DNA from: Desulfatiglandales bacterium
GTDB taxonomy: Bacteria; Desulfobacterota; DSM-4660; Desulfatiglandales; Desulfatiglandaceae
NCBI GenBank assembly: GCA_963666345.1
Contig: OY762721.1
Coordinates: 3,168,001 to 3,232,000, forward strand
DNA length: 64,000 nucleotides
Direction: 5' to 3'
Below, piece by piece: positions 1 to 64,000 of this stretch. The translations under genes and the position numbers were made by a program. How positions within the stretch are numbered: the first letter of the stretch is position 1; each line of letters opens with the position of its first letter. The notes beneath the pieces were generated by a model, which ran no database searches, was not told the origin of the DNA, and saw only the letters and a list, made by a program, of their open reading frames with translations.

Positions 1-319
1 CCGATCGATCAAGGGCTGCCATGAGAACGATCAGTAAAAAAATATACCAGCAAATAATATGCCATGTTTTCAGGGCCAGTCGAAACGGGATAATATGCCG
101 ATATGAATGGAAAATAAAATTGGCTTTTAGCCGGGCAGGGAAAAATGGGGACAGGCCTGTGTCAGGTTTTTTTACTATCTGACAAAAAGAGGGGGTGATA
201 ACACCTGAAGCGGACTATTGCAGAGGCCTTCCATCCGGGGGGATAGGTCATAATTAAACAAATCCGCGTCTCAGGCATTTCAGATGCACTGTGACAGGAA
301 AGAGGTGAATCCTCGGCCT

Positions 320-1621
320 TTATCTCATGAGACCGGGGAGAAAGAGTGCGATACCGGGAAACGGTATCAGTATCATGGCGCATGCGATAAGGGCGAGCAG
401 GAATGGAAAGGCACCTTTAAAGATTGTCTGAAGCGGCACGTCCTTTGCCACTCCGTTTACCACATAGACATTTACCCCCACAGGAGGTGTTATCACTCCC
501 ATCTGTGTTACGAGTACAATAATTACACCGAACCAGATAGGATTGTAACCCATCTCCGTAACCACGGGGTAAAATATGGGTATGGTGAGGAGAATCAAGG
601 CCAGGGCGTCGATGAAACAACCGCCCACCAGGTAGATTAATATGATAAATGCCATAATGGCGAAATTGGGCAGGGGCATTTCACTGACCCAGGTTGCAAC
701 CGCATAGGGAATCCTGGTAATGGCCAGAAAATGGCCGAAAAGGGTTGCCCCTGCCACTATCACCATCACCATGCATGAAATTCTGGTGCTTTCGTAGACC
801 GCCTGCAGGCATTTTTTCCATGTGAGGCGTCTTCTGAGGAAACCCAGCAGGATCGCTCCTCCGGCCCCGATAGCGCCGGCTTCAGTGGGTGTGAAAAATC
901 CTACAAACAGGCCTCCCATGACCAGCACAAATAGCGCCAGGGTTTCACCCACCCCTGAAAGGGATATGATCTTCTGCCTGAAGGTCGTCTTTGGACCCTT
1001 GGGTGCAATGTCTGGCCTCAAGCTGACCCAGATATATATGGTGAGAGCGAAAAGCAGAGAGAGCAATATCCCTGGCAATACACCCGCCACAAAAAGCTTG
1101 CCGATCGACTGCTCGGTCAGAATTCCGTAAACAATGAAGATCACGCTCGGAGGGATGAGTATCCCGAGGCTCCCCCCCGCCGCTACAGTGCCGCTGCCCA
1201 GTGCCATGCCGTATTTATAGCGTTTCATTTCAGGCAGGGCGACCGTGGCCATGGTGGCTGCTGCGGCATTTGTCGAGCCGCATATTGCGGCAAAACCGGC
1301 ACAGGCGCCGATGGTGGCCATGGCAAGACCTCCCGGCATATGCCCTACAAAGGTATAGGCGGTGTCAAACAGGCGCCTGCTTATACCTGCATGAAAGGTT
1401 ATCTGACCCATAAGTATGAATAGGGGAACCACCGTGAGGCTGTATGAGCCGAAGACATTGAAGAAGTCCTTGGCCAGCATCCTCATCCCGGCCTCCCAGG
1501 AGACCACGTAGCTGAACCCCACGACCCCGAGAAGGGCCATTACAAAGCCTACAGGCATGCGCGAGAAAAGGATGATAATGAGTATGATTAATCCGATGAA
1601 ACCTACCGTTGTTGGGTCCAT
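320..1621 (-). CDS. dctM: TRAP transporter large permease (DctM)
   Basis: Highly hydrophobic; motifs GGSLGILIPPS, PTEAGAIG, ITPPVGVN; probable start at MDPTT (1621) rather than the ORF-track start; follows dctQ/dctP. Confidence 0.95.
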   Translation of the reverse strand: MDPTTVGFIGLIILIIILFSRMPVGFVMALLGVVGFSYVVSWEAGMRMLAKDFFNVFGSYSLTVVPLFILMGQITFHAGISRRLFDTAYTFVGHMPGGLAMATIGACAGFAAICGSTNAAAATMATVALPEMKRYKYGMALGSGTVAAGGSLGILIPPSVIFIVYGILTEQSIGKLFVAGVLPGILLSLLFALTIYIWVSLRPDIAPKGPKTTFRQKIISLSGVGETLALFVLVMGGLFVGFFTPTEAGAIGAGGAILLGFLRRRLTWKKCLQAVYESTRISCMVMVIVAGATLFGHFLAITRIPYAVATWVSEMPLPNFAIMAFIILIYLVGGCFIDALALILLTIPIFYPVVTEMGYNPIWFGVIIVLVTQMGVITPPVGVNVYVVNGVAKDVPLQTIFKGAFPFLLALIACAMILIPFPGIALFLPGLMR

Positions 1622-1664
1622 GGGGCTGCTCCCTTCAATCTGCGCCTTTTTATGAGTGCCCGAA

Positions 1665-2174
1665 TCACATAGCGTCTTTCCAGCGATACCAGGGTCCGGC
1701 CTTTCCTGCCACAACCCTCACGAAATCGACTATCAGAACCACGCAGACTACTGCCGAGGAAAAGGCAATTCCATACAGGACAGGGAAAAACGGGAATCGC
1801 AAAGTGAGAGATACCTCACCCGATGCACGAAAATCATTTCCGTATTGTATGGATTCCCATGCAAGAAGGGCGAAGAGAAATATGCCAAGAAGCTGAGAGC
1901 TCAGATATATAACTTTGCGGGTACCTGAAGGCAGGGCTGCTACAAGTACCTCAACCGCGACATGGCCCCTGTTGATAGTGGTGTGGGCCATGGCAAAGGA
2001 GGCAACGGCGGCCCCCAAGAACCCTACCAGCTCATAGGTGCCCAGAATGGGGTGCCTGAAGAGTCTCAGTATGACATCTGCACAGGTCAGGGCGGTCATT
2101 CCGAGGAGAGACCATCCTGCAATTATATTCAAGAAATCGGCGAGTCTTCGAACCTGTTTCGGGGCGGAGGACAT
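1665..2174 (-). CDS. dctQ: TRAP transporter small permease (DctQ)
   Basis: About 4 TM helices, 'DVILR..F..P', 'GHVAVE' motif, between dctP and dctM. Confidence 0.92.
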   Translation of the reverse strand: MSSAPKQVRRLADFLNIIAGWSLLGMTALTCADVILRLFRHPILGTYELVGFLGAAVASFAMAHTTINRGHVAVEVLVAALPSGTRKVIYLSSQLLGIFLFALLAWESIQYGNDFRASGEVSLTLRFPFFPVLYGIAFSSAVVCVVLIVDFVRVVAGKAGPWYRWKDAM

Positions 2175-2201
2175 GGCGTAACTCCCGTTTCTTTTTTTTA
2201 A

Positions 2202-2239
2202 GCAGTGAGATCACCCTTTTAGGAGCGTGATCTCACTGC
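2202..2239 (-). other. Intercistronic stem-loop between dctP and dctQ (mRNA stabiliser or partial terminator)
   Basis: Perfect 13-bp inverted repeat GCAGTGAGATCAC / GTGATCTCACTGC. Confidence 0.6.
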
Positions 2240-2250
2240 CTGGTTACAGT

Positions 2251-3279
2251 CTATTTCGCTGCGTATTTGTCGATGGATTCACGAATGAATTTAACATATT
2301 CATCACCCGGCAGGCCTTTATCCTTGAGTGATGATGCATAGTCGTCGATTACAGGAGAGACGGCCTTTGCCCAACGCGCGCTTTCCTCATTTGAAAGGGA
2401 GATAATCTTATTGCCCAGACTTTGGGTGTATTTCTTGCCCGCGGCGTCGGCAGTGTCCCACCCCTCTGCATGTTTGGCTATCCATTCCTTGCTGACCTCG
2501 TCAAAGACCTTCTGGATATCGGCGGGAAGCGCGTTCCATTTGTCCAGGTTCATGATTACATACATTGCCGTTGTGTAACCGACGCTGAAACACTCGGTAG
2601 TGGATTTGATCACTTCCGCCTGTTTCCAGCCCTTAAGTACCTCGATAGGGGCAAGGGTCCCTTCCACGACACCTTTTTGAAGGGCCTCATAGGCACCACC
2701 CTGTCCCATTGCAACGGGAACCCCACCAAGGGCCTTTGCGGCCTTTGCGCTGAAACCTGTGCAGCGGATCTTCAAACCTTTCAGATCCTCCATCTTATAT
2801 ACGGGTTTCTTGCTGTGGAGAAGTCCCGGGCCATGTGCATGCAGGTAGAAGAGTTTTACCTTTGAAATGGCCTTGGGCTTGAAGCGATTGTAAAAATCAT
2901 TGGCAACATAGGTAGCGACCTTGCCGCTCGGGTAACCCATCGGAAGGTCGAGCGCCTCCATTGAAGGGAATCTTCCTGCGGTGTAGGCGAAAAGAGACAT
3001 TCCGATATCTGAAACCCCCTTGACAACACCGTCGAACATGCCGGGTCCCTTTAATAGCGCCCCACCTGGGAAGTAAGTGAACTTTACCCTTCCATCGGTT
3101 CGTTTTTCTATTTCCTTTGCCCATGAGTCGCCCAGCTTTGCATTGAAATGGGAGGGCGGAAAGAAGTTGCTGTATGTGAGCATGATCGTCTTAGGTCCAG
3201 ACGCATGGGCGCTAATAAGGGGTAGTGCCATAATGCACAGACCCAGGATTGAGATTAAGAACCACTTTTTGTTTTTCAT
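2251..3279 (-). CDS. dctP: TRAP transporter substrate-binding protein (DctP)
   Basis: Signal peptide, 'DLKGLKIR', 'YEALQKGVVEG'; RBS GGAGG upstream. Confidence 0.95.
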   Translation of the reverse strand: MKNKKWFLISILGLCIMALPLISAHASGPKTIMLTYSNFFPPSHFNAKLGDSWAKEIEKRTDGRVKFTYFPGGALLKGPGMFDGVVKGVSDIGMSLFAYTAGRFPSMEALDLPMGYPSGKVATYVANDFYNRFKPKAISKVKLFYLHAHGPGLLHSKKPVYKMEDLKGLKIRCTGFSAKAAKALGGVPVAMGQGGAYEALQKGVVEGTLAPIEVLKGWKQAEVIKSTTECFSVGYTTAMYVIMNLDKWNALPADIQKVFDEVSKEWIAKHAEGWDTADAAGKKYTQSLGNKIISLSNEESARWAKAVSPVIDDYASSLKDKGLPGDEYVKFIRESIDKYAAK

Positions 3280-3559
3280 AATTTCCTCCCCTTAAAATTT
3301 AAATTGACGTCTTACCTAAACCGTACCCTTAAGTCCCACCTCCTTTCTTCATGGGCAATTGAACGGCTCAAAGTTATTAAACGGAAATCTTTGATGAACT
3401 CCATAGTTAAGAGTTAAGGGGTAAATAATAAGAAACCCAAAAGTGGAAAGCTTGATAACCGAAAGAAAAAATGACAAGACCATACATGAGTCCCCCATAT
3501 CCCTGGATGGAGTGCTCAGGCAAAAAAAAGAAAGGTAGCTATAAAATAATTACAATGTA

Positions 3560-3588
3560 TTTATAAGCCAGCGCTCATGGTCTGTCAA
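3560..3588 (-). promoter_or_regulatory. Sigma70-type promoter for the TRAP operon
   Basis: Minus strand TTGACA-17 nt-TATAAA. Confidence 0.55.
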
Positions 3589-4085
3589 GAAACTTTTGGG
3601 CCTCTTCCATCTAAAAACCGGAAGTCGATTTGTACCGGAATATAGGTCGGAGAACCTTTATGTGATGGATGCGACGGCTTATCTCTTTTCTACAGGTGGT
3701 GTAGGGGCAAAAACCGATTAGGAGATGTTAGGTGATCGCATATCAAGGAGAATTATCCACCAATGACGACCTAAGATAATATAATATGGAAAAAAGCTAA
3801 AAAGGTCAACATATTGGTGAAAACGTATAAAAACAGTAGATTAGTGCTATTATTTTTTTTGATAAATCAAATAAATATTAAAATCCTTGATTCACCATCA
3901 AAAACCCGGTATGGGAATTTGTTACTTTTCAGGGGTAAATCGATGCCGGGTTGCCTGGAACGGGATTTTCTACCGTATGTTGATCAGGTGGTGGGTTGCT
4001 GGAAATACAATCAAGGTAAAGGACCGGAGATAAGACATTTATGTGGTTAGGTGTCCGTGGAAAATAGCGTGGTCTCATGATGAGC

Positions 4086-4114
4086 TTGACAAACCTGAAT
4101 GGTATGTTTATAGT
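4086..4114 (+). promoter_or_regulatory. Sigma70-type promoter for the Gld-like ABC operon
   Basis: TTGACA-17 nt-TATAGT about 100 nt upstream of the ATG at 4213. Confidence 0.6.
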
Positions 4115-4212
4115 TGTTACCTATTATAATTAGTGTAATTATATCAATATGTTAGATTCTTGCAGTCATGGCTGGCTCTGACTGCAGTACTCTAAAAAAA
4201 GGAGTGTTGCCA

Positions 4213-5148
4213 ATGATTGAGGCAAAGAACCTCGTTAAGTACTTCGGTCATAAGTTGGCGGTCGATGATATATCCTTCACCGTTGAAAAGGGAGAGGTCC
4301 TCGGCTTTCTCGGACCCAATGCGGCTGGAAAGTCAACTACAATGAGAATGTTAACAGGTTTTATCTCTCCCAGTTCAGGCACCTCCGTTATCGGAGGGAG
4401 AGATATTGTAAAAGAGCCCTTTGAGGCGAGAAAAATGATCGGCTACCTTCCTGAAAACGCTCCAACCTACCCGGATATGACGGTAACCGGGTTCCTCGAA
4501 TTTATTTCAGAGATAAGGGGATTTTCAGGTAAGGAAAAATTTGCAAGGGTCGAAAAGGTACTTGAAAGATGCTTCCTTTCAGAGGTACGCTTTCAGACCA
4601 TCAATACCCTTTCAAAGGGATTCAAACAGCGGGTCTGTTTTGCCCAGAGTATCCTGCACGATCCTGAGTATCTGATCATGGACGAACCGACCGACGGGCT
4701 TGACCCCAACCAGAAGCACGAAGTGAGGGCCATGATAAAAGAGATGGCCCTGGACAAGGCTATAATACTTTCCACCCACAATCTAGAGGAGGTGGAGGCG
4801 ATCTGCTCAAGGGCGATCATCATAGCTAAAGGAAGGATCGTGGCAGATGATACCCCCTCGGGACTCAAGGCCGGGTCATCACTTCACGGGGCGATCTGCG
4901 TGACTCTCATGTGCGGTTGTGATGAAGCGGTCATTGAAGAGATCCGGGGACTTCCGGGAGTCGGTTCGGTTGAAACAGTGGAAAAGACGGAATCTGAAGT
5001 CACGCTTCGAATATTTGCTGAAGATGGCGGGGGGTGCGGTTCTCAGGATCTGATTCGGTTTTTTATGAAAAAGGAGATGCCGACGGAAAAAATATTCATT
5101 GAAGAAGGTCGTCTGGATGAGGTCTTCAGGAAGGTAACGACAAGTTGA
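4213..5148 (+). CDS. ABC transporter ATP-binding protein (GldA-like)
   Basis: Walker A GPNAAGKS, signature LSKGFKQR, Walker B LIMDEP; AAGGAG RBS before 4213. Confidence 0.92.
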   Translation: MIEAKNLVKYFGHKLAVDDISFTVEKGEVLGFLGPNAAGKSTTMRMLTGFISPSSGTSVIGGRDIVKEPFEARKMIGYLPENAPTYPDMTVTGFLEFISEIRGFSGKEKFARVEKVLERCFLSEVRFQTINTLSKGFKQRVCFAQSILHDPEYLIMDEPTDGLDPNQKHEVRAMIKEMALDKAIILSTHNLEEVEAICSRAIIIAKGRIVADDTPSGLKAGSSLHGAICVTLMCGCDEAVIEEIRGLPGVGSVETVEKTESEVTLRIFAEDGGGCGSQDLIRFFMKKEMPTEKIFIEEGRLDEVFRKVTTS

Positions 5149-5224
5149 TATCTGAAAACCGGTATCAGGATGCGGGTGCCGGTTAAAACAAAAATAAACG
5201 GAGATGCTTTAGAGGTTAATCTAT

Positions 5225-5956
5225 ATGACTAATATCTGGGCTATAGTAAAGAGGGAACTTGCAGGCTATTTCTGTTCGCCTGTGGCATATGTGTTTATCG
5301 TGATATTTTTACTGCTTTCAGGTTTTTTTACTTTTTCCGTAAGCCATTTCTATGAAAACGGACAGGCAGACCTGGCAGCCTTTTTCGGATGGCAGCCGTG
5401 GATTTTTCTTCTCCTGGTCCCGGCCGTAGGCATGAGACTCTGGGCCGAGGAACGGCGCACCGGAACTATAGAACTGCTCCTTACACTTCCTGTCACCCTT
5501 ACGGAGGCTGTTCTCGGAAAATTCATTGCAGCATGGCTGTTCCTGGCGCTTGCCCTGTTCTTGACATTTCCACTGGTCATCACAGTGGCATATCTGGGAA
5601 ATCCTGACATGGGCGCCATATTTTGCGCTTATTTTGGGAATATTCTAATGGCCGGGGCTTATCTGAGCGTGGGAAGCATGACTTCATCCCTGACCAGAAA
5701 TCAGGTGGTCAGTTTTATCCTTGCGGTGGTCATCTGCCTTTTCCTGGTCATTGCCGGGTGGACTCCGGTGACCGAGGTCCTTTCAGGTTGGGCCCCACTC
5801 TGGCTGGTTGAGACAATATCCAGTTTCAGTTTTATCTCCCATTTCTCCTCCATTCAAAGGGGAGTCCTGGATGCCAGGGATCTCATTTATTATGTCTCAG
5901 TGATATTTTTCATGCTCTATGCAAACGGCGTAATCCTGCTCAACCGCAGGACCTGA
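5225..5956 (+). CDS. ABC transporter permease (GldF-like)
   Basis: 'MRLWAEERRTGTIELLLTLP', about 6 TM helices. Confidence 0.9.
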   Translation: MTNIWAIVKRELAGYFCSPVAYVFIVIFLLLSGFFTFSVSHFYENGQADLAAFFGWQPWIFLLLVPAVGMRLWAEERRTGTIELLLTLPVTLTEAVLGKFIAAWLFLALALFLTFPLVITVAYLGNPDMGAIFCAYFGNILMAGAYLSVGSMTSSLTRNQVVSFILAVVICLFLVIAGWTPVTEVLSGWAPLWLVETISSFSFISHFSSIQRGVLDARDLIYYVSVIFFMLYANGVILLNRRT

Positions 5957-5972
5957 TAAAGGAGGATCTTAC

Positions 5973-7853
5973 ATGGTAAAAAAAAGAGGATATGATTCCA
6001 AAAAAATACTCCTCTCGTTAACCGGACTGGTAATACTGTTTGTCATACTTATCCTCGGCAATGTTCTGCTGTCATTTGCAAACATCCGTTATGACGCTAC
6101 AGAGGAAAAGATTTATTCCCTGTCCAAGGGTACGGAAAACATCATCTCGGCACTGGATGATAAGATTACCGTCAAGTTCTTCTTCAGCCGCAGTAATCCC
6201 GATTTTCCGGCGAATCTCAAGTTGTACGCCAAAAGAGTCAGGGATTTCCTTTCCGAGTACGAGAACTCAAGCGGCGGCAGGATAGACGTGGAAATATATG
6301 ATCCCAAGGCCGATTCCGATGAAGAGGAATGGGCCCTCAAATATGGGGTAAAGCCGATGCAGCTCGCCAGCGGGGAAAAGATCTTCTGCGGGCTTGTATT
6401 TCTTTCGCTTGAGCAGGAGCAGACGATCGGGCTGCTGGATCCTGCCAGGGAACCTCTTCTTGAATACGATATAACAAGAATAATAAATGACCTCAGGACG
6501 TTCAAAAAAAAGAAAATAGGAATTATCTCAACCCTGCCTGTTTTCGGCCAGCAGGGGTACCAGATGCCGGGGCAGCCCGGAAGCGAGGCCTGGTACTTTG
6601 TTACCGAGCTGAAAAAGACCTACGAACTGAGCAATATCCCGATTTCCTCGGAAAAGCTCGACAACTCTCTGGACCTATTGATAGTCATTCATCCCAAGGC
6701 CCTGAGTGAAAAATTGCTCTACGCGGTTGATCAGTATGTAGTATCAGGGGGTAATGCCATTATATTTGTTGATCCGGCCTGTGTCAGCGCGTCAACTCGG
6801 GGTCCCGGCGGCATGGTAAGGCCTTCAAGTTCTTCCATGGACAGGCTTTTTACGGCCTGGGGCATTTCAATGGATTCCACAAAGGCCGTGGTGGATTTTG
6901 ATCAGCCCACAAGACTCAGAACACGTGATAACCTTATAGAGAATAATCCTGCCTGGATTTCAGTCAGACAAGGGGCCTTCAATGAGTCGGATGTGGTGAC
7001 TTCCGGCCTTGAGAGGGTGTTACTGCCTGTTGCAGGGGCTATAAAGAAGACGGAAGGAAGTAGCTGCGAATTCGAGCATCTTCTGCAATCAGGCACAAAC
7101 GCGGGGCTGGTGGATCCATTTACCGCAAACGCAGAGGTGCGGGACATAAAAAAAGCGGTTGTGCCTTCAGAGAAACCGCTGAATCTGGCAGTGCGTGTCC
7201 GGGATATTTTCAAGACCGCCTTTCCTGAAGGCCTGCCTGAGTCAAAGAAGGAATCGGATAAAAAGGACCAGAATAGCAGCCACATAGATAAGGGTACAAA
7301 GAAAAGCACCATAATAGTAATTGCCGACGTGGACATGCTTGCGGACGGTTACTATATCTCTAAAGGCAGTTTCCTTGGCTTTCCCGTATCAGAGGTCTTC
7401 AACGACAATCTTAATCTACTCTCCAACGCAAGCGAGATGCTTACAGGCAGTGAGGATCTTATAGGACTGAGGTCAAGGGGTTCATTCGAAAGGCCCTTTT
7501 CCGTGGTTCTTGAGCTTGAAAGAAGGGCTCAGGAAAGATGGATGAGCAAAGAGAAGGAGCTTGTAAAAAGGGCGGAAGAGACAAACAGGCTTCTCAATGA
7601 ACTTCAGCAGAGAAAAGACGAATCGCAGAAACTGATAATAAGTCCTGAACAGGAGGCTGAGATAGCCAAGTTCCGTGAGCAGAAACGGGCAATCGACAAG
7701 GAGTTGAAAGAGGTCAGAAAAAAGCTGAGAGAGGATATCGAGGCCTTGGGTGCCATGCTGAAGGCGGTAAATATCTTTCTGATTCCACTTATTATATCGA
7801 TCTGCGGGATAGGATTTGCCGTTTACAGACAAAGAAGGATTAAGAAAAAATGA
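5973..7853 (+). CDS. GldG family ABC transporter auxiliary protein
   Basis: N-terminal TM, 'RYDATEEKIYSLSKGT', 'LEYDIT', 'DQYVVSGG', C-terminal coiled coil and TM. Confidence 0.88.
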   Translation: MVKKRGYDSKKILLSLTGLVILFVILILGNVLLSFANIRYDATEEKIYSLSKGTENIISALDDKITVKFFFSRSNPDFPANLKLYAKRVRDFLSEYENSSGGRIDVEIYDPKADSDEEEWALKYGVKPMQLASGEKIFCGLVFLSLEQEQTIGLLDPAREPLLEYDITRIINDLRTFKKKKIGIISTLPVFGQQGYQMPGQPGSEAWYFVTELKKTYELSNIPISSEKLDNSLDLLIVIHPKALSEKLLYAVDQYVVSGGNAIIFVDPACVSASTRGPGGMVRPSSSSMDRLFTAWGISMDSTKAVVDFDQPTRLRTRDNLIENNPAWISVRQGAFNESDVVTSGLERVLLPVAGAIKKTEGSSCEFEHLLQSGTNAGLVDPFTANAEVRDIKKAVVPSEKPLNLAVRVRDIFKTAFPEGLPESKKESDKKDQNSSHIDKGTKKSTIIVIADVDMLADGYYISKGSFLGFPVSEVFNDNLNLLSNASEMLTGSEDLIGLRSRGSFERPFSVVLELERRAQERWMSKEKELVKRAEETNRLLNELQQRKDESQKLIISPEQEAEIAKFREQKRAIDKELKEVRKKLREDIEALGAMLKAVNIFLIPLIISICGIGFAVYRQRRIKKK

Positions 7854-8995
7854 AATTCAAGAGTGTCGTTATACTGTCGATTGTGATGGCTGTCGCGGGG
7901 GCGGCCCTATTTGCCTTTTTGCAATTTAGAAACGAGGATCAGCCTGACCGTGAGCTTGGGGCCTATTTCCTGGAGGGGCTTCCGGCAAACAAGATAAACT
8001 CTATTGAAATAAAGTCGAAAGACGGGGCGGTTTCCCTCAAAAAGAGCGATTCCGAATGGGTTGTGACGGATCGCTACAATTACCCCGCTCAATTTTCAAA
8101 GATCTCAGGCCTTGTGAGGAAACTCAAGGATCTCAAGGTGGGAAGACGCTTTGAGGCCTCTGAGGGGAGCCTTGAAAGACTTTCACTTTACTCGCCTGAT
8201 GATCCTCAAGCCCCTGATAAGGCCGAGGGCACTCGGATTGAGCTCAAAGACGAAAAGGGAAATCTGCTTTCTGGGATAGTCCTTGGAAAGGTAAGAAAAA
8301 GCGGCCCTGACAGGAATATCTCCGACGGACACTATGTGATCAGGGATGGAGCCCCTGACATATATCTGGTCGACAAGCACTTTGAATATCTTGATAAGGC
8401 TCCTTCCGAATGGCTTGAAAAAGAACTTGTCAAAGTTGAGCAGAAAGATATCAAGGAGATAGTTTGTCTTGACAATAAAAAGGTACTGTTTTCTCTAAGG
8501 AAACAAAAGGAGGGTGAAGATTTCAGACTATCACCCATGAGAAAAGGGGAGAAGGTGAAGGAGCAGGCCGTAAAGAGGCTTTCTACCGCCATCTCTTCCC
8601 TGAGGCTTGAAGATGTTGCTGATCCTGGGCTCCCGCTCAAAGATACCGGGATAGATGAGACTCCCGACCTGGAATTCAGGCTGTTTAACGGGATGGTCTA
8701 TCGTCTGCTGCCGGGTAAATCGGTTGCTGATGAAGACGGATTCTATCTCAGGATCGTGGTATCATGCCAAAAGAAACCTGTGACTGAAAATAAGGCAACA
8801 GGCGATAAGGGGTCCGAGGAGGAGGGAGCCGAGGCTGAAAAGCTTGAAGAGGATACTCTTCCAAGGTCCGAGCAGTTGCGGAAACGTTTTTCTCCCTGGA
8901 CCTTCAAGATATCCAAGTGGCAGTATGAATCCTTTATCACTGAGAAAGATGAGTTATTCGAAACGCCTGAAGACAAAAAAAAGGAGGGGGCATAA
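7850..8995 (+). CDS. DUF4340-type periplasmic protein
   Basis: N-terminal anchor, 'YNYPA' motif, usual fourth gene of gldA/F/G-like operons, ATGA overlap with gldG. Confidence 0.75.
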   Translation: MKFKSVVILSIVMAVAGAALFAFLQFRNEDQPDRELGAYFLEGLPANKINSIEIKSKDGAVSLKKSDSEWVVTDRYNYPAQFSKISGLVRKLKDLKVGRRFEASEGSLERLSLYSPDDPQAPDKAEGTRIELKDEKGNLLSGIVLGKVRKSGPDRNISDGHYVIRDGAPDIYLVDKHFEYLDKAPSEWLEKELVKVEQKDIKEIVCLDNKKVLFSLRKQKEGEDFRLSPMRKGEKVKEQAVKRLSTAISSLRLEDVADPGLPLKDTGIDETPDLEFRLFNGMVYRLLPGKSVADEDGFYLRIVVSCQKKPVTENKATGDKGSEEEGAEAEKLEEDTLPRSEQLRKRFSPWTFKISKWQYESFITEKDELFETPEDKKKEGA

Positions 8996-9063
8996 TAATT
9001 GCCGAGACACAAAAAGTTGTCCGGATAAGCAGCCTGTGTGATAAAAAATATTACGGGCATGCG

Positions 9064-9231
9064 TGATCACTTAACTCGTCCCCTCCAGAAATGATTCATT
9101 TCTGGATGTTTCCTTCAGCTGTCAGCTATCAGCAAGTAGCCAACAAATTGATATCTCAAGTGTTTTACTGACTGTTGAGAGCTTATTGCTGATAGCGTGA
9201 GTCCATAAATCTTGATTTATGGATGATCACT
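9064..9231. repeat. Short palindromic MITE/REP-like element
   Basis: Two related hairpins (TCCAGAAATGA/TCATTTCTGGA at 9084-9106; TCCATAAATC/GATTTATGGA at 9202-9223), heptamer run TCAGCTG-TCAGCTA-TCAGCAA with opposing TTGCTGATAGC, flanked by direct repeat TGATCACT. Confidence 0.5.
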
Positions 9232-9368
9232 AACTCATAATTGTGAAATTATAGAAACAGGCAACGAAAGCTGGAGGATGAAACACGCAGCTTCATAGGT
9301 AAAAAAGAGCTCAACTCTTAAACTATTTAACCATTTTTTTACTCAAGGGTGGGTCAATTTTCAACGCC
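9230..9368 (+). pseudogene. istB: IS21-family remnant: 3' end of istB plus right-end repeat
   Basis: 9230-9298 translates LTHNCEIIETGNESWRMKHAAS*, matching the IstB C-terminal motif (DRLTHxCxIxETGNESWR); GGGTGGGTCAATTTTCAACGCC at 9347-9368 resembles an IS21 terminal repeat. Confidence 0.7.
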
Positions 9369-9488
9369 TGTCGGAAACCATTTTTACCTGTTCGGTATTT
9401 TCCCGGATTTTTAATACCTTGAACAAAGCGCTTCAGGGTTTATATTAAAAAGGCATGAGTTGCTTTATGAAAATCGGGGAGGTCTGAA

Positions 9489-9689
9489 ATGGGTGAAAAA
9501 ATCAATGACCTGAATGGCAGTTATTGTAAGATACCGGCAAAAAAGAAGGGGTGGTGGGGCAGATTTCTGGAAAAGCTCGAAAATTCCAGGGAAAATCAGG
9601 CCGCCTGTGTAGCCTGAGGGGGACCTGATGTCGTCCGGGCCGGACGAGAAAAATGGAATGAGAATAAAGGGATAAAGCAGGACCTTTGA
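9489..9689 (+). CDS. Candidate small CxxU selenoprotein, 66 aa (in-frame UGA at 9615-9617)
   Basis: GGAGG RBS; MGEKINDLNGSYCKIPAKKKGWWGRFLEKLENSRENQAACVA-U-GGPDVVRAGREKWNENKGIKQDL*; hairpin TCGTCCG-GGC-CGGACGA begins 13 nt after the UGA; selB is in the same window. Confidence 0.65.
9631..9647 (+). promoter_or_regulatory. Putative bacterial SECIS element
   Basis: Perfect 7-bp stem with a G-initiated apical loop 20 nt downstream of the in-frame UGA. Confidence 0.55.
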
Positions 9690-9775
9690 ATAAGGTTCAA
9701 ATTATTTCTGATCTGCATGGATTAAATTATTTGGTAATAGCAAGGGAATAAAACAGCAACTTGGATGATTTTTTT

Positions 9776-9806
9776 AAGGCAGGGTCTTTATGACCCTGCC
9801 TTTTTT
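9776..9806 (+). terminator. Rho-independent terminator after the small ORF
   Basis: AAGGCAGGGTC/GACCCTGCCTT stem followed by a T tract. Confidence 0.8.
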
Positions 9807-9827
9807 ATTGATCTTTTACGCGTTGAT

Positions 9828-9898
9828 AATATTTCGTATATAGATATTTTGTGTACGAAAAATATATCATTGACATGTCCTAACCTGCATGATATCTG
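9828..9898 (+). promoter_or_regulatory. Promoter and putative MarR operator upstream of marR-proVWX
   Basis: Inverted TTTCGTA...TACGAAA in AT-rich tandem palindromes (9828-9865), next to TTGACA-17 nt-TATCTG (9870-9898). Confidence 0.4.
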
Positions 9899-9999
9899 AT
9901 GATATGATTTCAGCTGGATATAATTTATGGTGAAAATTTAATTGCCAAATAAATAAATTTCCGCAGTAAACAGATCGTGAATCGAAAAGAGGTTAGCAA

Positions 10000-10446
10000 G
10001 TGGAACGGGCGGTAATGCATGCCGAAAGCATATTTCATTCTTTGAGGCGTATAACCCACGCACTTGCCCAGCATAGCAGGCAATTGAACGACAGGTTTAA
10101 CCTGACTGTTCCTCAGGTCTTATGTCTGAGGCAATTGCTCGGTAAGGGGCCGTCTACGATCGGAGACCTGGCTAAAAGTTCTTACTTCAGTCAGGCCACT
10201 ATAACCGGCATTGTTGACAGGCTGGAATCCCGCGGACTTGTGCAAAGGGACCGTAACGACTTTGACAGGAGAAGGGTGATCGTATCTCTCACCGATAAGG
10301 GAAAGGAGCTTGCATGTGATATGCCTGGTCCGCTGCAGGACCGGTTTGCGACTGAATTGAAAGCGTTATGTGAGGAAGATCGAGACCGGATCGACATGGT
10401 ATTGAAGCAGTTGGTTGACATGATGGAGGGGAGAAAAGGTACATAA
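10000..10446 (+). CDS. MarR family transcriptional regulator (possibly EctR/CosR-like)
   Basis: 'LTVPQ', 'ITGIVDRLESRGLV.R', 'DRRRVIVSLTDKG'; directly upstream of an osmolyte transporter. Confidence 0.9.
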   Translation: MERAVMHAESIFHSLRRITHALAQHSRQLNDRFNLTVPQVLCLRQLLGKGPSTIGDLAKSSYFSQATITGIVDRLESRGLVQRDRNDFDRRRVIVSLTDKGKELACDMPGPLQDRFATELKALCEEDRDRIDMVLKQLVDMMEGRKGT

Positions 10447-10612
10447 GATTAAAGATAAGTTTCAAATATAGGATCGTTCAAGTCAAATTGATCCTATTTC
10501 CTTTTTGCCTAAGCAGTTTTAGCCCAATTTTCGACGAAAATATTTTCAAGAAAAGCCTGTCTGCAAAAACGTCCCATAACAGGTAAATGCGCAAATAGAT
10601 AAGAGGACACGA

Positions 10613-11815
10613 ATGGAAGAGAAAATAGCAATAGAAAATCTTTACAAGATCTTTGGGCCTCATCCTGAAAAGGCGATAAAGCTTTTGAAGGAAGGGCAGA
10701 CCAAAGATCAAATAATGGAGAAGACGAAACATGGAGTGGGTGTTGCAGATGCCTCTTTCGTGGTCAACGAGGGAGAAATCCTTGTTGTGATGGGGCTTTC
10801 GGGTAGTGGAAAATCGACCCTGATAAGATGCATAAACAGACTCATTGAGCCGACTTCCGGGAAGGTTATCGTGAACGGTGAGGATGTTACATCTCTTTCC
10901 CCCGAACGGCTAAGGATGTTCAGACAGCATCATTTTGGAATGGTCTTCCAGAATTTCGCGCTTTTTCCCCACAGAACGGTTATCAAAAATGTTGAGTACG
11001 GACTGGAAGTCCAGAATGTGGATCCAAATATCAGGTATGAAAGATCCATGCAGGCCCTTGAGCAGGTAGGCCTTAAAGGGTGGGAGGACGTATATCCCGC
11101 GCAGCTCAGCGGTGGAATGCAGCAGCGGGTGGGACTTGCGAGGGCACTTGCCCTGGATGCCGATATTATGCTTATGGATGAGGCATTCAGCGCACTTGAT
11201 CCTCTTATCCGCAGGGACATGCAGGATGAACTTCTGGCCCTTCAGGAGAGCGTGCATAAGACAATCGTTTTCATAAGTCACGATCTTGATGAGGCACTTA
11301 AACTGGGAGACAGAATCGTTCTGATGAAGGACGGAGTTATAGTTCAGGAGGGAACCGCAGAGGAGATATTGACTAATCCCGCCAATGACTATGTTGCAAA
11401 ATTTGTGGAAGAAGTGGACATGAGCAAGGTCATCACGGCGGAGTCGGTGATGGTTAAGCCTGCGGCCATTGCCTCGTTTAAAACGGACGGCCCCCGTGCG
11501 GCCATGAGAAAGATGAAGCATGCAGGCATATCGAGCATATTCGTAAGGCATGAAGGCAACCTGATCGGAATGGTTACGGCCGACTCGGTAATAGAAGCAA
11601 TCAAGAACGGGGAGAAAAGCCTGGAAAGTTCATTGATAAAGGATTTGCCAACGGTAAGTCCCGACACTCGTGCCATAGATCTTTTCCAGCATCTTGCGGA
11701 ATTAAGCTATCCCTTGGCGGTTGTGGATGAGAATAAAAAATTGAAGGGAATAATAATAAAGGGGACGCTCCTTGCTGCCCTTGCCGAGGGAAGACATAAC
11801 GGGGGGACGGAATAA
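10613..11815 (+). CDS. proV: Glycine betaine/proline ABC transporter ATP-binding subunit with CBS domains
   Basis: GLSGSGKS, LSGGMQQRVGLARAL, MDEAFSALDPLIR, C-terminal CBS pair. Confidence 0.95.
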   Translation: MEEKIAIENLYKIFGPHPEKAIKLLKEGQTKDQIMEKTKHGVGVADASFVVNEGEILVVMGLSGSGKSTLIRCINRLIEPTSGKVIVNGEDVTSLSPERLRMFRQHHFGMVFQNFALFPHRTVIKNVEYGLEVQNVDPNIRYERSMQALEQVGLKGWEDVYPAQLSGGMQQRVGLARALALDADIMLMDEAFSALDPLIRRDMQDELLALQESVHKTIVFISHDLDEALKLGDRIVLMKDGVIVQEGTAEEILTNPANDYVAKFVEEVDMSKVITAESVMVKPAAIASFKTDGPRAAMRKMKHAGISSIFVRHEGNLIGMVTADSVIEAIKNGEKSLESSLIKDLPTVSPDTRAIDLFQHLAELSYPLAVVDENKKLKGIIIKGTLLAALAEGRHNGGTE

Positions 11816-12651
11816 TGGAACAGTTCAAGATACCCATCGGGTCGGTAATTGAAGGTATAATTAATTTTTTCGTTGATCATTTTGCCTTTCTTACAAAGGC
11901 CTTTTCCAAGGTCACTGAACATGGCATAGAAATGCTTGTCAATCTCATGATGTTTTTCCCGCCCTGGCTTCTGATCCTGTTTTTTGCAGCCCTTGCCTAT
12001 ATCCTTACAAAGAAAAGGGGCATTGTCCTTTTCACTTTTCTGGGGCTCTGTCTCATATGGAACCTGGGACTGTGGCCGCCTACGGTGAGCACTCTTTCGC
12101 TGGTTCTCATATCGACGCTATTTGCAATTGCCATAGGTGTCCCGCTAGGCATTCTGGCGGCTATAAGCAATATCTTTTACAGGATCATAATGCCGATTCT
12201 TGATTTCATGCAGACAATGCCTGCGTTTGTGTATCTGATCCCGGCGATTCCCTTTTTCGGGCTTGGTCCTGTGGCCGCCATCTTTTCAACGGTTATTTTT
12301 TCCATGCCTCCGGCCATAAGGCTTACCTGCCTCGGCATCAAGCAGGTACCTAAGGAACTGGTGGAGGCCGCCGATGCGTTCGGCAGCAGCAAGGCCCAGA
12401 AACTTTTCAAGCTCCAGCTCCCCATTGCCACTCCTACAATTATGGCGGGAATCAACCAGACCATCATGCTTGCCCTTTCAATGGTCGTTATAGCCGCGAT
12501 GATCGGGGCGAAAGGCCTAGGAGGCGAGGTATGGAAGGCGATACAGAGGCTTCAGCCTGACAAGGGATTTGAGGCTGGTATCGGTATAGTTATAGTTGCA
12601 ATTATCCTTGACAGGATAATGCAGCAGTTCGGCACCAAAAAGGAGTCCTGA
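11815..12651 (+). CDS. proW: Glycine betaine/proline ABC transporter permease
   Basis: 'LDFMQTMPAFVYLIP', EAA loop, 'MAGINQTIMLALSMVVIA'. Confidence 0.95.
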   Translation: MEQFKIPIGSVIEGIINFFVDHFAFLTKAFSKVTEHGIEMLVNLMMFFPPWLLILFFAALAYILTKKRGIVLFTFLGLCLIWNLGLWPPTVSTLSLVLISTLFAIAIGVPLGILAAISNIFYRIIMPILDFMQTMPAFVYLIPAIPFFGLGPVAAIFSTVIFSMPPAIRLTCLGIKQVPKELVEAADAFGSSKAQKLFKLQLPIATPTIMAGINQTIMLALSMVVIAAMIGAKGLGGEVWKAIQRLQPDKGFEAGIGIVIVAIILDRIMQQFGTKKES

Positions 12652-12733
12652 TCAGGATCGAAGATCAGACCTGGTGATTCGTGATTTATGTCGAAACTTT
12701 TAATAACAACAGATAAAAAGGAGGATAACAGGG

Positions 12734-13588
12734 ATGAAAAAGACTTTGAATATTTTGCTTGCAGCGGTTTTTATGGTTGCTTTTACTCTCGCCCCTTCAG
12801 CTATGGCCGCGAAGGAAAAGGTTGAACTTGTATATGTGGAATGGTCCTGCGCGACAGCAAGCGTTAATGTTGTAAAGGCGGTGCTCCAGGAAAAGATGGG
12901 TTACAAAGTAGAAGTAACTCCCGTAAGCGCGGCCGCCATGTGGCAGGCCCTGGCAACCGGCGATGTCGACGGAATGACGACGGCATGGCTGCCTATCACC
13001 CATGGTCATTATTTGGACAAGGTAAAGGATAAGGTCGTAAACCTGGGGCCCAACTGCAAAGGGGCCGGGATCGGCTTGGTGGTGCCGAAATATGTCACCA
13101 TAGATTCCATAGATGAGCTGAACGCCAATGCGGACAAGTTTGATAAAAAGATCATTGGTATCGACCCTGGTGCTGGAATAATGTCCAAGACCGAAAAAGT
13201 GATTAAGGATTACGGTCTTGATAAATTCAAACTCATGGAAGGTACCGGTGCTATGATGACAGCGGTTCTTGGCGACAGGATCAAGAACAAGGAGTGGGTC
13301 GTCGTTACCGGATGGACGCCTCACTGGAAGTTTGCCAGATGGGACCTAAAGTATCTCAAGGACCCCAAGGGAGTATATGGCGGCGAGGAATATATCGCGA
13401 CCATCGTAAGAAAGGGCCTGGACAAGGACATGCCCGAGGTCTATAAGTTCCTGGATAATTTTTACTGGACCTTGGCTGACATTGGAACAGTCCAGGGATG
13501 GAACACCGAAGAAGGGGCGGATCCCTATAAAAACGCCGTAAGATGGATTAATGAGAACCCGGAAAAGGTCAAAAAATGGCTTGAATGA
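12734..13588 (+). CDS. proX: Glycine betaine ABC transporter substrate-binding protein
   Basis: Signal peptide, 'AWLP', 'GIDPGAG', 'GWTPHWKF' Trp cage (OpuAC type). Confidence 0.93.
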   Translation: MKKTLNILLAAVFMVAFTLAPSAMAAKEKVELVYVEWSCATASVNVVKAVLQEKMGYKVEVTPVSAAAMWQALATGDVDGMTTAWLPITHGHYLDKVKDKVVNLGPNCKGAGIGLVVPKYVTIDSIDELNANADKFDKKIIGIDPGAGIMSKTEKVIKDYGLDKFKLMEGTGAMMTAVLGDRIKNKEWVVVTGWTPHWKFARWDLKYLKDPKGVYGGEEYIATIVRKGLDKDMPEVYKFLDNFYWTLADIGTVQGWNTEEGADPYKNAVRWINENPEKVKKWLE

Positions 13589-13604
13589 TGTAATTAAGAT
13601 AAAG

Positions 13605-13642
13605 AAAGGGCGTCGCCGTTTTTACCGGCGTCGCCTTTTTTT
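13605..13642 (+). terminator. Rho-independent terminator of the proVWX operon
   Basis: GC-rich imperfect stem followed by T7. Confidence 0.65.
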
Positions 13643-13749
13643 ATGTGCGCCCATGCTTTATTAAAAAAAGTTGCGCTAAAATTCCACTGTTTTTTTATCC
13701 AAACATGTCTCAATCATGTCATGATGCGACTACCCTTTTTTGCTTTGCC

Positions 13750-13778
13750 TTGACCGGCCAATCCGGTTGGCTTATAAT
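13750..13778 (+). promoter_or_regulatory. Sigma70-type promoter upstream of usp
   Basis: TTGACC-17 nt-TATAAT. Confidence 0.6.
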
Positions 13779-14100
13779 AAACTAATAAAATCTGATTTTA
13801 CTATAGTAAATATGGTTTCCTGATTCGTTTCTTAAGAAATGATTTTGCCTTTGTAGATCGAGATAAGTGACCGTATAGAACTGAAATTGAACGTGCTTAA
13901 AGCCATTGAGTTCCTATGTCCCGTGTGTTCCCTGATAGACCGTGAAAATCTTTCCGAGTCCGAGCTCGACAACTGCGTCGATGATGCTGCTGTCGGCAGA
14001 TATGCGGGAAATATCGATCTACTTGAATAGCTTAGTCAGTCTGAGGCGGCACGGAATATGCGACTTGTTCGGACAAGCCTAAAATTAGGGAGGGATTAAT

Positions 14101-14547
14101 ATGGAGATAAAAAGTATCTTATGGCCCACTGATCTTTCGGAAAAGGCCGCAGAGGCCCTGCCGCTTGTAACTTCTCTGTCAGAGAAATATCAGGCTGAGA
14201 TTCACCTGGTTTACGTTGTAGAAGATATAGGTCGTTTTGGTGCCTGGTACGGAGACTTTGATTACTCCCACATTGAAAAACTCCAGGAGATTGAACGTAA
14301 AAAGGCTGAACAAGAACTCGAGAGCATTTGCAGTAATCACCTTAAGGGCTGTCCCCTTTACATACGGCATATCGCAACGGGTGATCCGGCAAGTGAAATA
14401 CTTAAGGCCATTGATGATGAAAAGCCGGATCTGGTGATTCTTGCGACTCAGGGCAGACAGGGCCGTTTCGGGTTCGGAGGCGTTGCCGAGAAGGTAATCA
14501 GGCACTCCCCCGCACCGGTGCTTTCAGTTCCGGTAAAGGCTGTTTGA
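14101..14547 (+). CDS. Universal stress protein (UspA family)
   Basis: 'ILWPTDLS', 'GDPASEI', 'GGVAEKVIRHSPAPVLSV'; GGAGG RBS. Confidence 0.93.
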   Translation: MEIKSILWPTDLSEKAAEALPLVTSLSEKYQAEIHLVYVVEDIGRFGAWYGDFDYSHIEKLQEIERKKAEQELESICSNHLKGCPLYIRHIATGDPASEILKAIDDEKPDLVILATQGRQGRFGFGGVAEKVIRHSPAPVLSVPVKAV

Positions 14548-14570
14548 GGACCGGAAAATGTTTGATAAAA

Positions 14571-14603
14571 GGGCTGCGGAAATTTTTCCCCGCGGCTTTT
14601 TTT
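14571..14603 (+). terminator. Rho-independent terminator after usp
   Basis: GCTGCGG/CCGCGGC stem and T tract. Confidence 0.6.
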
Positions 14604-14685
14604 TATCTCTGGACAGAAAGCCGCATCCTAATAGCGGGAGACTAACTGCAAAAGGAATGTTGATTTTCAGATAAAGGGTGACATC

Positions 14686-15558
14686 ATGATGAGAAGAAGC
14701 AGAGTATTTCGCCTTTCAGACGGCAGATCCCTCGGATTTTGCGAGGGGGGTGCCGGGAAAGGCCTCCCCCTTTTTTACTTCCATGGGTTTCCCGGTTCGC
14801 GTCTTGAAATAGAATTTACAGACTCTGCCTCGGAGCATAATAATGTTCGCATAATCGGTGTTGAAAGGCCCGGTTACGGACTTTCTAGTCCAAAGAAAGA
14901 AAGGACCATAAGCGACTGGCCCGCTGATGTTGTCGAACTGGCCGATTTTCTTGAGATCAAAAAATTCTCAATTTTGGGTGTTTCAGGGGGTGGACCATAT
15001 GCGGCTGCATGCGCCCGCTTCATACCTGACCGACTGGAGCGGGTTGGGATAGCCGCGGGTTTGGGCCCTGTGGAGCAACCTGGATCAATGGAGGGCATGA
15101 TATGGCTCAACCGGATAGGGCTCAGACTTGCAAAAATACTTCCTGCCGTTGCGCAGGGGCTTCTAATAACCGGTCTGGCAATTCTGAAATCCAACCCTGA
15201 GGGAATCATGGGATATCTCGCCTCCCATGTGAACCGATACGGCGAGACAGGTCTGTGTAATCCTGAGGCAAGGAAGACCTATGCAAGGTCTTTTAAGGAG
15301 GCGTTCAGAAACGGTTACTGCGGTGTTGCAAGCGATCTTGTCCTATACAGCAGACAGTGGGATTTCAGGTTGGAAGACATCAGGGCCAGAGTGGATATCT
15401 GGCAGGGCCTGGATGATGTCATTGTCCCTTACTGCATGGGCAAGAAATATTCAATGGCTGTTTCAGGTTGCAAGGCGCACTTCTACAAAGGGGCGGGTCA
15501 CTTTTCTCTTATATTTAAATATATGGATGAGATAATAGAAACCCTTTCAGCCGGATGA
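14686..15558 (+). CDS. Alpha/beta fold hydrolase
   Basis: HGFPGS oxyanion motif, GVSGG nucleophile elbow, Asp (DVIVP) and His (GHF). Confidence 0.92.
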   Translation: MMRRSRVFRLSDGRSLGFCEGGAGKGLPLFYFHGFPGSRLEIEFTDSASEHNNVRIIGVERPGYGLSSPKKERTISDWPADVVELADFLEIKKFSILGVSGGGPYAAACARFIPDRLERVGIAAGLGPVEQPGSMEGMIWLNRIGLRLAKILPAVAQGLLITGLAILKSNPEGIMGYLASHVNRYGETGLCNPEARKTYARSFKEAFRNGYCGVASDLVLYSRQWDFRLEDIRARVDIWQGLDDVIVPYCMGKKYSMAVSGCKAHFYKGAGHFSLIFKYMDEIIETLSAG

Positions 15559-15781
15559 TTTGAGAGTTTTACTGGCCTATGTAGCACTTTTTATAAACGT
15601 TGCAGCCCTTCAGGGAATAAAGAGGGCCCTGATTGCCGATTGCCGACCCTTGAGTGCCGGATGGACAGCGGGTAAGAACAGGGAGAAGGACGAACCGATG
15701 TGGGCTGTCTTGAAGAAGTATGATAAGACAACTTAACAAGACAGATCAAAAGGATTTCTTAAACCGCTTGAGTTGAGGCTG

Positions 15782-16075
15782 TTATATCTTTTCGGCCTTT
15801 CCAACCAGGCGGTCGAATTTTTCCACCTCAACGACAGGCGACGTCCTGAAGGTGATTCCGGTTATCTTCTGAAGTTCCACCGAGCTTGCCATGGCCGCTT
15901 CAGAGTTGGGGAAATCGACTGTAAAGACAAGGTCATCCTCCCCCATGACGGCATACATGCTCTTTACATCTCCGCCGTGTCTCTTTATCGCCTCTACGGC
16001 CTTCTCCGTGCGCTCGGCGCTTATTCCTTCCAGCGATTCAGGATTGTAGCGTCCAAACATCAGGAAAATAGACAT
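15782..16075 (-). CDS. GYD domain-containing protein
   Basis: About 97 aa, 'GGDVKSMYAVMGEDDLV' pattern; GGAGG RBS before MSIF. Confidence 0.75.
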   Translation of the reverse strand: MSIFLMFGRYNPESLEGISAERTEKAVEAIKRHGGDVKSMYAVMGEDDLVFTVDFPNSEAAMASSVELQKITGITFRTSPVVEVEKFDRLVGKAEKI

Positions 16076-16304
16076 GATTTCACCTCCCGCTAAATTTGTT
16101 AGGCCTGTTTTGAATGAAATTATATCATTAATTCTACTTTGTGAAAATATCTGAAAACTATCTGCAACCAATTAACCCCTTAGAGGGCGGTATTTTTTTG
16201 CATTGTTTGAATGCGTTGCTCGTGTTAGGTTGTATTGTCAGTCAGATTGTGAAAACAAGTCCCGCCTCTAACGAATGATGCGGAGAAGGAATCAGGAGGG
16301 CCTT

Positions 16305-16712
16305 ATGAGGGTGCTTTACTGGTATTGTGACGATTTCAACTGGGATCCCGCAATCAAGGCCCTGGATGACGCGGGGGAAGCTGAAGCGGGCCGTAATGAA
16401 AAGTGCGTGGTCGCCTTCATACATGTTGAGCCGGAGGATGTTTCAGAGACCGGCTCTGCGGAGACAAAGCTGGTAAAAAATGCCAAATGGCTTGCCAGAA
16501 AGTGGAAAACAGATCTGATAATCCTGCATTCCTTTACCCATCTGGGGGAAATCAAGGCTGAACCGGAAGAGGCGCGAAGCCTTCTGGACAGGGTAGAGCA
16601 AAGAATCAAAGGTGCGGGATATCGGACTGTGCAGACCCCTTACGGCTATTTTCTCGATCTTGATCTCAAGGCGCCCGGCCACCCGCTTGCAAGGATATAT
16701 AAGGAATTTTGA
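16305..16712 (+). CDS. Free-standing archaeal-type threonyl-tRNA synthetase editing domain protein
   Basis: 'MRVLYWYCD', 'VVAFIHVE..D', 'LHSFTHL', 'TPYGYF', 'GHPLARIYKEF' resemble the tRNA-Thr_ED fold; GGAGG RBS. Confidence 0.8.
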   Translation: MRVLYWYCDDFNWDPAIKALDDAGEAEAGRNEKCVVAFIHVEPEDVSETGSAETKLVKNAKWLARKWKTDLIILHSFTHLGEIKAEPEEARSLLDRVEQRIKGAGYRTVQTPYGYFLDLDLKAPGHPLARIYKEF

Positions 16713-16788
16713 AAAGGGCTGATTATCCCTTGCAAGGAAGGCGAAATATGGGCGCCAAGGATTAATTGTTTAAAAATTATATGAAAGA

Positions 16789-17781
16789 TCAATCATTGTC
16801 TCCGTCAAGCAGCCCTCCCAGAGAACCGAGGATAGAACCCTCGCCCTTGCTGCCTCCCCTCTGAGGAGCGGATTGGAGCATTCGGCCGGCCAGGCGTGAA
16901 AAGGGGAGGGACTGAAGCCACACCCTGCCCGGGCCCTGCATGACCGCGAAAAAGAGACCTTCACCACCGAAGAGCGCTGTCTTGATATTGCCTGCCTGCT
17001 GGATATCAAACCCGACGTTGGCTTCATAGGCCACTACGCATCCGGTATCAACGTGAACAACTTCGCCGGGCGCAAGTTTTCTTTCGACAACCGTGCCGCC
17101 TGCGTGCATGAAAACCTGTCCGTCTCCTTCCAGTTTCTGCATTATGAAGCCTTCGCCTCCGAACAGCCCGGTCAGTATCTTTTTTTGAAATGCGATACCG
17201 ATTGATACCCCCTTGGCGGCGCACAGAAAGCAATCCTTCTGACAGATAAGCGTTCCTCCCACGTTATCCAGCTTTACCGGGATTATGTTGCCGGGATATG
17301 GGGCCCCGAAGGCAACGTGTGCCTTGCCCTGTCCCGTATGGGTAAAAACGGTCATAAAGAGGCTTTCGCCGGTCAGGAGCCTTTTCCCGGCACCCATCAG
17401 CTTGTTCATGAAACCGCCCCCGTCGCAGTGGGAGCCGTCTCCGAAGACCGCCTCCATCTGAACCGTACTGTCCTTGTACATCATGGCGCCTGCCTCCGCC
17501 ACCGCGCTTTCCCCCGGATCGAGCTCAACTTCCACAAACTGCATCTCGGCACCCATAATCCTGAAATCGATTTCATCAGCGCCTCTGGTAACAGGTGGAG
17601 GAGGTGCAGCCGTAGGATAAGCCGTCTGATTCAGCTCAGCGACCTGGCAGATAGGGAGCCATTCGGCGAATCCCTCTTTCCAACAAAAACCGTTGGAATT
17701 CTTTTTCGATTCCGCCCGGGCCTGGGAAATATCAAAAGGCCCATACTGCTGACCATCATAGCTTAAATACCATTGTGCCAT
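16789..17781 (-). CDS. TIGR00266/AIM24 family protein with N-terminal GYF_2 (DUF4339) domain
   Basis: N-terminal 'WY..DGQQYGP...W.EGFAEW.PI..V.EL'; AIM24 motifs 'AEAGAMM', 'GLFGGEGF', 'GPGRVWLQSLP'. Confidence 0.88.
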   Translation of the reverse strand: MAQWYLSYDGQQYGPFDISQARAESKKNSNGFCWKEGFAEWLPICQVAELNQTAYPTAAPPPPVTRGADEIDFRIMGAEMQFVEVELDPGESAVAEAGAMMYKDSTVQMEAVFGDGSHCDGGGFMNKLMGAGKRLLTGESLFMTVFTHTGQGKAHVAFGAPYPGNIIPVKLDNVGGTLICQKDCFLCAAKGVSIGIAFQKKILTGLFGGEGFIMQKLEGDGQVFMHAGGTVVERKLAPGEVVHVDTGCVVAYEANVGFDIQQAGNIKTALFGGEGLFFAVMQGPGRVWLQSLPFSRLAGRMLQSAPQRGGSKGEGSILGSLGGLLDGDND

Positions 17782-17845
17782 GTCTATACTCCTGTCATAT
17801 AGTGTGTTTTCAATATGCCACCACCAGTATATTGTCGGGGCAAAG

Positions 17846-18493
17846 TCAGATCATGACGCCAAGCTCCCGGTGAATCAGATGACATTCGTCCTGGTTTAGC
17901 TTCAGCCTATCCGCCAGGCTTTTCAGGTAGTTCCTTTCAGCGTCCGTATCAACCTCAATTGCCATCAGGGATACAGCATAAACCTGTTTGGCAATATCCT
18001 TTGATTTAACCTGGCCGACAACCGTCTCAAGGTCACAGGGCGAGGCCAGTTCATTATCTATGAATTCCCGTTCTTCGCGGCTAAGGTCTAGGGAATCAAG
18101 CTTTTTCATTATGTTCCGCCGTTCGTCCTGGTCGATCGTCCCGTCGGCGTTTGCTGAAGAAATCATGGCCCTTAATAGCAGGATCGCACCATTTTCATCT
18201 TCGCTTTGCGGCGGGGAGTCTCCCTGCCTGCCGGGAGGAGGCGGTGGAGAATTTGTGCCAGGCACCGGAGGTGGAGTTCTTTGTGCCTGGGGAGGTGCGG
18301 GCGGGGGACCGCCTGCAGGTGGGCCGGGAGGTGCCTTACCCGTGGGGGTCTGCCCCGGTTTGTTCATGAAGTGTTCGGCTGCTGCCATGGCAGCACCAAG
18401 GACTCCCATGCCGACAGCCGCTCTGGTGCCGAGCCGGCCCATTCCGGTACTTTGTTTAAGCAGACCTCCCAGAAGTTTTTCAGGATTAAACAT
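17846..18493 (-). CDS. DUF533/TerB-fold (YebE-like) protein with Pro-rich linker
   Basis: 'LLRAMISSANADGTID..ER', 'VYAVSLMAIEVDT.AER.YL..LA..L'. Confidence 0.82.
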   Translation of the reverse strand: MFNPEKLLGGLLKQSTGMGRLGTRAAVGMGVLGAAMAAAEHFMNKPGQTPTGKAPPGPPAGGPPPAPPQAQRTPPPVPGTNSPPPPPGRQGDSPPQSEDENGAILLLRAMISSANADGTIDQDERRNIMKKLDSLDLSREEREFIDNELASPCDLETVVGQVKSKDIAKQVYAVSLMAIEVDTDAERNYLKSLADRLKLNQDECHLIHRELGVMI

Positions 18494-18928
18494 GGTGATT
18501 CCTTTCTTGATTGTTGTTTCAGGAAAACAGCGGGTTACAGCAGAAAAATCGAATATTACAATTTTTCCAAAAGTTATGGAAAAGTATAGCAGTCTGATAG
18601 ATGTTTTGCAATTTTTTGTTTGGTTACCCTTAAGCAGGCGTTAGAATTTTTCTAAGATATTCGGGCAATCCGGAATTGGAAAAGGATTGCATTTTACTTC
18701 TCTGTAAAATTAGAGCGGGCAGGGGCACATGGGGCAAAAAAAATTGTCTGATATCCGGATGCCATACCAGATAAGGAGTCAGAAACCGGGATAAATATTG
18801 TGATTGATTTCCCTTGTTTACTGTGGGCAGATTTTGTCGGGAACCACAGGTTTATTTTGTTATGTCGGGGAGTAACGGCTTGAATTAATACAGGGAATGT
18901 TAGGAATCCGGGAAAATGGAAAAAATTA

Positions 18929-18971
18929 TTGACAAGGAAAATTAAAAAGTGATAAAACTGGTCCGACCAGT
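18929..18971 (+). promoter_or_regulatory. Promoter overlapped by a FadR-type operator ACTGGTCCGACCAGT
   Basis: Perfect palindrome at 18957-18971 matching the FadR-subfamily TGGTnnnACCA box; TTGACA at 18929 and TGn-TAAAAC. Confidence 0.8.
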
Positions 18972-19012
18972 AGCTAAGAATCTAAGATGTCGCTAACCTG
19001 GAGTTTCTGCCG

Positions 19013-19720
19013 ATGGATCTAAAACCGATCAAAAGAAAACGTCTTTCAGAATCCGCCATTGATGAGATAAAGGATTTCATCATGAGCAACGAACTCAAGG
19101 AAGGGGACCAGCTCCCATCTGAAAGGGTGCTTGTCCAGAAACTTGAGATAAGCAGGAGTTCCATAAGGGAAGCCCTCCGCATGCTGGAGATCACCGGGTT
19201 GGTTGAAGTAAAGCCCGGCAGAGGCATATTCGTAAGAGACCTTACCGGTGACATATTTACTCCGCTTTCCTCGTGGGTGTCGAATAACAAGGATGCGATA
19301 TACAAACACTTTGAAGCCCGTCTGATACTTGAGCCTGAAATAGCCGCTCTTGCCGCACGAAGGATATCTGAAAAAGATATCCGCCTAATCGAAGAGAACA
19401 TAAAACTTCAGAAGGGCTACGCCGAAAATGAAATCGTTTCCATTATCCGCGCTGATATCGAATTCCACCGTCTTGTTGCCGAATCGGCAAAAAATGAAAC
19501 CATAACCATGCTGATGCATTCTCTGGCCAAGATCTCCTTTCAGGGCTGGAAGGCCGCCCTCAGGGTCGAAGGGAGAAATGACACCGCATGCAGGGAACAC
19601 ATCGAACTGGTGGGCCTTCTGGCCAAGGGAGATGAGAAGGGTTCGCGAAAAGCGATGCGGGAGCATATGCTCGGATCTATTAAGTTGCTGAAAGAACAGG
19701 GTTTGGATTTTCTAGGTTAA
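19013..19720 (+). CDS. FadR/GntR family transcriptional regulator (FCD domain)
   Basis: 'LPSER.L...L.ISRSSIREAL', 'ADIEFH', 'EH'. Confidence 0.95.
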   Translation: MDLKPIKRKRLSESAIDEIKDFIMSNELKEGDQLPSERVLVQKLEISRSSIREALRMLEITGLVEVKPGRGIFVRDLTGDIFTPLSSWVSNNKDAIYKHFEARLILEPEIAALAARRISEKDIRLIEENIKLQKGYAENEIVSIIRADIEFHRLVAESAKNETITMLMHSLAKISFQGWKAALRVEGRNDTACREHIELVGLLAKGDEKGSRKAMREHMLGSIKLLKEQGLDFLG

Positions 19721-19976
19721 TAACTTTTTAAGCAATTCCAGAAAAATATGATTTTTGATATTTCTTCCACCTTTTGAAGGCGTATCGATTATGCCTGAAA
19801 ACAGAGAGTCTTCCTGATAGGTTAAACCGGTTCCGCAACCGGTATCGCTTTCAGCTCTTTGCCGGGAGCGTCTCTCCGTCATGAGAGTCTAAAGGGGGAA
19901 GGAGTATGTCTGTTCCGGTAAAACGTTCCGGGACCCGGTCAATAACCATTAAACGTGATTTATGGAGGGGAATTTC

Positions 19977-21164
19977 ATGAAAAAGAGAATTTTTTTTCCG
20001 GCAGTAGTTGCGCTATTGGTCTTTAGCTTGGCGATACTCGGTTTTTCAGCTTCACCATGTCAGGCCAAGCAGAAGGTAATCAAGTGGCGGGTTCAGGACA
20101 CCTTTGCCGCTGGAATCGCGCTTTCATGGAGCGGTGAGATCCTGGCAAAGACGCTGGAGGATATCGTCCAAACCCCCAATTACCGTCTTGAGGTGGATTA
20201 CCATTACGGTTCGGAACTTTTCCCCATGGCTGAGACCTTTGAAGCGGCAAGAACCGGCGCGCTTGATGCGGCCATCGGCTGGCCGGGTTTTCTGAAGGGT
20301 CTCAACAGTGCCTTAACCTTATTCGGCTCTTTTCCATGCTCGATGACTCCTGAAGACTATGCAATATGGTATTACTATGGCGGCGGCAGGGAACTGGCAA
20401 ACGAGGTCTACGGCAAATACAACATGAAGCCCTTTGCAGCTGGCGGAGGCAGCATTGAAGGCGGACTTTGGTCGCACCACGAAGTAAAGAAACCTGCCGA
20501 TTTTAAAGGCCTTAAGATCAGATGCCCCGGGTTCAGTGAGGATATCCTTACCATGCTGGGGGCGACAACAATGGCCATAAGTCCTGATGAGATATATCTG
20601 GCGGTTGACAGAAAGGTCGTGGACGCGGCGGAGTTTACGTTCCCCTGCGGCGATCTGTCCATCTCCCTGCACGAAGTCGCCGATTATCTGATCGTTCCGG
20701 CCTGGTGGCAGACATATATGATCACCCTGCTTGCCGTGAACACGGACACCTGGAACAGACTTCCCGATGAATTAAAACCTCTTGTTGAGTATGCCACCAA
20801 GGCGTCATACATGGTCGCATATTCAAAATGGGAATATTCTAATATCAAGGCGGTCAAAACGTTTCAGAAGGCGGGCACAAAGATTACAAAACTGGATAGC
20901 CAGACCATAGAAGAACTTGAAAAATTGACAGTCAAACTGGCGGAATCGGAAGCAGCAAAGAATCCCGATTTCCTCAAAGCTGCCAAGTCCATGTACAATT
21001 TTCTCAAAGGCTACGGAGAGTGGCGGGCAATGGCGAAACCTTACGGACAGGGCAAGGTTCACAAATACTTTCCCAAGTTTGTGGATGAAAATCCAACCTT
21101 TGAATGGATCACAGACAAGACCGATCCGAAGTACTATGCTATTTTTGAAAAAGGGGCAAAATAG
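19977..21164 (+). CDS. dctP: TRAP transporter substrate-binding protein (DctP/TakP-like)
   Basis: Signal peptide, 'IKWRVQ', 'DFKGLKIR', 'DAAEF..P..D'. Confidence 0.9.
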   Translation: MKKRIFFPAVVALLVFSLAILGFSASPCQAKQKVIKWRVQDTFAAGIALSWSGEILAKTLEDIVQTPNYRLEVDYHYGSELFPMAETFEAARTGALDAAIGWPGFLKGLNSALTLFGSFPCSMTPEDYAIWYYYGGGRELANEVYGKYNMKPFAAGGGSIEGGLWSHHEVKKPADFKGLKIRCPGFSEDILTMLGATTMAISPDEIYLAVDRKVVDAAEFTFPCGDLSISLHEVADYLIVPAWWQTYMITLLAVNTDTWNRLPDELKPLVEYATKASYMVAYSKWEYSNIKAVKTFQKAGTKITKLDSQTIEELEKLTVKLAESEAAKNPDFLKAAKSMYNFLKGYGEWRAMAKPYGQGKVHKYFPKFVDENPTFEWITDKTDPKYYAIFEKGAK

Positions 21165-21217
21165 GATTCTTTGAAATCATTGTTTAAATAAACAGATTCA
21201 ATGTAAGACATTAAGTA

Positions 21218-21263
21218 TCCCCGGCGGGCGGGGAGCTCGGACTCCCCGCCCACATTCCGGGGA
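21218..21263 (+). other. GC-rich intercistronic stem-loop after dctP
   Basis: TCCCCGG..GGGCGGGGAG / CTCCCCGCCC..CCGGGGA inverted repeat. Confidence 0.5.
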
Positions 21264-21304
21264 GGCTCAGCATTGCATCCTAAAACATTTAAGAGAGGAA
21301 TATA

Positions 21305-22147
21305 ATGCAGGTACGGACTACGACAATATCTGAAAATTCCGCAAGCTGGCTGGGAATGCTTGCAGAATGGGGTTTGAGCATCCTGGTGGAAGCCGATGAC
21401 AGTACAATCCTGGTGGATACCGGAGGAGGCATGGTTGCGGCCCATAACGCGCTTTTTATGGACATCGATCTGTCTAAGATTGATAAAATACTTTTCAGCC
21501 ATGGTCATGAGGACCATACGGGCGGACTACTGAACTTATTAAGACTTCGTAAAAAGCCGATCGAGATAATTGCCCATCCTGACGTATGGGATCTGAAGTA
21601 TTGGAAAACATCGGAAAAGGAGGATTTCGGTTATATCGGTATCCCCTATCCCCGGGAAATGGCCGAGAGCCTGGGCGCTTCCTTTAATTTGACGGCCGAA
21701 CCGGTTTGGATCACAGACAATATCGTTACAAGCGGCGAAGTTCCTATGGTGACTGAGTATGAGAAGATCGACAACAGCGCCTTTGTCAAGACGGAAGACG
21801 GCTTTGGCCCGGATCCACTCAGAGATGACCAGACCCTGTTTATCAAATCCGATAAGGGCCTTATAATAGTGTCGGGTTGCGCCCACAGAGGTATCATCAA
21901 CACAATCAAGCATGCCCAGAAACTGACAGGTTGTGACGATGTCTATGCGGTCATAGGAGGCATTCATCTGTTCGGTGCCTCTAAGGAACGACTCGATCGG
22001 ACAGTCGAGGAATTCAGGCGGCTGGATATAAAGAAAATAGGGGTATCTCACTGCACAGGTCCATATGCCGGCGCTGTTCTTTCCCAGGAGTTTAAAGACA
22101 GGTTCTTTTTCAATCTTTCAGGTACTTCTACCGTTTTTCAGGTCTAA
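21305..22147 (+). CDS. MBL-fold metallo-hydrolase (MJ0448/MJ0301-like)
   Basis: 'EWGLS', 'DTG', SHGHEDH, GCAH, GGIHL, HCTG. Confidence 0.9.
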   Translation: MQVRTTTISENSASWLGMLAEWGLSILVEADDSTILVDTGGGMVAAHNALFMDIDLSKIDKILFSHGHEDHTGGLLNLLRLRKKPIEIIAHPDVWDLKYWKTSEKEDFGYIGIPYPREMAESLGASFNLTAEPVWITDNIVTSGEVPMVTEYEKIDNSAFVKTEDGFGPDPLRDDQTLFIKSDKGLIIVSGCAHRGIINTIKHAQKLTGCDDVYAVIGGIHLFGASKERLDRTVEEFRRLDIKKIGVSHCTGPYAGAVLSQEFKDRFFFNLSGTSTVFQV

Positions 22148-22189
22148 GAACTACCGGTTTTGAGTATGTTTATTTTAGAAGGGGTTAAT

Positions 22190-22702
22190 ATGGAAATACT
22201 TCGTATCATTGCAGACAAAATTGACTCCATAAATGAATGGATAGGAAAAATCAGTCAGTGGGGGATAGTGGTACTTGTGACGGTATTCATTATCGAATCC
22301 GTACTTAGAAAGGTTTTTTCAGCGCCACAGATATGGTTTACAGAGACTTCCTATTTTATTTACGGTTACTATATGATGTTCGGGTCCGTCTATACCCTGC
22401 TTCATAAAGGGCATGTGGGCATCGACCTGTTTTCTGAAAAGCTTCCCGAAAAAGGGAGGCACCTGCTGTCAATAACATGCTACCTCGTGTTTACCTGTGT
22501 GTTCGCTTTAGCCATGATAAAGGGGGGGATACCCATCGCCGTCAAATCATGGCAGGCAATGGAACAGGGTCACAGTGTATGGCGTCCTCCTATCGCTCAT
22601 TTCAGAACCGTAATCCCCGTGGCTTTTTTCTTTTTGCTCATACAGGGGATCTCCTCAATCCTAAAACACATAGTTGCACTCAAAGGGACGAGTTATGAAT
22701 GA
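22190..22702 (+). CDS. dctQ: TRAP transporter small permease (DctQ)
   Basis: 4 TM helices, 'GHVGID'. Confidence 0.9.
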   Translation: MEILRIIADKIDSINEWIGKISQWGIVVLVTVFIIESVLRKVFSAPQIWFTETSYFIYGYYMMFGSVYTLLHKGHVGIDLFSEKLPEKGRHLLSITCYLVFTCVFALAMIKGGIPIAVKSWQAMEQGHSVWRPPIAHFRTVIPVAFFFLLIQGISSILKHIVALKGTSYE

Positions 22703-24011
22703 TAATCTATTTCTGGCTGTTATCGGAGTAATAACTATAGGTAGCCTTTTCCTCGGCCACCCTGTCGCCCTCACCTTCGGCGGACTCGGTATAATACTGG
22801 GGCTTATTTTCATCGGGCCTGCAGCCTTGCCCATAGCGATAACCAAGACCTATTCCGTAATGGTGAGCTTTCCTCTTATCGCTATTCCCCTTTTCATCTT
22901 TATGGCCTATATACTGGAAAAATCGGGTGTGGCAAAAATCATGTTTGACGGAATACGGGAGCTGGTTGCGCCCATTCACGGAGGGCTCGCCATTGCCGTT
23001 ACCATAGTCTGCACCGTCTTTGCCGCGAGCACGGGAATTATCGGGGCTTCGATCGTCAGCATGGGTGTGCTGGCAGGGCCTTATCTGCTCGAACATGGCT
23101 ATGACAAGAAATTGACTGTCGGAACGATCATGGCGGGAGGGACCCTGGGGATTTTGATCCCTCCCAGTTTGCTTCTGATAGTTCTTGGAGCGGTGGCAGG
23201 GATCTCCGTTGGTCAGCTTTTTATAGGGGCTATAGGCCCGGGCCTTTTACTTTCAGCGCTTTACGTCATCTATATATATGTAAGATGCAGAATTAATCCT
23301 CAAATGGGGCCGCCTGTGCCAAAGGAAGAGATCGGGCCCCTGAAAGATCGTCTCAGGGTAGGGCTGAAAAGTGTAACACCTCCGATCCTTCTCATGTCCG
23401 TTGTCCTTGGTTCCATCTTCTTCGGTATTGCGACTCCATCCGAGGCGGGGGCGATCGGGGCATTCGCCGCAATGATACTGGCACTCTGTTACCGAAAACT
23501 TACGATTGCCAATCTCTACTATGCCACCACCGCAACGGTCAAGACCTCATGTATGGTGCTTTTCATTATTGTAGGGGTTAATATCTTCTCGGCCATGTTT
23601 ATGGCAATGGGATGCGGCAAGACCCTGGGAACCCTTTATATGGCCCTGGGAAGTAAATGGATGTTTTTTGCCCTTACAATGGCACTTATTTATCTGCTTG
23701 GAATGATAATTGACTGGACGGCTATTCTGATGCTTCTCATTCCGATATTTTTCCCGATAGCTCAAAAAATATACGGACTGGATCCCTTCTGGTTCGGGAT
23801 GCTGGTTGCGGTCAATCTTCAGGTTTCCTTTTTGTCGCCGCCTTTCGGTTATGCCCTGTTTTTCATGAAATCCCTGAAATTGCCGGGGGTGACCCTGGGG
23901 GATATCTACAAAGGTTCTGTCCCCTTTATCGGGTTGCAGATTGTGGGGTTGATCCTGATTGCAATGTTCCCCGGACTTGTTACATATCTGACGGATCTGG
24001 CATTTAAATAG
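22695..24011 (+). CDS. dctM: TRAP transporter large permease (DctM)
   Basis: 'GGTLGILIPPS', 'TPSEAGAIG', 'LSPPFG'. Confidence 0.95.
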   Translation: MNDNLFLAVIGVITIGSLFLGHPVALTFGGLGIILGLIFIGPAALPIAITKTYSVMVSFPLIAIPLFIFMAYILEKSGVAKIMFDGIRELVAPIHGGLAIAVTIVCTVFAASTGIIGASIVSMGVLAGPYLLEHGYDKKLTVGTIMAGGTLGILIPPSLLLIVLGAVAGISVGQLFIGAIGPGLLLSALYVIYIYVRCRINPQMGPPVPKEEIGPLKDRLRVGLKSVTPPILLMSVVLGSIFFGIATPSEAGAIGAFAAMILALCYRKLTIANLYYATTATVKTSCMVLFIIVGVNIFSAMFMAMGCGKTLGTLYMALGSKWMFFALTMALIYLLGMIIDWTAILMLLIPIFFPIAQKIYGLDPFWFGMLVAVNLQVSFLSPPFGYALFFMKSLKLPGVTLGDIYKGSVPFIGLQIVGLILIAMFPGLVTYLTDLAFK

Positions 24012-24060
24012 GCATTAACGCTATGAAATGATTAATGATCTGAAGTTTATCTTTTCGTTC

Positions 24061-24091
24061 AAAAAAGGCAGGGGCTAACCCTGCCTTTTTT
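24061..24091. terminator. Bidirectional rho-independent terminator
   Basis: A6-GGCAGGG/CCCTGCC-T6. Confidence 0.8.
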
Positions 24092-24177
24092 GTCCGGGAC
24101 AGTGGCCAATATGCCAAAAGGCCCCTTCCGCAGGGAAAACCAAGGCTTATGGAAAGAAGACAAGCAGAACGGAGTTT

Positions 24178-24465
24178 CTAGGTGGGATCGGTATAATGCC
24201 TTGAAACCATTTTTATATGATGCCGGCAAGGTCCATCAGGCCGTTTTTCCTTTGGCAGGGAATTGATCTCGGGATCAAATCTGTCGAATCTGTCGGAATC
24301 TCTTTCATTTTTTGGAATAAACATCAGTCTTGTGGAACTTAACTCAATGACCTTGTAATCATACCTGTAAGGACTGATGTCTATTCCTGAAAATCTTTTT
24401 CTTTTGCCATCTGAGCGCTCTTTTTCCGGGATACCGGAATCTGTCCTGTTTTCATGCCTTGACAT
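24178..24465 (-). CDS. Hypothetical protein (95 aa)
   Basis: Starts 12 nt after the upstream small ORF; no recognisable domain. Confidence 0.4.
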   Translation of the reverse strand: MSRHENRTDSGIPEKERSDGKRKRFSGIDISPYRYDYKVIELSSTRLMFIPKNERDSDRFDRFDPEINSLPKEKRPDGPCRHHIKMVSRHYTDPT

Positions 24466-24477
24466 AAGATGTGCCTT

Positions 24478-24657
24478 TTACTGGGTAAGATTTTTCTCTT
24501 TCAGCAGTTTGATCAGGTGTTCAATCATGGAGCGCCTCATTTCCGGAGAAAGTCTTAGAGCCCTGTTGAGCACGTATATGCTGCATTTCAATGCCTCTTC
24601 CCTGGTCTTGTTTGCCTCATTTACGGCCTTTGAAAATGCGTAGAAATCGACGTCCAT
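24478..24657 (-). CDS. Small hypothetical protein (59 aa, missed by the ORF track)
   Basis: AAAGGAG RBS; MDVDFYAFSKAVNEANKTREEALKCSIYVLNRALRLSPEMRRSMIEHLIKLLKEKNLTQ*, helical character. Confidence 0.6.
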   Translation of the reverse strand: MDVDFYAFSKAVNEANKTREEALKCSIYVLNRALRLSPEMRRSMIEHLIKLLKEKNLTQ

Positions 24658-24702
24658 ACAATCTCCTTTTGAGTTTAATGGCCTTCAGCAAAAATATATC
24701 TT

Positions 24703-24844
24703 TCAATAAATGTGCCAAATTGTGTGATATTAGAAAAAAAGCCATAAATTAAGTTAGTTGGGTGGTCTGAAGTTATGGAAGTTGTTTCACTGAAAATAGG
24801 CGCGATGCACATTTTAGTGTGCATTGCGCACTGAAAAATGTGCA
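24703..24844 (-). promoter_or_regulatory. Putative sigma54 promoter with upstream enhancer-binding-protein sites
   Basis: Minus strand TTGGCAC-N5-TTGA (24703-24718); two GCAC-N8-GTGC palindromes at 24805-24824 and 24826-24844. Confidence 0.55.
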
Positions 24845-25248
24845 AAAAGTGCATGCTCATTAAAGGAATGCTTTTGAAGGAGGCTGGAGAATCTCTTAAT
24901 AATTTGCAATAAATTGAGATCGATAAAAATTTGATTTTTTTAGAAAATTATGCTGTAAATATTAGGGATATTGACCTTTATTAAATCATTCTCGCCTCTT
25001 AAAACCTGACTTTGGTAATAAGAAATAGGTGCAACACCTGGGACACCTTTTTGGAGTTCCGCTTATCAGCTGTACTATTATCTCTAATGAATAACGTCTT
25101 GTGCTTTCTTTTTTGAAATTATTCTATGAGGAACGTTAAACCCCTCATAATACTGGTGAGCCGGAGGTAGCTTTCCAAATGTCCTGAGTAATAGTTGGGC
25201 TTGTATAATCAATCGTATTTCAATGTTTCACGTTTGGAGCAAGGGAAA

Positions 25249-27414
25249 ATGTATGAGTTCAAGTATTCCAACATTGAAAGGGAGATGAAGGTCTATGGTT
25301 ATGATTCAGTAACGAAGAGTCATTGCCGGATGTGTCATGGCGGGTGCGGGGTTCTTGTCTACGTGAAGGACGACAAAGTTGCAAAGATCGCGGGTGATCC
25401 TGACTGCCCGATCAATCACGGCACCCTATGCAGCAAAGGAATCGCATCCGCGCAGCTTGCCTATCACCCTGACCGGATCACCTATCCGGTCAAAAGGATG
25501 GGGGCCAAGGGGAGCGGCAGATGGAAACGGATCTCCTGGGATGAGGCCCTCGACCTGATTGCAGCCAGAATCCTTGATTATAAGGATAGATACGGCGCTG
25601 AATCGGTCGTCATGGGATATGGGACAGGAAGGGAGAACGAGGCCGTTATCTATCGTTTTGCAAACCTTCTGGGCAGCCCCAACGTTCTGACCGCAGGTCA
25701 TTTCTGTTACGGCCCCCGGATTGCCACATCCATAATTACCTGTGGTACCAACCCGATCGTGGATTATGAAAACAAGCCCGAATGCATAATGGCCTGGGGA
25801 AGCAACATCGTCATCAGCAACCCCGACGAGTATAAGGGAGAGTCTTTATCCGTTGCTCTGGATAATGGGGCAAGGCTCATTGTAGTGGATCCCAGAATGA
25901 CGCGCCTTGCGGCAAGGGCCGATATATGGCTTCAGCTGAGACCCGGCACCGATGCGGCTCTTGCCCTCGGAATCCTGAATGTTATCATTAATGAAGGTCT
26001 GCATGACAAGGAATTTGTCGAAAATCATGTCCATGGGTGGACTCCTTTTGTGGAACGGGTAAACCAGTACCCTCTTGAGAGGGTGGAAGAAATTACCTGG
26101 GTGCCGAGGGATAAGATAGAGAGAGCTGCACGGGTCTTTGCCTCTGCCGGATCTGCCGCGGTTCAATGGGGTGTCGCCATCGAGCAGCAGGTCAATTGCG
26201 CGGACAATGACAGGCTGCTGGTAGCTATCATGGGGATAACCGGCAACATCGATGCCCCAGGCGGGCAGGTCCTTTTTCAGCAGCCCAAGATCAGGAATGT
26301 GGGCCATTTCGGAGCCCACAGGATACTGCCGGACATTCAACGCGAAAAAAGGCTCGGCGGGGACCGGTTCCGGCTTGGGGGTAACTTTGCCATAATCAAT
26401 CCCAAATGCGTGTGGGACGCCGTTCTGGAAGAAAAGCCCTACCCTGTAAAGATGCTCTTTTTTATAAGTTCAAATCCGCTTATGACCAGGGGAAATGCAA
26501 AAGAGGTCTACCGGGCGCTTGAAAAGGTTGATTTTATGGCGGTGTCCGATTTTTTTATCACGCCAACCGCCGAGATGGCGGACATAGTCCTGCCTGCCGC
26601 CACCTGGCTTGAGATGGATTACATAGGTGATTTCTGGAAACGGCACGGGTACATCCTGCCGAGAAGAAAAGTGGTTCAGGTGGGGGAGTGCCGCTCGGAC
26701 CATGAGATGCTCAATGACCTGGCGCACAGGGTAGGGCAGGGTGAGCAGTGGTGGGATAATTTTGAACAGGCACTTGACTGGATACTGGAGCCGCTTGACA
26801 TTACATGGCAGGATTTCAAGAAAATGGACTACCTGAGAGGGGAGGTCGTCAACCTGAAATACAGGGAAAGAGGATTTTCGACCCCTTCACGAAAGCTGGA
26901 GCTCTACTCCACGAGCTTAGAAAAATTGGGGTATGACCCCCTGCCTCAATTCAGGGAACCACCTGAAAGTCCTTACAGTACACCTGAATTATATAAGAAA
27001 TTCTCCTATATCCTGATCACCGGGCGAAGGCTTCCGGGTTTTTTTCATTCAGAGAACAGGCAACTGCCATGGATGCGGGAACTCCATAGAGATCCAGTGG
27101 TTGAAATCCATCCTGAAGCGGCTGAAAAGGAAGGTATTAAAGAGGGCCAGTGGGTGATAATCGAATCCCCCCGCGGCAGGATAAGGCAAAGGGCGAAACT
27201 TTTTGCCGGGATGGACAAAAGGGTCATATCCGCCGAGCATGGCTGGTGGTTTCCGGAGCAAAAGGACCCGAGTCATGGCTGGCAAGAGTCAAACGTGAAC
27301 ATCCTGACCGACAATGCCTATGAGGCGTGTGATCCGGCAATGGGCGCAACGCATGTGAGGACGCTTCTCTGCAGGGTGTATCCTGAAGAGGCAAAAAAAG
27401 GAGACACGGCATGA
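25249..27414 (+). CDS. Mo/W-bisPGD oxidoreductase, DMSO reductase superfamily (acetylene-hydratase-like group)
   Basis: CRMCHGGC...LCSKG 4Fe-4S motif, 'HFCYGP' Cys ligand, 'TPTAEMADIVLPAATWLE', 'FHSE', C-terminal MopB_CT; no Tat signal. Confidence 0.9.
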   Translation: MYEFKYSNIEREMKVYGYDSVTKSHCRMCHGGCGVLVYVKDDKVAKIAGDPDCPINHGTLCSKGIASAQLAYHPDRITYPVKRMGAKGSGRWKRISWDEALDLIAARILDYKDRYGAESVVMGYGTGRENEAVIYRFANLLGSPNVLTAGHFCYGPRIATSIITCGTNPIVDYENKPECIMAWGSNIVISNPDEYKGESLSVALDNGARLIVVDPRMTRLAARADIWLQLRPGTDAALALGILNVIINEGLHDKEFVENHVHGWTPFVERVNQYPLERVEEITWVPRDKIERAARVFASAGSAAVQWGVAIEQQVNCADNDRLLVAIMGITGNIDAPGGQVLFQQPKIRNVGHFGAHRILPDIQREKRLGGDRFRLGGNFAIINPKCVWDAVLEEKPYPVKMLFFISSNPLMTRGNAKEVYRALEKVDFMAVSDFFITPTAEMADIVLPAATWLEMDYIGDFWKRHGYILPRRKVVQVGECRSDHEMLNDLAHRVGQGEQWWDNFEQALDWILEPLDITWQDFKKMDYLRGEVVNLKYRERGFSTPSRKLELYSTSLEKLGYDPLPQFREPPESPYSTPELYKKFSYILITGRRLPGFFHSENRQLPWMRELHRDPVVEIHPEAAEKEGIKEGQWVIIESPRGRIRQRAKLFAGMDKRVISAEHGWWFPEQKDPSHGWQESNVNILTDNAYEACDPAMGATHVRTLLCRVYPEEAKKGDTA

Positions 27415-27887
27415 AAAAATTCGTCCTGATTGTCGATCATGAAGCCTGCTGGGGATGCAGGACATGCGAAGTGGCATGCAAACAGGAATTAGATGTGCCT
27501 GATGGAGTCAAATTGATTTCAGTTACCGAAGACAGCCCCAGGATGGTTGACGGCCGTCCGGAGTTTGTATTTCGCGTTAATATCTGCAGACACTGCGATG
27601 ATCCCCCATGCGCAGCAGTATGCCCTGAAGAGGCGATAGAAAAAAGAGAAGACGGAATCGTTATAATGAACTATGACAGATGCACGGGTTGCCGGGCGTG
27701 CATCGAGGAGTGTACTTATGATGCCATCTCTTTTGACGGAGACAAGGGCATCGCCCAGAAGTGCAATCTCTGTTATCACAGGGTTGATGCAGGTTTGATC
27801 CCTGCATGTGCGGACAATGTCTGCCTTGCCCACTGTATCTATTTCGGTGATCCGGATGAGATGAAAATCAGGCACAAGCCGGATTAA
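27411..27887 (+). CDS. 4Fe-4S dicluster electron-transfer subunit (DmsB-like)
   Basis: CWGCRTCEVAC, CRHCDDPPC...CP, CTGCRAC...C, KCNLC; ATGA overlap with the oxidoreductase. Confidence 0.93.
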   Translation: MKKFVLIVDHEACWGCRTCEVACKQELDVPDGVKLISVTEDSPRMVDGRPEFVFRVNICRHCDDPPCAAVCPEEAIEKREDGIVIMNYDRCTGCRACIEECTYDAISFDGDKGIAQKCNLCYHRVDAGLIPACADNVCLAHCIYFGDPDEMKIRHKPD

Positions 27888-27894
27888 TGTTTTC

Positions 27895-28116
27895 TTATAT
27901 CGTCTCCCTGACTACTTCTTCGATCTGGTTGGCATTCATAATGCCGAGATCCAGCAGTATCTCTCCTACCTGGCGGTGGGCCTCGAACTGTACATCCTCT
28001 CGAATCTGAATGGAAATTGCCTTTATGAGATCTTCCTCCGTGATAAATCCCTTTTTAATAGCGATGAGTCCGAAGCGTTTCTCGTAATGTTTTATCCCTT
28101 TTGGCTTATCGGTCAT
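27895..28116 (-). CDS. Stand-alone MshEN-like (c-di-GMP-binding fold) small protein
   Basis: 'RFGLIAIKKGFITEEDLIKAISIQ' and 'VGEILLDLGIMNANQIEEV' tandem motifs; AAGGAG RBS. Confidence 0.65.
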   Translation of the reverse strand: MTDKPKGIKHYEKRFGLIAIKKGFITEEDLIKAISIQIREDVQFEAHRQVGEILLDLGIMNANQIEEVVRETI

Positions 28117-28311
28117 TAAATGGAACTCCTTTATCAATTTGTCAGTTCGTGTGCGCCGAATTTCCCCTGCTGGCGATATCGGGTTAAGATTCGTCTGCTC
28201 ATGCAGGTCCGGCTTCTTCATCCGATAGAAGTATTGTCGTGTCGTGAGCCTTTCGGCCCCAAACATTAAACAGTCCTTTATGCAGAAGGTGTTCTCAGAT
28301 CGCTCCGGATT

Positions 28312-29244
28312 TCAAGTTGCTAGTTGTTGGGCATTCAACAGGCCGGGTTTAAGTGCCGCATAGGCGATTTTCATCACAGGCGTGGGAACTCCAAGTTCTT
28401 TTCCCAGGCGTACCACGACTCCTATTATCGATTCCAGTTCGCTTATGCCTCCTGCCTCGACATCCCTCTGCATTGAGGGTTTTATACCCGGTGCGCTTTC
28501 ATCAAAGAATGCAAGTGTCTTATCCACGATGTCAGGGTCGAGCATCACGCCCTTCGCATCCGCCACGGCCGCCACTTCCCTCATCGCCTCTCTCAGGATC
28601 TCTCGCGATTCCGGCACATCTTTGTACTCGCCGAATGTCACGCGGGTAAGCGCACCGAGTGTGCTGACCGATGCTATAAAAACGAATTTGGCCCAGATGA
28701 CCTCGGAGATATTATCCACGGTTTCAACCGTAGCGCCTGTGTCTTCAAACAGTTTGCCGACAGCCTGAAGGCGCTGGCTCATGCGTCCGTCAGGCTCACC
28801 CAGTTTTATTCGCCTGAATTTACTGTATTGCCTGATAACTCCGGGTGACTCAATAGCGGCCGAGACCCATGTGGCTCCCCCCAGAAGGTGTTCATCGCCC
28901 AGTATGGCCCCTGTTCGCTTCAAAGAATCAACCCCGTTCTGGAATGATAAGACCGAGGTGTCAGGCTCAACTATCGGCATGATAAGCCTTGCAGCCTCCT
29001 CTGTGTGATATGTCTTTATGGTGAATAAAACCAGATCCACAGGCTCTATTTCTTTTGGGTTGTCGGTTGCCCTGGCAGGAGAAACAAGAAAATCACCATA
29101 CACGCTTTTTATCTGAAGACCTTTCTCGCAAATGGCCTTAAGATGTGCACCACGCGCAATGAATGTGACATCATGGCCCGAGCGGGCCAGCATGCCCCCG
29201 TAATAACCTCCCACACCGCCGGTCCCCATGATTGCGATTTTCAT
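28312..29244 (-). CDS. panE: 2-dehydropantoate 2-reductase family protein
   Basis: GTGGVGG Rossmann motif, 'QNGV', 'W.KF', 'PSMQRD', 'E...I.G'. Confidence 0.9.
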   Translation of the reverse strand: MKIAIMGTGGVGGYYGGMLARSGHDVTFIARGAHLKAICEKGLQIKSVYGDFLVSPARATDNPKEIEPVDLVLFTIKTYHTEEAARLIMPIVEPDTSVLSFQNGVDSLKRTGAILGDEHLLGGATWVSAAIESPGVIRQYSKFRRIKLGEPDGRMSQRLQAVGKLFEDTGATVETVDNISEVIWAKFVFIASVSTLGALTRVTFGEYKDVPESREILREAMREVAAVADAKGVMLDPDIVDKTLAFFDESAPGIKPSMQRDVEAGGISELESIIGVVVRLGKELGVPTPVMKIAYAALKPGLLNAQQLAT

Positions 29245-29648
29245 ACTGCCTCCATTTTTTAATGACTTCTTTTTTTGAAACCAAAGCTATCCGTGCCATT
29301 GATCTCTCGGCCGGTATTTTAATCGGGCCGGGAAAATATGTTCCACTATAGCAGAAGAATCTGCAAATGTGGACCATCTCCCGATCAGTCGGTTCAAAAC
29401 AGGGCTGAATAAGGAACCTTCCTTGGTTGAGCAGGGGTGCGGCATGGAAGGGGCCGAAGGGGGATGACCGAGTTATATGTGCTGTGCATCAGGGATGATG
29501 CTGCGGGGGTTACTCAGGGCGTAACTGGACATTTTGCCTATCTGATGTTAAAAAATATTATCGGGCTATGGTATTGATATGGCAAAAGAATAAAATATCG
29601 GCCGGTTCATGACCAAATTCCTGTAGCGATTATCTTAAGAGGAAGTAT

Positions 29649-31181
29649 ATGGGCAAGAAGATTTCCCTTGTTCTAGGGCTTTTGATATCCATGGCTACTG
29701 TTTTCATCACTCCTGTATATGGTTCTACAAGGGGCCTTGTCGTAAGCTCAAGCGACGGCCGGAAGATTCATTTCTATGATGATTATCATGCCCTGGTGAT
29801 AGGGGTATCAAATTACAGACACTGGCCCAAACTTCCATACGCAGTGGATGATGCAAAAGAGGTGGCGGGTAAGCTGAAACAGCTTGGTTTTGAGACAAAA
29901 TTGTGTCTAGATCCAACTTACAGAGATATGAAGGCGGCCCTGACAGATATGACTTACAATGTGGGCGATGAACCAGACCGGGCACTGCTATTGTACTATG
30001 CAGGTCACGGAGAGACCGAGTCTCTTGCCGACAAAACAAAGATGGGATATATCATCCCTTCAGACTGCCCTCTTATAAGAACAAATCCCCTTGAATTTTC
30101 CAACCGTGCAATAAGTATGCGGGAGATAGAGTCCGTGTCTCTCAAGATAAGATCCAGGCATGTACTGATGCTTTTTGATTCATGTTTCTCAGGATCGATA
30201 TTTTCCCTTGTGCGGGCAGTACCTGACGATATTTCAGAAAAGAGCACCCTTCCGGTAAGACAATACATCACTGCAGGAAAAAGCGACGAGGTCGTGCCTG
30301 ACAGAAGCATGTTTAAAAGGTGTCTTCTTATAGGTCTTGAAGGGGATGCCGATTTTACGGGTGACGGATATATAACGGGAACCGAACTTGGCATGTATCT
30401 TTCAGACAAGGTGGTCAACTATACCAAACGGAGGCAGCATCCCCAATACGGAAAGATAAACAACCCTCAGTTGGACAGAGGTGATTTTATCTTTATACCC
30501 AGGAAACCGGTCCCTGATGATGTGGCCGATTCTAAGGCGGTAAAAGATGAACAAGACAGGCTCGTTGCTCTGGAAATGGAAAAATTGAGGAGAGAGAATG
30601 AAGAGCTGAAAAAGATGAAAGACCTGATCGATGAAAATAGAAGGCTTAAGGAGGGATTCCGACCAGTTGAGTCACAAAAGGAAATAAAAGGGGCCTCTTT
30701 ATCCCGGCACAATGACAGGACAAGGTTTAAGGTAGCTATTTTCCCATTTTATTTAATAGAATTTGACAGACAATTTCATTCAGAGGTTGTTGGTAATATC
30801 TTTGAAACCCTGGAAAAACAGATGGATATTGAAACCCTGTTTACCTGTTACCGTATCAAAACCGATAAAAAATATGTGAAAGACATAAAGGGGTCAATCG
30901 GGCGAAAAGAGATATGGAAAGAAGGTTTTTTCTCCGAGCCCGAACCTATCCTGGAAACCATAACAAGGAAAGGGAATGATATCGGTGCGGATCTGGTCAT
31001 AACCTATTATCTTGAAGGCGTTAATGAGGGGGATTTATCCGCCTATCTGATTGATATAAAAAAATCCAAAATATATAACGTCAAAGGCTCCTATATGGGG
31101 CGTGATGTTCGGACGGTTGAAACCGAGATGTTAAACAATCAGCTGGTTGAAAAATTTTTGAAAAACCGTCAGGCACCTTGA
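29649..31181 (+). CDS. Caspase-like peptidase C14 with N-terminal signal/anchor, coiled coil and C-terminal alpha/beta domain
   Basis: 'ALVIG', YAGHG (His), FDSCFSG (Cys), 'DGYIT..EL..Y', 'QHPQ'. Confidence 0.88.
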   Translation: MGKKISLVLGLLISMATVFITPVYGSTRGLVVSSSDGRKIHFYDDYHALVIGVSNYRHWPKLPYAVDDAKEVAGKLKQLGFETKLCLDPTYRDMKAALTDMTYNVGDEPDRALLLYYAGHGETESLADKTKMGYIIPSDCPLIRTNPLEFSNRAISMREIESVSLKIRSRHVLMLFDSCFSGSIFSLVRAVPDDISEKSTLPVRQYITAGKSDEVVPDRSMFKRCLLIGLEGDADFTGDGYITGTELGMYLSDKVVNYTKRRQHPQYGKINNPQLDRGDFIFIPRKPVPDDVADSKAVKDEQDRLVALEMEKLRRENEELKKMKDLIDENRRLKEGFRPVESQKEIKGASLSRHNDRTRFKVAIFPFYLIEFDRQFHSEVVGNIFETLEKQMDIETLFTCYRIKTDKKYVKDIKGSIGRKEIWKEGFFSEPEPILETITRKGNDIGADLVITYYLEGVNEGDLSAYLIDIKKSKIYNVKGSYMGRDVRTVETEMLNNQLVEKFLKNRQAP

Positions 31182-31266
31182 AGCTCTATTCGTATGAGGC
31201 ATCCCCTGACAGATATGACCTGCAATATGGTGTTCGCATCCAGTTCAAACTGATACTCCAAAGGAG

Positions 31267-32151
31267 ATGAAATTAATGGCAGATAACAAACTCGTAGTGA
31301 CGGTAAGCGTTACAGGCAGCATGGGGGCGGCAGATACCCCTTACCTTCCGGTCACTCCCAGGCAGATAGCCGAAAGCGCCGTTGAGGCAGGTAAAGCAGG
31401 TGCATCAGTGGCCCATATACACGTGCGGGATCCGGAAACAGGAACACCGGCCATGGGATTTGATCTCTACAGGGAGGTGGTGGAGCGCATCAGGGATCAC
31501 TCCGATCTTATCATCAACCTGACCACGGGGGCGGGTGCCAGGGTAATCCCGGATGGAAACGATCCGGTCGGGCTGGCAGAAGGCTCCACTCTTGCCCCGC
31601 CTGAAAAGCGCGTGGAGCATGTGCTCAAGTTAAGGCCTGAGCTCTGTTCCCTGGACGTGGGGTCCATGGATTTCGGTCCGCATGTGTTTGTAAACTACAG
31701 TGCGCATGTCGATATTATGGCCGAGCAGATCCGAGATGCAGGAGTTATTCCTGAACTGGAGGTGTTCAGCCTGGGGCATATCGAAATCGCCAAACGCTTG
31801 ATTGAAACAGGAAGGGTCAAAAACCCGCCCCTTTTTCAGTTGTGTATGGGAATCCCCTGGGGCATTCCCGCCAACACTCAGAACATGGTGTCCATGGTCC
31901 AGGCACTGCCCAAAGACGCCATCTGGGCGGGCTTTGGAGTCTCCGCCGGCTGCTTTCCCATGATGGCGCAGTCCGCGATCCTGGGCGGAAATATCAGGGT
32001 GGGCATGGAGGATACCTTTTATCTGGAAAAGGGGGTTCGGGCCAAGAGCAACAGGGAACTGGTGGAAAAAGCGGTTTCCATCATACGGCTTCTGGGCAAA
32101 GAGCCTGCCACGCCCGATGAGGCAAGGCAGCTGCTTAATATCGGCTCCTGA
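31267..32151 (+). CDS. Beta-keto acid cleavage enzyme (BKACE/DUF849, Kce family)
   Basis: 'AGASVAHIHVRD', 'PELCSLD.GS', 'RVGMED', 'ATPDEAR'. Confidence 0.92.
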   Translation: MKLMADNKLVVTVSVTGSMGAADTPYLPVTPRQIAESAVEAGKAGASVAHIHVRDPETGTPAMGFDLYREVVERIRDHSDLIINLTTGAGARVIPDGNDPVGLAEGSTLAPPEKRVEHVLKLRPELCSLDVGSMDFGPHVFVNYSAHVDIMAEQIRDAGVIPELEVFSLGHIEIAKRLIETGRVKNPPLFQLCMGIPWGIPANTQNMVSMVQALPKDAIWAGFGVSAGCFPMMAQSAILGGNIRVGMEDTFYLEKGVRAKSNRELVEKAVSIIRLLGKEPATPDEARQLLNIGS

Positions 32152-32336
32152 CTAGGTCCGTCCAGAGATTCAGGCCTTCACCCGCCGGGGCGAAAAAACG
32201 GCAGGATCCTGCCGGTCGGCCGGACCGGAATTACCGAAGGGTTATCTTTCCGGGCTGGACCAGGTTTTTGTCGGCCTCACGGTTTATATGGGACAATCCC
32301 GGCAGCACACACCGGGAAAAACGGTATGCGGACTTT

Positions 32337-34313
32337 TCAAAGCCCATTACAAGGGGCGGACGTTGCCATTATATGAAAGGCCTCCCTTTCCTTTTCACCC
32401 CCTATAATTGCGATAAGGTCATCGGGCATTAAAACGAAATCCGCGTCAGGGTTCGGCCTTAGTTGACCTTCACGGACAATACCCACGATAGAGGCGCCTG
32501 TTTTTTTTCGTATTTCGCTTTCTCCTATCGATTTTTGGATAATTCCGCTTTCCGGAGTTAAGCGGGTCCATTGCAGATCAAATTGTTGTTCGGCGCCTCG
32601 AAGCTGGGACAGTATTTTGTAATTTTGGCCGTCCTTAAAAGAACAGGCATAAAGCTTCTGTCGAGCCGTATCGGTGCAGCGCTGAATTTCGGGCGGGGGA
32701 ACCTGAAGACTGAGAAGCGACTGCCGTATCATCTCGAGGCTTGCCTCGAACTCCGGAAAGACAACACCTGAGACTCCCAAATCCATATACAAACTGAAAT
32801 AATCCGGCCCCGATGTCCTGGCCACTATTGGGATTTGTTTGTTTAAGCGCTTTGAGTTGACTATAACCGATCTTGCCGCAACAAGCCCGGGGACCGTCAA
32901 AATCAAAAGGGAAGCATTTTTGATATATCCCGCCTCAAGAACAATTTCGTTACCGGCATCGCCGTAAACGACCGCCATCCCTGCTCTTTTGGCCTGTTCA
33001 AAGCGTCTGTGGTCAAGTTCGATGAGCACAAATTGCCTGCCCAGGCGCTTCAGCGATTGTGCTATCTGAAAGCCTACATGCCCGCCTCCGGCTATGACTA
33101 CATGCCCGGAAAGTCCGGCATCGGGAATATTAGATTTCTCGAGCGTTTCATGGCAAAACCATCGTTTTTTAAATGCATATATCCTTGCGGTCTGGCCCGA
33201 GACGAGAGGGGTAAGTACCATTGTCAAGATTGTGGTGGTCAGCACCAGAGAGTAAAGATCTCTCCCAATCGAGTTTGTTGACAGGCCCACCCTTGCCAGA
33301 ACAAAGGAAAACTCACCGATTTGGAAAAGACCCAGTCCGACTGCCAGGGGTATTACATTCCCATATTTGAAAAAGCGAGCTATAAGCGCGAAGATAAATC
33401 CCTTGCCGATGCTTACAGCCAGAACCAGGACAAGGATTTGCTGAACATTTTTGAACATAAACATCGGGTCCAGAAGCATTCCGACCGAGGTGAAAAACAG
33501 CAAACCAAAAAGGTCCCGAAGCGGGACAATATCACTCAGTGCCTGGTAGCCGTAGTCCGATTCGCTTAGTACCATGCCTGCTACAAATGCGCCAAAGGCA
33601 AAGGAAAGCCCCATAATGTGCGTAACATATCCAACCCCCAGGCCGATGGCGGTTATTGCGAGTAAAAAAAGCTCCCTTGAACCGAGCTTGGCAATATGAG
33701 CCAGCAAATGCGGCAAAATTCTGGTTCCCAGTAAGATCATTCCAGCTATGAAGGCCGCAGCTTTCAGTACGGCTAAACCGAGGACAGGCAGTCCGACCCT
33801 CGGATCGTTGAGCTGAGGAAGAATTATCATCATCGGGACCACAGCCAGATCCTGTGCTATGAGCATCCCTATCATCACCTTGCTCGAAAGGGTTCCCAGC
33901 CAGCCTTGGTTCATAAGCGTTTTGAGGATAACCATGGTGCTCGAAAGGGAGATAAGCGCACCGAGCCATAGCGATGATTTCCAGTCCCACCCCATCAAAT
34001 GGCCGATAGCACTACCGAGGCCTATGGTAAGGATAATTTGTATGGGTGTCCCTATCAGGGCTACCTTCCTGACCGGTTTTAGATCTTTGAGTGAAAACTC
34101 CAGCCCGAGTGCGAACAGAAGAAGCGCAATCCCGATTTCGGCGAGCAATTCGATCTCTTGAATGTTTGAGACCGTGAGACCGCCGGTATATGGCCCCAGA
34201 ATAACCCCGGCCATGATATAGCCGAGGATTAATGGTTGACCGAGCCTTTGAAACAGCAGTCCGCAGAAAAATGCCGCAACGATAAGAAAGATGATGTCCG
34301 CCGCAATGCCCAT
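32337..34313 (-). CDS. CPA2 cation:proton antiporter (Kef/YbaL-like) with TrkA-N and TrkA-C domains
   Basis: 'LSST', 'QD', 'LFF.SVG', 'QIGEFSFVL', GGGHVG, 'YGDA', C-terminal RCK-C. Confidence 0.92.
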
Positions 34314-34415
34314 TAATTTATCCTGTCTGTTTTAAGCGTTACAAATATCCTGTGAGATCCGCCGGGGACAGTTCCGCGGTGGTCAACAAAAGACGACCTT
34401 CCAGAAATATAAGGC

Positions 34416-34832
34416 TTATGTTGAAATGCTATTTCCAGGACCGGTGGCCATGGATAAAAGTAAGTGAGCTGATTCATTTTTTTGTGTGCAGCAGATGATC
34501 TTTTCAAAGGCTGCCCGAATGGCTGTATCCTGATAGTAACGGGCCTTGGGTTGGGCGGGACTGTCCGCCATAAAGAGGATTGCCGCCTGCGGGTTGTGGA
34601 TAGCGATACCGGTATCCCCGGCATAACGGGCAGTAAGATCCGGATGGCTGGGAAAATCCTGAAAGGGAAACGGCCCGACCTGCAAGCCGGTGAATTTGTG
34701 GAACTGGCCATAGCGATAACCATTGATAGCGAAAACATGCTTTACGTCATGGCGCCGACAGTCGGCATAGCCCTTTTCACGCAGAATTGGATCTATCAGG
34801 TAATAACGGGTTTCAGCTTCGTTGCAGGTCAT
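34416..34832 (-). pseudogene. hsdR: Truncated, internally deleted type I restriction subunit R (EcoAI/EcoEI-like) remnant
   Basis: 'NEAETR..LIDP.L...G', 'F..NG', Q-motif 'RYYQ..AI', ends at a broken Walker A 'SMATGPG'. Confidence 0.75.
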
Positions 34833-35215
34833 AAAACCTCCCAGTGGCCGCCCCTGGCCGGGCCGATGCGTCTCAGCATGGCTTTAGCCTTAAACTTCTT
34901 TATGTTCTCTTCAATTTTCCTGCTGGATATTCCAACAATTTTAGACAATTCTTTTGCGGAAACATGTGGATTATGAATAATTTCTTTAATGATTAATTGC
35001 TGATTTTGAGACAATTTTTCACCGACCTTTTTACAGGCTTTCAGTAAACCTTTGCAGTGAAAAGGCAACCGTCCCGGTCATCAGTAAAATCAGTCTCCGG
35101 GCAGGCCTCCAGTGCTCGCTTTACGCCGGAGCCGAACCCCCTGTAAGGCAGCAGCCCCTTTGCAACATATGAAACCAGTATGGAATTGGCCATAATGGGG
35201 TTGCCGGCCCGTTTT
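34829..35215 (-). pseudogene. Frameshifted remnant of an AlbA_2/HATPase_c_4/HTH ('RecG-like') gene
   Basis: Minus strand RAGNPIMANSILVSYVAKGLLPYRGFGSGVKRALEACPETDFTDDRDGCLFTAKVY*, then in another frame an HTH ending 'LRRIGPARGGHWEV'; stop overlaps the hsdR ATG. Confidence 0.72.
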
Positions 35216-35869
35216 CTCAGTTATTTAAAATGGTATAGCTCAAGTTCGGCGATCGGGCCGAATAATTCTATTTATATTGATCTATCGGGTAATATGTTAA
35301 AATTTTGGGACATAATCAAGGTGTTTCTATTTTATGAGAACCTGTTAGCGGCCTTCCCCGGCAGGGCACTCTCTTTCATATTGTTTACCTTGGTAAACAT
35401 ATTAAACCTAAATTGTTTACTTGTGAACTCATTTGGCTGTTCTTAACTCCAAATTATAGAGGTCTTTTAATCTGTAAACATTTGTTTCAACCGTATTTTT
35501 ATCTATCTTGCCCGTCAGGTGAAAGGAGGTATTTGTCACATATGATTTCCGTGATTTCGGGATGTAGCGGTGGCAGCCTAATCTGAATAAACAGTAAGGG
35601 GTGGAACGGTTCCGGAATCTCCACATCCCCATTATCGGATTTACGCAGCTTGTTCAATCCGGCTTGAATTCAATGCTGATTGGAATTTCGTTGGGTGAGC
35701 GATGCGGATTGTTAAACAAGTTGCTTTGCTCACCAGTAGTGAGCGCATATTTTTTTCAGCTTGGATCGCGGGTCGAACCGAAATAACCGGGTGAAATAAG
35801 ATTAAAAGACTGAGGCTTTGAGCGCTTTTCATGTCTTACCCCATCGGTTCGGATATTAAAATGGGGTGC

Positions 35870-36703
35870 CTAAGGTATGAAAACACTTTTCCCATCCCCA
35901 TCCGGCCGGTCGTTATCTGTCAATGCTTCGATCATCCCCATGGCCTCGAAGGCCGCCTCTACCAGGTCGTCGTCCCGGGACTTTGTGAAAGCATGGAGAT
36001 ACGTGCCCGCTTCATTGGGATTGACGGTCACAGAGGCGTCCATGGCGGCAATGAGTAGCCTTTTGTCCTCATCTTCAGCCTCCAGAATTCGCCTTACGGC
36101 TAGCCATGCCGCCTCGACTTCCCACGCCTCGGCCGCACGGACCGCATGATAGCGGAATTCCGGATCTTCGTTTTCCAGGGTCTCCAGAATCTGTTCGGAA
36201 AAACCGTCGACAAAGCGCATGCAGAAGACCGCCGTCAACCTCCACTCCCGGTCATCTTGGGCATAGGCCTCCCGGACCGCCTCCGGGTGCCATTGCTCGG
36301 GTGAACGCACAGACCCTTCGAGAATTTTCCGCCTTACAATTTTCGGCAGCTCCTGCGACATGTAAAGCGTCTGAAGGGTCGCCCGGATCTCATTGTACAG
36401 GGATTCGGAAACCAGGATATCGTCGGGGTCATCAAATCCCATGATAAAGGCGTTCTCAAGGGCTGTCCCCAGGGAGGTGGTCGCTTCGCTCCGCAGTTCG
36501 TCATCCTCAGTGTCGTCCTTCACGACTGCAAGCAGGGTCCCGGCCAGATCATCATTGATGACGGTGTAGTCTCCTGCCATAACCGCGGCGAGCACCCGCT
36601 CCGGTGTATCCAGTTCACGGTTCAGGATCACCTCCAGAAACACCCGGCCCGCATCCTCCGGCCACTCCCAGGGCGGAGTGTCTTTAAGCCGCTTAAGATC
36701 CAT
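35870..36703 (-). CDS. Acidic HEAT-repeat protein
   Basis: Repeated helical units 'LR.EA...LG', 'RYHAVRAA', 'AAFEAMG'; GGAGG RBS. Confidence 0.75.
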   Translation of the reverse strand: MDLKRLKDTPPWEWPEDAGRVFLEVILNRELDTPERVLAAVMAGDYTVINDDLAGTLLAVVKDDTEDDELRSEATTSLGTALENAFIMGFDDPDDILVSESLYNEIRATLQTLYMSQELPKIVRRKILEGSVRSPEQWHPEAVREAYAQDDREWRLTAVFCMRFVDGFSEQILETLENEDPEFRYHAVRAAEAWEVEAAWLAVRRILEAEDEDKRLLIAAMDASVTVNPNEAGTYLHAFTKSRDDDLVEAAFEAMGMIEALTDNDRPDGDGKSVFIP

Positions 36704-36828
36704 GACGTTCCCTCCTTCTCATTCAATCTTGGCCCTTTTATTTAGATGAATTCTTTTGGAGATTATCGATGAAAACTATATTATCCTGTTTTTAATCAGT
36801 ATGGTAGTACAAACTGAAAAGGAACGAT

Positions 36829-37719
36829 TTACGTCATGGATTCATCCTGTTCACTGGACACCATCTCATAGGCCGCCGATGAGGCTTTATCATAAATGAT
36901 CTCAAGCGCTTCTGAAAGATCAGTGTCTCCTCGCCAGAATGGAAAAGGGCCGAGTCGCTTGGGTAGAACTGCAGGAATCAAAGGAATAACGGCATCAAAA
37001 GGCCCTGCAAATGATGCCTTTACCGGATGCCAGAAGTCCACCGGCTTTTGAGGCAGGGGATCCGGCAGTGCATCCAGGCTGTCTGGGACCGGAGACGGGG
37101 AATCTTTCCCCTTTAATGACCCTTCTTCGAGTAGTTCGAAAAAGGCCTTCCGTCCCATGCCCCGGATCCGGAAAAGGAGAAAGGGGTCATTGTCAAACTG
37201 TTCGGCCAGGAGGTAATAGACCGCTGCGATATGCTTACAGGGATTGGACCAGTCCGGGCAGGAACATTCGGTACGAAGGTCTCCGTGCCTTTCCGGGAAA
37301 AGAGTCAGTCTGTTTTCTTCGAAAATCTCCTCCATGGCCTGGGGCATGTTGCCGGAAAGGAGGCGGGCCAGGTGGATAGGGCGCTTTTTCAGGCTCTCGG
37401 CAATTTTTTTCCATCCGGGCCGGTTGATACGTTTCAGCCGTATAGTGACCTGATAGGCCTCTGACCGGGAGCCCTGCACCCTTGCACGGATTTCCCCCTT
37501 GCGGATATCAAGATCCGCCACCTGCCCCCGCCGGGCATAAGACCGGCCCCTCACCAGTCTCGCACCGATCTGAAAGGATTCCAGGACTTCGATCCACCGT
37601 TTTCCCCACCACTCCCTGACAAACCCTCCACGCCGGGTCTGGGCCTTGATGCCGCCCCGCACTGCCCTGGGAGTTGTGGGCTCGTACCAGAAATAGCCTC
37701 TGTATCGGTTTCTTGCCAT
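36829..37719 (-). CDS. SWIM zinc finger protein (partner of SNF2)
   Basis: 'RLVRGRSYAR.G.V', CSCPDWSNPCKH, 'DPFLLF..RG'. Confidence 0.92.
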   Translation of the reverse strand: MARNRYRGYFWYEPTTPRAVRGGIKAQTRRGGFVREWWGKRWIEVLESFQIGARLVRGRSYARRGQVADLDIRKGEIRARVQGSRSEAYQVTIRLKRINRPGWKKIAESLKKRPIHLARLLSGNMPQAMEEIFEENRLTLFPERHGDLRTECSCPDWSNPCKHIAAVYYLLAEQFDNDPFLLFRIRGMGRKAFFELLEEGSLKGKDSPSPVPDSLDALPDPLPQKPVDFWHPVKASFAGPFDAVIPLIPAVLPKRLGPFPFWRGDTDLSEALEIIYDKASSAAYEMVSSEQDESMT

Positions 37720-37720
37720 A

Positions 37721-40700
37721 TTAATCTCCTGCGGCATCCTTTCCGAGCTGTATCAAATCATTGAGTTCATCATTCGATATTTCCGTGAGCCAGGCCTCTC
37801 CCGCTCCCACCACTTGGTCCGCCACGGCCGTCTTGCGCTCGATCAGGTCATCGATCCGTTCCTCAAGAGTTCCCGCGCAGAGGAATTTGTGGACCTGCAC
37901 CGAACGGATCTGCCCGATTCTGAAGGCCCTGTCCGTGGCCTGGTTTTCCACGGCCGGATTCCACCACCGGTCAAAATGAAAGACATGATTGGCCCGGGTT
38001 AGATTCAGTCCGGTTCCGCCTGCTTTGAGTGAGAGAATGAAAAACGGCGGTGCATCATCGGCCTCCTGAAACCGTTCGATCATCCGGTCCCTCTGCTTCC
38101 TGGAAACCCCTCCATGCAGGAAAAGGGCCTCCAGGCCGAAGGTTTCCTGAAGGTGGCGTTTCAGGATTTCTCCCATCTCCGTAAACTGGGTGAACAGCAG
38201 GGATCGCTCTCCTGCTTCAAGTATCTCCTCCAAAAGTTCCTCCAGCCGACCCAACTTTCCGGACCTGCCCGAAGCTTCGGATCGGTCTTTCAGAAAGTGT
38301 GCGGGATGATTGCATACCTGTTTGAGCCGGGTCAGAAGGGAAAGGACAAGACCTCTTCGCTGCATGCCCTCGGCCTCGGCCAAGGCCTGCTTCATTTCCC
38401 TGATAACGGCCGCGTAGAGCGTGGCCTGCTCCCGGGTCAGTGTACAGAAGACCTTGGTTTCCACTTTTTTCGGGAGGTCGGAGATGATGGAGGTGTCTGT
38501 TTTAAGGCGTCGCAGGACAAAAGGGCTTGTCAGCCGCTTGAGTCTGGCAGCGGTTTCACGGTCACCTCTGCTCTGGATGGGGTTGAAAAAGAGTTCCTTG
38601 AAGGCCTTCCGGTTCCCAAGGAGTCCCGGATTCAGGAAATCCATGACAGCCCAGAGGTCCCCTACGTGATTTTCTACCGGCGTCCCGGTCAGGGCCACAC
38701 GGAAATGTGCATCCAGGTTTCGTGCGGCCCGAGATTGTTTTGTTTCAGGATTCTTTATGTTCTGGGCCTCATCCAGGATGACTCCGGCCCATTGAACCTG
38801 TTGCAGGGTTTTCAGATCCCTGTGAAGGAGCCCGTAGCTGGATATGACAGCGGCGCTATTCGTAACAGCTTTCGTGAAGGCTTTGCCTTTGTCCCGATCC
38901 TGGCCATGATGTACGAGCACGTCCATTTGGGGTGTAAATTTTTGTGCTTCCCGCTGCCAGTTATTGACAACGGAGGTTGGGCAGATGATCAGAAACGGCC
39001 TCGTTTCTCCATGTTCCCTTGCATTGGCCATAAGGGCCAGGGTCTGGATGGTTTTCCCCAGGCCCATGTCATCCGCTAGGCAGGCCCCGAGGCCCCAGTT
39101 CCTGAGAAACGTCAGCCATGTATAACCTCTTATCTGATAGGGCCTCAGCTCTCCCTCGAGAGTTTCCGGCGGGCCGAGGTCTTTAATGGGTTTACTGCCT
39201 TCCAGGTGTTCCAGCAGATCACCGATCCAGCCGGTCGCTCTGACACCCTTGAAGGGAAGCCCTTCAACCCGTTCTACAGCACCCAGTGCCATGAGCAGGA
39301 TGTCCCGGACGGATGCCTCTTCGTCCTGCCGTTTTTCCCAGAAGGCGGCCGCGGCTCTAAGCTGTTCGGCATCCAGTTCCACCCATTCGCCCCGGACCCG
39401 GACAAGGGAAGCCTTCATCTTTGCCATGGCAGTGAACTCTTCCGCTGTCAGGGCCTGCCCGCCCAGGGCAATCTCCCAGTCGAATCGGATAATATTGTCC
39501 AACCCCAGCTGGCTCTCGGTCTGCATGTCCTTGCTTTGGACTCGTGCTCCTAGGGAAAGACGGGTCTTTGCACCCTTCTCCGTCCACCAGGCCGGGAGAA
39601 TAACCCCGAAACCGGCGGATTCGAGAATCGGCGCATGGTCCCTTAGAAACGCATAAGCCCCTGAACCGTTCGTGTCGAACCCTGCGGGGTATTCGGATTC
39701 CAGGCTCCCTTCTACCCCCGGGCAGAGTCCGGATGCCTGCCCAAGAGATGTGTACAAAAACTCCTGAAGACCTTTGCCGTATCGCCGCAACATCCTGAAA
39801 GACGGGTTTTCGGGATCCCATACCTCTTCCGCAGGAACAATCAGGCTTCGATCTTCACGGGGCTGAACCAGATACCGTACCCGCCACGGATCATCATCCC
39901 CGCCCACGGAATCCGAAACCGTGGTTTCCCGGCTTTCTGTTGGCTCTTCAAGGCGAAAACAGAGGCGGAACGGTGATTGGGAGACCGTCCGGATCGGCCC
40001 CTGCCACCTTTGAAGATTTTGTATAAGAAAATCTAGCTGTTCGGGTTCTTCCCATTCCAGAGAAGGATTCGAACTCTTCAGGGTATGAATCCAAGCATCA
40101 TGGATGCTTCCGAAAGATGGTTTTTTTCGCCTTCCCGAACCACGTCCCGCTTCATGGTTCGATGCATCCCGGACAAGGCGGTCCAGCATGGAGGCAATGA
40201 ACTCGTAGCATGTCAACCGTGCCGATGTTTCTGGAGGATCAGCCTCATCCGGATTGGTCAGGCATCGGGCTGACGGCGGCATGTCGCCGCACCATTCCTC
40301 CCGGAACGATTCATCCCGGATTTCGAAGACCGGTTCCCACCGGGCCTGATATCCGTGCTCTTTTTTCAGCAGGCCCGGCAGATAGGCCTGTTTGGTCACA
40401 AGGGATCCTGCGAACCTAAGACCAGCGGTCCACCACCGAAGATCCGTACCCGGAAGTATCCCCCTGGCCAGAAGCCGTTTTCCTGCACAAAGGCAAAGAA
40501 AGTCCCGGGATTCTTCAAAGGTCAACAGACGTGCGGTAACGGTCCAGGGGTGAAGGGCGGTTCTGGTCTCGGGATCGGGGAATTCCCCGAGCAAAGGAGA
40601 GGAAGGGACAGGCCTGTTTTCCGCGGTGGGAAGCCAGGCTGAAAGGGTTTGTGTCCTTTTCTTTGAGACCGGAAGCTCTGCTGAAAAGGCCTTCAGGGCC

Positions 40701-40852
40701 TCCCTCAGCCCTTTGATACCTGTATCAAGCGGATGGGGCTCAGGCCGGCCGATGCGCCCGGGATGACCTTCAAGATTTCCGGACAAATTCGATGATTTTT
40801 CCCCCCAGAGATACAGGTTTCCTTCAAACCATGCGGCATGCAGTATGATCAT
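37721..40852 (-). CDS. SNF2-family helicase/ATPase with DUF3670-type N-terminal region
   Basis: LRPYQ, LADDMGLGKT, DEAQ, TGTPVEN, 'GGTGLNL', 'WWNPAVENQATDRAFRIGQ'. Confidence 0.95.
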   Translation of the reverse strand: MIILHAAWFEGNLYLWGEKSSNLSGNLEGHPGRIGRPEPHPLDTGIKGLREALKAFSAELPVSKKRTQTLSAWLPTAENRPVPSSPLLGEFPDPETRTALHPWTVTARLLTFEESRDFLCLCAGKRLLARGILPGTDLRWWTAGLRFAGSLVTKQAYLPGLLKKEHGYQARWEPVFEIRDESFREEWCGDMPPSARCLTNPDEADPPETSARLTCYEFIASMLDRLVRDASNHEAGRGSGRRKKPSFGSIHDAWIHTLKSSNPSLEWEEPEQLDFLIQNLQRWQGPIRTVSQSPFRLCFRLEEPTESRETTVSDSVGGDDDPWRVRYLVQPREDRSLIVPAEEVWDPENPSFRMLRRYGKGLQEFLYTSLGQASGLCPGVEGSLESEYPAGFDTNGSGAYAFLRDHAPILESAGFGVILPAWWTEKGAKTRLSLGARVQSKDMQTESQLGLDNIIRFDWEIALGGQALTAEEFTAMAKMKASLVRVRGEWVELDAEQLRAAAAFWEKRQDEEASVRDILLMALGAVERVEGLPFKGVRATGWIGDLLEHLEGSKPIKDLGPPETLEGELRPYQIRGYTWLTFLRNWGLGACLADDMGLGKTIQTLALMANAREHGETRPFLIICPTSVVNNWQREAQKFTPQMDVLVHHGQDRDKGKAFTKAVTNSAAVISSYGLLHRDLKTLQQVQWAGVILDEAQNIKNPETKQSRAARNLDAHFRVALTGTPVENHVGDLWAVMDFLNPGLLGNRKAFKELFFNPIQSRGDRETAARLKRLTSPFVLRRLKTDTSIISDLPKKVETKVFCTLTREQATLYAAVIREMKQALAEAEGMQRRGLVLSLLTRLKQVCNHPAHFLKDRSEASGRSGKLGRLEELLEEILEAGERSLLFTQFTEMGEILKRHLQETFGLEALFLHGGVSRKQRDRMIERFQEADDAPPFFILSLKAGGTGLNLTRANHVFHFDRWWNPAVENQATDRAFRIGQIRSVQVHKFLCAGTLEERIDDLIERKTAVADQVVGAGEAWLTEISNDELNDLIQLGKDAAGD

Positions 40853-41530
40853 AGTCAGTTTCCGTTCAGTTTGGTCCTGTCAATAAGAGTGTGAAGAGAC
40901 TGCCGTGAGACACAAAAAAGCATACAAAAAACAAACGGCAATTTCAATCCCCTTCCGCGCTCTTTCAAGAACGCGAATAAAGAGAAAAAGTACCTGTTTC
41001 CTTTTTTATCCGCCTTTGCAGGAGACCCAGCATTTACCCGTAGGGCTCCATTCGTTTTCAACGATTTCCCAGGCTGTTTCTGTTTTCTCCTTGTCAATAA
41101 GGAACCGTACGCCCTGGTTGTCCTACTGATTCAGCCATAGCATCTGGCGAAATATTTGCTCCGCCTTGGCCTACAGAGCTTTGTGGTATCAGCTGGAATG
41201 CCCGGTTGGACAAAAGAACATGAATCTCTATTATGGGGTTTTTATGCAAATGAAGATTTGAAACTGTTGTGCTCAGCCATTCGCTGTAAAGCTCCAATTT
41301 CTGCAATAATTAGTCGGCTACTGTCCACTGAATGTGTTGATCCCTAAAAGAACCGACCTGTTACACAAGGAAAGCTCGCTCTCTATGTTTTTCTAATGAA
41401 AAGGAGGAAGAACGGCGGTAGCTGGATTGTTTGGTTTTTCACACGCACACTCGAAACCCATAATTTAAGATGGGTTATGCGTGAATGTGTCAAATTAGGC
41501 AGGTAGAGCAACGGTTTTTCTAGGACGAAG

Positions 41531-41597
41531 ACTTTGACTTGACATTCTTGCATATAATCCATAACATTACTATGGGTAATATGGAATAAAGTCAAAG
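41531..41597 (+). promoter_or_regulatory. abiE promoter with nested inverted repeats (probable AbiEi operator)
   Basis: TTGACA-17 nt-TAACAT (41539-41567); CTTTGACTT/AAGTCAAAG, TCCATA/TATGGA and ATTAC/GTAAT inverted pairs. Confidence 0.6.
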
Positions 41598-41606
41598 GTG
41601 CAGTCG

Positions 41607-42413
41607 ATGAAACATGACGCGTTTTTCCGAAAACACCCGGTTTTTAACGGAAAAGAGTTGACCGACCATTTGTCGTCCCTGGGTGATGTAGGCGGACGAG
41701 CGCAGGAGGCACTTCTTGCCTATCACCGGAAGGCCGGTCGGGTTGTCCGGGTGCGACGAGGATTGTATGCCGTTATCCCTCCGGGGGCTGACCCTGATTC
41801 CTATCCGGTGGATCCTTTTCTCGTTGCCGCTAAGTTGACGCCGGATGCGGTGCTGTCGCACCATACCGCGCTCGAGTTCCACGGAAAGGCTTACTCGGTT
41901 TATACGCACCTCACCTACTCGGCATCCCGCCCCATCGGACCTTTGACATTTCGTACGCACGTTTTCCGGGGAGCGAAGTTTCGTCAAGCGCTTCTACTTC
42001 AGGGGAAAGAACATTTCGGTGTTTCGATCGCGGAGCGATCAGGCCAAGAGTTGAGCGTTACAAGCCTTGAACGGACCTTGGTCGATGTGTTGGATCGTCC
42101 AGACCTCTCAGGAAGCTGGGAGGAAATATGGCGGTCGCTTGAGTCCGTCGAATTCTTCGACCTCGACAAGGTCGTGGCGTGTGCACGCCTGCTCGGAAAT
42201 GCGACCACCGGGGCGAAGGTGGGGTTCTTTCTTGATCAGCACCGCAAAACATTAATGGTGGAGGACCGACATCTCAATTTACTTTACGACATGCGCCCAA
42301 GGCAGCCTCATTACATGAACCGTTCAAAGCGGAAATCCGGTCGATTCGTGTCGGAATGGAACCTGGTAGTTCCGAGGGAAGTCCTCGAACGGTCCTGGGG
42401 GGAGGTGTTATGA
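41607..42413 (+). CDS. abiEi: Type IV toxin-antitoxin AbiEi-family antitoxin
   Basis: N-terminal wHTH 'VRVRRGLY', 'LSHHTALEFHG', 'TSLERTLVDVL..P'. Confidence 0.85.
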   Translation: MKHDAFFRKHPVFNGKELTDHLSSLGDVGGRAQEALLAYHRKAGRVVRVRRGLYAVIPPGADPDSYPVDPFLVAAKLTPDAVLSHHTALEFHGKAYSVYTHLTYSASRPIGPLTFRTHVFRGAKFRQALLLQGKEHFGVSIAERSGQELSVTSLERTLVDVLDRPDLSGSWEEIWRSLESVEFFDLDKVVACARLLGNATTGAKVGFFLDQHRKTLMVEDRHLNLLYDMRPRQPHYMNRSKRKSGRFVSEWNLVVPREVLERSWGEVL

Positions 42414-43381
42414 AAATTTCCCCCGAGAAGCTTACAGCCGAAGCGGAGGCGACGGGTTTCAGACCGGAGGAACTCGAAAAAGCCGCTCAACTGTTAGGGC
42501 TGCTGGATGCCTTGAGGAGTCACCCTTTTCTCAAAGACAAGCTGGTACTTAAGGGCGGTACGGCCTTGAACCTCTTCGTCTTTGATGTGCCCCGACTCTC
42601 CGTCGACATCGATCTCAACTATGTGGGAGCCCAAGATCGAGATGGCATGCTCGCTGAGCGTCCCAAGATCGAGCAGGCCGTTAAAGCGGTCTTTGCTCGT
42701 GAGGGTTTCACCGTGAGGCGGATGCCTGAAGAACACGCTGGAGGCAAGTGGTCGTTGCGGTATGAAAACAGCTTCGGCTTGGGCTGTAACCTCGAAGTGG
42801 ATCTCAATTTCATGTTCCGTATCCCTTTGTGGCCGGTGACAATCAGAGACTCTCATTCCGTCGGGTCTTGGCGGGCCACAGAGATTCCCGTACTGGATAA
42901 CCATGAGTTGGCGGCCGGGAAACTGGCTGCACTTCTCTCGCGCAGACAGGCGAGGGACCTGTTTGACGGCCATCGAATTCTCCGATTGGACGACATCGAT
43001 TCTAAACGCCTTCGCACCGGTTTTGTCGTCTACGGCGCAATGAACAGAAAGGATTGGAGAAAAGTCTCTGCCGACGATGTGTGGTTCGATGTCATGGAGT
43101 TGGCCAAGCAGTTGGTTCCCACTCTCCGCGTCAATTCAGCGGAAATCCAAGTGGAAGCAGCCGAATACGGGGAGCAACTGGTAAAAGAATGTCGAGATGG
43201 CCTGTCGGCGGTACTGCCCTTTTCAGACGCTGAGCGGGAATTCCTGGACTTGCTGCTCGACCGAGGGGAAATCAATGCTACGATTCTGACTTCTGATACA
43301 GCCTTGCAGAAACGTATTCAAGGGCAGCCGCTTCTGCAATGGAAGGCCTTTAATGTAAAACGCTACAAGGGACTGGCCTGA
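42410..43381 (+). CDS. abiEii: AbiEii/AbiGii-family nucleotidyltransferase toxin
   Basis: 'KGGTALN', 'RLSVDIDL', 'KLAAL..R...RDLFD'; ATGA overlap with the antitoxin. Confidence 0.9.
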   Translation: MKISPEKLTAEAEATGFRPEELEKAAQLLGLLDALRSHPFLKDKLVLKGGTALNLFVFDVPRLSVDIDLNYVGAQDRDGMLAERPKIEQAVKAVFAREGFTVRRMPEEHAGGKWSLRYENSFGLGCNLEVDLNFMFRIPLWPVTIRDSHSVGSWRATEIPVLDNHELAAGKLAALLSRRQARDLFDGHRILRLDDIDSKRLRTGFVVYGAMNRKDWRKVSADDVWFDVMELAKQLVPTLRVNSAEIQVEAAEYGEQLVKECRDGLSAVLPFSDAEREFLDLLLDRGEINATILTSDTALQKRIQGQPLLQWKAFNVKRYKGLA

Positions 43382-43457
43382 TAAAACATGCCAAAATCGT
43401 AACAATGGTTTTATATGGAAGCAAATAAGTAATTGGTGTGCCCCTGAGTGCATCGAA

Positions 43458-43542
43458 TGGCTCCCCGGGATCTTGGCTTACGCCTTGACTGTCGATACTT
43501 GGCTAATTTATTATTTTACACCTATTCCATCTGCTGCGCGAC
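43458..43542 (-). pseudogene. Degenerate tRNA-Asn copy overlapping the GIY-YIG stop codon
   Basis: Colinear blocks against the real tRNA: GTCGCGCAGCAGATGGAA~GTAGCTCAGTTGGTAGAG, TAGGTG~CAGGTG, TTAGCCA~TTAACCA, TATCGACAGT~TGTCGGCAGT, exact TCCCGGGGAGCCA. Confidence 0.7.
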
Positions 43543-43785
43543 ACTATCAAGAAATAGTGCAACCCCCCGTTTTTTGATCTTCTTTTCAAGTTTCATAGCT
43601 TCAGCCCTATCATCGCACTCAACCAAATGGACTATTTTCCATGGACCTTTGAATCTTTTTGTAGTCTTTGAGAGCTGATACTCAGGGTCATTGTGCTGTG
43701 CAAGTCGGCGGGCAGGATCACTACTGTATCCACAATAGAATCTTCCGGTGGATTCACTTTTGAGGATGTAGACATAGAAGGACAT
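43522..43785 (-). CDS. Small GIY-YIG nuclease family protein
   Basis: 'FYVYIL.S..TGRFYCG...D..RRL.QHN', 'TKR..GPW', 'EA.KLE..IK'. Confidence 0.9.
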   Translation of the reverse strand: MSFYVYILKSESTGRFYCGYSSDPARRLAQHNDPEYQLSKTTKRFKGPWKIVHLVECDDRAEAMKLEKKIKKRGVALFLDSVAQQME

Positions 43786-43805
43786 TGAATAGCCTAAATT
43801 AAAAA

Positions 43806-45154
43806 GGTTCATCCGGCAAATGCCGGGGTAATAATATTGGTTGGTGAATTTACTGTAAAAAGCCATAGAAAAATCGTCGCCAATGGGTTATCTCGTTTCT
43901 GAGCTACGACACTACAGACACGAGAGGAGACCGACAATGGCGACGACAAGCTTTTTGTATCACACAATGGGCCTTAAAGGCTACCGATACATTCGTACCG
44001 AGTATCGTTATGGTGTTGTCTTTTACCATGTAAAACTGAGGAACACCAAACGCAGGTGCAGAAGATGCGGTGCCAGGTGGCGTTATCTCAGAAAAGCAGG
44101 AAAATTTACCAGGGTTTTTCATGCCTTGCCCATTGGCAGAAAGCCACAGAAGATAGTGCTTCATGGGCATGAACAATACTGCCGGCATTGTGGACGTATA
44201 TTGAGGGAACCCATTAAATTTGCCAGAGGGAAAAAGCGTTCTTTGAGATGTTTTGATCGATTTATCGTTGATCTGTGCACTATTGCTACCATCAAGGCAG
44301 TGGCTGCGTTCCTTGGGGTTGGATGGGATCTGGTTAAAGGCATCTTCAAGGAAGATCTTAAAAAGCGCTTGAGCAGACGAAAGCTGAGAAGAGTCCGCTA
44401 CATTGCGGTTGATGAGTTTGCTCTTCGAAAGGGGCATCATTACATGACTGTGGTCATGGATCTTGAAACCGGACAGATCCTTTATGCTGAGAAGGGCAAG
44501 GATGCACAGGCCTTGATCCCTTTTCTCAAAACGCTGCGCAGGAGAAGAATAAAACTCATGGCAGTGGCAATGGACATGTCCCCGGCCTACATGAATGCTG
44601 TTAAGGAAGTATTCCCCAATGTTGATATCGTACACGATCCTTACCATGTGGTGGTTAATGTCAACAAGGCTATTGATGAAACCAGGAAAAATATTTACCG
44701 CACCATGACAGGCAAGCAGCGTGGCATCATTAAAGGATCGAGGTTTTTGCTGCTCAGACCGCTAGAGGCTTTAAGTGAGGCCTCACTTTCAAAGCTTTCT
44801 GCTATTATGGAAATCAATGAGCCGCTGTATAAAGCATATATACTGAAAGAAGAACTTCGCTGGTTCTGGAATCTACCGAATGCATGGTTAGGTGAGCAAT
44901 TCTTGGATAACTGGATCAAGGAAGCATACGAAACAGGTATCAAAAGCTTCATAAAGCTGGCTGATTCACTGCTGCGACACAAACCAGGTTTGTTATCATA
45001 TTTTGCTCACCGTATCTCCACTGGTCCACTTGAGGGCCTTAACAACAAAATCAAAGTGCTCAAACGACAAGCATATGGTTTCAGAGACAACGAGTATTTT
45101 AAACTACGTCTCTACTTCTTACATAATGACACCCCGGCATTTGCCGGATGAACC
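43806..45154 (+). mobile_element. Intact ISL3-family insertion sequence (1349 bp)
   Basis: Perfect 24-bp terminal inverted repeats GGTTCATCCGGCAAATGCCGGGGT; 8-bp target duplication ATTAAAAA (43798-43805 and 45155-45162). Confidence 0.95.
43937..45151 (+). CDS. ISL3-family transposase
   Basis: Zn finger CRRC/CRHC, 'AVDEF', 'AMDM', 'DPYHV', 'EGLNNKIK..KR.AYGF'; stop codon lies in the right IR. Confidence 0.95.
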   Translation: MATTSFLYHTMGLKGYRYIRTEYRYGVVFYHVKLRNTKRRCRRCGARWRYLRKAGKFTRVFHALPIGRKPQKIVLHGHEQYCRHCGRILREPIKFARGKKRSLRCFDRFIVDLCTIATIKAVAAFLGVGWDLVKGIFKEDLKKRLSRRKLRRVRYIAVDEFALRKGHHYMTVVMDLETGQILYAEKGKDAQALIPFLKTLRRRRIKLMAVAMDMSPAYMNAVKEVFPNVDIVHDPYHVVVNVNKAIDETRKNIYRTMTGKQRGIIKGSRFLLLRPLEALSEASLSKLSAIMEINEPLYKAYILKEELRWFWNLPNAWLGEQFLDNWIKEAYETGIKSFIKLADSLLRHKPGLLSYFAHRISTGPLEGLNNKIKVLKRQAYGFRDNEYFKLRLYFLHNDTPAFAG

Positions 45155-45157
45155 ATT

Positions 45158-45190
45158 AAAAAAGGCTCAACCTGAAAAGATCGAGCCTTA
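45158..45190 (-). terminator. Terminator downstream of tRNA-Asn
   Basis: Minus strand AAGGCTC..GAGCCTTTTTT; ISL3 inserted at its T tract. Confidence 0.65.
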
Positions 45191-45197
45191 TTTATTC

Positions 45198-45273
45198 TGG
45201 CTCCCCGGGACAGACTCGAACTGCCGACAGGGTGGTTAACAGCCACCTGCTCTACCAACTGAGCTACCGGGGA
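45198..45273 (-). tRNA. tRNA-Asn (GTT)
   Basis: 76-nt cloverleaf TCCCCGGTAGCTCAGTTGGTAGAGCAGGTGGCTGTTAACCACCCTGTCGGCAGTTCGAGTCTGTCCCGGGGAGCCA with encoded CCA. Confidence 0.97.
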
Positions 45274-45296
45274 ATAACTTCCTCATCCCGTTAGCC

Positions 45297-45350
45297 GGGT
45301 GGTTAATCCCGCCTTCGGCGGGACTCTACCAACTGAGCTACCGGGGAATA
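45297..45350 (-). pseudogene. 5' half copy of tRNA-Asn with a REP-like hairpin replacing part of the anticodon arm
   Basis: 45324-45350 is identical to 45250-45276; then TCCCGCCGAAGGCGGGA in place of CAGGTGGCTG; then TTAACCACCC as in the tRNA. Confidence 0.85.
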
Positions 45351-45507
45351 TGATGCAAAATAAACATCCCTCTTAACAAAACCGTATATTATGGTCAAGA
45401 AATATTTTCGATATTTTTTTGCTTCCCCTAGTTCCTTGACAGGGACACCTGTTACCTTTATTTAATTTAAATTAAATCTCATTTTCAAGAAATAAAGGAT
45501 TTATCTC

Positions 45508-47412
45508 ATGAAGCAGATCATACTGGGCACGGCGGGTCATATCGATCATGGAAAGACCTCTCTTATAAAGGCGCTTACCGGAATCGACACAGACAGGTTG
45601 AAAGAGGAAAAGGCAAGGGGCATAACCATTGAACTGGGGTTTTCACACCTGGAGCTGCCCGGTGGCATGCTCCTGGGCATAGTGGACGTGCCGGGACACG
45701 AGAAATTCGTGAAAAACATGGTGGCGGGCGCGACCGGTATAGACCTCGTGGCCCTGGTTATCGCCGCTGATGAGGGGGTGATGCCCCAGACAAAGGAACA
45801 CCTGGAGATATGCCAGCTCCTGGATATCCGGTATGGCCTGGTGGTATTGACCAAGATAGATATGGTCGATGAGGAATGGCTTGATCTTGTGAAAGAGGAT
45901 GTAAGGGAATATCTCTCAAATACCTTTCTGGCCGATGCCCCAGTGGTGGAGGTGTCTTCCGTGACAGGCCGGGGGCTTGATGAAATGGTCGATGTCCTTG
46001 ACTCCCTGGTCAGCGGGATCCCCGAAAAAGATACGGGACACCTGTATCGGCTTCCGATCGACCGGGTTTTTACCATGAAGGGATTCGGCACGGTTATAAC
46101 GGGAACCAGTATCTCGGGAGAAATCGGAAACGGCGAAGATGTAACCATATACCCGCAGGAGATAAGCTCACGCATAAGGGGCCTTCAGGTTCACAACAAG
46201 GAGGTCGAGAAGGCGCATGCAGGCCTGAGAACGGCCGTTAATCTTCAGGGCCTTGAGAAGGAGGCTATCCGCAGGGGAGACGTGCTTGCATCAAAGGGCT
46301 CGTTACGGAAGACCATGATGATGGATGTAACTCTTGATCTTCTCCCAGCTGCCGCACGCAAGTTGAAGAACAGGGCAAAGGCACGTTTCCACACCGGGAC
46401 ATCGGAGATTATCTCCACGGTAGTTCTTCTTGACAGGGATGAACTGGCGCAGGGTGAGTCCTGTTTCGCGCAGATAAGGCTCAATGAACCGACCGCGGTG
46501 TTAAGAAATGACAGATTCGTGCTCAGGAGTTATTCCCCTGTCAGGACCATCGGCGGAGGTGTGATATTGAATCCACTTCCGAGAAAAAAGAAACGCTTTT
46601 CCGAAAGGGTGCTTTCCGAGATGGAGATCCTTAACAGCGGCGATACGAACAATATTATAAAATTATTTGTGGCTGAAGGCCGTTTTCAGGGTATTTCAAA
46701 GGGGGAGCTTTCCTTTCTCGTAAACATGAGCAGAAAAAAGCTTGAAGAGGCAGTCAAACCTCTTTTGGCAAAAAAGAGCCTGATCCTTTATAACAAGGAG
46801 GGGGAACTGCTGATCCACAGGGATCTTTACGATACCGCGGTCAATCAGATACTGGAGACGCTGGCTGATTATCACAAGAAATATCCATTAAAGGCGGGAC
46901 TTCAGAAGGAGGAACTGCGTTCAAGGACCGCCGGGGCAAAGAATCAGAGGCTCTTTGTCTCTCTGGTAAACAGGCTCATCAAGGACGGTACCCTGGTGCA
47001 GGAAAAAGAGAGCCTGCGCCTTAAAGAACACAGGGTCACCCTGGCCGCGGACCAGGAAAAGACCAGAAAAGAGATCAAGGAGATCTACAGAAAAAGCGGT
47101 CTTCAGCCTCCCTATTTCAAGGAGATAAAGGAGCGGTTCGCGGGGAGCACCGGACCTGAGGTCCTCGAATTCATGGTAAAGGACGGTGTGCTTGTCAAGG
47201 TGAAGGAGGATCTGTATTTTTATAAGGAAAGTGTTGGTCAGCTGGAAAAAAAGCTTGTTGATTTTCTAAGGGAAAAGGGCGAGATCACAACACCTCAGTT
47301 CAAGGAGATGACCGGGATTTCAAGGAAGTACACCATCCCTCTTATCGAATACTTTGACCGATGCCAGCTGACGGTAAGGGTAGGCGACAACAGGGTCCTT
47401 CGAAAGAGGTAG
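45508..47412 (+). CDS. selB: Selenocysteine-specific translation elongation factor
   Basis: [37 protein letters not shown]-terminal winged helices ending SRKY.IPL.EY.D. Confidence 0.97.
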
Positions 47413-47420
47413 CTTCGGAC

Positions 47421-48182
47421 ATGAAAAAACAGGACCTGTCTTCCTTTCTTGATCTTGGGGCAAGGGAGCATATCGCCATAGTCGGGGCCGGAGGCAAGAC
47501 AAGCCTGCTCTTTGCCCTTGCAGAGGAGTTGGAAAGTAAGGGCAGCAAGGTCATTACCACTACCACCACAAAGGTGCGGCTGAGTGAAGCGGAAAAGGCC
47601 CCTGTCTTGGTCCTCAGGGGTGATTGCACCCGCTTTGAGGAAAAGGTAGGGGCAGGGATTAAGAGGAGCGGCCATATTTTTTTGGGTGAAACGCTCCTTT
47701 CATCGCGTAAGATAAAGGGTATCGAACCTTTTGTCGCAGACATGATTTTCAGGGAGGAGTTGTCAGACTATCTCCTGGTAGAGGCTGACGGTGCGGCAGG
47801 CATGTCCCTGAAGGCTCATTCGCTTAACGAGCCGGTGATACCCTTATCCGTGACCATGGTTATAGCCCTTATGGGTCTTGAGGTGCTCGGCAGGCCGTTT
47901 TCTCATGAGCTGGTATTCAGGGCAGAGATCTTTCAGGAGCTGACCGGCATAAATAAGGGTGAGCCTGTTACCCCTGAATTGCTTTCAGGACTTTTCAATT
48001 CAGGCAAAGGACCCTTTAAGGGTTCTCCCAAAGGGGCAAAAAGGATCGTTTTTCTAAACAAGCTGGATCTTTCAGGGGATGCCGGCAAGGCGGACGTCCT
48101 GGCGCAAAGGATACTTGATGATCCTTCAGGTGGTATTGACAGGGTTATAACGGGTTCCTTGAAAAACGGTTCATACAGCTAA
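47421..48182 (+). CDS. yqeC: Selenium cofactor biosynthesis protein YqeC
   Basis: VGAGGKTS, TTTTK, VEADGA...LKAH...EP.IP, FLNK. Confidence 0.9.
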   Translation: MKKQDLSSFLDLGAREHIAIVGAGGKTSLLFALAEELESKGSKVITTTTTKVRLSEAEKAPVLVLRGDCTRFEEKVGAGIKRSGHIFLGETLLSSRKIKGIEPFVADMIFREELSDYLLVEADGAAGMSLKAHSLNEPVIPLSVTMVIALMGLEVLGRPFSHELVFRAEIFQELTGINKGEPVTPELLSGLFNSGKGPFKGSPKGAKRIVFLNKLDLSGDAGKADVLAQRILDDPSGGIDRVITGSLKNGSYS

Positions 48183-48193
48183 AAGGTTCGTGC

Positions 48194-49258
48194 GTGATGA
48201 AGGCGATATTTAAAAGGCTGATAGAAATTTCTGAAAATAAGATGTCCTGTGTCCTTGGCACCATCATCCGGCAGGCGGGGTCTTCGCCCAGGGGTGAAGG
48301 TGCAAAGTTTTTGATAATGGAGGATGGCTCGTTTGAAGGGACCATAGGGGGTGGCGCGGTAGAGGCCAAGGCCCTTTCGGAGGCAGAGGGGGTCCTTAAG
48401 AGCGGAAGGTCCGTACGGCTCAATTTCCATCTTGACGGTACCGACGTGGAATCAACAGAGATGCTTTGCGGCGGGGCGGTGGAAGTGCTTCTCGAGCCTT
48501 TGGATCCTGCGGGTCCCCATGTTTCAGTCTTAAAGAAGGCCCTTGAGGTGATCGGGCAGGGAGGCTCAGGCATCCTTCTGACGGCCCTTGATCAGGACCT
48601 GTCCGCCGGAGGCTTTTGTCCCAGGCTGTTTATCGATAAAACAGGGGAAAAGAGAGGTAACCTGGGGCTTTCCGAGGCTTTGGAGGAGTCCCTGTCGGGA
48701 TATCTATCCGGCATACTTGAGACTGGACAGCCCGGGATTATTTCAGCCCCGATCGGAGGCGGCATGGGGATGGAGTTTTTTGCCGAGCCGGTAAGAGGTA
48801 AACCGATCCTTTTTATTTTTGGTGCCGGACATGTCGCAAGGCAGGTTGTACCTCTTGCAGAAAAGGTGGGTTTCAAGGCTTTCGTCCTGGATGACAGGCC
48901 TGAGTTTGCGGACGGCAGATTCTTCGGAAAACAAACCGAGGTGAGAGTGGTCTCTTATGATTGCGCTCTTGAAGGCATTAACATCCATGAGGATGCCTTT
49001 GTCGTAATAGTCACCAGGGGACATCTGGGGGACAAAACGGTGCTTGCCCAGGTGCTTAAGACCGATGCAGGCTATATAGGAATGATCGGAAGTGCCGGGA
49101 AAAGGGATGCGATTTTCGGAAAACTCATTGAAAAGGGCTTTTCAAAGAACGATCTTGAAAGGGTTTACTGCCCGATCGGAATCGAGATAGGCGCGGATAC
49201 ACCGGAGGAGATCGCAGTAAGCATTGTGGCGGAACTGATAAAAGTGAGGCGGGGGTAA
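48194..49258 (+). CDS. xdhC: XdhC/CoxI family molybdenum hydroxylase accessory protein
   Basis: GSSPR..GA, GTIGGG..E, CGG, FGAGHV, TRGH..D, YIGMIGS, TPEEIAVSI.AE. Confidence 0.93.
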   Translation: MMKAIFKRLIEISENKMSCVLGTIIRQAGSSPRGEGAKFLIMEDGSFEGTIGGGAVEAKALSEAEGVLKSGRSVRLNFHLDGTDVESTEMLCGGAVEVLLEPLDPAGPHVSVLKKALEVIGQGGSGILLTALDQDLSAGGFCPRLFIDKTGEKRGNLGLSEALEESLSGYLSGILETGQPGIISAPIGGGMGMEFFAEPVRGKPILFIFGAGHVARQVVPLAEKVGFKAFVLDDRPEFADGRFFGKQTEVRVVSYDCALEGINIHEDAFVVIVTRGHLGDKTVLAQVLKTDAGYIGMIGSAGKRDAIFGKLIEKGFSKNDLERVYCPIGIEIGADTPEEIAVSIVAELIKVRRG

Positions 49259-49286
49259 GCAAAATCCAATCGGGGGATCTTATAAG

Positions 49287-49931
49287 ATGGAGCATGAATA
49301 CAGGAAATGGCTGTGGGAGGAACTTTCAAAAAAATGTATAAAAAACCTCAAAAGGCATGAATTCGACGCCCATTTCACACAAACCGCGGAAGAGGCCTTA
49401 GGGCTGATAAAGGAAATGGTTTCAGGGTATGAGACTTTCGGTTTTGGAGGTGCAGACACCACCAGGGAGATAGGCCTGGTTGAATCCTTGAAGAAGATGG
49501 GTAAGACAGTATATGACCATTGGGAAAAGGGCCTCGGCGCGGAAGAGATAGCTGAGATAAGGCTCAATCAGGGAAGATGCGACTGCTTTTTCTGCAGCGC
49601 AAACGCTGTTTCGGCAACAGGCGAGATAGTCAATGTGGACGGAATCGGAAACAGGACCGCGGCCATGAGTTTCGGACCCAAGAAGGTCGTAATCGTGGCA
49701 GGTATGAACAAGGTGACCCGGGACCTTGGCTCAGCCCTTAACAGGGTAAAGGAGGTGGCCGGTCCCATGAGGGCGAAGAGCCTTGACAGGGATACCCCCT
49801 GCGCCAAGACGGGCGAGTGTTCTGACTGCAATTCCGCCCAGAGGATATGCAGGATAACCACGATCCTTCACAGAAGGCCGATGATGACGGACACGACCGT
49901 GGTCCTGATAAATCAGCAACTCGGTTTTTAG
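49287..49931 (+). CDS. LUD-domain (lactate utilisation/DUF1121-like) protein
   Basis: 'SANA....G.IVNVDG.GNR', 'GP..V..VAGMNK', Cys-rich 'PC...G.C.DC....RIC'. Confidence 0.85.
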   Translation: MEHEYRKWLWEELSKKCIKNLKRHEFDAHFTQTAEEALGLIKEMVSGYETFGFGGADTTREIGLVESLKKMGKTVYDHWEKGLGAEEIAEIRLNQGRCDCFFCSANAVSATGEIVNVDGIGNRTAAMSFGPKKVVIVAGMNKVTRDLGSALNRVKEVAGPMRAKSLDRDTPCAKTGECSDCNSAQRICRITTILHRRPMMTDTTVVLINQQLGF

Positions 49932-49948
49932 GATTGAATCGACAGCCT

Positions 49949-50467
49949 TTATTCTAAAAGCCTTTTAAACAGCTCCCGGTAGGCGTCAAATACCCGGTTT
50001 CCGAAACAGACGAACCTTATCTCTTTGAGGGCGGTATCCGTTTCAAGGACCCTCTTGGTCTCCTCAAGGGCTATTTCCGCTGCCCTTTTAAGGGGAAAAC
50101 CGTACGCCCCTGTACTGATGGAGGGAAATGCTACAGACTCTATGCCGAGTTTTTCCGCGGCCTTGTAGCAGTTCCTGTAACAGTCTGAAAGGAGTCTGTC
50201 CTCGTTTCTGTTACCGCCCGACCATACCGGGCCTACCGTGTGTATTATCCATTTGGCGGGAAGCCTGTATGCCCTGCTGACCCTGACCTCTCCTGTCGGA
50301 CACCCTCCTATCTTGCGGGTCTCTTCGAGAAGTTCCGGCCCTGCGGCCCTGTGGATTGCGCCATCCACTCCTCCTCCCCCCAGAAGAGAGGTGTTGGCGG
50401 CATTGACTAGGGCATCCACCTCCTGCCTGGTGATATCACCTTCGATGATGTCTATTTTTCCCTTCAT
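49949..50467 (-). CDS. ymdB: Macro domain O-acetyl-ADP-ribose deacetylase
   Basis: GDIT, NAAN..L.GGGGVDGAIH.AAG, HTVGP, FPSISTGAYG. Confidence 0.93.
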   Translation of the reverse strand: MKGKIDIIEGDITRQEVDALVNAANTSLLGGGGVDGAIHRAAGPELLEETRKIGGCPTGEVRVSRAYRLPAKWIIHTVGPVWSGGNRNEDRLLSDCYRNCYKAAEKLGIESVAFPSISTGAYGFPLKRAAEIALEETKRVLETDTALKEIRFVCFGNRVFDAYRELFKRLLE

Positions 50468-51007
50468 GGGTCCGTCCCTCCCTTTTAATCGTCAAAAGAG
50501 GCTTCATGATAGTTGGCGAAAACATCCTGTGATAATTTTCATCTATGCTTGATTTGATAAAAGTTACATGAGCTTGTCTGTTTTTGTCAAATCATGATGG
50601 TTGGTCCGGATAAAATCATTTCATGATAGAAGAGCCGTTTTTTTTGGCCGATTCAGGTAAAAGCGGCTCTGATAATATTTTTTTTAAGACTTGAAAAAAA
50701 AATTGACATCCTATAGGTAAGGGCTGCGGATGGATTAAAGGGTCAAAAGGGCTCATAATCTTTTCCGGAAGAAATTTGTGCTTAATAATTGATTTTAAAT
50801 TTTATGTATTATATTAATCGCATTGCTGTATTTATATTCATTAATATCTTATTGAATTATGTTAGTGTTAAATGATTTTTATGAACGTCATGATGATTAT
50901 TTATAGGTGATTATGTTGATTGAACTATCTTGTATTTAATTACAGTTATCGGATTACATATAAATATAAATCTTTAAAAAAGAGAAACTTGGTTATGGAG
51001 GGAATAA

Positions 51008-51844
51008 ATGTTTGAAATATTAAGACGTGAGGAAATGGCTGATGGTACGGTTGTGATGAATGAGATCAGTGCCCCTCTCATTGCAAAAAATGCAAAGCCC
51101 GGTCAATTTGTCATCCTAAAGGCAAACGAGACTGGCGAGCGAGTCCCCCTTACCATGGCTGACAGTGACCCGGTAAAAGGTACTGTAACCGTCATGTACC
51201 AGGTTGTGGGAAAATCGACGATGTTGTTCAAATCTCTTCAGACGGGAGATCGTTTCCAGGATGTGATAGGCCCTCTGGGGAAGGCTACGCATCTGGAAAA
51301 GGTGGGAAACGTGGTATGCGTGGGAGGAGGGACAGGAGTCGCGGTCCTGCACCCCATTACCAGGGCACTCAAGGAGATGGGAAACAATGTCAAGGCTATC
51401 ATAGGAGCCAGGACAAAGGATCTGCTTATCCTTGAAGAAAAGATGAAGTCCGCATCTCATGAACTGCATGTCTGCACGGACGACGGCTCATACGGTCATC
51501 ACGGTTTTGTAACGGATGTGCTGAAGGATATCCTTGAAAAACATGACATAAAACTGGTTGTGGGAATAGGACCGGTTCCGATGATGAGGTTCGTGTGCAA
51601 GGTCACGGAGCAGTATAAGGTAAAGACCCTTGTCAGTCTCAACGCGATAATGGTTGACGGTACTGGTATGTGCGGCTGCTGCCGTGTGACTGTCGATGGA
51701 AAGACAAAATTTGCGTGTGTCGACGGTCCTGAATTCGACGGGCATAAGGTTGACTTTGACGTGCTGGCACAGCGACTGGAAGCCTACAAAGAGGAAGAGG
51801 CCTCGGCAGTGGAAAAATACAATAACGACTGCAAGCTGGGATAG
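51008..51844 (+). CDS. nfnA: Electron-bifurcating transhydrogenase small subunit
   Basis: PGQF, GER.PLT, GPLG, GGG.G.A, MVDGTGMCG.CR...ACVDGPEFD (2Fe-2S). Confidence 0.92.
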   Translation: MFEILRREEMADGTVVMNEISAPLIAKNAKPGQFVILKANETGERVPLTMADSDPVKGTVTVMYQVVGKSTMLFKSLQTGDRFQDVIGPLGKATHLEKVGNVVCVGGGTGVAVLHPITRALKEMGNNVKAIIGARTKDLLILEEKMKSASHELHVCTDDGSYGHHGFVTDVLKDILEKHDIKLVVGIGPVPMMRFVCKVTEQYKVKTLVSLNAIMVDGTGMCGCCRVTVDGKTKFACVDGPEFDGHKVDFDVLAQRLEAYKEEEASAVEKYNNDCKLG

Positions 51845-51927
51845 CCCCGCACGATAGTTCTGTTTTCATGATTTTTGATGCTACACAGATTGAGTGAAAG
51901 ACCCGAGAGGGCTACAGGGAGGAAAAT

Positions 51928-53340
51928 ATGGCGGAAAAACAGGGTAAGAAAGAAAAAATTCCAAGGCAGATAATGCCTGAGCAGAAGCCTGAAGTAAGAA
52001 GAAGAAATTTTAAGGAAGTACCTACCGGTCTTACAGAGGATTTGGCGCTTAAAGAGGCTGCCAGATGTCTCCAGTGCAAGAAGCCTTCCTGTGTGGAAGG
52101 TTGTCCTGTATCAGTTGATATCCCCGGCTTTATCGCGTTGATCAAGGAAGGGGAATTTACCGGTTCTATCCGAAAGATATGGGAGAAAAACGCTTTGCCC
52201 GCGATATGCGGCAGGGTATGCCCCCAGGAAATACAGTGCGAGGGAAGCTGTATACTTGCCAAGAAGGGGGACCCGGTAGGAATAGGTAATCTTGAAAGAT
52301 TCGTGGCCGACCGCGAGCGCATGCACGGGAAAGGTGAACTGCCTCCCAAGGCCGCATCGACGGGGAAAAGGGTCGCTGTTATCGGATCGGGGCCTTCAGG
52401 CCTTACCGTGGCGGGGGATCTTATCCTAAAAGGCCATGACGTAACGATATTCGAGGCCTTCCACAAACCTGGCGGGGTCCTCGTCTACGGTATCCCGGAA
52501 TTCCGTCTTCCAAAGGAGATAGTGTATTCCGAAGTCAATTTTCTGGAACGCCTTGGAGCAAAACTTGAGATCAATACGGTAGTGGGAAGGACCGTATCCC
52601 TGGATGAACTTTTTGAACAGGGTTTTGACGCCGTCTATGTCGGAGTCGGTGCAGGCCTTCCACGCTTCCTGAATGTTCCGGGAGAAAACCTGATCGGAAT
52701 CTATTCGGCCAATGAATACCTCACAAGGGCGAATTTGATGAAGGCCTACCTGTTCCCCGAATATGATACCCCCATTGCCAAGGGAAAGGATGTCGTGGTG
52801 CTCGGGGCCGGAAACGTGGCAATGGATTCGGCAAGAACCGCCATGAGGCTGGGCGCCGATCGTGTACGGATTGTCTACAGGAGATCACGCGAAGAAATGC
52901 CGGCAAGGGCTGCGGAAATCCATCATGCCGAAGAAGAGGGTATCGAGTTTCATCTGCTTACCGCTCCCACCAGATTCATCGGAGATGAAAAGGGGCGCGT
53001 AAACTCAATGGAATGCCTCCAGATGAAGCTTGGAGAGCCTGATGAATCGGGGCGAAGAAGTCCGGTGCCCATTGAAGGATCCAAGTTCAATATCGAATGC
53101 GACCTTGTGGTTATCGCGGTGGGTGCGGGGGCCAACCCTCTGCTTACGCAATCTACCGATGGGCTTGAAATGAACAAATGGGGTTACATCATAGCCGATC
53201 CCAAGACGGGCAAAACCAGCAAGCACGGAGTTTGGGCCGGAGGCGATATAGTTACGGGGCAGGCCACGGTTATCCTTGCAATGGGAGCAGGCAGGGCAGC
53301 TTCCGATTCCATGCATGACTTTTTGACCCTTGGATGGTAA
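51928..53340 (+). CDS. nfnB: Electron-bifurcating transhydrogenase large subunit (GltD-like)
   Basis: RCLQC...C..GCP, CGRVCPQE.QCE, GSGPSG, YGIPEFRLP, GAGNVAMD; directly after nfnA. Confidence 0.92.
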   Translation: MAEKQGKKEKIPRQIMPEQKPEVRRRNFKEVPTGLTEDLALKEAARCLQCKKPSCVEGCPVSVDIPGFIALIKEGEFTGSIRKIWEKNALPAICGRVCPQEIQCEGSCILAKKGDPVGIGNLERFVADRERMHGKGELPPKAASTGKRVAVIGSGPSGLTVAGDLILKGHDVTIFEAFHKPGGVLVYGIPEFRLPKEIVYSEVNFLERLGAKLEINTVVGRTVSLDELFEQGFDAVYVGVGAGLPRFLNVPGENLIGIYSANEYLTRANLMKAYLFPEYDTPIAKGKDVVVLGAGNVAMDSARTAMRLGADRVRIVYRRSREEMPARAAEIHHAEEEGIEFHLLTAPTRFIGDEKGRVNSMECLQMKLGEPDESGRRSPVPIEGSKFNIECDLVVIAVGAGANPLLTQSTDGLEMNKWGYIIADPKTGKTSKHGVWAGGDIVTGQATVILAMGAGRAASDSMHDFLTLGW

Positions 53341-53367
53341 GGATCGGATATAAACGGTAATTATCAT

Positions 53368-53419
53368 ACTCCTTCATTTCAGGATGTCATTCAGGTCTTG
53401 AAATGGAGGAGTTTTTTTT
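53368..53419 (+). terminator. Rho-independent terminator after nfnB
   Basis: ACTCCTTCATTTCA / TGAAATGGAGGAGT stem followed by a T tract. Confidence 0.7.
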
Positions 53420-53847
53420 ATTTTGATAATCCGGTTTATAATTGAACCGGCCCTCCGGATAAAGATTTATATAAAATTATGTATTAATCTAGTATGATTA
53501 ATCGTGTGGAAAGGGGGCGGGGGGGCAAGGGTTCAGAAGCGGGCGATTTCAGAAATTCCCTTTACCCGCACGATTCCACAACCTTAGTCACTTAAAATAT
53601 CAGTCGGTGCTATCAGCGCTCGGCTTTCGGCAGTCAGAAAAAGCGATGAAGCATGCCGTTAAGCTCAATGCTGATGGCTGAGCGCTCCATCCGGAAGTCT
53701 TTGATTTATGAATGACAGGCGCTTCCGATCCATTAAGGCAAAAGCATTTTGCTTTAAACCCGGCCTGAAAACCGGGGTTTTCGTAATGAAATAGATTTAT
53801 AAAACCGGCTGCATCCGGCGGGTGCGGCAAGGAAAGGCTTTTCAGGT

Positions 53848-55647
53848 ATGATTCAGATAAGAAATTTCAGCATAATAGCCCACATAGACCATGGGAAATC
53901 AACCCTTGCCGATCGTTTCATACAGGCGACGGGTTTGGTGGGGACGAGGGAATTTCGCGAACAGATGCTCGACAATATGGATATAGAACGTGAGAGGGGT
54001 ATTACGATAAAGAGCCAGGCCATTTCACTTCCCTACAGGAGCAGGGATGGAGAAGAATTTGAGCTCAATCTGATCGATACTCCCGGTCATGTCGATTTTT
54101 CCTATGAAGTATCACGCGCGCTTGCCTCCTGTGAGGGGGTTTTGCTGCTCATAGATGCCGCGCAGGGGGTCGAGGCCCAGACGGTAGCTAATCTGTATGC
54201 CGCGATGGAGCAGGATCTGGAGATAATTCCAGTTATCAACAAGATTGATCTTCCTTCCGCCGACATAGAAAGGGTAAGGGAGGAGATCGAGATCGACCTG
54301 GGGCTTGATTCCGACACGGCCATCCTCTGCTCCGCCAAGGAGGGTACAGGCATTGAAGAGGTTCTTGAGGCGATTGTTGACATGATACCTGCACCTGAAA
54401 CAAAAACGGATGACCCTCTGAGTGCGCTTATCTTCGACGCCCGGTACGATCCTTTCAGGGGCACGGTCGTAAGCTGCAGGGTTTTTTCAGGCAGCTTGGG
54501 AGAGGGCGATATCATAAGGCTTATGTCAAACGGCGCGAACTATAAGGTCGAGGAGGTAGGCCTTTTCAGGGTGACACGGGAGAAGAAGAAGCGCCTTTCC
54601 GCGGGCGAGGTGGGTTATGTTATAGCGGGTATAAAAACCGTGGCGGATACCAGGGTTGGGGATACGATAACGCTTGAGAACAATCCCGTAGCCGAACCGC
54701 AGCCCGGCTTCAAAGATGTCAAGCCTGTAGTGTTTTCATCCGTCTACCCTGTGGCATCGGACGATTACCCGTCCCTTACGGATGCCCTCGAAAAATACAA
54801 GCTCAATGACGCGGCGCTTGCCTACCAGAAAGATTCGTCGGCAGCGCTCGGAATGGGTTTTCGTTGCGGCTTTCTGGGTCTTCTGCACCTGGAGATTGTC
54901 CAGGAGCGTCTTGAAAGGGAATTCGGGCAATCCATAATAATGACGACCCCGACCGTGGAATACCGCTTTACGCTTTCGGACGGGGAGGTCATTATAATCG
55001 ATAATCCCACCTATTACCCCGACCCCGGCTCCATCGTGAGATCCGAGGAACCCTTTATCCGGGCCGGCATTCTGATACCGGAGCGCTATATGGGTTCGGT
55101 CATGGACCTGTGCAGGGAAAGAAGAGGGGTGAATCCGAAATTCAACTATCCGACAACGGGAAGGGTGGAGATCCAGTTTGACATGCCGCTGGCGGAGGTC
55201 ATCTATGACTTCTATGACAGGCTCAAGACCGTCACACAGGGGTATGGTTCGTTTGACTATGAACTGCTCGATTATCGTGAAAGCGATCTGGTTAAGCTCG
55301 ATATCCTTCTGAACGGAGAAAGGGTCGATGCGCTTGCCCAGATAGTTCACAGGGAAAAGGCAAGGCTGAGGGCCGTTAACGCCTGTAACAGGCTCAAGGA
55401 GGAGATCCCGAGGCACCTTTTCAAAATCGCGGTGCAGGGGGCTCTGGGCGGAACCATAATCGCCAGATCAACCATCTCGCCCTTTAGAAAAGATGTGACG
55501 GCAAAATGCTACGGTGGGGATATTTCAAGGAAGCGAAAGCTGCTTGAAAAGCAAAAAAAAGGCAAGAAGCGGATGAAAATGATAGGATCGGTCACCATCC
55601 CCCAGAGTGCCTTTGTTTCAGTGCTCAAGGGAGAAAAAAATGACTGA
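53848..55647 (+). CDS. lepA: Translation elongation factor 4
   Basis: IRNFSIIAHIDHGKSTLADR, GFRCGFLGLLH, RKDVTAKCYGGDISRKRKLLEKQK.GKK. Confidence 0.98.
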   Translation: MIQIRNFSIIAHIDHGKSTLADRFIQATGLVGTREFREQMLDNMDIERERGITIKSQAISLPYRSRDGEEFELNLIDTPGHVDFSYEVSRALASCEGVLLLIDAAQGVEAQTVANLYAAMEQDLEIIPVINKIDLPSADIERVREEIEIDLGLDSDTAILCSAKEGTGIEEVLEAIVDMIPAPETKTDDPLSALIFDARYDPFRGTVVSCRVFSGSLGEGDIIRLMSNGANYKVEEVGLFRVTREKKKRLSAGEVGYVIAGIKTVADTRVGDTITLENNPVAEPQPGFKDVKPVVFSSVYPVASDDYPSLTDALEKYKLNDAALAYQKDSSAALGMGFRCGFLGLLHLEIVQERLEREFGQSIIMTTPTVEYRFTLSDGEVIIIDNPTYYPDPGSIVRSEEPFIRAGILIPERYMGSVMDLCRERRGVNPKFNYPTTGRVEIQFDMPLAEVIYDFYDRLKTVTQGYGSFDYELLDYRESDLVKLDILLNGERVDALAQIVHREKARLRAVNACNRLKEEIPRHLFKIAVQGALGGTIIARSTISPFRKDVTAKCYGGDISRKRKLLEKQKKGKKRMKMIGSVTIPQSAFVSVLKGEKND

Positions 55648-55748
55648 ATCCAAAAAAAAATCTGCTCAAACGGAAGACCATCGGTATTCGTAAAGATCTC
55701 TGCCGTATTTAACCGCTTGATTCAAAACCAAAAGGGACACGGGTTGTT

Positions 55749-56858
55749 ATGGCTGAACCAGGCCTTTATGTTCATATCCCATTTTGCAGGAGCAAGTGCC
55801 CTTATTGCTCCTTTTATTCCATCGCTTCAACCTCCCTTGCGCCCCGCTGGCTCAAGGCGTTTGAAAGAGAGCTTGAACATTATAAGGGCCTCTTCAGATG
55901 CTATGACACCCTTTATATCGGGGGGGGGACGCCCACCTGTATCGGAATCGGGATGCTGGAGACTTTGATGAACGCCATCAACAGACAGGCATGTCTTAGT
56001 GCCGGAGCGGAGCTTACGATAGAGGCAAACCCGTGCGATCTTACAAGGGAAATGATTTCATTTCTGAAGGATGCCGGTTTTAACAGGGTCAGCCTTGGAG
56101 TTCAGTCATTTGATGACAATATCCTCGATTTTCTGGGAAGAAATCATAGCGGACTTGAAGCTGTAAAGGCCCTTGAAGAATTGCGTTCGCAGGGCATTGA
56201 AAACATCAGTATGGATTTTATCTACGGCCTTAGCGTTCAGAATACCGTTGAATGGGTAAAGGATCTTGGAACGGCCCTTTCCTTTCGCCCCGAGCATATC
56301 TCCTGTTACCAGCTGTCCATAGAGAAAAAGACCCTGTTTGACAGATTGAGGCAACGGGGGGAACTTGATCTTATTTCCGAAGAAGAGGAACGCGAATATT
56401 TCCTCTGCACCTCCCGTTTTCTGGAACAAAAGGGCTACATACATTATGAAATCTCCAGTTTCGCCAGGAACGAGGCCTGCCTTTCAAGGCATAACAGTAA
56501 ATATTGGTCAAGGGTGCCTTATCTCGGACTCGGCCCGTCGGCCCACTCCTATGACGGTACATCCAGATGGTGGAATGTCCGCTCAGTCAAAAAATATATA
56601 ACCGCTCTGGATAGCTTCATTCCCCCAGTGGATGAAAAGGAACTCATATCCCCGGAACAGGCAAGGATCGAATCCCTTTGCACCGGCATAAGGACCCTGA
56701 AGGGTTTTCCTTTGACGGATCTGTCCTCAGCCCCCGAGGCGTCGAAGAATCTCCTGAGACTGCAGGAGGGGGGATATATCCGTCTGAAAAGGGACAGGGC
56801 TATCCCCACGAAAAAGGGATTCCTTGTGGCGGACCGAATAGCGTTGCTCCTTTCCTGA
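55749..56858 (+). CDS. hemW: Radical SAM heme chaperone HemW (HemN-like)
   Basis: LYVHIPFC...C.YC, GGGTP, EANP, YEIS.F, HN..YW; follows lepA. Confidence 0.9.
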   Translation: MAEPGLYVHIPFCRSKCPYCSFYSIASTSLAPRWLKAFERELEHYKGLFRCYDTLYIGGGTPTCIGIGMLETLMNAINRQACLSAGAELTIEANPCDLTREMISFLKDAGFNRVSLGVQSFDDNILDFLGRNHSGLEAVKALEELRSQGIENISMDFIYGLSVQNTVEWVKDLGTALSFRPEHISCYQLSIEKKTLFDRLRQRGELDLISEEEEREYFLCTSRFLEQKGYIHYEISSFARNEACLSRHNSKYWSRVPYLGLGPSAHSYDGTSRWWNVRSVKKYITALDSFIPPVDEKELISPEQARIESLCTGIRTLKGFPLTDLSSAPEASKNLLRLQEGGYIRLKRDRAIPTKKGFLVADRIALLLS

Positions 56859-57032
56859 AGGCCCCCGGGTTTGATTCGTCATTCATTTAAATCCTGATAA
56901 ATTGATTAAAAAGCTTGCCTGTGATAAAAGAAAATATCGGTTTTTTGTTGGATGGTTTTTAGGTGTTATAAGGGAGAGCGAAAACCGACACCCGCACAAT
57001 GAGTTTTGTATCAAGATGAGGAAAATTTGACT

Positions 57033-59393
57033 ATGGAGACAGCTGAGATAGGTACAAAGAGAAAGGAGGCTGAGGTATATTATTCTATGGGCCTGCTTGA
57101 AGAATCCCTCGGCGTTTATGAAAAGATCCTTTCTTTATCCGATAATACCATGGATACCCAAGATAGGAATACGATACAAGAGAAGATCGGGCACATCAGA
57201 GACGAGATAACCACCCGAAGGCAGAGAGATGAAGAGGAGATGTCATCGGAAGGTGCCTCCTCGATAAAATCTTCCCTCAGCGAAAGCCGGGATGCAAAAG
57301 AGATCCTGGAAAATGCCTCCGCATTGATTGAGCTGGGCCTTGTTGAAGACGCGCTCAAGGAGTATGTAAAGGCCTTCGATCTTGACCTTCCCTCCCAAAA
57401 GGTACTCCATGAGTTTTCCCGAATAATGTCCAAGAAACATTCGCCAGGTGACATTATGGAATGGGTGGGTAAACTTATTGATCAAAAATGGGATGATAAT
57501 GAGGATAGGGCCGAGATCAGATTCCGGTTTGCCCTGGAAATGGAGAGCAGGGGAAACAAGGACCTGGCCTTCAATATTTATAAGGAAGCCTCAAAGATAG
57601 ACCCTTCCAACATGGAATTGAAGGAAAGGCTTGATTCTATTATCAAGGCCATGTTTTCAGGCTCAAGATATGACTATCTCCTTAATAAAAAACTGGTTAA
57701 TTCAGACCAGTTACAAAAGGCCCTGGCCATCTCCAGAAAGACGAGGAGAAGTGTCGAATTCGTCCTGATAGATCATTTCAAGATCCCCAAGAAGGAAATG
57801 GGGAAATCCCTGTCACTTTTCTATGGATGTCCATTCAAGGGTTTTGATTCAAAGATGCCCATTCCCGTGGAACTGATAAGAAATCTGAAGAAGACATTTT
57901 TACTCCATGACATATGGGTCCCTATAAATTGGAGCAGAGCCGGTGTTGAGATCCTGGTGGATGATCCTAAAGACCTTGGAAAGACGGGGCAGATAAGCGC
58001 CCTTATGAAGACGCGAAAGATCCTGTTTTGTGTCGGGATAAAGGAGGATATCGAACAGTTTATTCAGTATTTCTTTGAAAGGAAGAGGGAAAAACCTGTC
58101 GAAGAAATGATGGAAGAACTCGATATGATTCCCGATATCTCATTTGAGGAAGAAGAGGATCTCGAAGAGATAGCCGATGATCATGATGAGTCCTCCAGTC
58201 AGGTTGTCAGATTCGTTGACCAGTTTCTGATAACCGCATATCGTAAAAACGCCTCGGATATACATATTGAGCCTTCCCCCGTTACCAAAACAACGGGAAT
58301 ACGCTTCCGCCTGGACGGGGTATGCCATGAATATATGCAGGTTCCGAATTCCATGGCAAGGGGGATACTCTCAAGGCTCAAGATAATGGCAGGCCTGGAT
58401 ATCGCGGAAAGGCGACTTCCACAGGACGGAAAGATCAAATTCAGGAGAAAGGGTGTGCCGGCCTTTGAAATGAGGATGGCCACCATCCCTACGACCGGTG
58501 GCTTTGAAGATGCCGTCCTGAGAATACTCGCAAAGGCAGGCGCGATGATGCTGGACGAGATGGGTTTGAGTGAAAGGAATTTGGACGCCCTTCTTAAGAT
58601 ATTATCTCAGCCCTATGGCCTGATTCTTGTCGTGGGTCCGACCGGTTCAGGAAAAACCACTACCCTTCACGCGGCCCTGGGTCATATCAATAAGCCGGGA
58701 ATAAAGATATGGACTGCGGAGGACCCTGTGGAAATAACCCAGCATGGCCTCAGACAGGTGGAGGTAAAATCAAAAATAGGGCTTGATTTCGCAAGGGTGA
58801 TGAGGGCTTTTTTGAGGGCCGATCCTGATGTCATCATGATCGGTGAGATGCGTGACTATGAAACTGCCTCCACTGGTGTTGAGGCCTCACTTACCGGCCA
58901 TCTTGTCTTTTCCACCCTTCACACCAACAGCGCTCCGGAGACGGTTACAAGGCTGCTCGACATGGGCCTGAATCCGCTCAATTTCTCCGACGCCTTTCTG
59001 GGAGTTCTCGCCCAGCGTCTGGTGAGAAGGCTTTGCAACAACTGCAAGGAAAAATATAACCCATCAAAAGATGAATTCGAAGAACTGGTAAAAGAGTACG
59101 GCGAAGAGGCGTTCAAGAGTACAGGTATTCGGTACTCGTCAGACATTGCACTGTATCGTGCCAAGGGATGTGACAAGTGCTCCGAAAGCGGATATAAGGG
59201 AAGAATGGGAATTCATGAGTTCATGGTAGGTTCAAATGAGATAAAAAGGCTTGTCAAAAAGGCCGCTACTTCAGAAGATCTTTTCCGGCAGGCCAAAGCC
59301 GAAGGCATGACGACCCTTAAACAGGACGGATTGTTAAAGGTTTTTCAGGGATTTACCGACATAAATGAGATCAGGAGAGTCTGTATCGAGTAG
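57033..59393 (+). CDS. PilB/GspE-family ATPase with N-terminal TPR-like extension
   Basis: ASDIHIEP, ERRLPQDG, GPTGSGKTT, EDPVE, DPDVIMIGEMRD, STLHTN, CNNC/CDKC; about 200-aa helical-repeat N-terminus. Confidence 0.92.
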   Translation: METAEIGTKRKEAEVYYSMGLLEESLGVYEKILSLSDNTMDTQDRNTIQEKIGHIRDEITTRRQRDEEEMSSEGASSIKSSLSESRDAKEILENASALIELGLVEDALKEYVKAFDLDLPSQKVLHEFSRIMSKKHSPGDIMEWVGKLIDQKWDDNEDRAEIRFRFALEMESRGNKDLAFNIYKEASKIDPSNMELKERLDSIIKAMFSGSRYDYLLNKKLVNSDQLQKALAISRKTRRSVEFVLIDHFKIPKKEMGKSLSLFYGCPFKGFDSKMPIPVELIRNLKKTFLLHDIWVPINWSRAGVEILVDDPKDLGKTGQISALMKTRKILFCVGIKEDIEQFIQYFFERKREKPVEEMMEELDMIPDISFEEEEDLEEIADDHDESSSQVVRFVDQFLITAYRKNASDIHIEPSPVTKTTGIRFRLDGVCHEYMQVPNSMARGILSRLKIMAGLDIAERRLPQDGKIKFRRKGVPAFEMRMATIPTTGGFEDAVLRILAKAGAMMLDEMGLSERNLDALLKILSQPYGLILVVGPTGSGKTTTLHAALGHINKPGIKIWTAEDPVEITQHGLRQVEVKSKIGLDFARVMRAFLRADPDVIMIGEMRDYETASTGVEASLTGHLVFSTLHTNSAPETVTRLLDMGLNPLNFSDAFLGVLAQRLVRRLCNNCKEKYNPSKDEFEELVKEYGEEAFKSTGIRYSSDIALYRAKGCDKCSESGYKGRMGIHEFMVGSNEIKRLVKKAATSEDLFRQAKAEGMTTLKQDGLLKVFQGFTDINEIRRVCIE

Positions 59394-59459
59394 GAATATT
59401 TATCGGGTCAATCTGTGTTTTAACCGTATCAATTATCACAAACAGCCTTTGTAAAGGTA

Positions 59460-60269
59460 ATGAAGATGTCTCGAAAAGTCCTGGTAGTAGACAATGATTT
59501 TTTCTTCGTTGAATTTTTGGCCGAACTCCTTGAAAACCGAGGCTATAAAGTCATAAAGGCCTATGACGGAAAGGAGGGGCTGGAGCGGTTTGATGAAAAT
59601 CAGTTTGATCTGGTTTTTTGTGACATTATCATGCCGAAGATAGACGGAGGTCTGTTTATAAATATAATAAGAAAGAGATATCCTGATGCCTCATTTCCTA
59701 TAATAGCCCTTTCGGATCTGATAATTGAACAACTGGGTGACGTCAAAAAGCTGAAGGCGGATTACTATATACCGAAGGGGCCTATGGAGGAGATGGGAAA
59801 GGAACTTGAAACGCTCCTCGACAGGATAGAAAAGGATCCCCTGCCTTTTCAGGACAAGGAGGAGTTCTTTGAAAGGGACAACCTGTACCCCAGACAGGCA
59901 TCGGTGGAACTTATGGAAAGCCTCAATTTTCAGAAGTCTATTATCGAAAGTATCGGGGTAGGAATAGTAGTCGTGGACAAGGATGCCAAAGTAATAGGCT
60001 CCAACGGGGCGGCCCTCGAAATTTTAAAAAAGTCGATGGAACAGGTCTTGAACAATAAGATCATCAATGTTTTCCCGGAAAACTGTAAGGCAAAACTGGT
60101 GCAGTCCCTGAAACAGGTGATCCAGGATCAGGATGTAAAAAACAGTGCCTTTGCATTCAAATACAAAGACAAAAACATAGGCGTTATCGTCTCTGTTTTG
60201 AGATTGGAAGGAGAGATCGCCGGATGGACAATAACCATGGAGGACACGGAATGGGCAGAACAAGCATAA
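59460..60269 (+). CDS. Response regulator receiver plus PAS domain protein (no output domain)
   Basis: 'VLVVDND', 'DIIMP..DG', Lys in 'IPKG'; C-terminal 'IIESI.VGIVVVD....V...N.AA' PAS. Confidence 0.85.
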   Translation: MKMSRKVLVVDNDFFFVEFLAELLENRGYKVIKAYDGKEGLERFDENQFDLVFCDIIMPKIDGGLFINIIRKRYPDASFPIIALSDLIIEQLGDVKKLKADYYIPKGPMEEMGKELETLLDRIEKDPLPFQDKEEFFERDNLYPRQASVELMESLNFQKSIIESIGVGIVVVDKDAKVIGSNGAALEILKKSMEQVLNNKIINVFPENCKAKLVQSLKQVIQDQDVKNSAFAFKYKDKNIGVIVSVLRLEGEIAGWTITMEDTEWAEQA

Positions 60270-61510
60270 AAAACAAGTTAATCCTAAGCTTTCTGCTGTT
60301 ACTTCTGCTGGTCGTGATTGTCATATCCATAGTGAATCAGGTCGCGCATGATTTCTATATCGCCCAGGCAATTTCCATAGCTATTGCCATGGCTTCAGGG
60401 ATTGTTTTCGGAAGCATCTTTTCAAGCTCTATCGTGAACAGGTTGAAAAGCCTCAGTGACGTGGCAAAGGAGATAAGCAAAGGTGATCTTTCCAAGGAAA
60501 TAGAACTGCTGTCCCGTGATGAGGTAAGGGATCTCGAAGAGGTGTTTGCCGCAATGGTGGGTGATCTGAAGAGGGTCCTGAATGACATGAAAAGGGCGTC
60601 CATCCAGATTCAGAGCACAAACAGGATCCTTAACGAACTGTTCAAAAAGATCCTCACCAACGGCCAGATGATAGATCAGTCGGCCACGGACATCGCGAAG
60701 GGTTCGGAGGAACAGGCCATGATCGTACAAAAGACATCCCAGAAGATGGATGAAGGCCTGAGACAGATGGACGAGCTGGTAAAAAAGACGCAGGAAACGG
60801 TTTCCAAGATAGGTGAGGCACGCCACAAAAGTGAGATGGGTGAGGCAAAGGCCAGAGAAACCCTTCAGCATCTGGACGGGGTTTTGAGACAGATGACAGG
60901 CTATACGGAGCCTATATACAGGCTGTCAAACAGGGTTGAGAAGATACAGCTCGTAATAAAGGTGATGGATGAAATCGCCCAGAAAACAGACCTGCTTTCC
61001 CTCAATGCCTCTATCGAGGCCACAAGGGCGGGGGAACTGGGGAAGGGGTTTGCACTTGTTGCAAATGAGATCAGGTCCATGGCCGAGAACTCAAAGCAGT
61101 CGTCCCATGAAATAGCCGATATCGTGGAATCTATAATGGAAGAAAACAAGGCGGTCATAGACGCACTTTCAAAGAGTCAGACAGGTATCAAGAAGGGGCG
61201 TGAAATAATCGACGGAATCGTGGGTACGTTCGGGGAAACGGTTTCAGGTGTCAAGGATATATTTCAGGAAGTGAAGCAGATAGAAGAGGTCAACCGCAGG
61301 CAGCTCGATCAAATGAATTCCTTTATCGATTATTTCAAGGAGCTTTCCAGGCTGGCCCAGGGAAATTATTTGTCCACTCAGAAGACAAGTGTCGCCACCA
61401 AGAGACAGAAGGAAGATATAATCGAGATGGCAAAGACCATGAAGTCGCTCAATTTGCAGTCTGAAAAGATGATCAAGACACAGCAAGGGTTCAGGCTTGG
61501 ACAAGAATAA
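60251..61510 (+). CDS. Methyl-accepting chemotaxis protein without periplasmic sensor domain (DifA-like)
   Basis: Two adjacent TM helices, HAMP, 'LLSLNASIEATRAGE.GKGFA.VA.EIR'. Confidence 0.9.
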   Translation: MGRTSIKNKLILSFLLLLLLVVIVISIVNQVAHDFYIAQAISIAIAMASGIVFGSIFSSSIVNRLKSLSDVAKEISKGDLSKEIELLSRDEVRDLEEVFAAMVGDLKRVLNDMKRASIQIQSTNRILNELFKKILTNGQMIDQSATDIAKGSEEQAMIVQKTSQKMDEGLRQMDELVKKTQETVSKIGEARHKSEMGEAKARETLQHLDGVLRQMTGYTEPIYRLSNRVEKIQLVIKVMDEIAQKTDLLSLNASIEATRAGELGKGFALVANEIRSMAENSKQSSHEIADIVESIMEENKAVIDALSKSQTGIKKGREIIDGIVGTFGETVSGVKDIFQEVKQIEEVNRRQLDQMNSFIDYFKELSRLAQGNYLSTQKTSVATKRQKEDIIEMAKTMKSLNLQSEKMIKTQQGFRLGQE

Positions 61511-61916
61511 AAAAAAGGAGTGCTTCGTATTCAAGGCGTTCGATCAATACCTGGGGATAAGACCGCGCTATATATACAGGGTGGTGGATGAGATCAAGAT
61601 TACGCCGGTTCCCCTGGTATCGGAATGCTATCTTGGGTTGATCTATTACAGGGGGGAGTTGTTCGATGTCCTTCAGGCCGGCAGGTTAATGGGTAAGGTG
61701 GAGCTTTCTGCTGAGAACGGCCGGATAATACTTCTTAAATGGGGGGGCAAGAAGATAGGGCTGATCCCTGAAAAGATTGTCGGACTGACATGGATAAGCG
61801 GAGAGGGAGAAGGGGAAGAGAAATACGGTACGGATGAGTGTCCCCTGAGGTTTATTGAACCTGATGATATCTGGGATATGGTAAACGGGTTTTCCGATGG
61901 ATTTGACAAAATATGA
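61497..61916 (+). CDS. cheW: CheW-like coupling protein
   Basis: 'ITPVP....YLGLI.YRGE...V', 'IGL....IVG'. Confidence 0.85.
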   Translation: MDKNKKKECFVFKAFDQYLGIRPRYIYRVVDEIKITPVPLVSECYLGLIYYRGELFDVLQAGRLMGKVELSAENGRIILLKWGGKKIGLIPEKIVGLTWISGEGEGEEKYGTDECPLRFIEPDDIWDMVNGFSDGFDKI

Positions 61917-63489
61917 AAGGATCTTCACCGAAGAGGCCGGGAAATACCTGGAAGAACTTGACAGGTTTCTCATGGAGGTGGAAAAGGATCCTGACAACCT
62001 GAATCTATGGGGTGACATACATGGAAAGGTCCACTCCATAAAGGGTATGTCAAGGGCCCTGTCTCTTGATAAAATAACAGGGCTGAGTCATCTCATGGAA
62101 GACTGGTGCAAGGCCTTTCAGCAGGGAGCGGTATCCGCATCCGCCGATATGATCCAGATGCTTTTTAATGGAGTCGATATCCTGAAAGGTCTGGTTGAAA
62201 AGGGTGGAAAGATTGAGGACAACGAAAGCCTGGGTGCCTATAACGGTATCCTGAGCCAGTTTGAGAAGGACCCTGATCAGTGGACCGGAAAAACCGGACA
62301 GTTTTCCGGGCCCGTCCCGGCTGAGGCCGGCAGGATAGATCATGTAAGGGTAAAATACTCCCTGATAGAAGAGTTGCTGGGGCTGTCCCAGGAAATCCAG
62401 TTTATGGAAAAAAGGCTCCCTCCTGTATTTAAGGGGCAGATCTCCATGGGTTTTAAGAACTGGATAGATCATTATACATCCATGCTCAAGGGGCTTTATT
62501 TCAGGCTTGCCCAGTTAAGACTCATGCCTGTCGGCGATTTTGCCGACCTCTTTGTAAAACCGATCAGGGATATGGCCAGGGACTACGACAGGAACATAGT
62601 CTTTGACGTCGTAGGGGGTGACATAGAGGCCGACCTTGTAATGCTTGAAAGATTGCGTGAGCCCTTCATTCACATATTGAGAAATTCCATCGCCCACGGT
62701 ATAGAGAGTTCCGAAGAACGCATCGGCATGGGCAAAAAGGGGGAGGGCAGGATCCTTATTGAGGCAAAAAGCGAGAAAAACAGTATCGCCATAAAAATAT
62801 CGGACGACGGAAGAGGCATCAGCAGATCCGCCATTTCAAGGTATCTCAAAGAAAACAGGGGCATGAGCGGGGAGGAGATATCCGGGATGCCTGAAGAGGA
62901 ATTCCTCTGGACCATATTCAATCCTGATTTTTCCTCTGCTTCCGGTACGGATGATCTTGCGGGAAGAGGCATAGGGATGAGTGTCGTTTCCCAAACCATC
63001 AAGGCCCTGGGAGGTAAAATTTCCTTAAGATCGCAGGAGACCAGGGCGACTGAATTCCTGATGGTATTACCGGTTTCCCTGTCAATAATTTATGCTATTT
63101 CCTTCAGACTCGGGAGATATGTCCTGTCTATCCCCACCTCCAAGGTGGTTTCCATTGACAGAAAAAAATTCTCCGAGATTGTCAAGGATAAGAGCTACCT
63201 GGATATCAAAGGCATTCTTGGTGTTGAAGGTGGCAATGGTGAAGGGTCCTTGCATGTGCTTAATCTGCGTTATCAGGCTGACATAGAAGGGGAAAAGGGG
63301 ACTGTAAAACTGGCCGTTGAAAATATAATAGGAAATACGCCCCTTATGATAATGCCGCTTGGTGAAATCCTTGGCAAGATCGATGCTTACGCAGGAGTGG
63401 GCATTATGGAAAACGGAGACATATCGATGCTTCTGGATATGGACTCCATACTGGAGGGTTTTCCCTATCTTGCCTTTCCTTTGGGTTGA
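61897..63489 (+). CDS. cheA: CheA-type histidine kinase (Hpt-dimerisation-HATPase-CheW)
   Basis: HSIKG, HILRNSIAHG, DDGRG, GRGIGM, C-terminal CheW-like domain. Confidence 0.92.
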   Translation: MDLTKYERIFTEEAGKYLEELDRFLMEVEKDPDNLNLWGDIHGKVHSIKGMSRALSLDKITGLSHLMEDWCKAFQQGAVSASADMIQMLFNGVDILKGLVEKGGKIEDNESLGAYNGILSQFEKDPDQWTGKTGQFSGPVPAEAGRIDHVRVKYSLIEELLGLSQEIQFMEKRLPPVFKGQISMGFKNWIDHYTSMLKGLYFRLAQLRLMPVGDFADLFVKPIRDMARDYDRNIVFDVVGGDIEADLVMLERLREPFIHILRNSIAHGIESSEERIGMGKKGEGRILIEAKSEKNSIAIKISDDGRGISRSAISRYLKENRGMSGEEISGMPEEEFLWTIFNPDFSSASGTDDLAGRGIGMSVVSQTIKALGGKISLRSQETRATEFLMVLPVSLSIIYAISFRLGRYVLSIPTSKVVSIDRKKFSEIVKDKSYLDIKGILGVEGGNGEGSLHVLNLRYQADIEGEKGTVKLAVENIIGNTPLMIMPLGEILGKIDAYAGVGIMENGDISMLLDMDSILEGFPYLAFPLG

Positions 63490-64000
63490 TTCCGCCTTAT
63501 CTCCCAGCAGTGATGAGCCCTGCTTTTTCTGATAAAATCGGGAGGAAGGGTTTTTTTGCCGATATCTGTTATATGAAATTCTGAAAGTGCCTTTTGGTCG
63601 AGTTTGAATCTCTTGAAATTATTGGAAAATATGAGCACCCCGTCATGCTCAAGTCTCTTTGCCGCAAGACCGATAAGTTCGACATGATCCCTCTGAACAT
63701 CAAAGGTCCGTGCCCTTCTTTTTGTGTTTGAGAAGGTAGGGGGATCCAGGTAGATTATATCAAATTGTTCCCTGGTTCCGGAAAGCCACTCCATACAGTC
63801 GGCTTGAACCATCCTGTGGTTGGCTTCGCTGAAGCCGTTGAGTGAGAGATTGCAGCCTGCCCATTCCAGATACCGGGGTGAGAGGTCAACGGATGTGCTT
63901 CGTTTTGCTCCCCCCGCGGCCGCGTGCACGGTCGCGCTTCCGGTGTAGGAAAAGAGATTCAGAAACCGGATACCGTGTGAATTCGCCTGAATCATTTTTC
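63465..64000 (-). CDS. rlmL: C-terminal part of RlmKL/RlmK 23S rRNA methyltransferase (runs off the window)
   Basis: FLNLFSYTG, SVDLS..YL.W...N, DPPTFSN, FDVQRDH, FSNN. Confidence 0.88.
   Translation of the reverse strand, partial: KMIQANSHGIRFLNLFSYTGSATVHAAAGGAKRSTSVDLSPRYLEWAGCNLSLNGFSEANHRMVQADCMEWLSGTREQFDIIYLDPPTFSNTKRRARTFDVQRDHVELIGLAAKRLEHDGVLIFSNNFKRFKLDQKALSEFHITDIGKKTLPPDFIRKSRAHHCWEIRRNQPKGKAR

Follow-up and report, generated by a model that had tools for sequence, protein, structure and literature searches.

A short stand-alone gene widespread in one Desulfobacterota order probably encodes a selenocysteine variant of the putative metal-binding LDCC module

Does the first in-frame TGA of a very short gene in a Desulfatiglandales genome terminate its product at 42 residues, or is this codon read as selenocysteine (Sec), and what would a selenopeptide of this size be for? 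The gene lies in the window (the whole stretch of 64,000 nucleotides that was analysed), in a 1-kb gap separating an ABC/DUF4340 operon from a MarR gene. Its frame runs for 42 codons to C-V-A, encounters a TGA, stays open for 23 more codons and closes at a second TGA, and the ORF list at the locus holds no rival frame of 60 aa or more across it. A preliminary description made from the letters alone had placed the GGAGG ribosome-binding site, the ATG, both parts of the frame, a TCGTCCG/CGGACGA stem with a G-first loop and a terminator after the second stop, all of which were found where it had put them; the monocistronic layout that it proposed is likewise supported. The features of the locus, in window coordinates, are as follows.

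9419..9446, + strand: candidate sigma-70-like promoter, agreeing with the consensus at 9 of 12 positions, 43 nt upstream of the ATG (consensus scan only)
9478..9482, + strand: Shine-Dalgarno GGAGG, 6 nt 5' of the ATG (sequence reading)
9489..9689, + strand: predicted selenoprotein CDS of 66 aa, shortened to 42 aa should the first TGA act as a stop (ORF and homologues)
9525..9527, + strand: Cys13, an extra Cys confined to the clade made up of L095, L106, P0050 and this genome
9552..9593, + strand: amphipathic helix, residues 22-35, LDCC-like core (AlphaFold2, hydrophobic moment, NF040898 at 15.6 bits)
9606..9608, + strand: Cys40 of C-x-x-U (Cys at -3 in 57/58 homologues)
9615..9617, + strand: TGA putatively read as Sec43 (TGA in 58/58 stand-alone homologues, aligned to the invariant YHS/LDCC Cys)
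9631..9647, + strand: predicted SECIS hairpin, 7-bp stem and GGC triloop, the stem starting after 13 nt and the loop after 20 nt past the UGA (folding, homologues, likeness to the selD hairpin)
9687..9689, + strand: final stop, the second TGA, with no hairpin behind it (z 0.01)
9776..9806, + strand: intrinsic terminator-like hairpin, 11 pairs (9776-9802) with a T-run (inverted-repeat scan)

The surroundings say little about function. The ABC/DUF7088/DUF4340 operon upstream (4168-8995) and, downstream, the MarR gene with what appears to be a glycine-betaine ABC transporter behind it (10000-13588) are neither of them conserved neighbours of the family described below. The promoter scan returned 6 sigma-70-like sites versus 3.1 +/- 1.4 in shuffled sequences. 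Across 52 upstream regions of homologues, no shared operator and no sigma-54 promoter were seen, only sigma-70-like hexamers, with a TTGAAA hexamer in 17 of the 52. Within the gene itself, an inverted repeat at 9596-9617 pairs the codons preceding the UGA with the UGA (7 pairs) and could hinder its decoding.

The machinery for Sec is present. selA, selD (with an in-frame TGA of its own) and tRNA-SeC were found in the genome, where the preliminary description had left them to be confirmed, and selB is, as it had noted, in the window itself (45517-47403, + strand, above the TIGR00475 cut-off), with a tRNA-Asn directly upstream on the opposite strand. Other selenoprotein genes of this genome (L210-L217, L219 and L138 in G000) encode several HdrA, formate dehydrogenases, PrxU, TsoX, a rhodanese, an Fe-S oxidoreductase, SelW-like, HesB-like and OS_HP2 proteins and SelD. 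One further locus (L218, G000:C1:391581, - strand) has an in-frame TGA with coding-like flanks but neither an NCBIfam match at 1e-12 nor a clear hairpin with a G-loop, and could be either an unrecognised selenoprotein or two abutting frames. A UGA that simply terminates a 42-aa C-x-x-COOH peptide, the hairpin being a 3' mRNA-stabilising or other element, has points in its favour: TGA is the commonest stop in the genome (770 of 1844 long ORFs), and public proteins terminate at this very site.

Relatives were found in 16 of 61 kin genomes in a first search, and a 10-sequence profile gave matches in 90 of the 209 genomes of the order. The fetched loci amounted to 107 rows, of which five were dropped (L121, L057 and L056 as spurious, L123 and L127 as YHS-type without a terminal Cys), leaving 58 stand-alone genes ending in C-x-x-stop, from 57 of the 209 genomes, and 44 paralogues ending in C-H or C-C-x, with a YHS domain detectable in 37. 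Named records among the relatives come from Desulfobacteraceae, Desulfobacterales and Deltaproteobacteria MAGs. Some genomes, G006, G117 and G119 for instance, have both types; in the genome studied here no paralogue was found by tblastn (best other E 0.17) or by profile, and no homologues were found in viral contigs. Gene callers do detect the stand-alone gene, as a 42-aa shortened product: one such is on public record at 98% identity (P0090), so the gene is not invisible to standard gene callers as had been claimed, and 48 of 67 short matches in the protein search terminate at C-x-x. The gene is widespread in one Desulfobacterota order, where annotation wrongly renders it as a shortened hypothetical protein. 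When the standard code is applied, no fewer than 64 genes of the order, and further ones elsewhere, end at this UGA.

In the stand-alone genes this codon is TGA without exception (58/58), whereas the paralogues use TGA 30 times, TAA 11 times and TAG three times. The homologues with TAA or TAG at this position that would have told against recoding are missing from the stand-alone group. Since kin are not independent, a limit that applies to the Fisher test of this contrast (p 2e-6), stop changes were also counted on a tree, a rough one built from 35 columns. The paralogues show 13 changes over 21.6 branch-length units, at least 8 of them forced by well-supported branches, while the stand-alone group shows none over 39.0 units, where 14-23 would be expected by our arithmetic. 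Synonymous A/G and C/T sites in the helix vary freely while the TGA stays, which also argues against a plain stop. Ten profile matches missed by the core profile comprised six stand-alone genes (all with TGA and hairpin), two YHS-type genes (one TGA, one TAG) and two spurious hits, and further stand-alone members, seven from wider searches and five metagenomic, all have TGA. Sampling of the phylum (28 of 401 genomes) and of a second class (13 of 251) gave mostly YHS-type or spurious matches plus seven stand-alone genes, with a short profile whose sensitivity is low. Co-occurrence with selA is uninformative, as nearly all genomes here have it: 180 of the order's 209 overall and 52 of the 57 carriers of the stand-alone gene. 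Among the five carriers without selA, four have selB and three a TGA-containing selD; in one carrier (G106, 77% complete) no selA, selB or selD was found.

The second line of evidence is the hairpin. On its own, the query hairpin is modest (z -1.58, with 15 of 200 shuffles equally stable), and an equally good G-loop hairpin lies behind about 0.5% of sampled TGA triplets in the genome (37 of 7995). Context makes it rarer: the genome contains 4724 Cys-x-x-TGA triplets, a G-loop hairpin of <= -9 kcal/mol follows 32 of them, and five of these 32 also have a start led by a Shine-Dalgarno sequence, four with an HdrA motif (by likeness to one confirmed HdrA) and the fifth being this gene. When the genome was searched with a profile of homologue hairpins that left out this genome and its two nearest kin, the query UGA ranked 16th of 165,383 TGA triplets. 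A G-loop hairpin of <= -5 kcal/mol follows 43 of the 58 stand-alone UGAs versus 2 of the 44 paralogue stops. When 57 sequences are aligned, the common structure is a GGN triloop above a stem whose closing pair is an invariant C-G; pairing in it reaches 80.8% versus 62.1 +/- 1.4 in shuffled alignments and at most 58.5% with slid partners, and covariation 0.488 versus 0.187 and at most 0.166, respectively; the structure scored was derived from the same sequences, which biases these figures in its favour. Double changes were found in seven of the eight stem pairs, with C-G/G-C swaps at the closing pair, and the excess of G-U over A-C cells (17 versus 6) favours the + strand.

Several properties of this stem are those of a SECIS rather than of a coding sequence or a terminator. 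The loop begins 18, 20, 21, 22 or 24 nt after the UGA, so that the stem is read in different frames in different members, and of the 56 members whose loop could be placed, 13 have a frame that ends before the loop is reached, with the hairpin nevertheless kept, as expected of a SECIS. Its distance is fixed to the first TGA and not to the second stop, which, together with the G-first loop and the lack of a T-run, is difficult to reconcile with a general 3' stabilising element behind a plain stop. A role as terminator was rejected, the 8 nt after the stem containing on average 1.25 T and 3.7 A. The bSECIS model as given in PMC13188914 calls for a loop of 3-9 nt with a G in its first two positions, a stem of 4-16 bp, a distance of 16-37 nt from the UGA and an MFE of <= -7.5. 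The query hairpin, for which the preliminary description had proposed a bSECIS prediction, fits it as so given, with 7 bp, a GGC loop, 20 nt and -9.2 kcal/mol for the hairpin alone. Sec hairpins elsewhere in this genome are comparable: those of selD and the Fe-S oxidoreductase have GGA triloops (at 20 and 23 nt), and those of the formate dehydrogenase, HdrA, TsoX and rhodanese genes have G-loops of 4-5 nt at 18-22 nt. However, of the genome's other Sec codons only that of the Fe-S oxidoreductase falls within the top 70 of the family profile, at rank 41, and since the profile misses most of the others the GGN triloop appears to be a family trait and not a genome-wide consensus. Rfam models scored nothing near their gathering score over 8900-10100, and a covariance model (R1) returned the query first, by construction, with five weak matches besides.

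What follows the UGA as protein is, in contrast to the RNA, hardly constrained. The tail is 2-25 codons long with a mean identity of 0.17 at positions +2 to +5, the only recurring elements being the residue directly after U, a G in 40 of the 58 members, and the codons dictated by the hairpin, so that homology does not continue past the Sec at the protein level. The GGPDV that had been expected to be conserved downstream is not: GGPxV, within GGPxVVRAG, is restricted to this genome and two close kin. The predicted 66-aa product likewise holds for this clade and not for the family, the length of 66 aa being clade-specific. A missing protein-level conservation after the UGA had been named beforehand as an observation that would speak against Sec, and it also lends something to the plain stop; it was indeed observed, but it does not refute recoding because what is conserved here is the RNA. 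For near-terminal Sec, Haft and Gwadz waive the criterion of continued homology (bioRxiv 2022.07.06.499078). In our reading, the short tail serves chiefly to carry the SECIS. A second Sec at the final TGA was considered and rejected, because folding 3' of it is no better than that of shuffled sequence (z 0.01) and second stops are mixed across the stand-alone family (27 TGA, 18 TAG, 12 TAA and one cut off).

The identity of the peptide provides the third line of evidence. The query has no Pfam match and scores 15.6 bits (42-aa form) or 14.7 bits (read-through form) against NF040898 (CC_mini_metal, or LDCC, a 31-position domain in which metal binding is putative even in the model's own name), below the cut-off of 30. 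All 10 seed members likewise match this model below the cut-off, three of 19 relatives of the 42-aa type ending in C-x-x reach the cut-off, and YHS fusions and CC-type proteins exceed it. Homology of the amphipathic helix rests on this profile match, on the AlphaFold2 prediction and on profile-profile comparison with YHS/LDCC proteins (hhalign, probability 98.9, E 1e-17), which places U on their invariant Cys. The resemblance to LDCC-type proteins that had been suspected from the helix is thereby borne out, while the family, which had been called unrecognised, is better described as an offshoot of LDCC scoring below the cut-off than as an unknown fold. Counted from the helix, 44 of the 53 stand-alone members that could be anchored have U at position 26 (24 in the query clade), and the first terminal Cys occupies position 26 in 22 of 37 anchorable YHS-type paralogues, 14 others having a shorter linker. 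AlphaFold2 predicts a single helix at residues 22-35 (block pLDDT 85) with disorder elsewhere (mean pLDDT 62.8); the helix is amphipathic, with a hydrophobic moment of 0.68 over residues 23-33. A PDB sequence match to myosin-VI (E 0.65-0.81) was rejected as chance and no solved relative was found in that search, and the 'ldcC motif' named in PMC5737381 is, from what that source says of it, an unrelated cis-regulatory RNA.

The alignment of U with the invariant LDCC Cys makes the two a Cys/Sec pair, with an extra Cys at -3. The NF040898 Cys-Cys pair itself is replaced by C-V-A-U in the query. Among 69 + 37 + 4 protein matches no stand-alone C-x-x-C orthologue with a tail was found, and the Cys partner is hence a paralogous subfamily and not an orthologue. 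The YHS paralogues end 1-2 residues past their Cys, as a genuine 42-aa peptide ending soon after this position would, but a TGA that aligns with an invariant Cys is not what termination would predict. With an invariant UGA, a covarying hairpin tied to it and the machinery at hand, we consider it very likely, from comparative sequence evidence, that the UGA is recoded as Sec with the help of a SECIS, as the preliminary description had proposed, and termination at this codon correspondingly improbable.

What the residue would do is less clear. We favour a model in which the stand-alone gene, probably driven by sigma-70, encodes a Sec variant of the LDCC module: SelB-Sec-tRNA would be recruited by the hairpin, whose GGN triloop lies some 20 nt downstream of the UGA, and Sec would be inserted, giving a product with a basic disordered N-terminus, one predicted amphipathic helix and a near-terminal C-x-x-U, in which Sec would replace the invariant LDCC Cys and a Cys would lie three residues before it. 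The helix may dock on the membrane or on a partner protein, and the thiolate and selenolate of C-x-x-U may hold a soft metal, for instance Cu(I), or pass it to another protein, as a mini-chaperone or buffer. The metal is suggested by the paralogues, since the commonest co-oriented neighbour of the YHS-type genes is a CopA-like P1B ATPase (10 loci). In one genome, four YHS-LDCC genes lie within 14.5 kb (L080, G109:C1:463000-477500), which suggests a metal-resistance island, and the YHS domain has been proposed, in a passage of PMC4626032, as a copper sensor. Taken jointly, Sec recoding and a role as a soft-metal ligand have in our judgement slightly better than even chances of being right.

Around the 58 stand-alone genes themselves, none of the conserved neighbours seen is related to metals. 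A response regulator in divergent orientation (20 loci), a class II aldolase in convergent orientation (14) and a transglutaminase-like gene (6) occur there, with various others. The Cys at -3, which the CC/CH paralogues do not have, and the lack of a CopA neighbourhood would be consistent with a membrane-tethered peptide whose C-x-x-U cycles as a redox couple (selenenylsulfide/selenolthiol), perhaps to scavenge peroxide or to reduce a partner, and CxxU, the context stressed in the preliminary description and supported by Cys at -3 in 57 of 58 homologues, is common among redox selenoproteins in the 2026 inventory (PMC13188914). However, the one helix is the sole ordered element predicted by AlphaFold2, with no thioredoxin or other fold, no conserved reductase partner lies nearby, and a member that lacks this Cys (L069) still has TGA and hairpin, so that we regard a redox function as unlikely. 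Like L069 (L069:1586, - strand), P0023 and P0087 lack the Cys at -3.

The same monocistronic layout, with no functional neighbourhood, an unconstrained tail, a Sec (58/58) more invariant than its Cys (57/58) and a genome rich in selenoproteins, could alternatively reflect selenium economy: the inserted Sec would be stored, or its insertion would titrate SelB-Sec-tRNA, or the product would switch between C-x-x-COOH at low and C-x-x-U at high selenium, the two forms acting differently on a partner. A pure sink would nevertheless need neither the helix nor the Cys, both of which are strongly conserved, and one Sec per about 50 residues is poor storage; moreover, a terminator or a convergent gene is often found 3', and a role as leader peptide was rejected on this ground and for want of a conserved co-oriented downstream gene. 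We consider selenium economy distinctly unlikely. A bolder reading, which we consider unlikely, is that the family might be a fold-less selenopeptide serving solely to present a selenolate, gone from the copper operon of its paralogues and acting, in anaerobic Desulfobacterota, as a constitutive high-affinity Cu/Hg trap or as a selenium-status switch on a membrane partner.

How does this family relate to known ones? It shares with NF040898 the helix, Sec falling on model position 26, where that model has the first of its two paired Cys, and differs from it in having C-x-x-U and a SECIS instead of Cys-Cys; the name of that model bears no (seleno)protein mark. The YHS-LDCC fusions (PF04945 plus an NF040898-like tail ending in C-H or C-C-H) are homologous in the tail (probability 98.9), but have an N-terminal YHS domain, mixed stops, a hairpin in only 2 of 44 and often an adjoining CopA-like ATPase. 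Related in design are SaoC (NF040734) and KCU-star/DUF466 (NF033934), small proteins of the Cys-Cys type with Sec in place of a terminal Cys and a SECIS running past the stop, that of SaoC being a 7-bp stem with a GGU loop (bioRxiv 2022.07.06.499078). They share the near-terminal Sec and show that a SECIS lying beyond the coding region is not unprecedented, whereas they have CU and a conserved transporter neighbourhood, and the present family has CxxU, a tail of 2-25 residues and no such neighbourhood; ten members gave no match to the two models at E <= 1. Table 1 of PMC13188914 includes three further small selenoproteins, NF041384 (YHS domain-containing (seleno)protein), NF041239 (CC/Se motif) and NF041197 (dual CXXC OS_HP3). 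NF041239 has CxxU in common with the present family, and NF041384 is touched only by the YHS-fused paralogues, at 15-19 bits versus a cut-off of 70.

No selenoprotein model of NCBIfam 20.0 matched ten read-through members (E <= 1) or the stand-alone proteins (E <= 0.05), Table 1 of PMC13188914, from the 2026 inventory of 119 families, has no LDCC entry, and full-text literature searches gave no description of an LDCC-motif selenoprotein, the main-text passages on BSepDB (PMC13326102) and deep-Sep (PMC12013277) included. The gene very probably encodes a Sec-containing form of LDCC, itself a known small module with a putative role in metal binding, and this form is uncatalogued in the selenoprotein lists checked. 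Such a family would tend to be missed by the usual pipelines, because the ORF is tiny, Sec is near its end, homology stops there and the Cys homologues end there; according to the authors of deep-Sep, selenoproteins for which no Cys homologue can be recognised may be lost at their filtering step (PMC12013277). The 13 members whose SECIS loop lies beyond the stop constitute a natural test set for the reach of SelB outside the coding region, and peptides of about 40-65 residues can be synthesised, which would allow a direct test of the LDCC module and of Sec versus Cys-Cys in metal binding. The query clade (with L095, L106 and P0050) stands somewhat apart, with the conserved Cys13 ahead of its basic segment, a linker that is shorter by two residues and a longer tail, of 20-23 codons, which gives its members three possible S/Se ligands.
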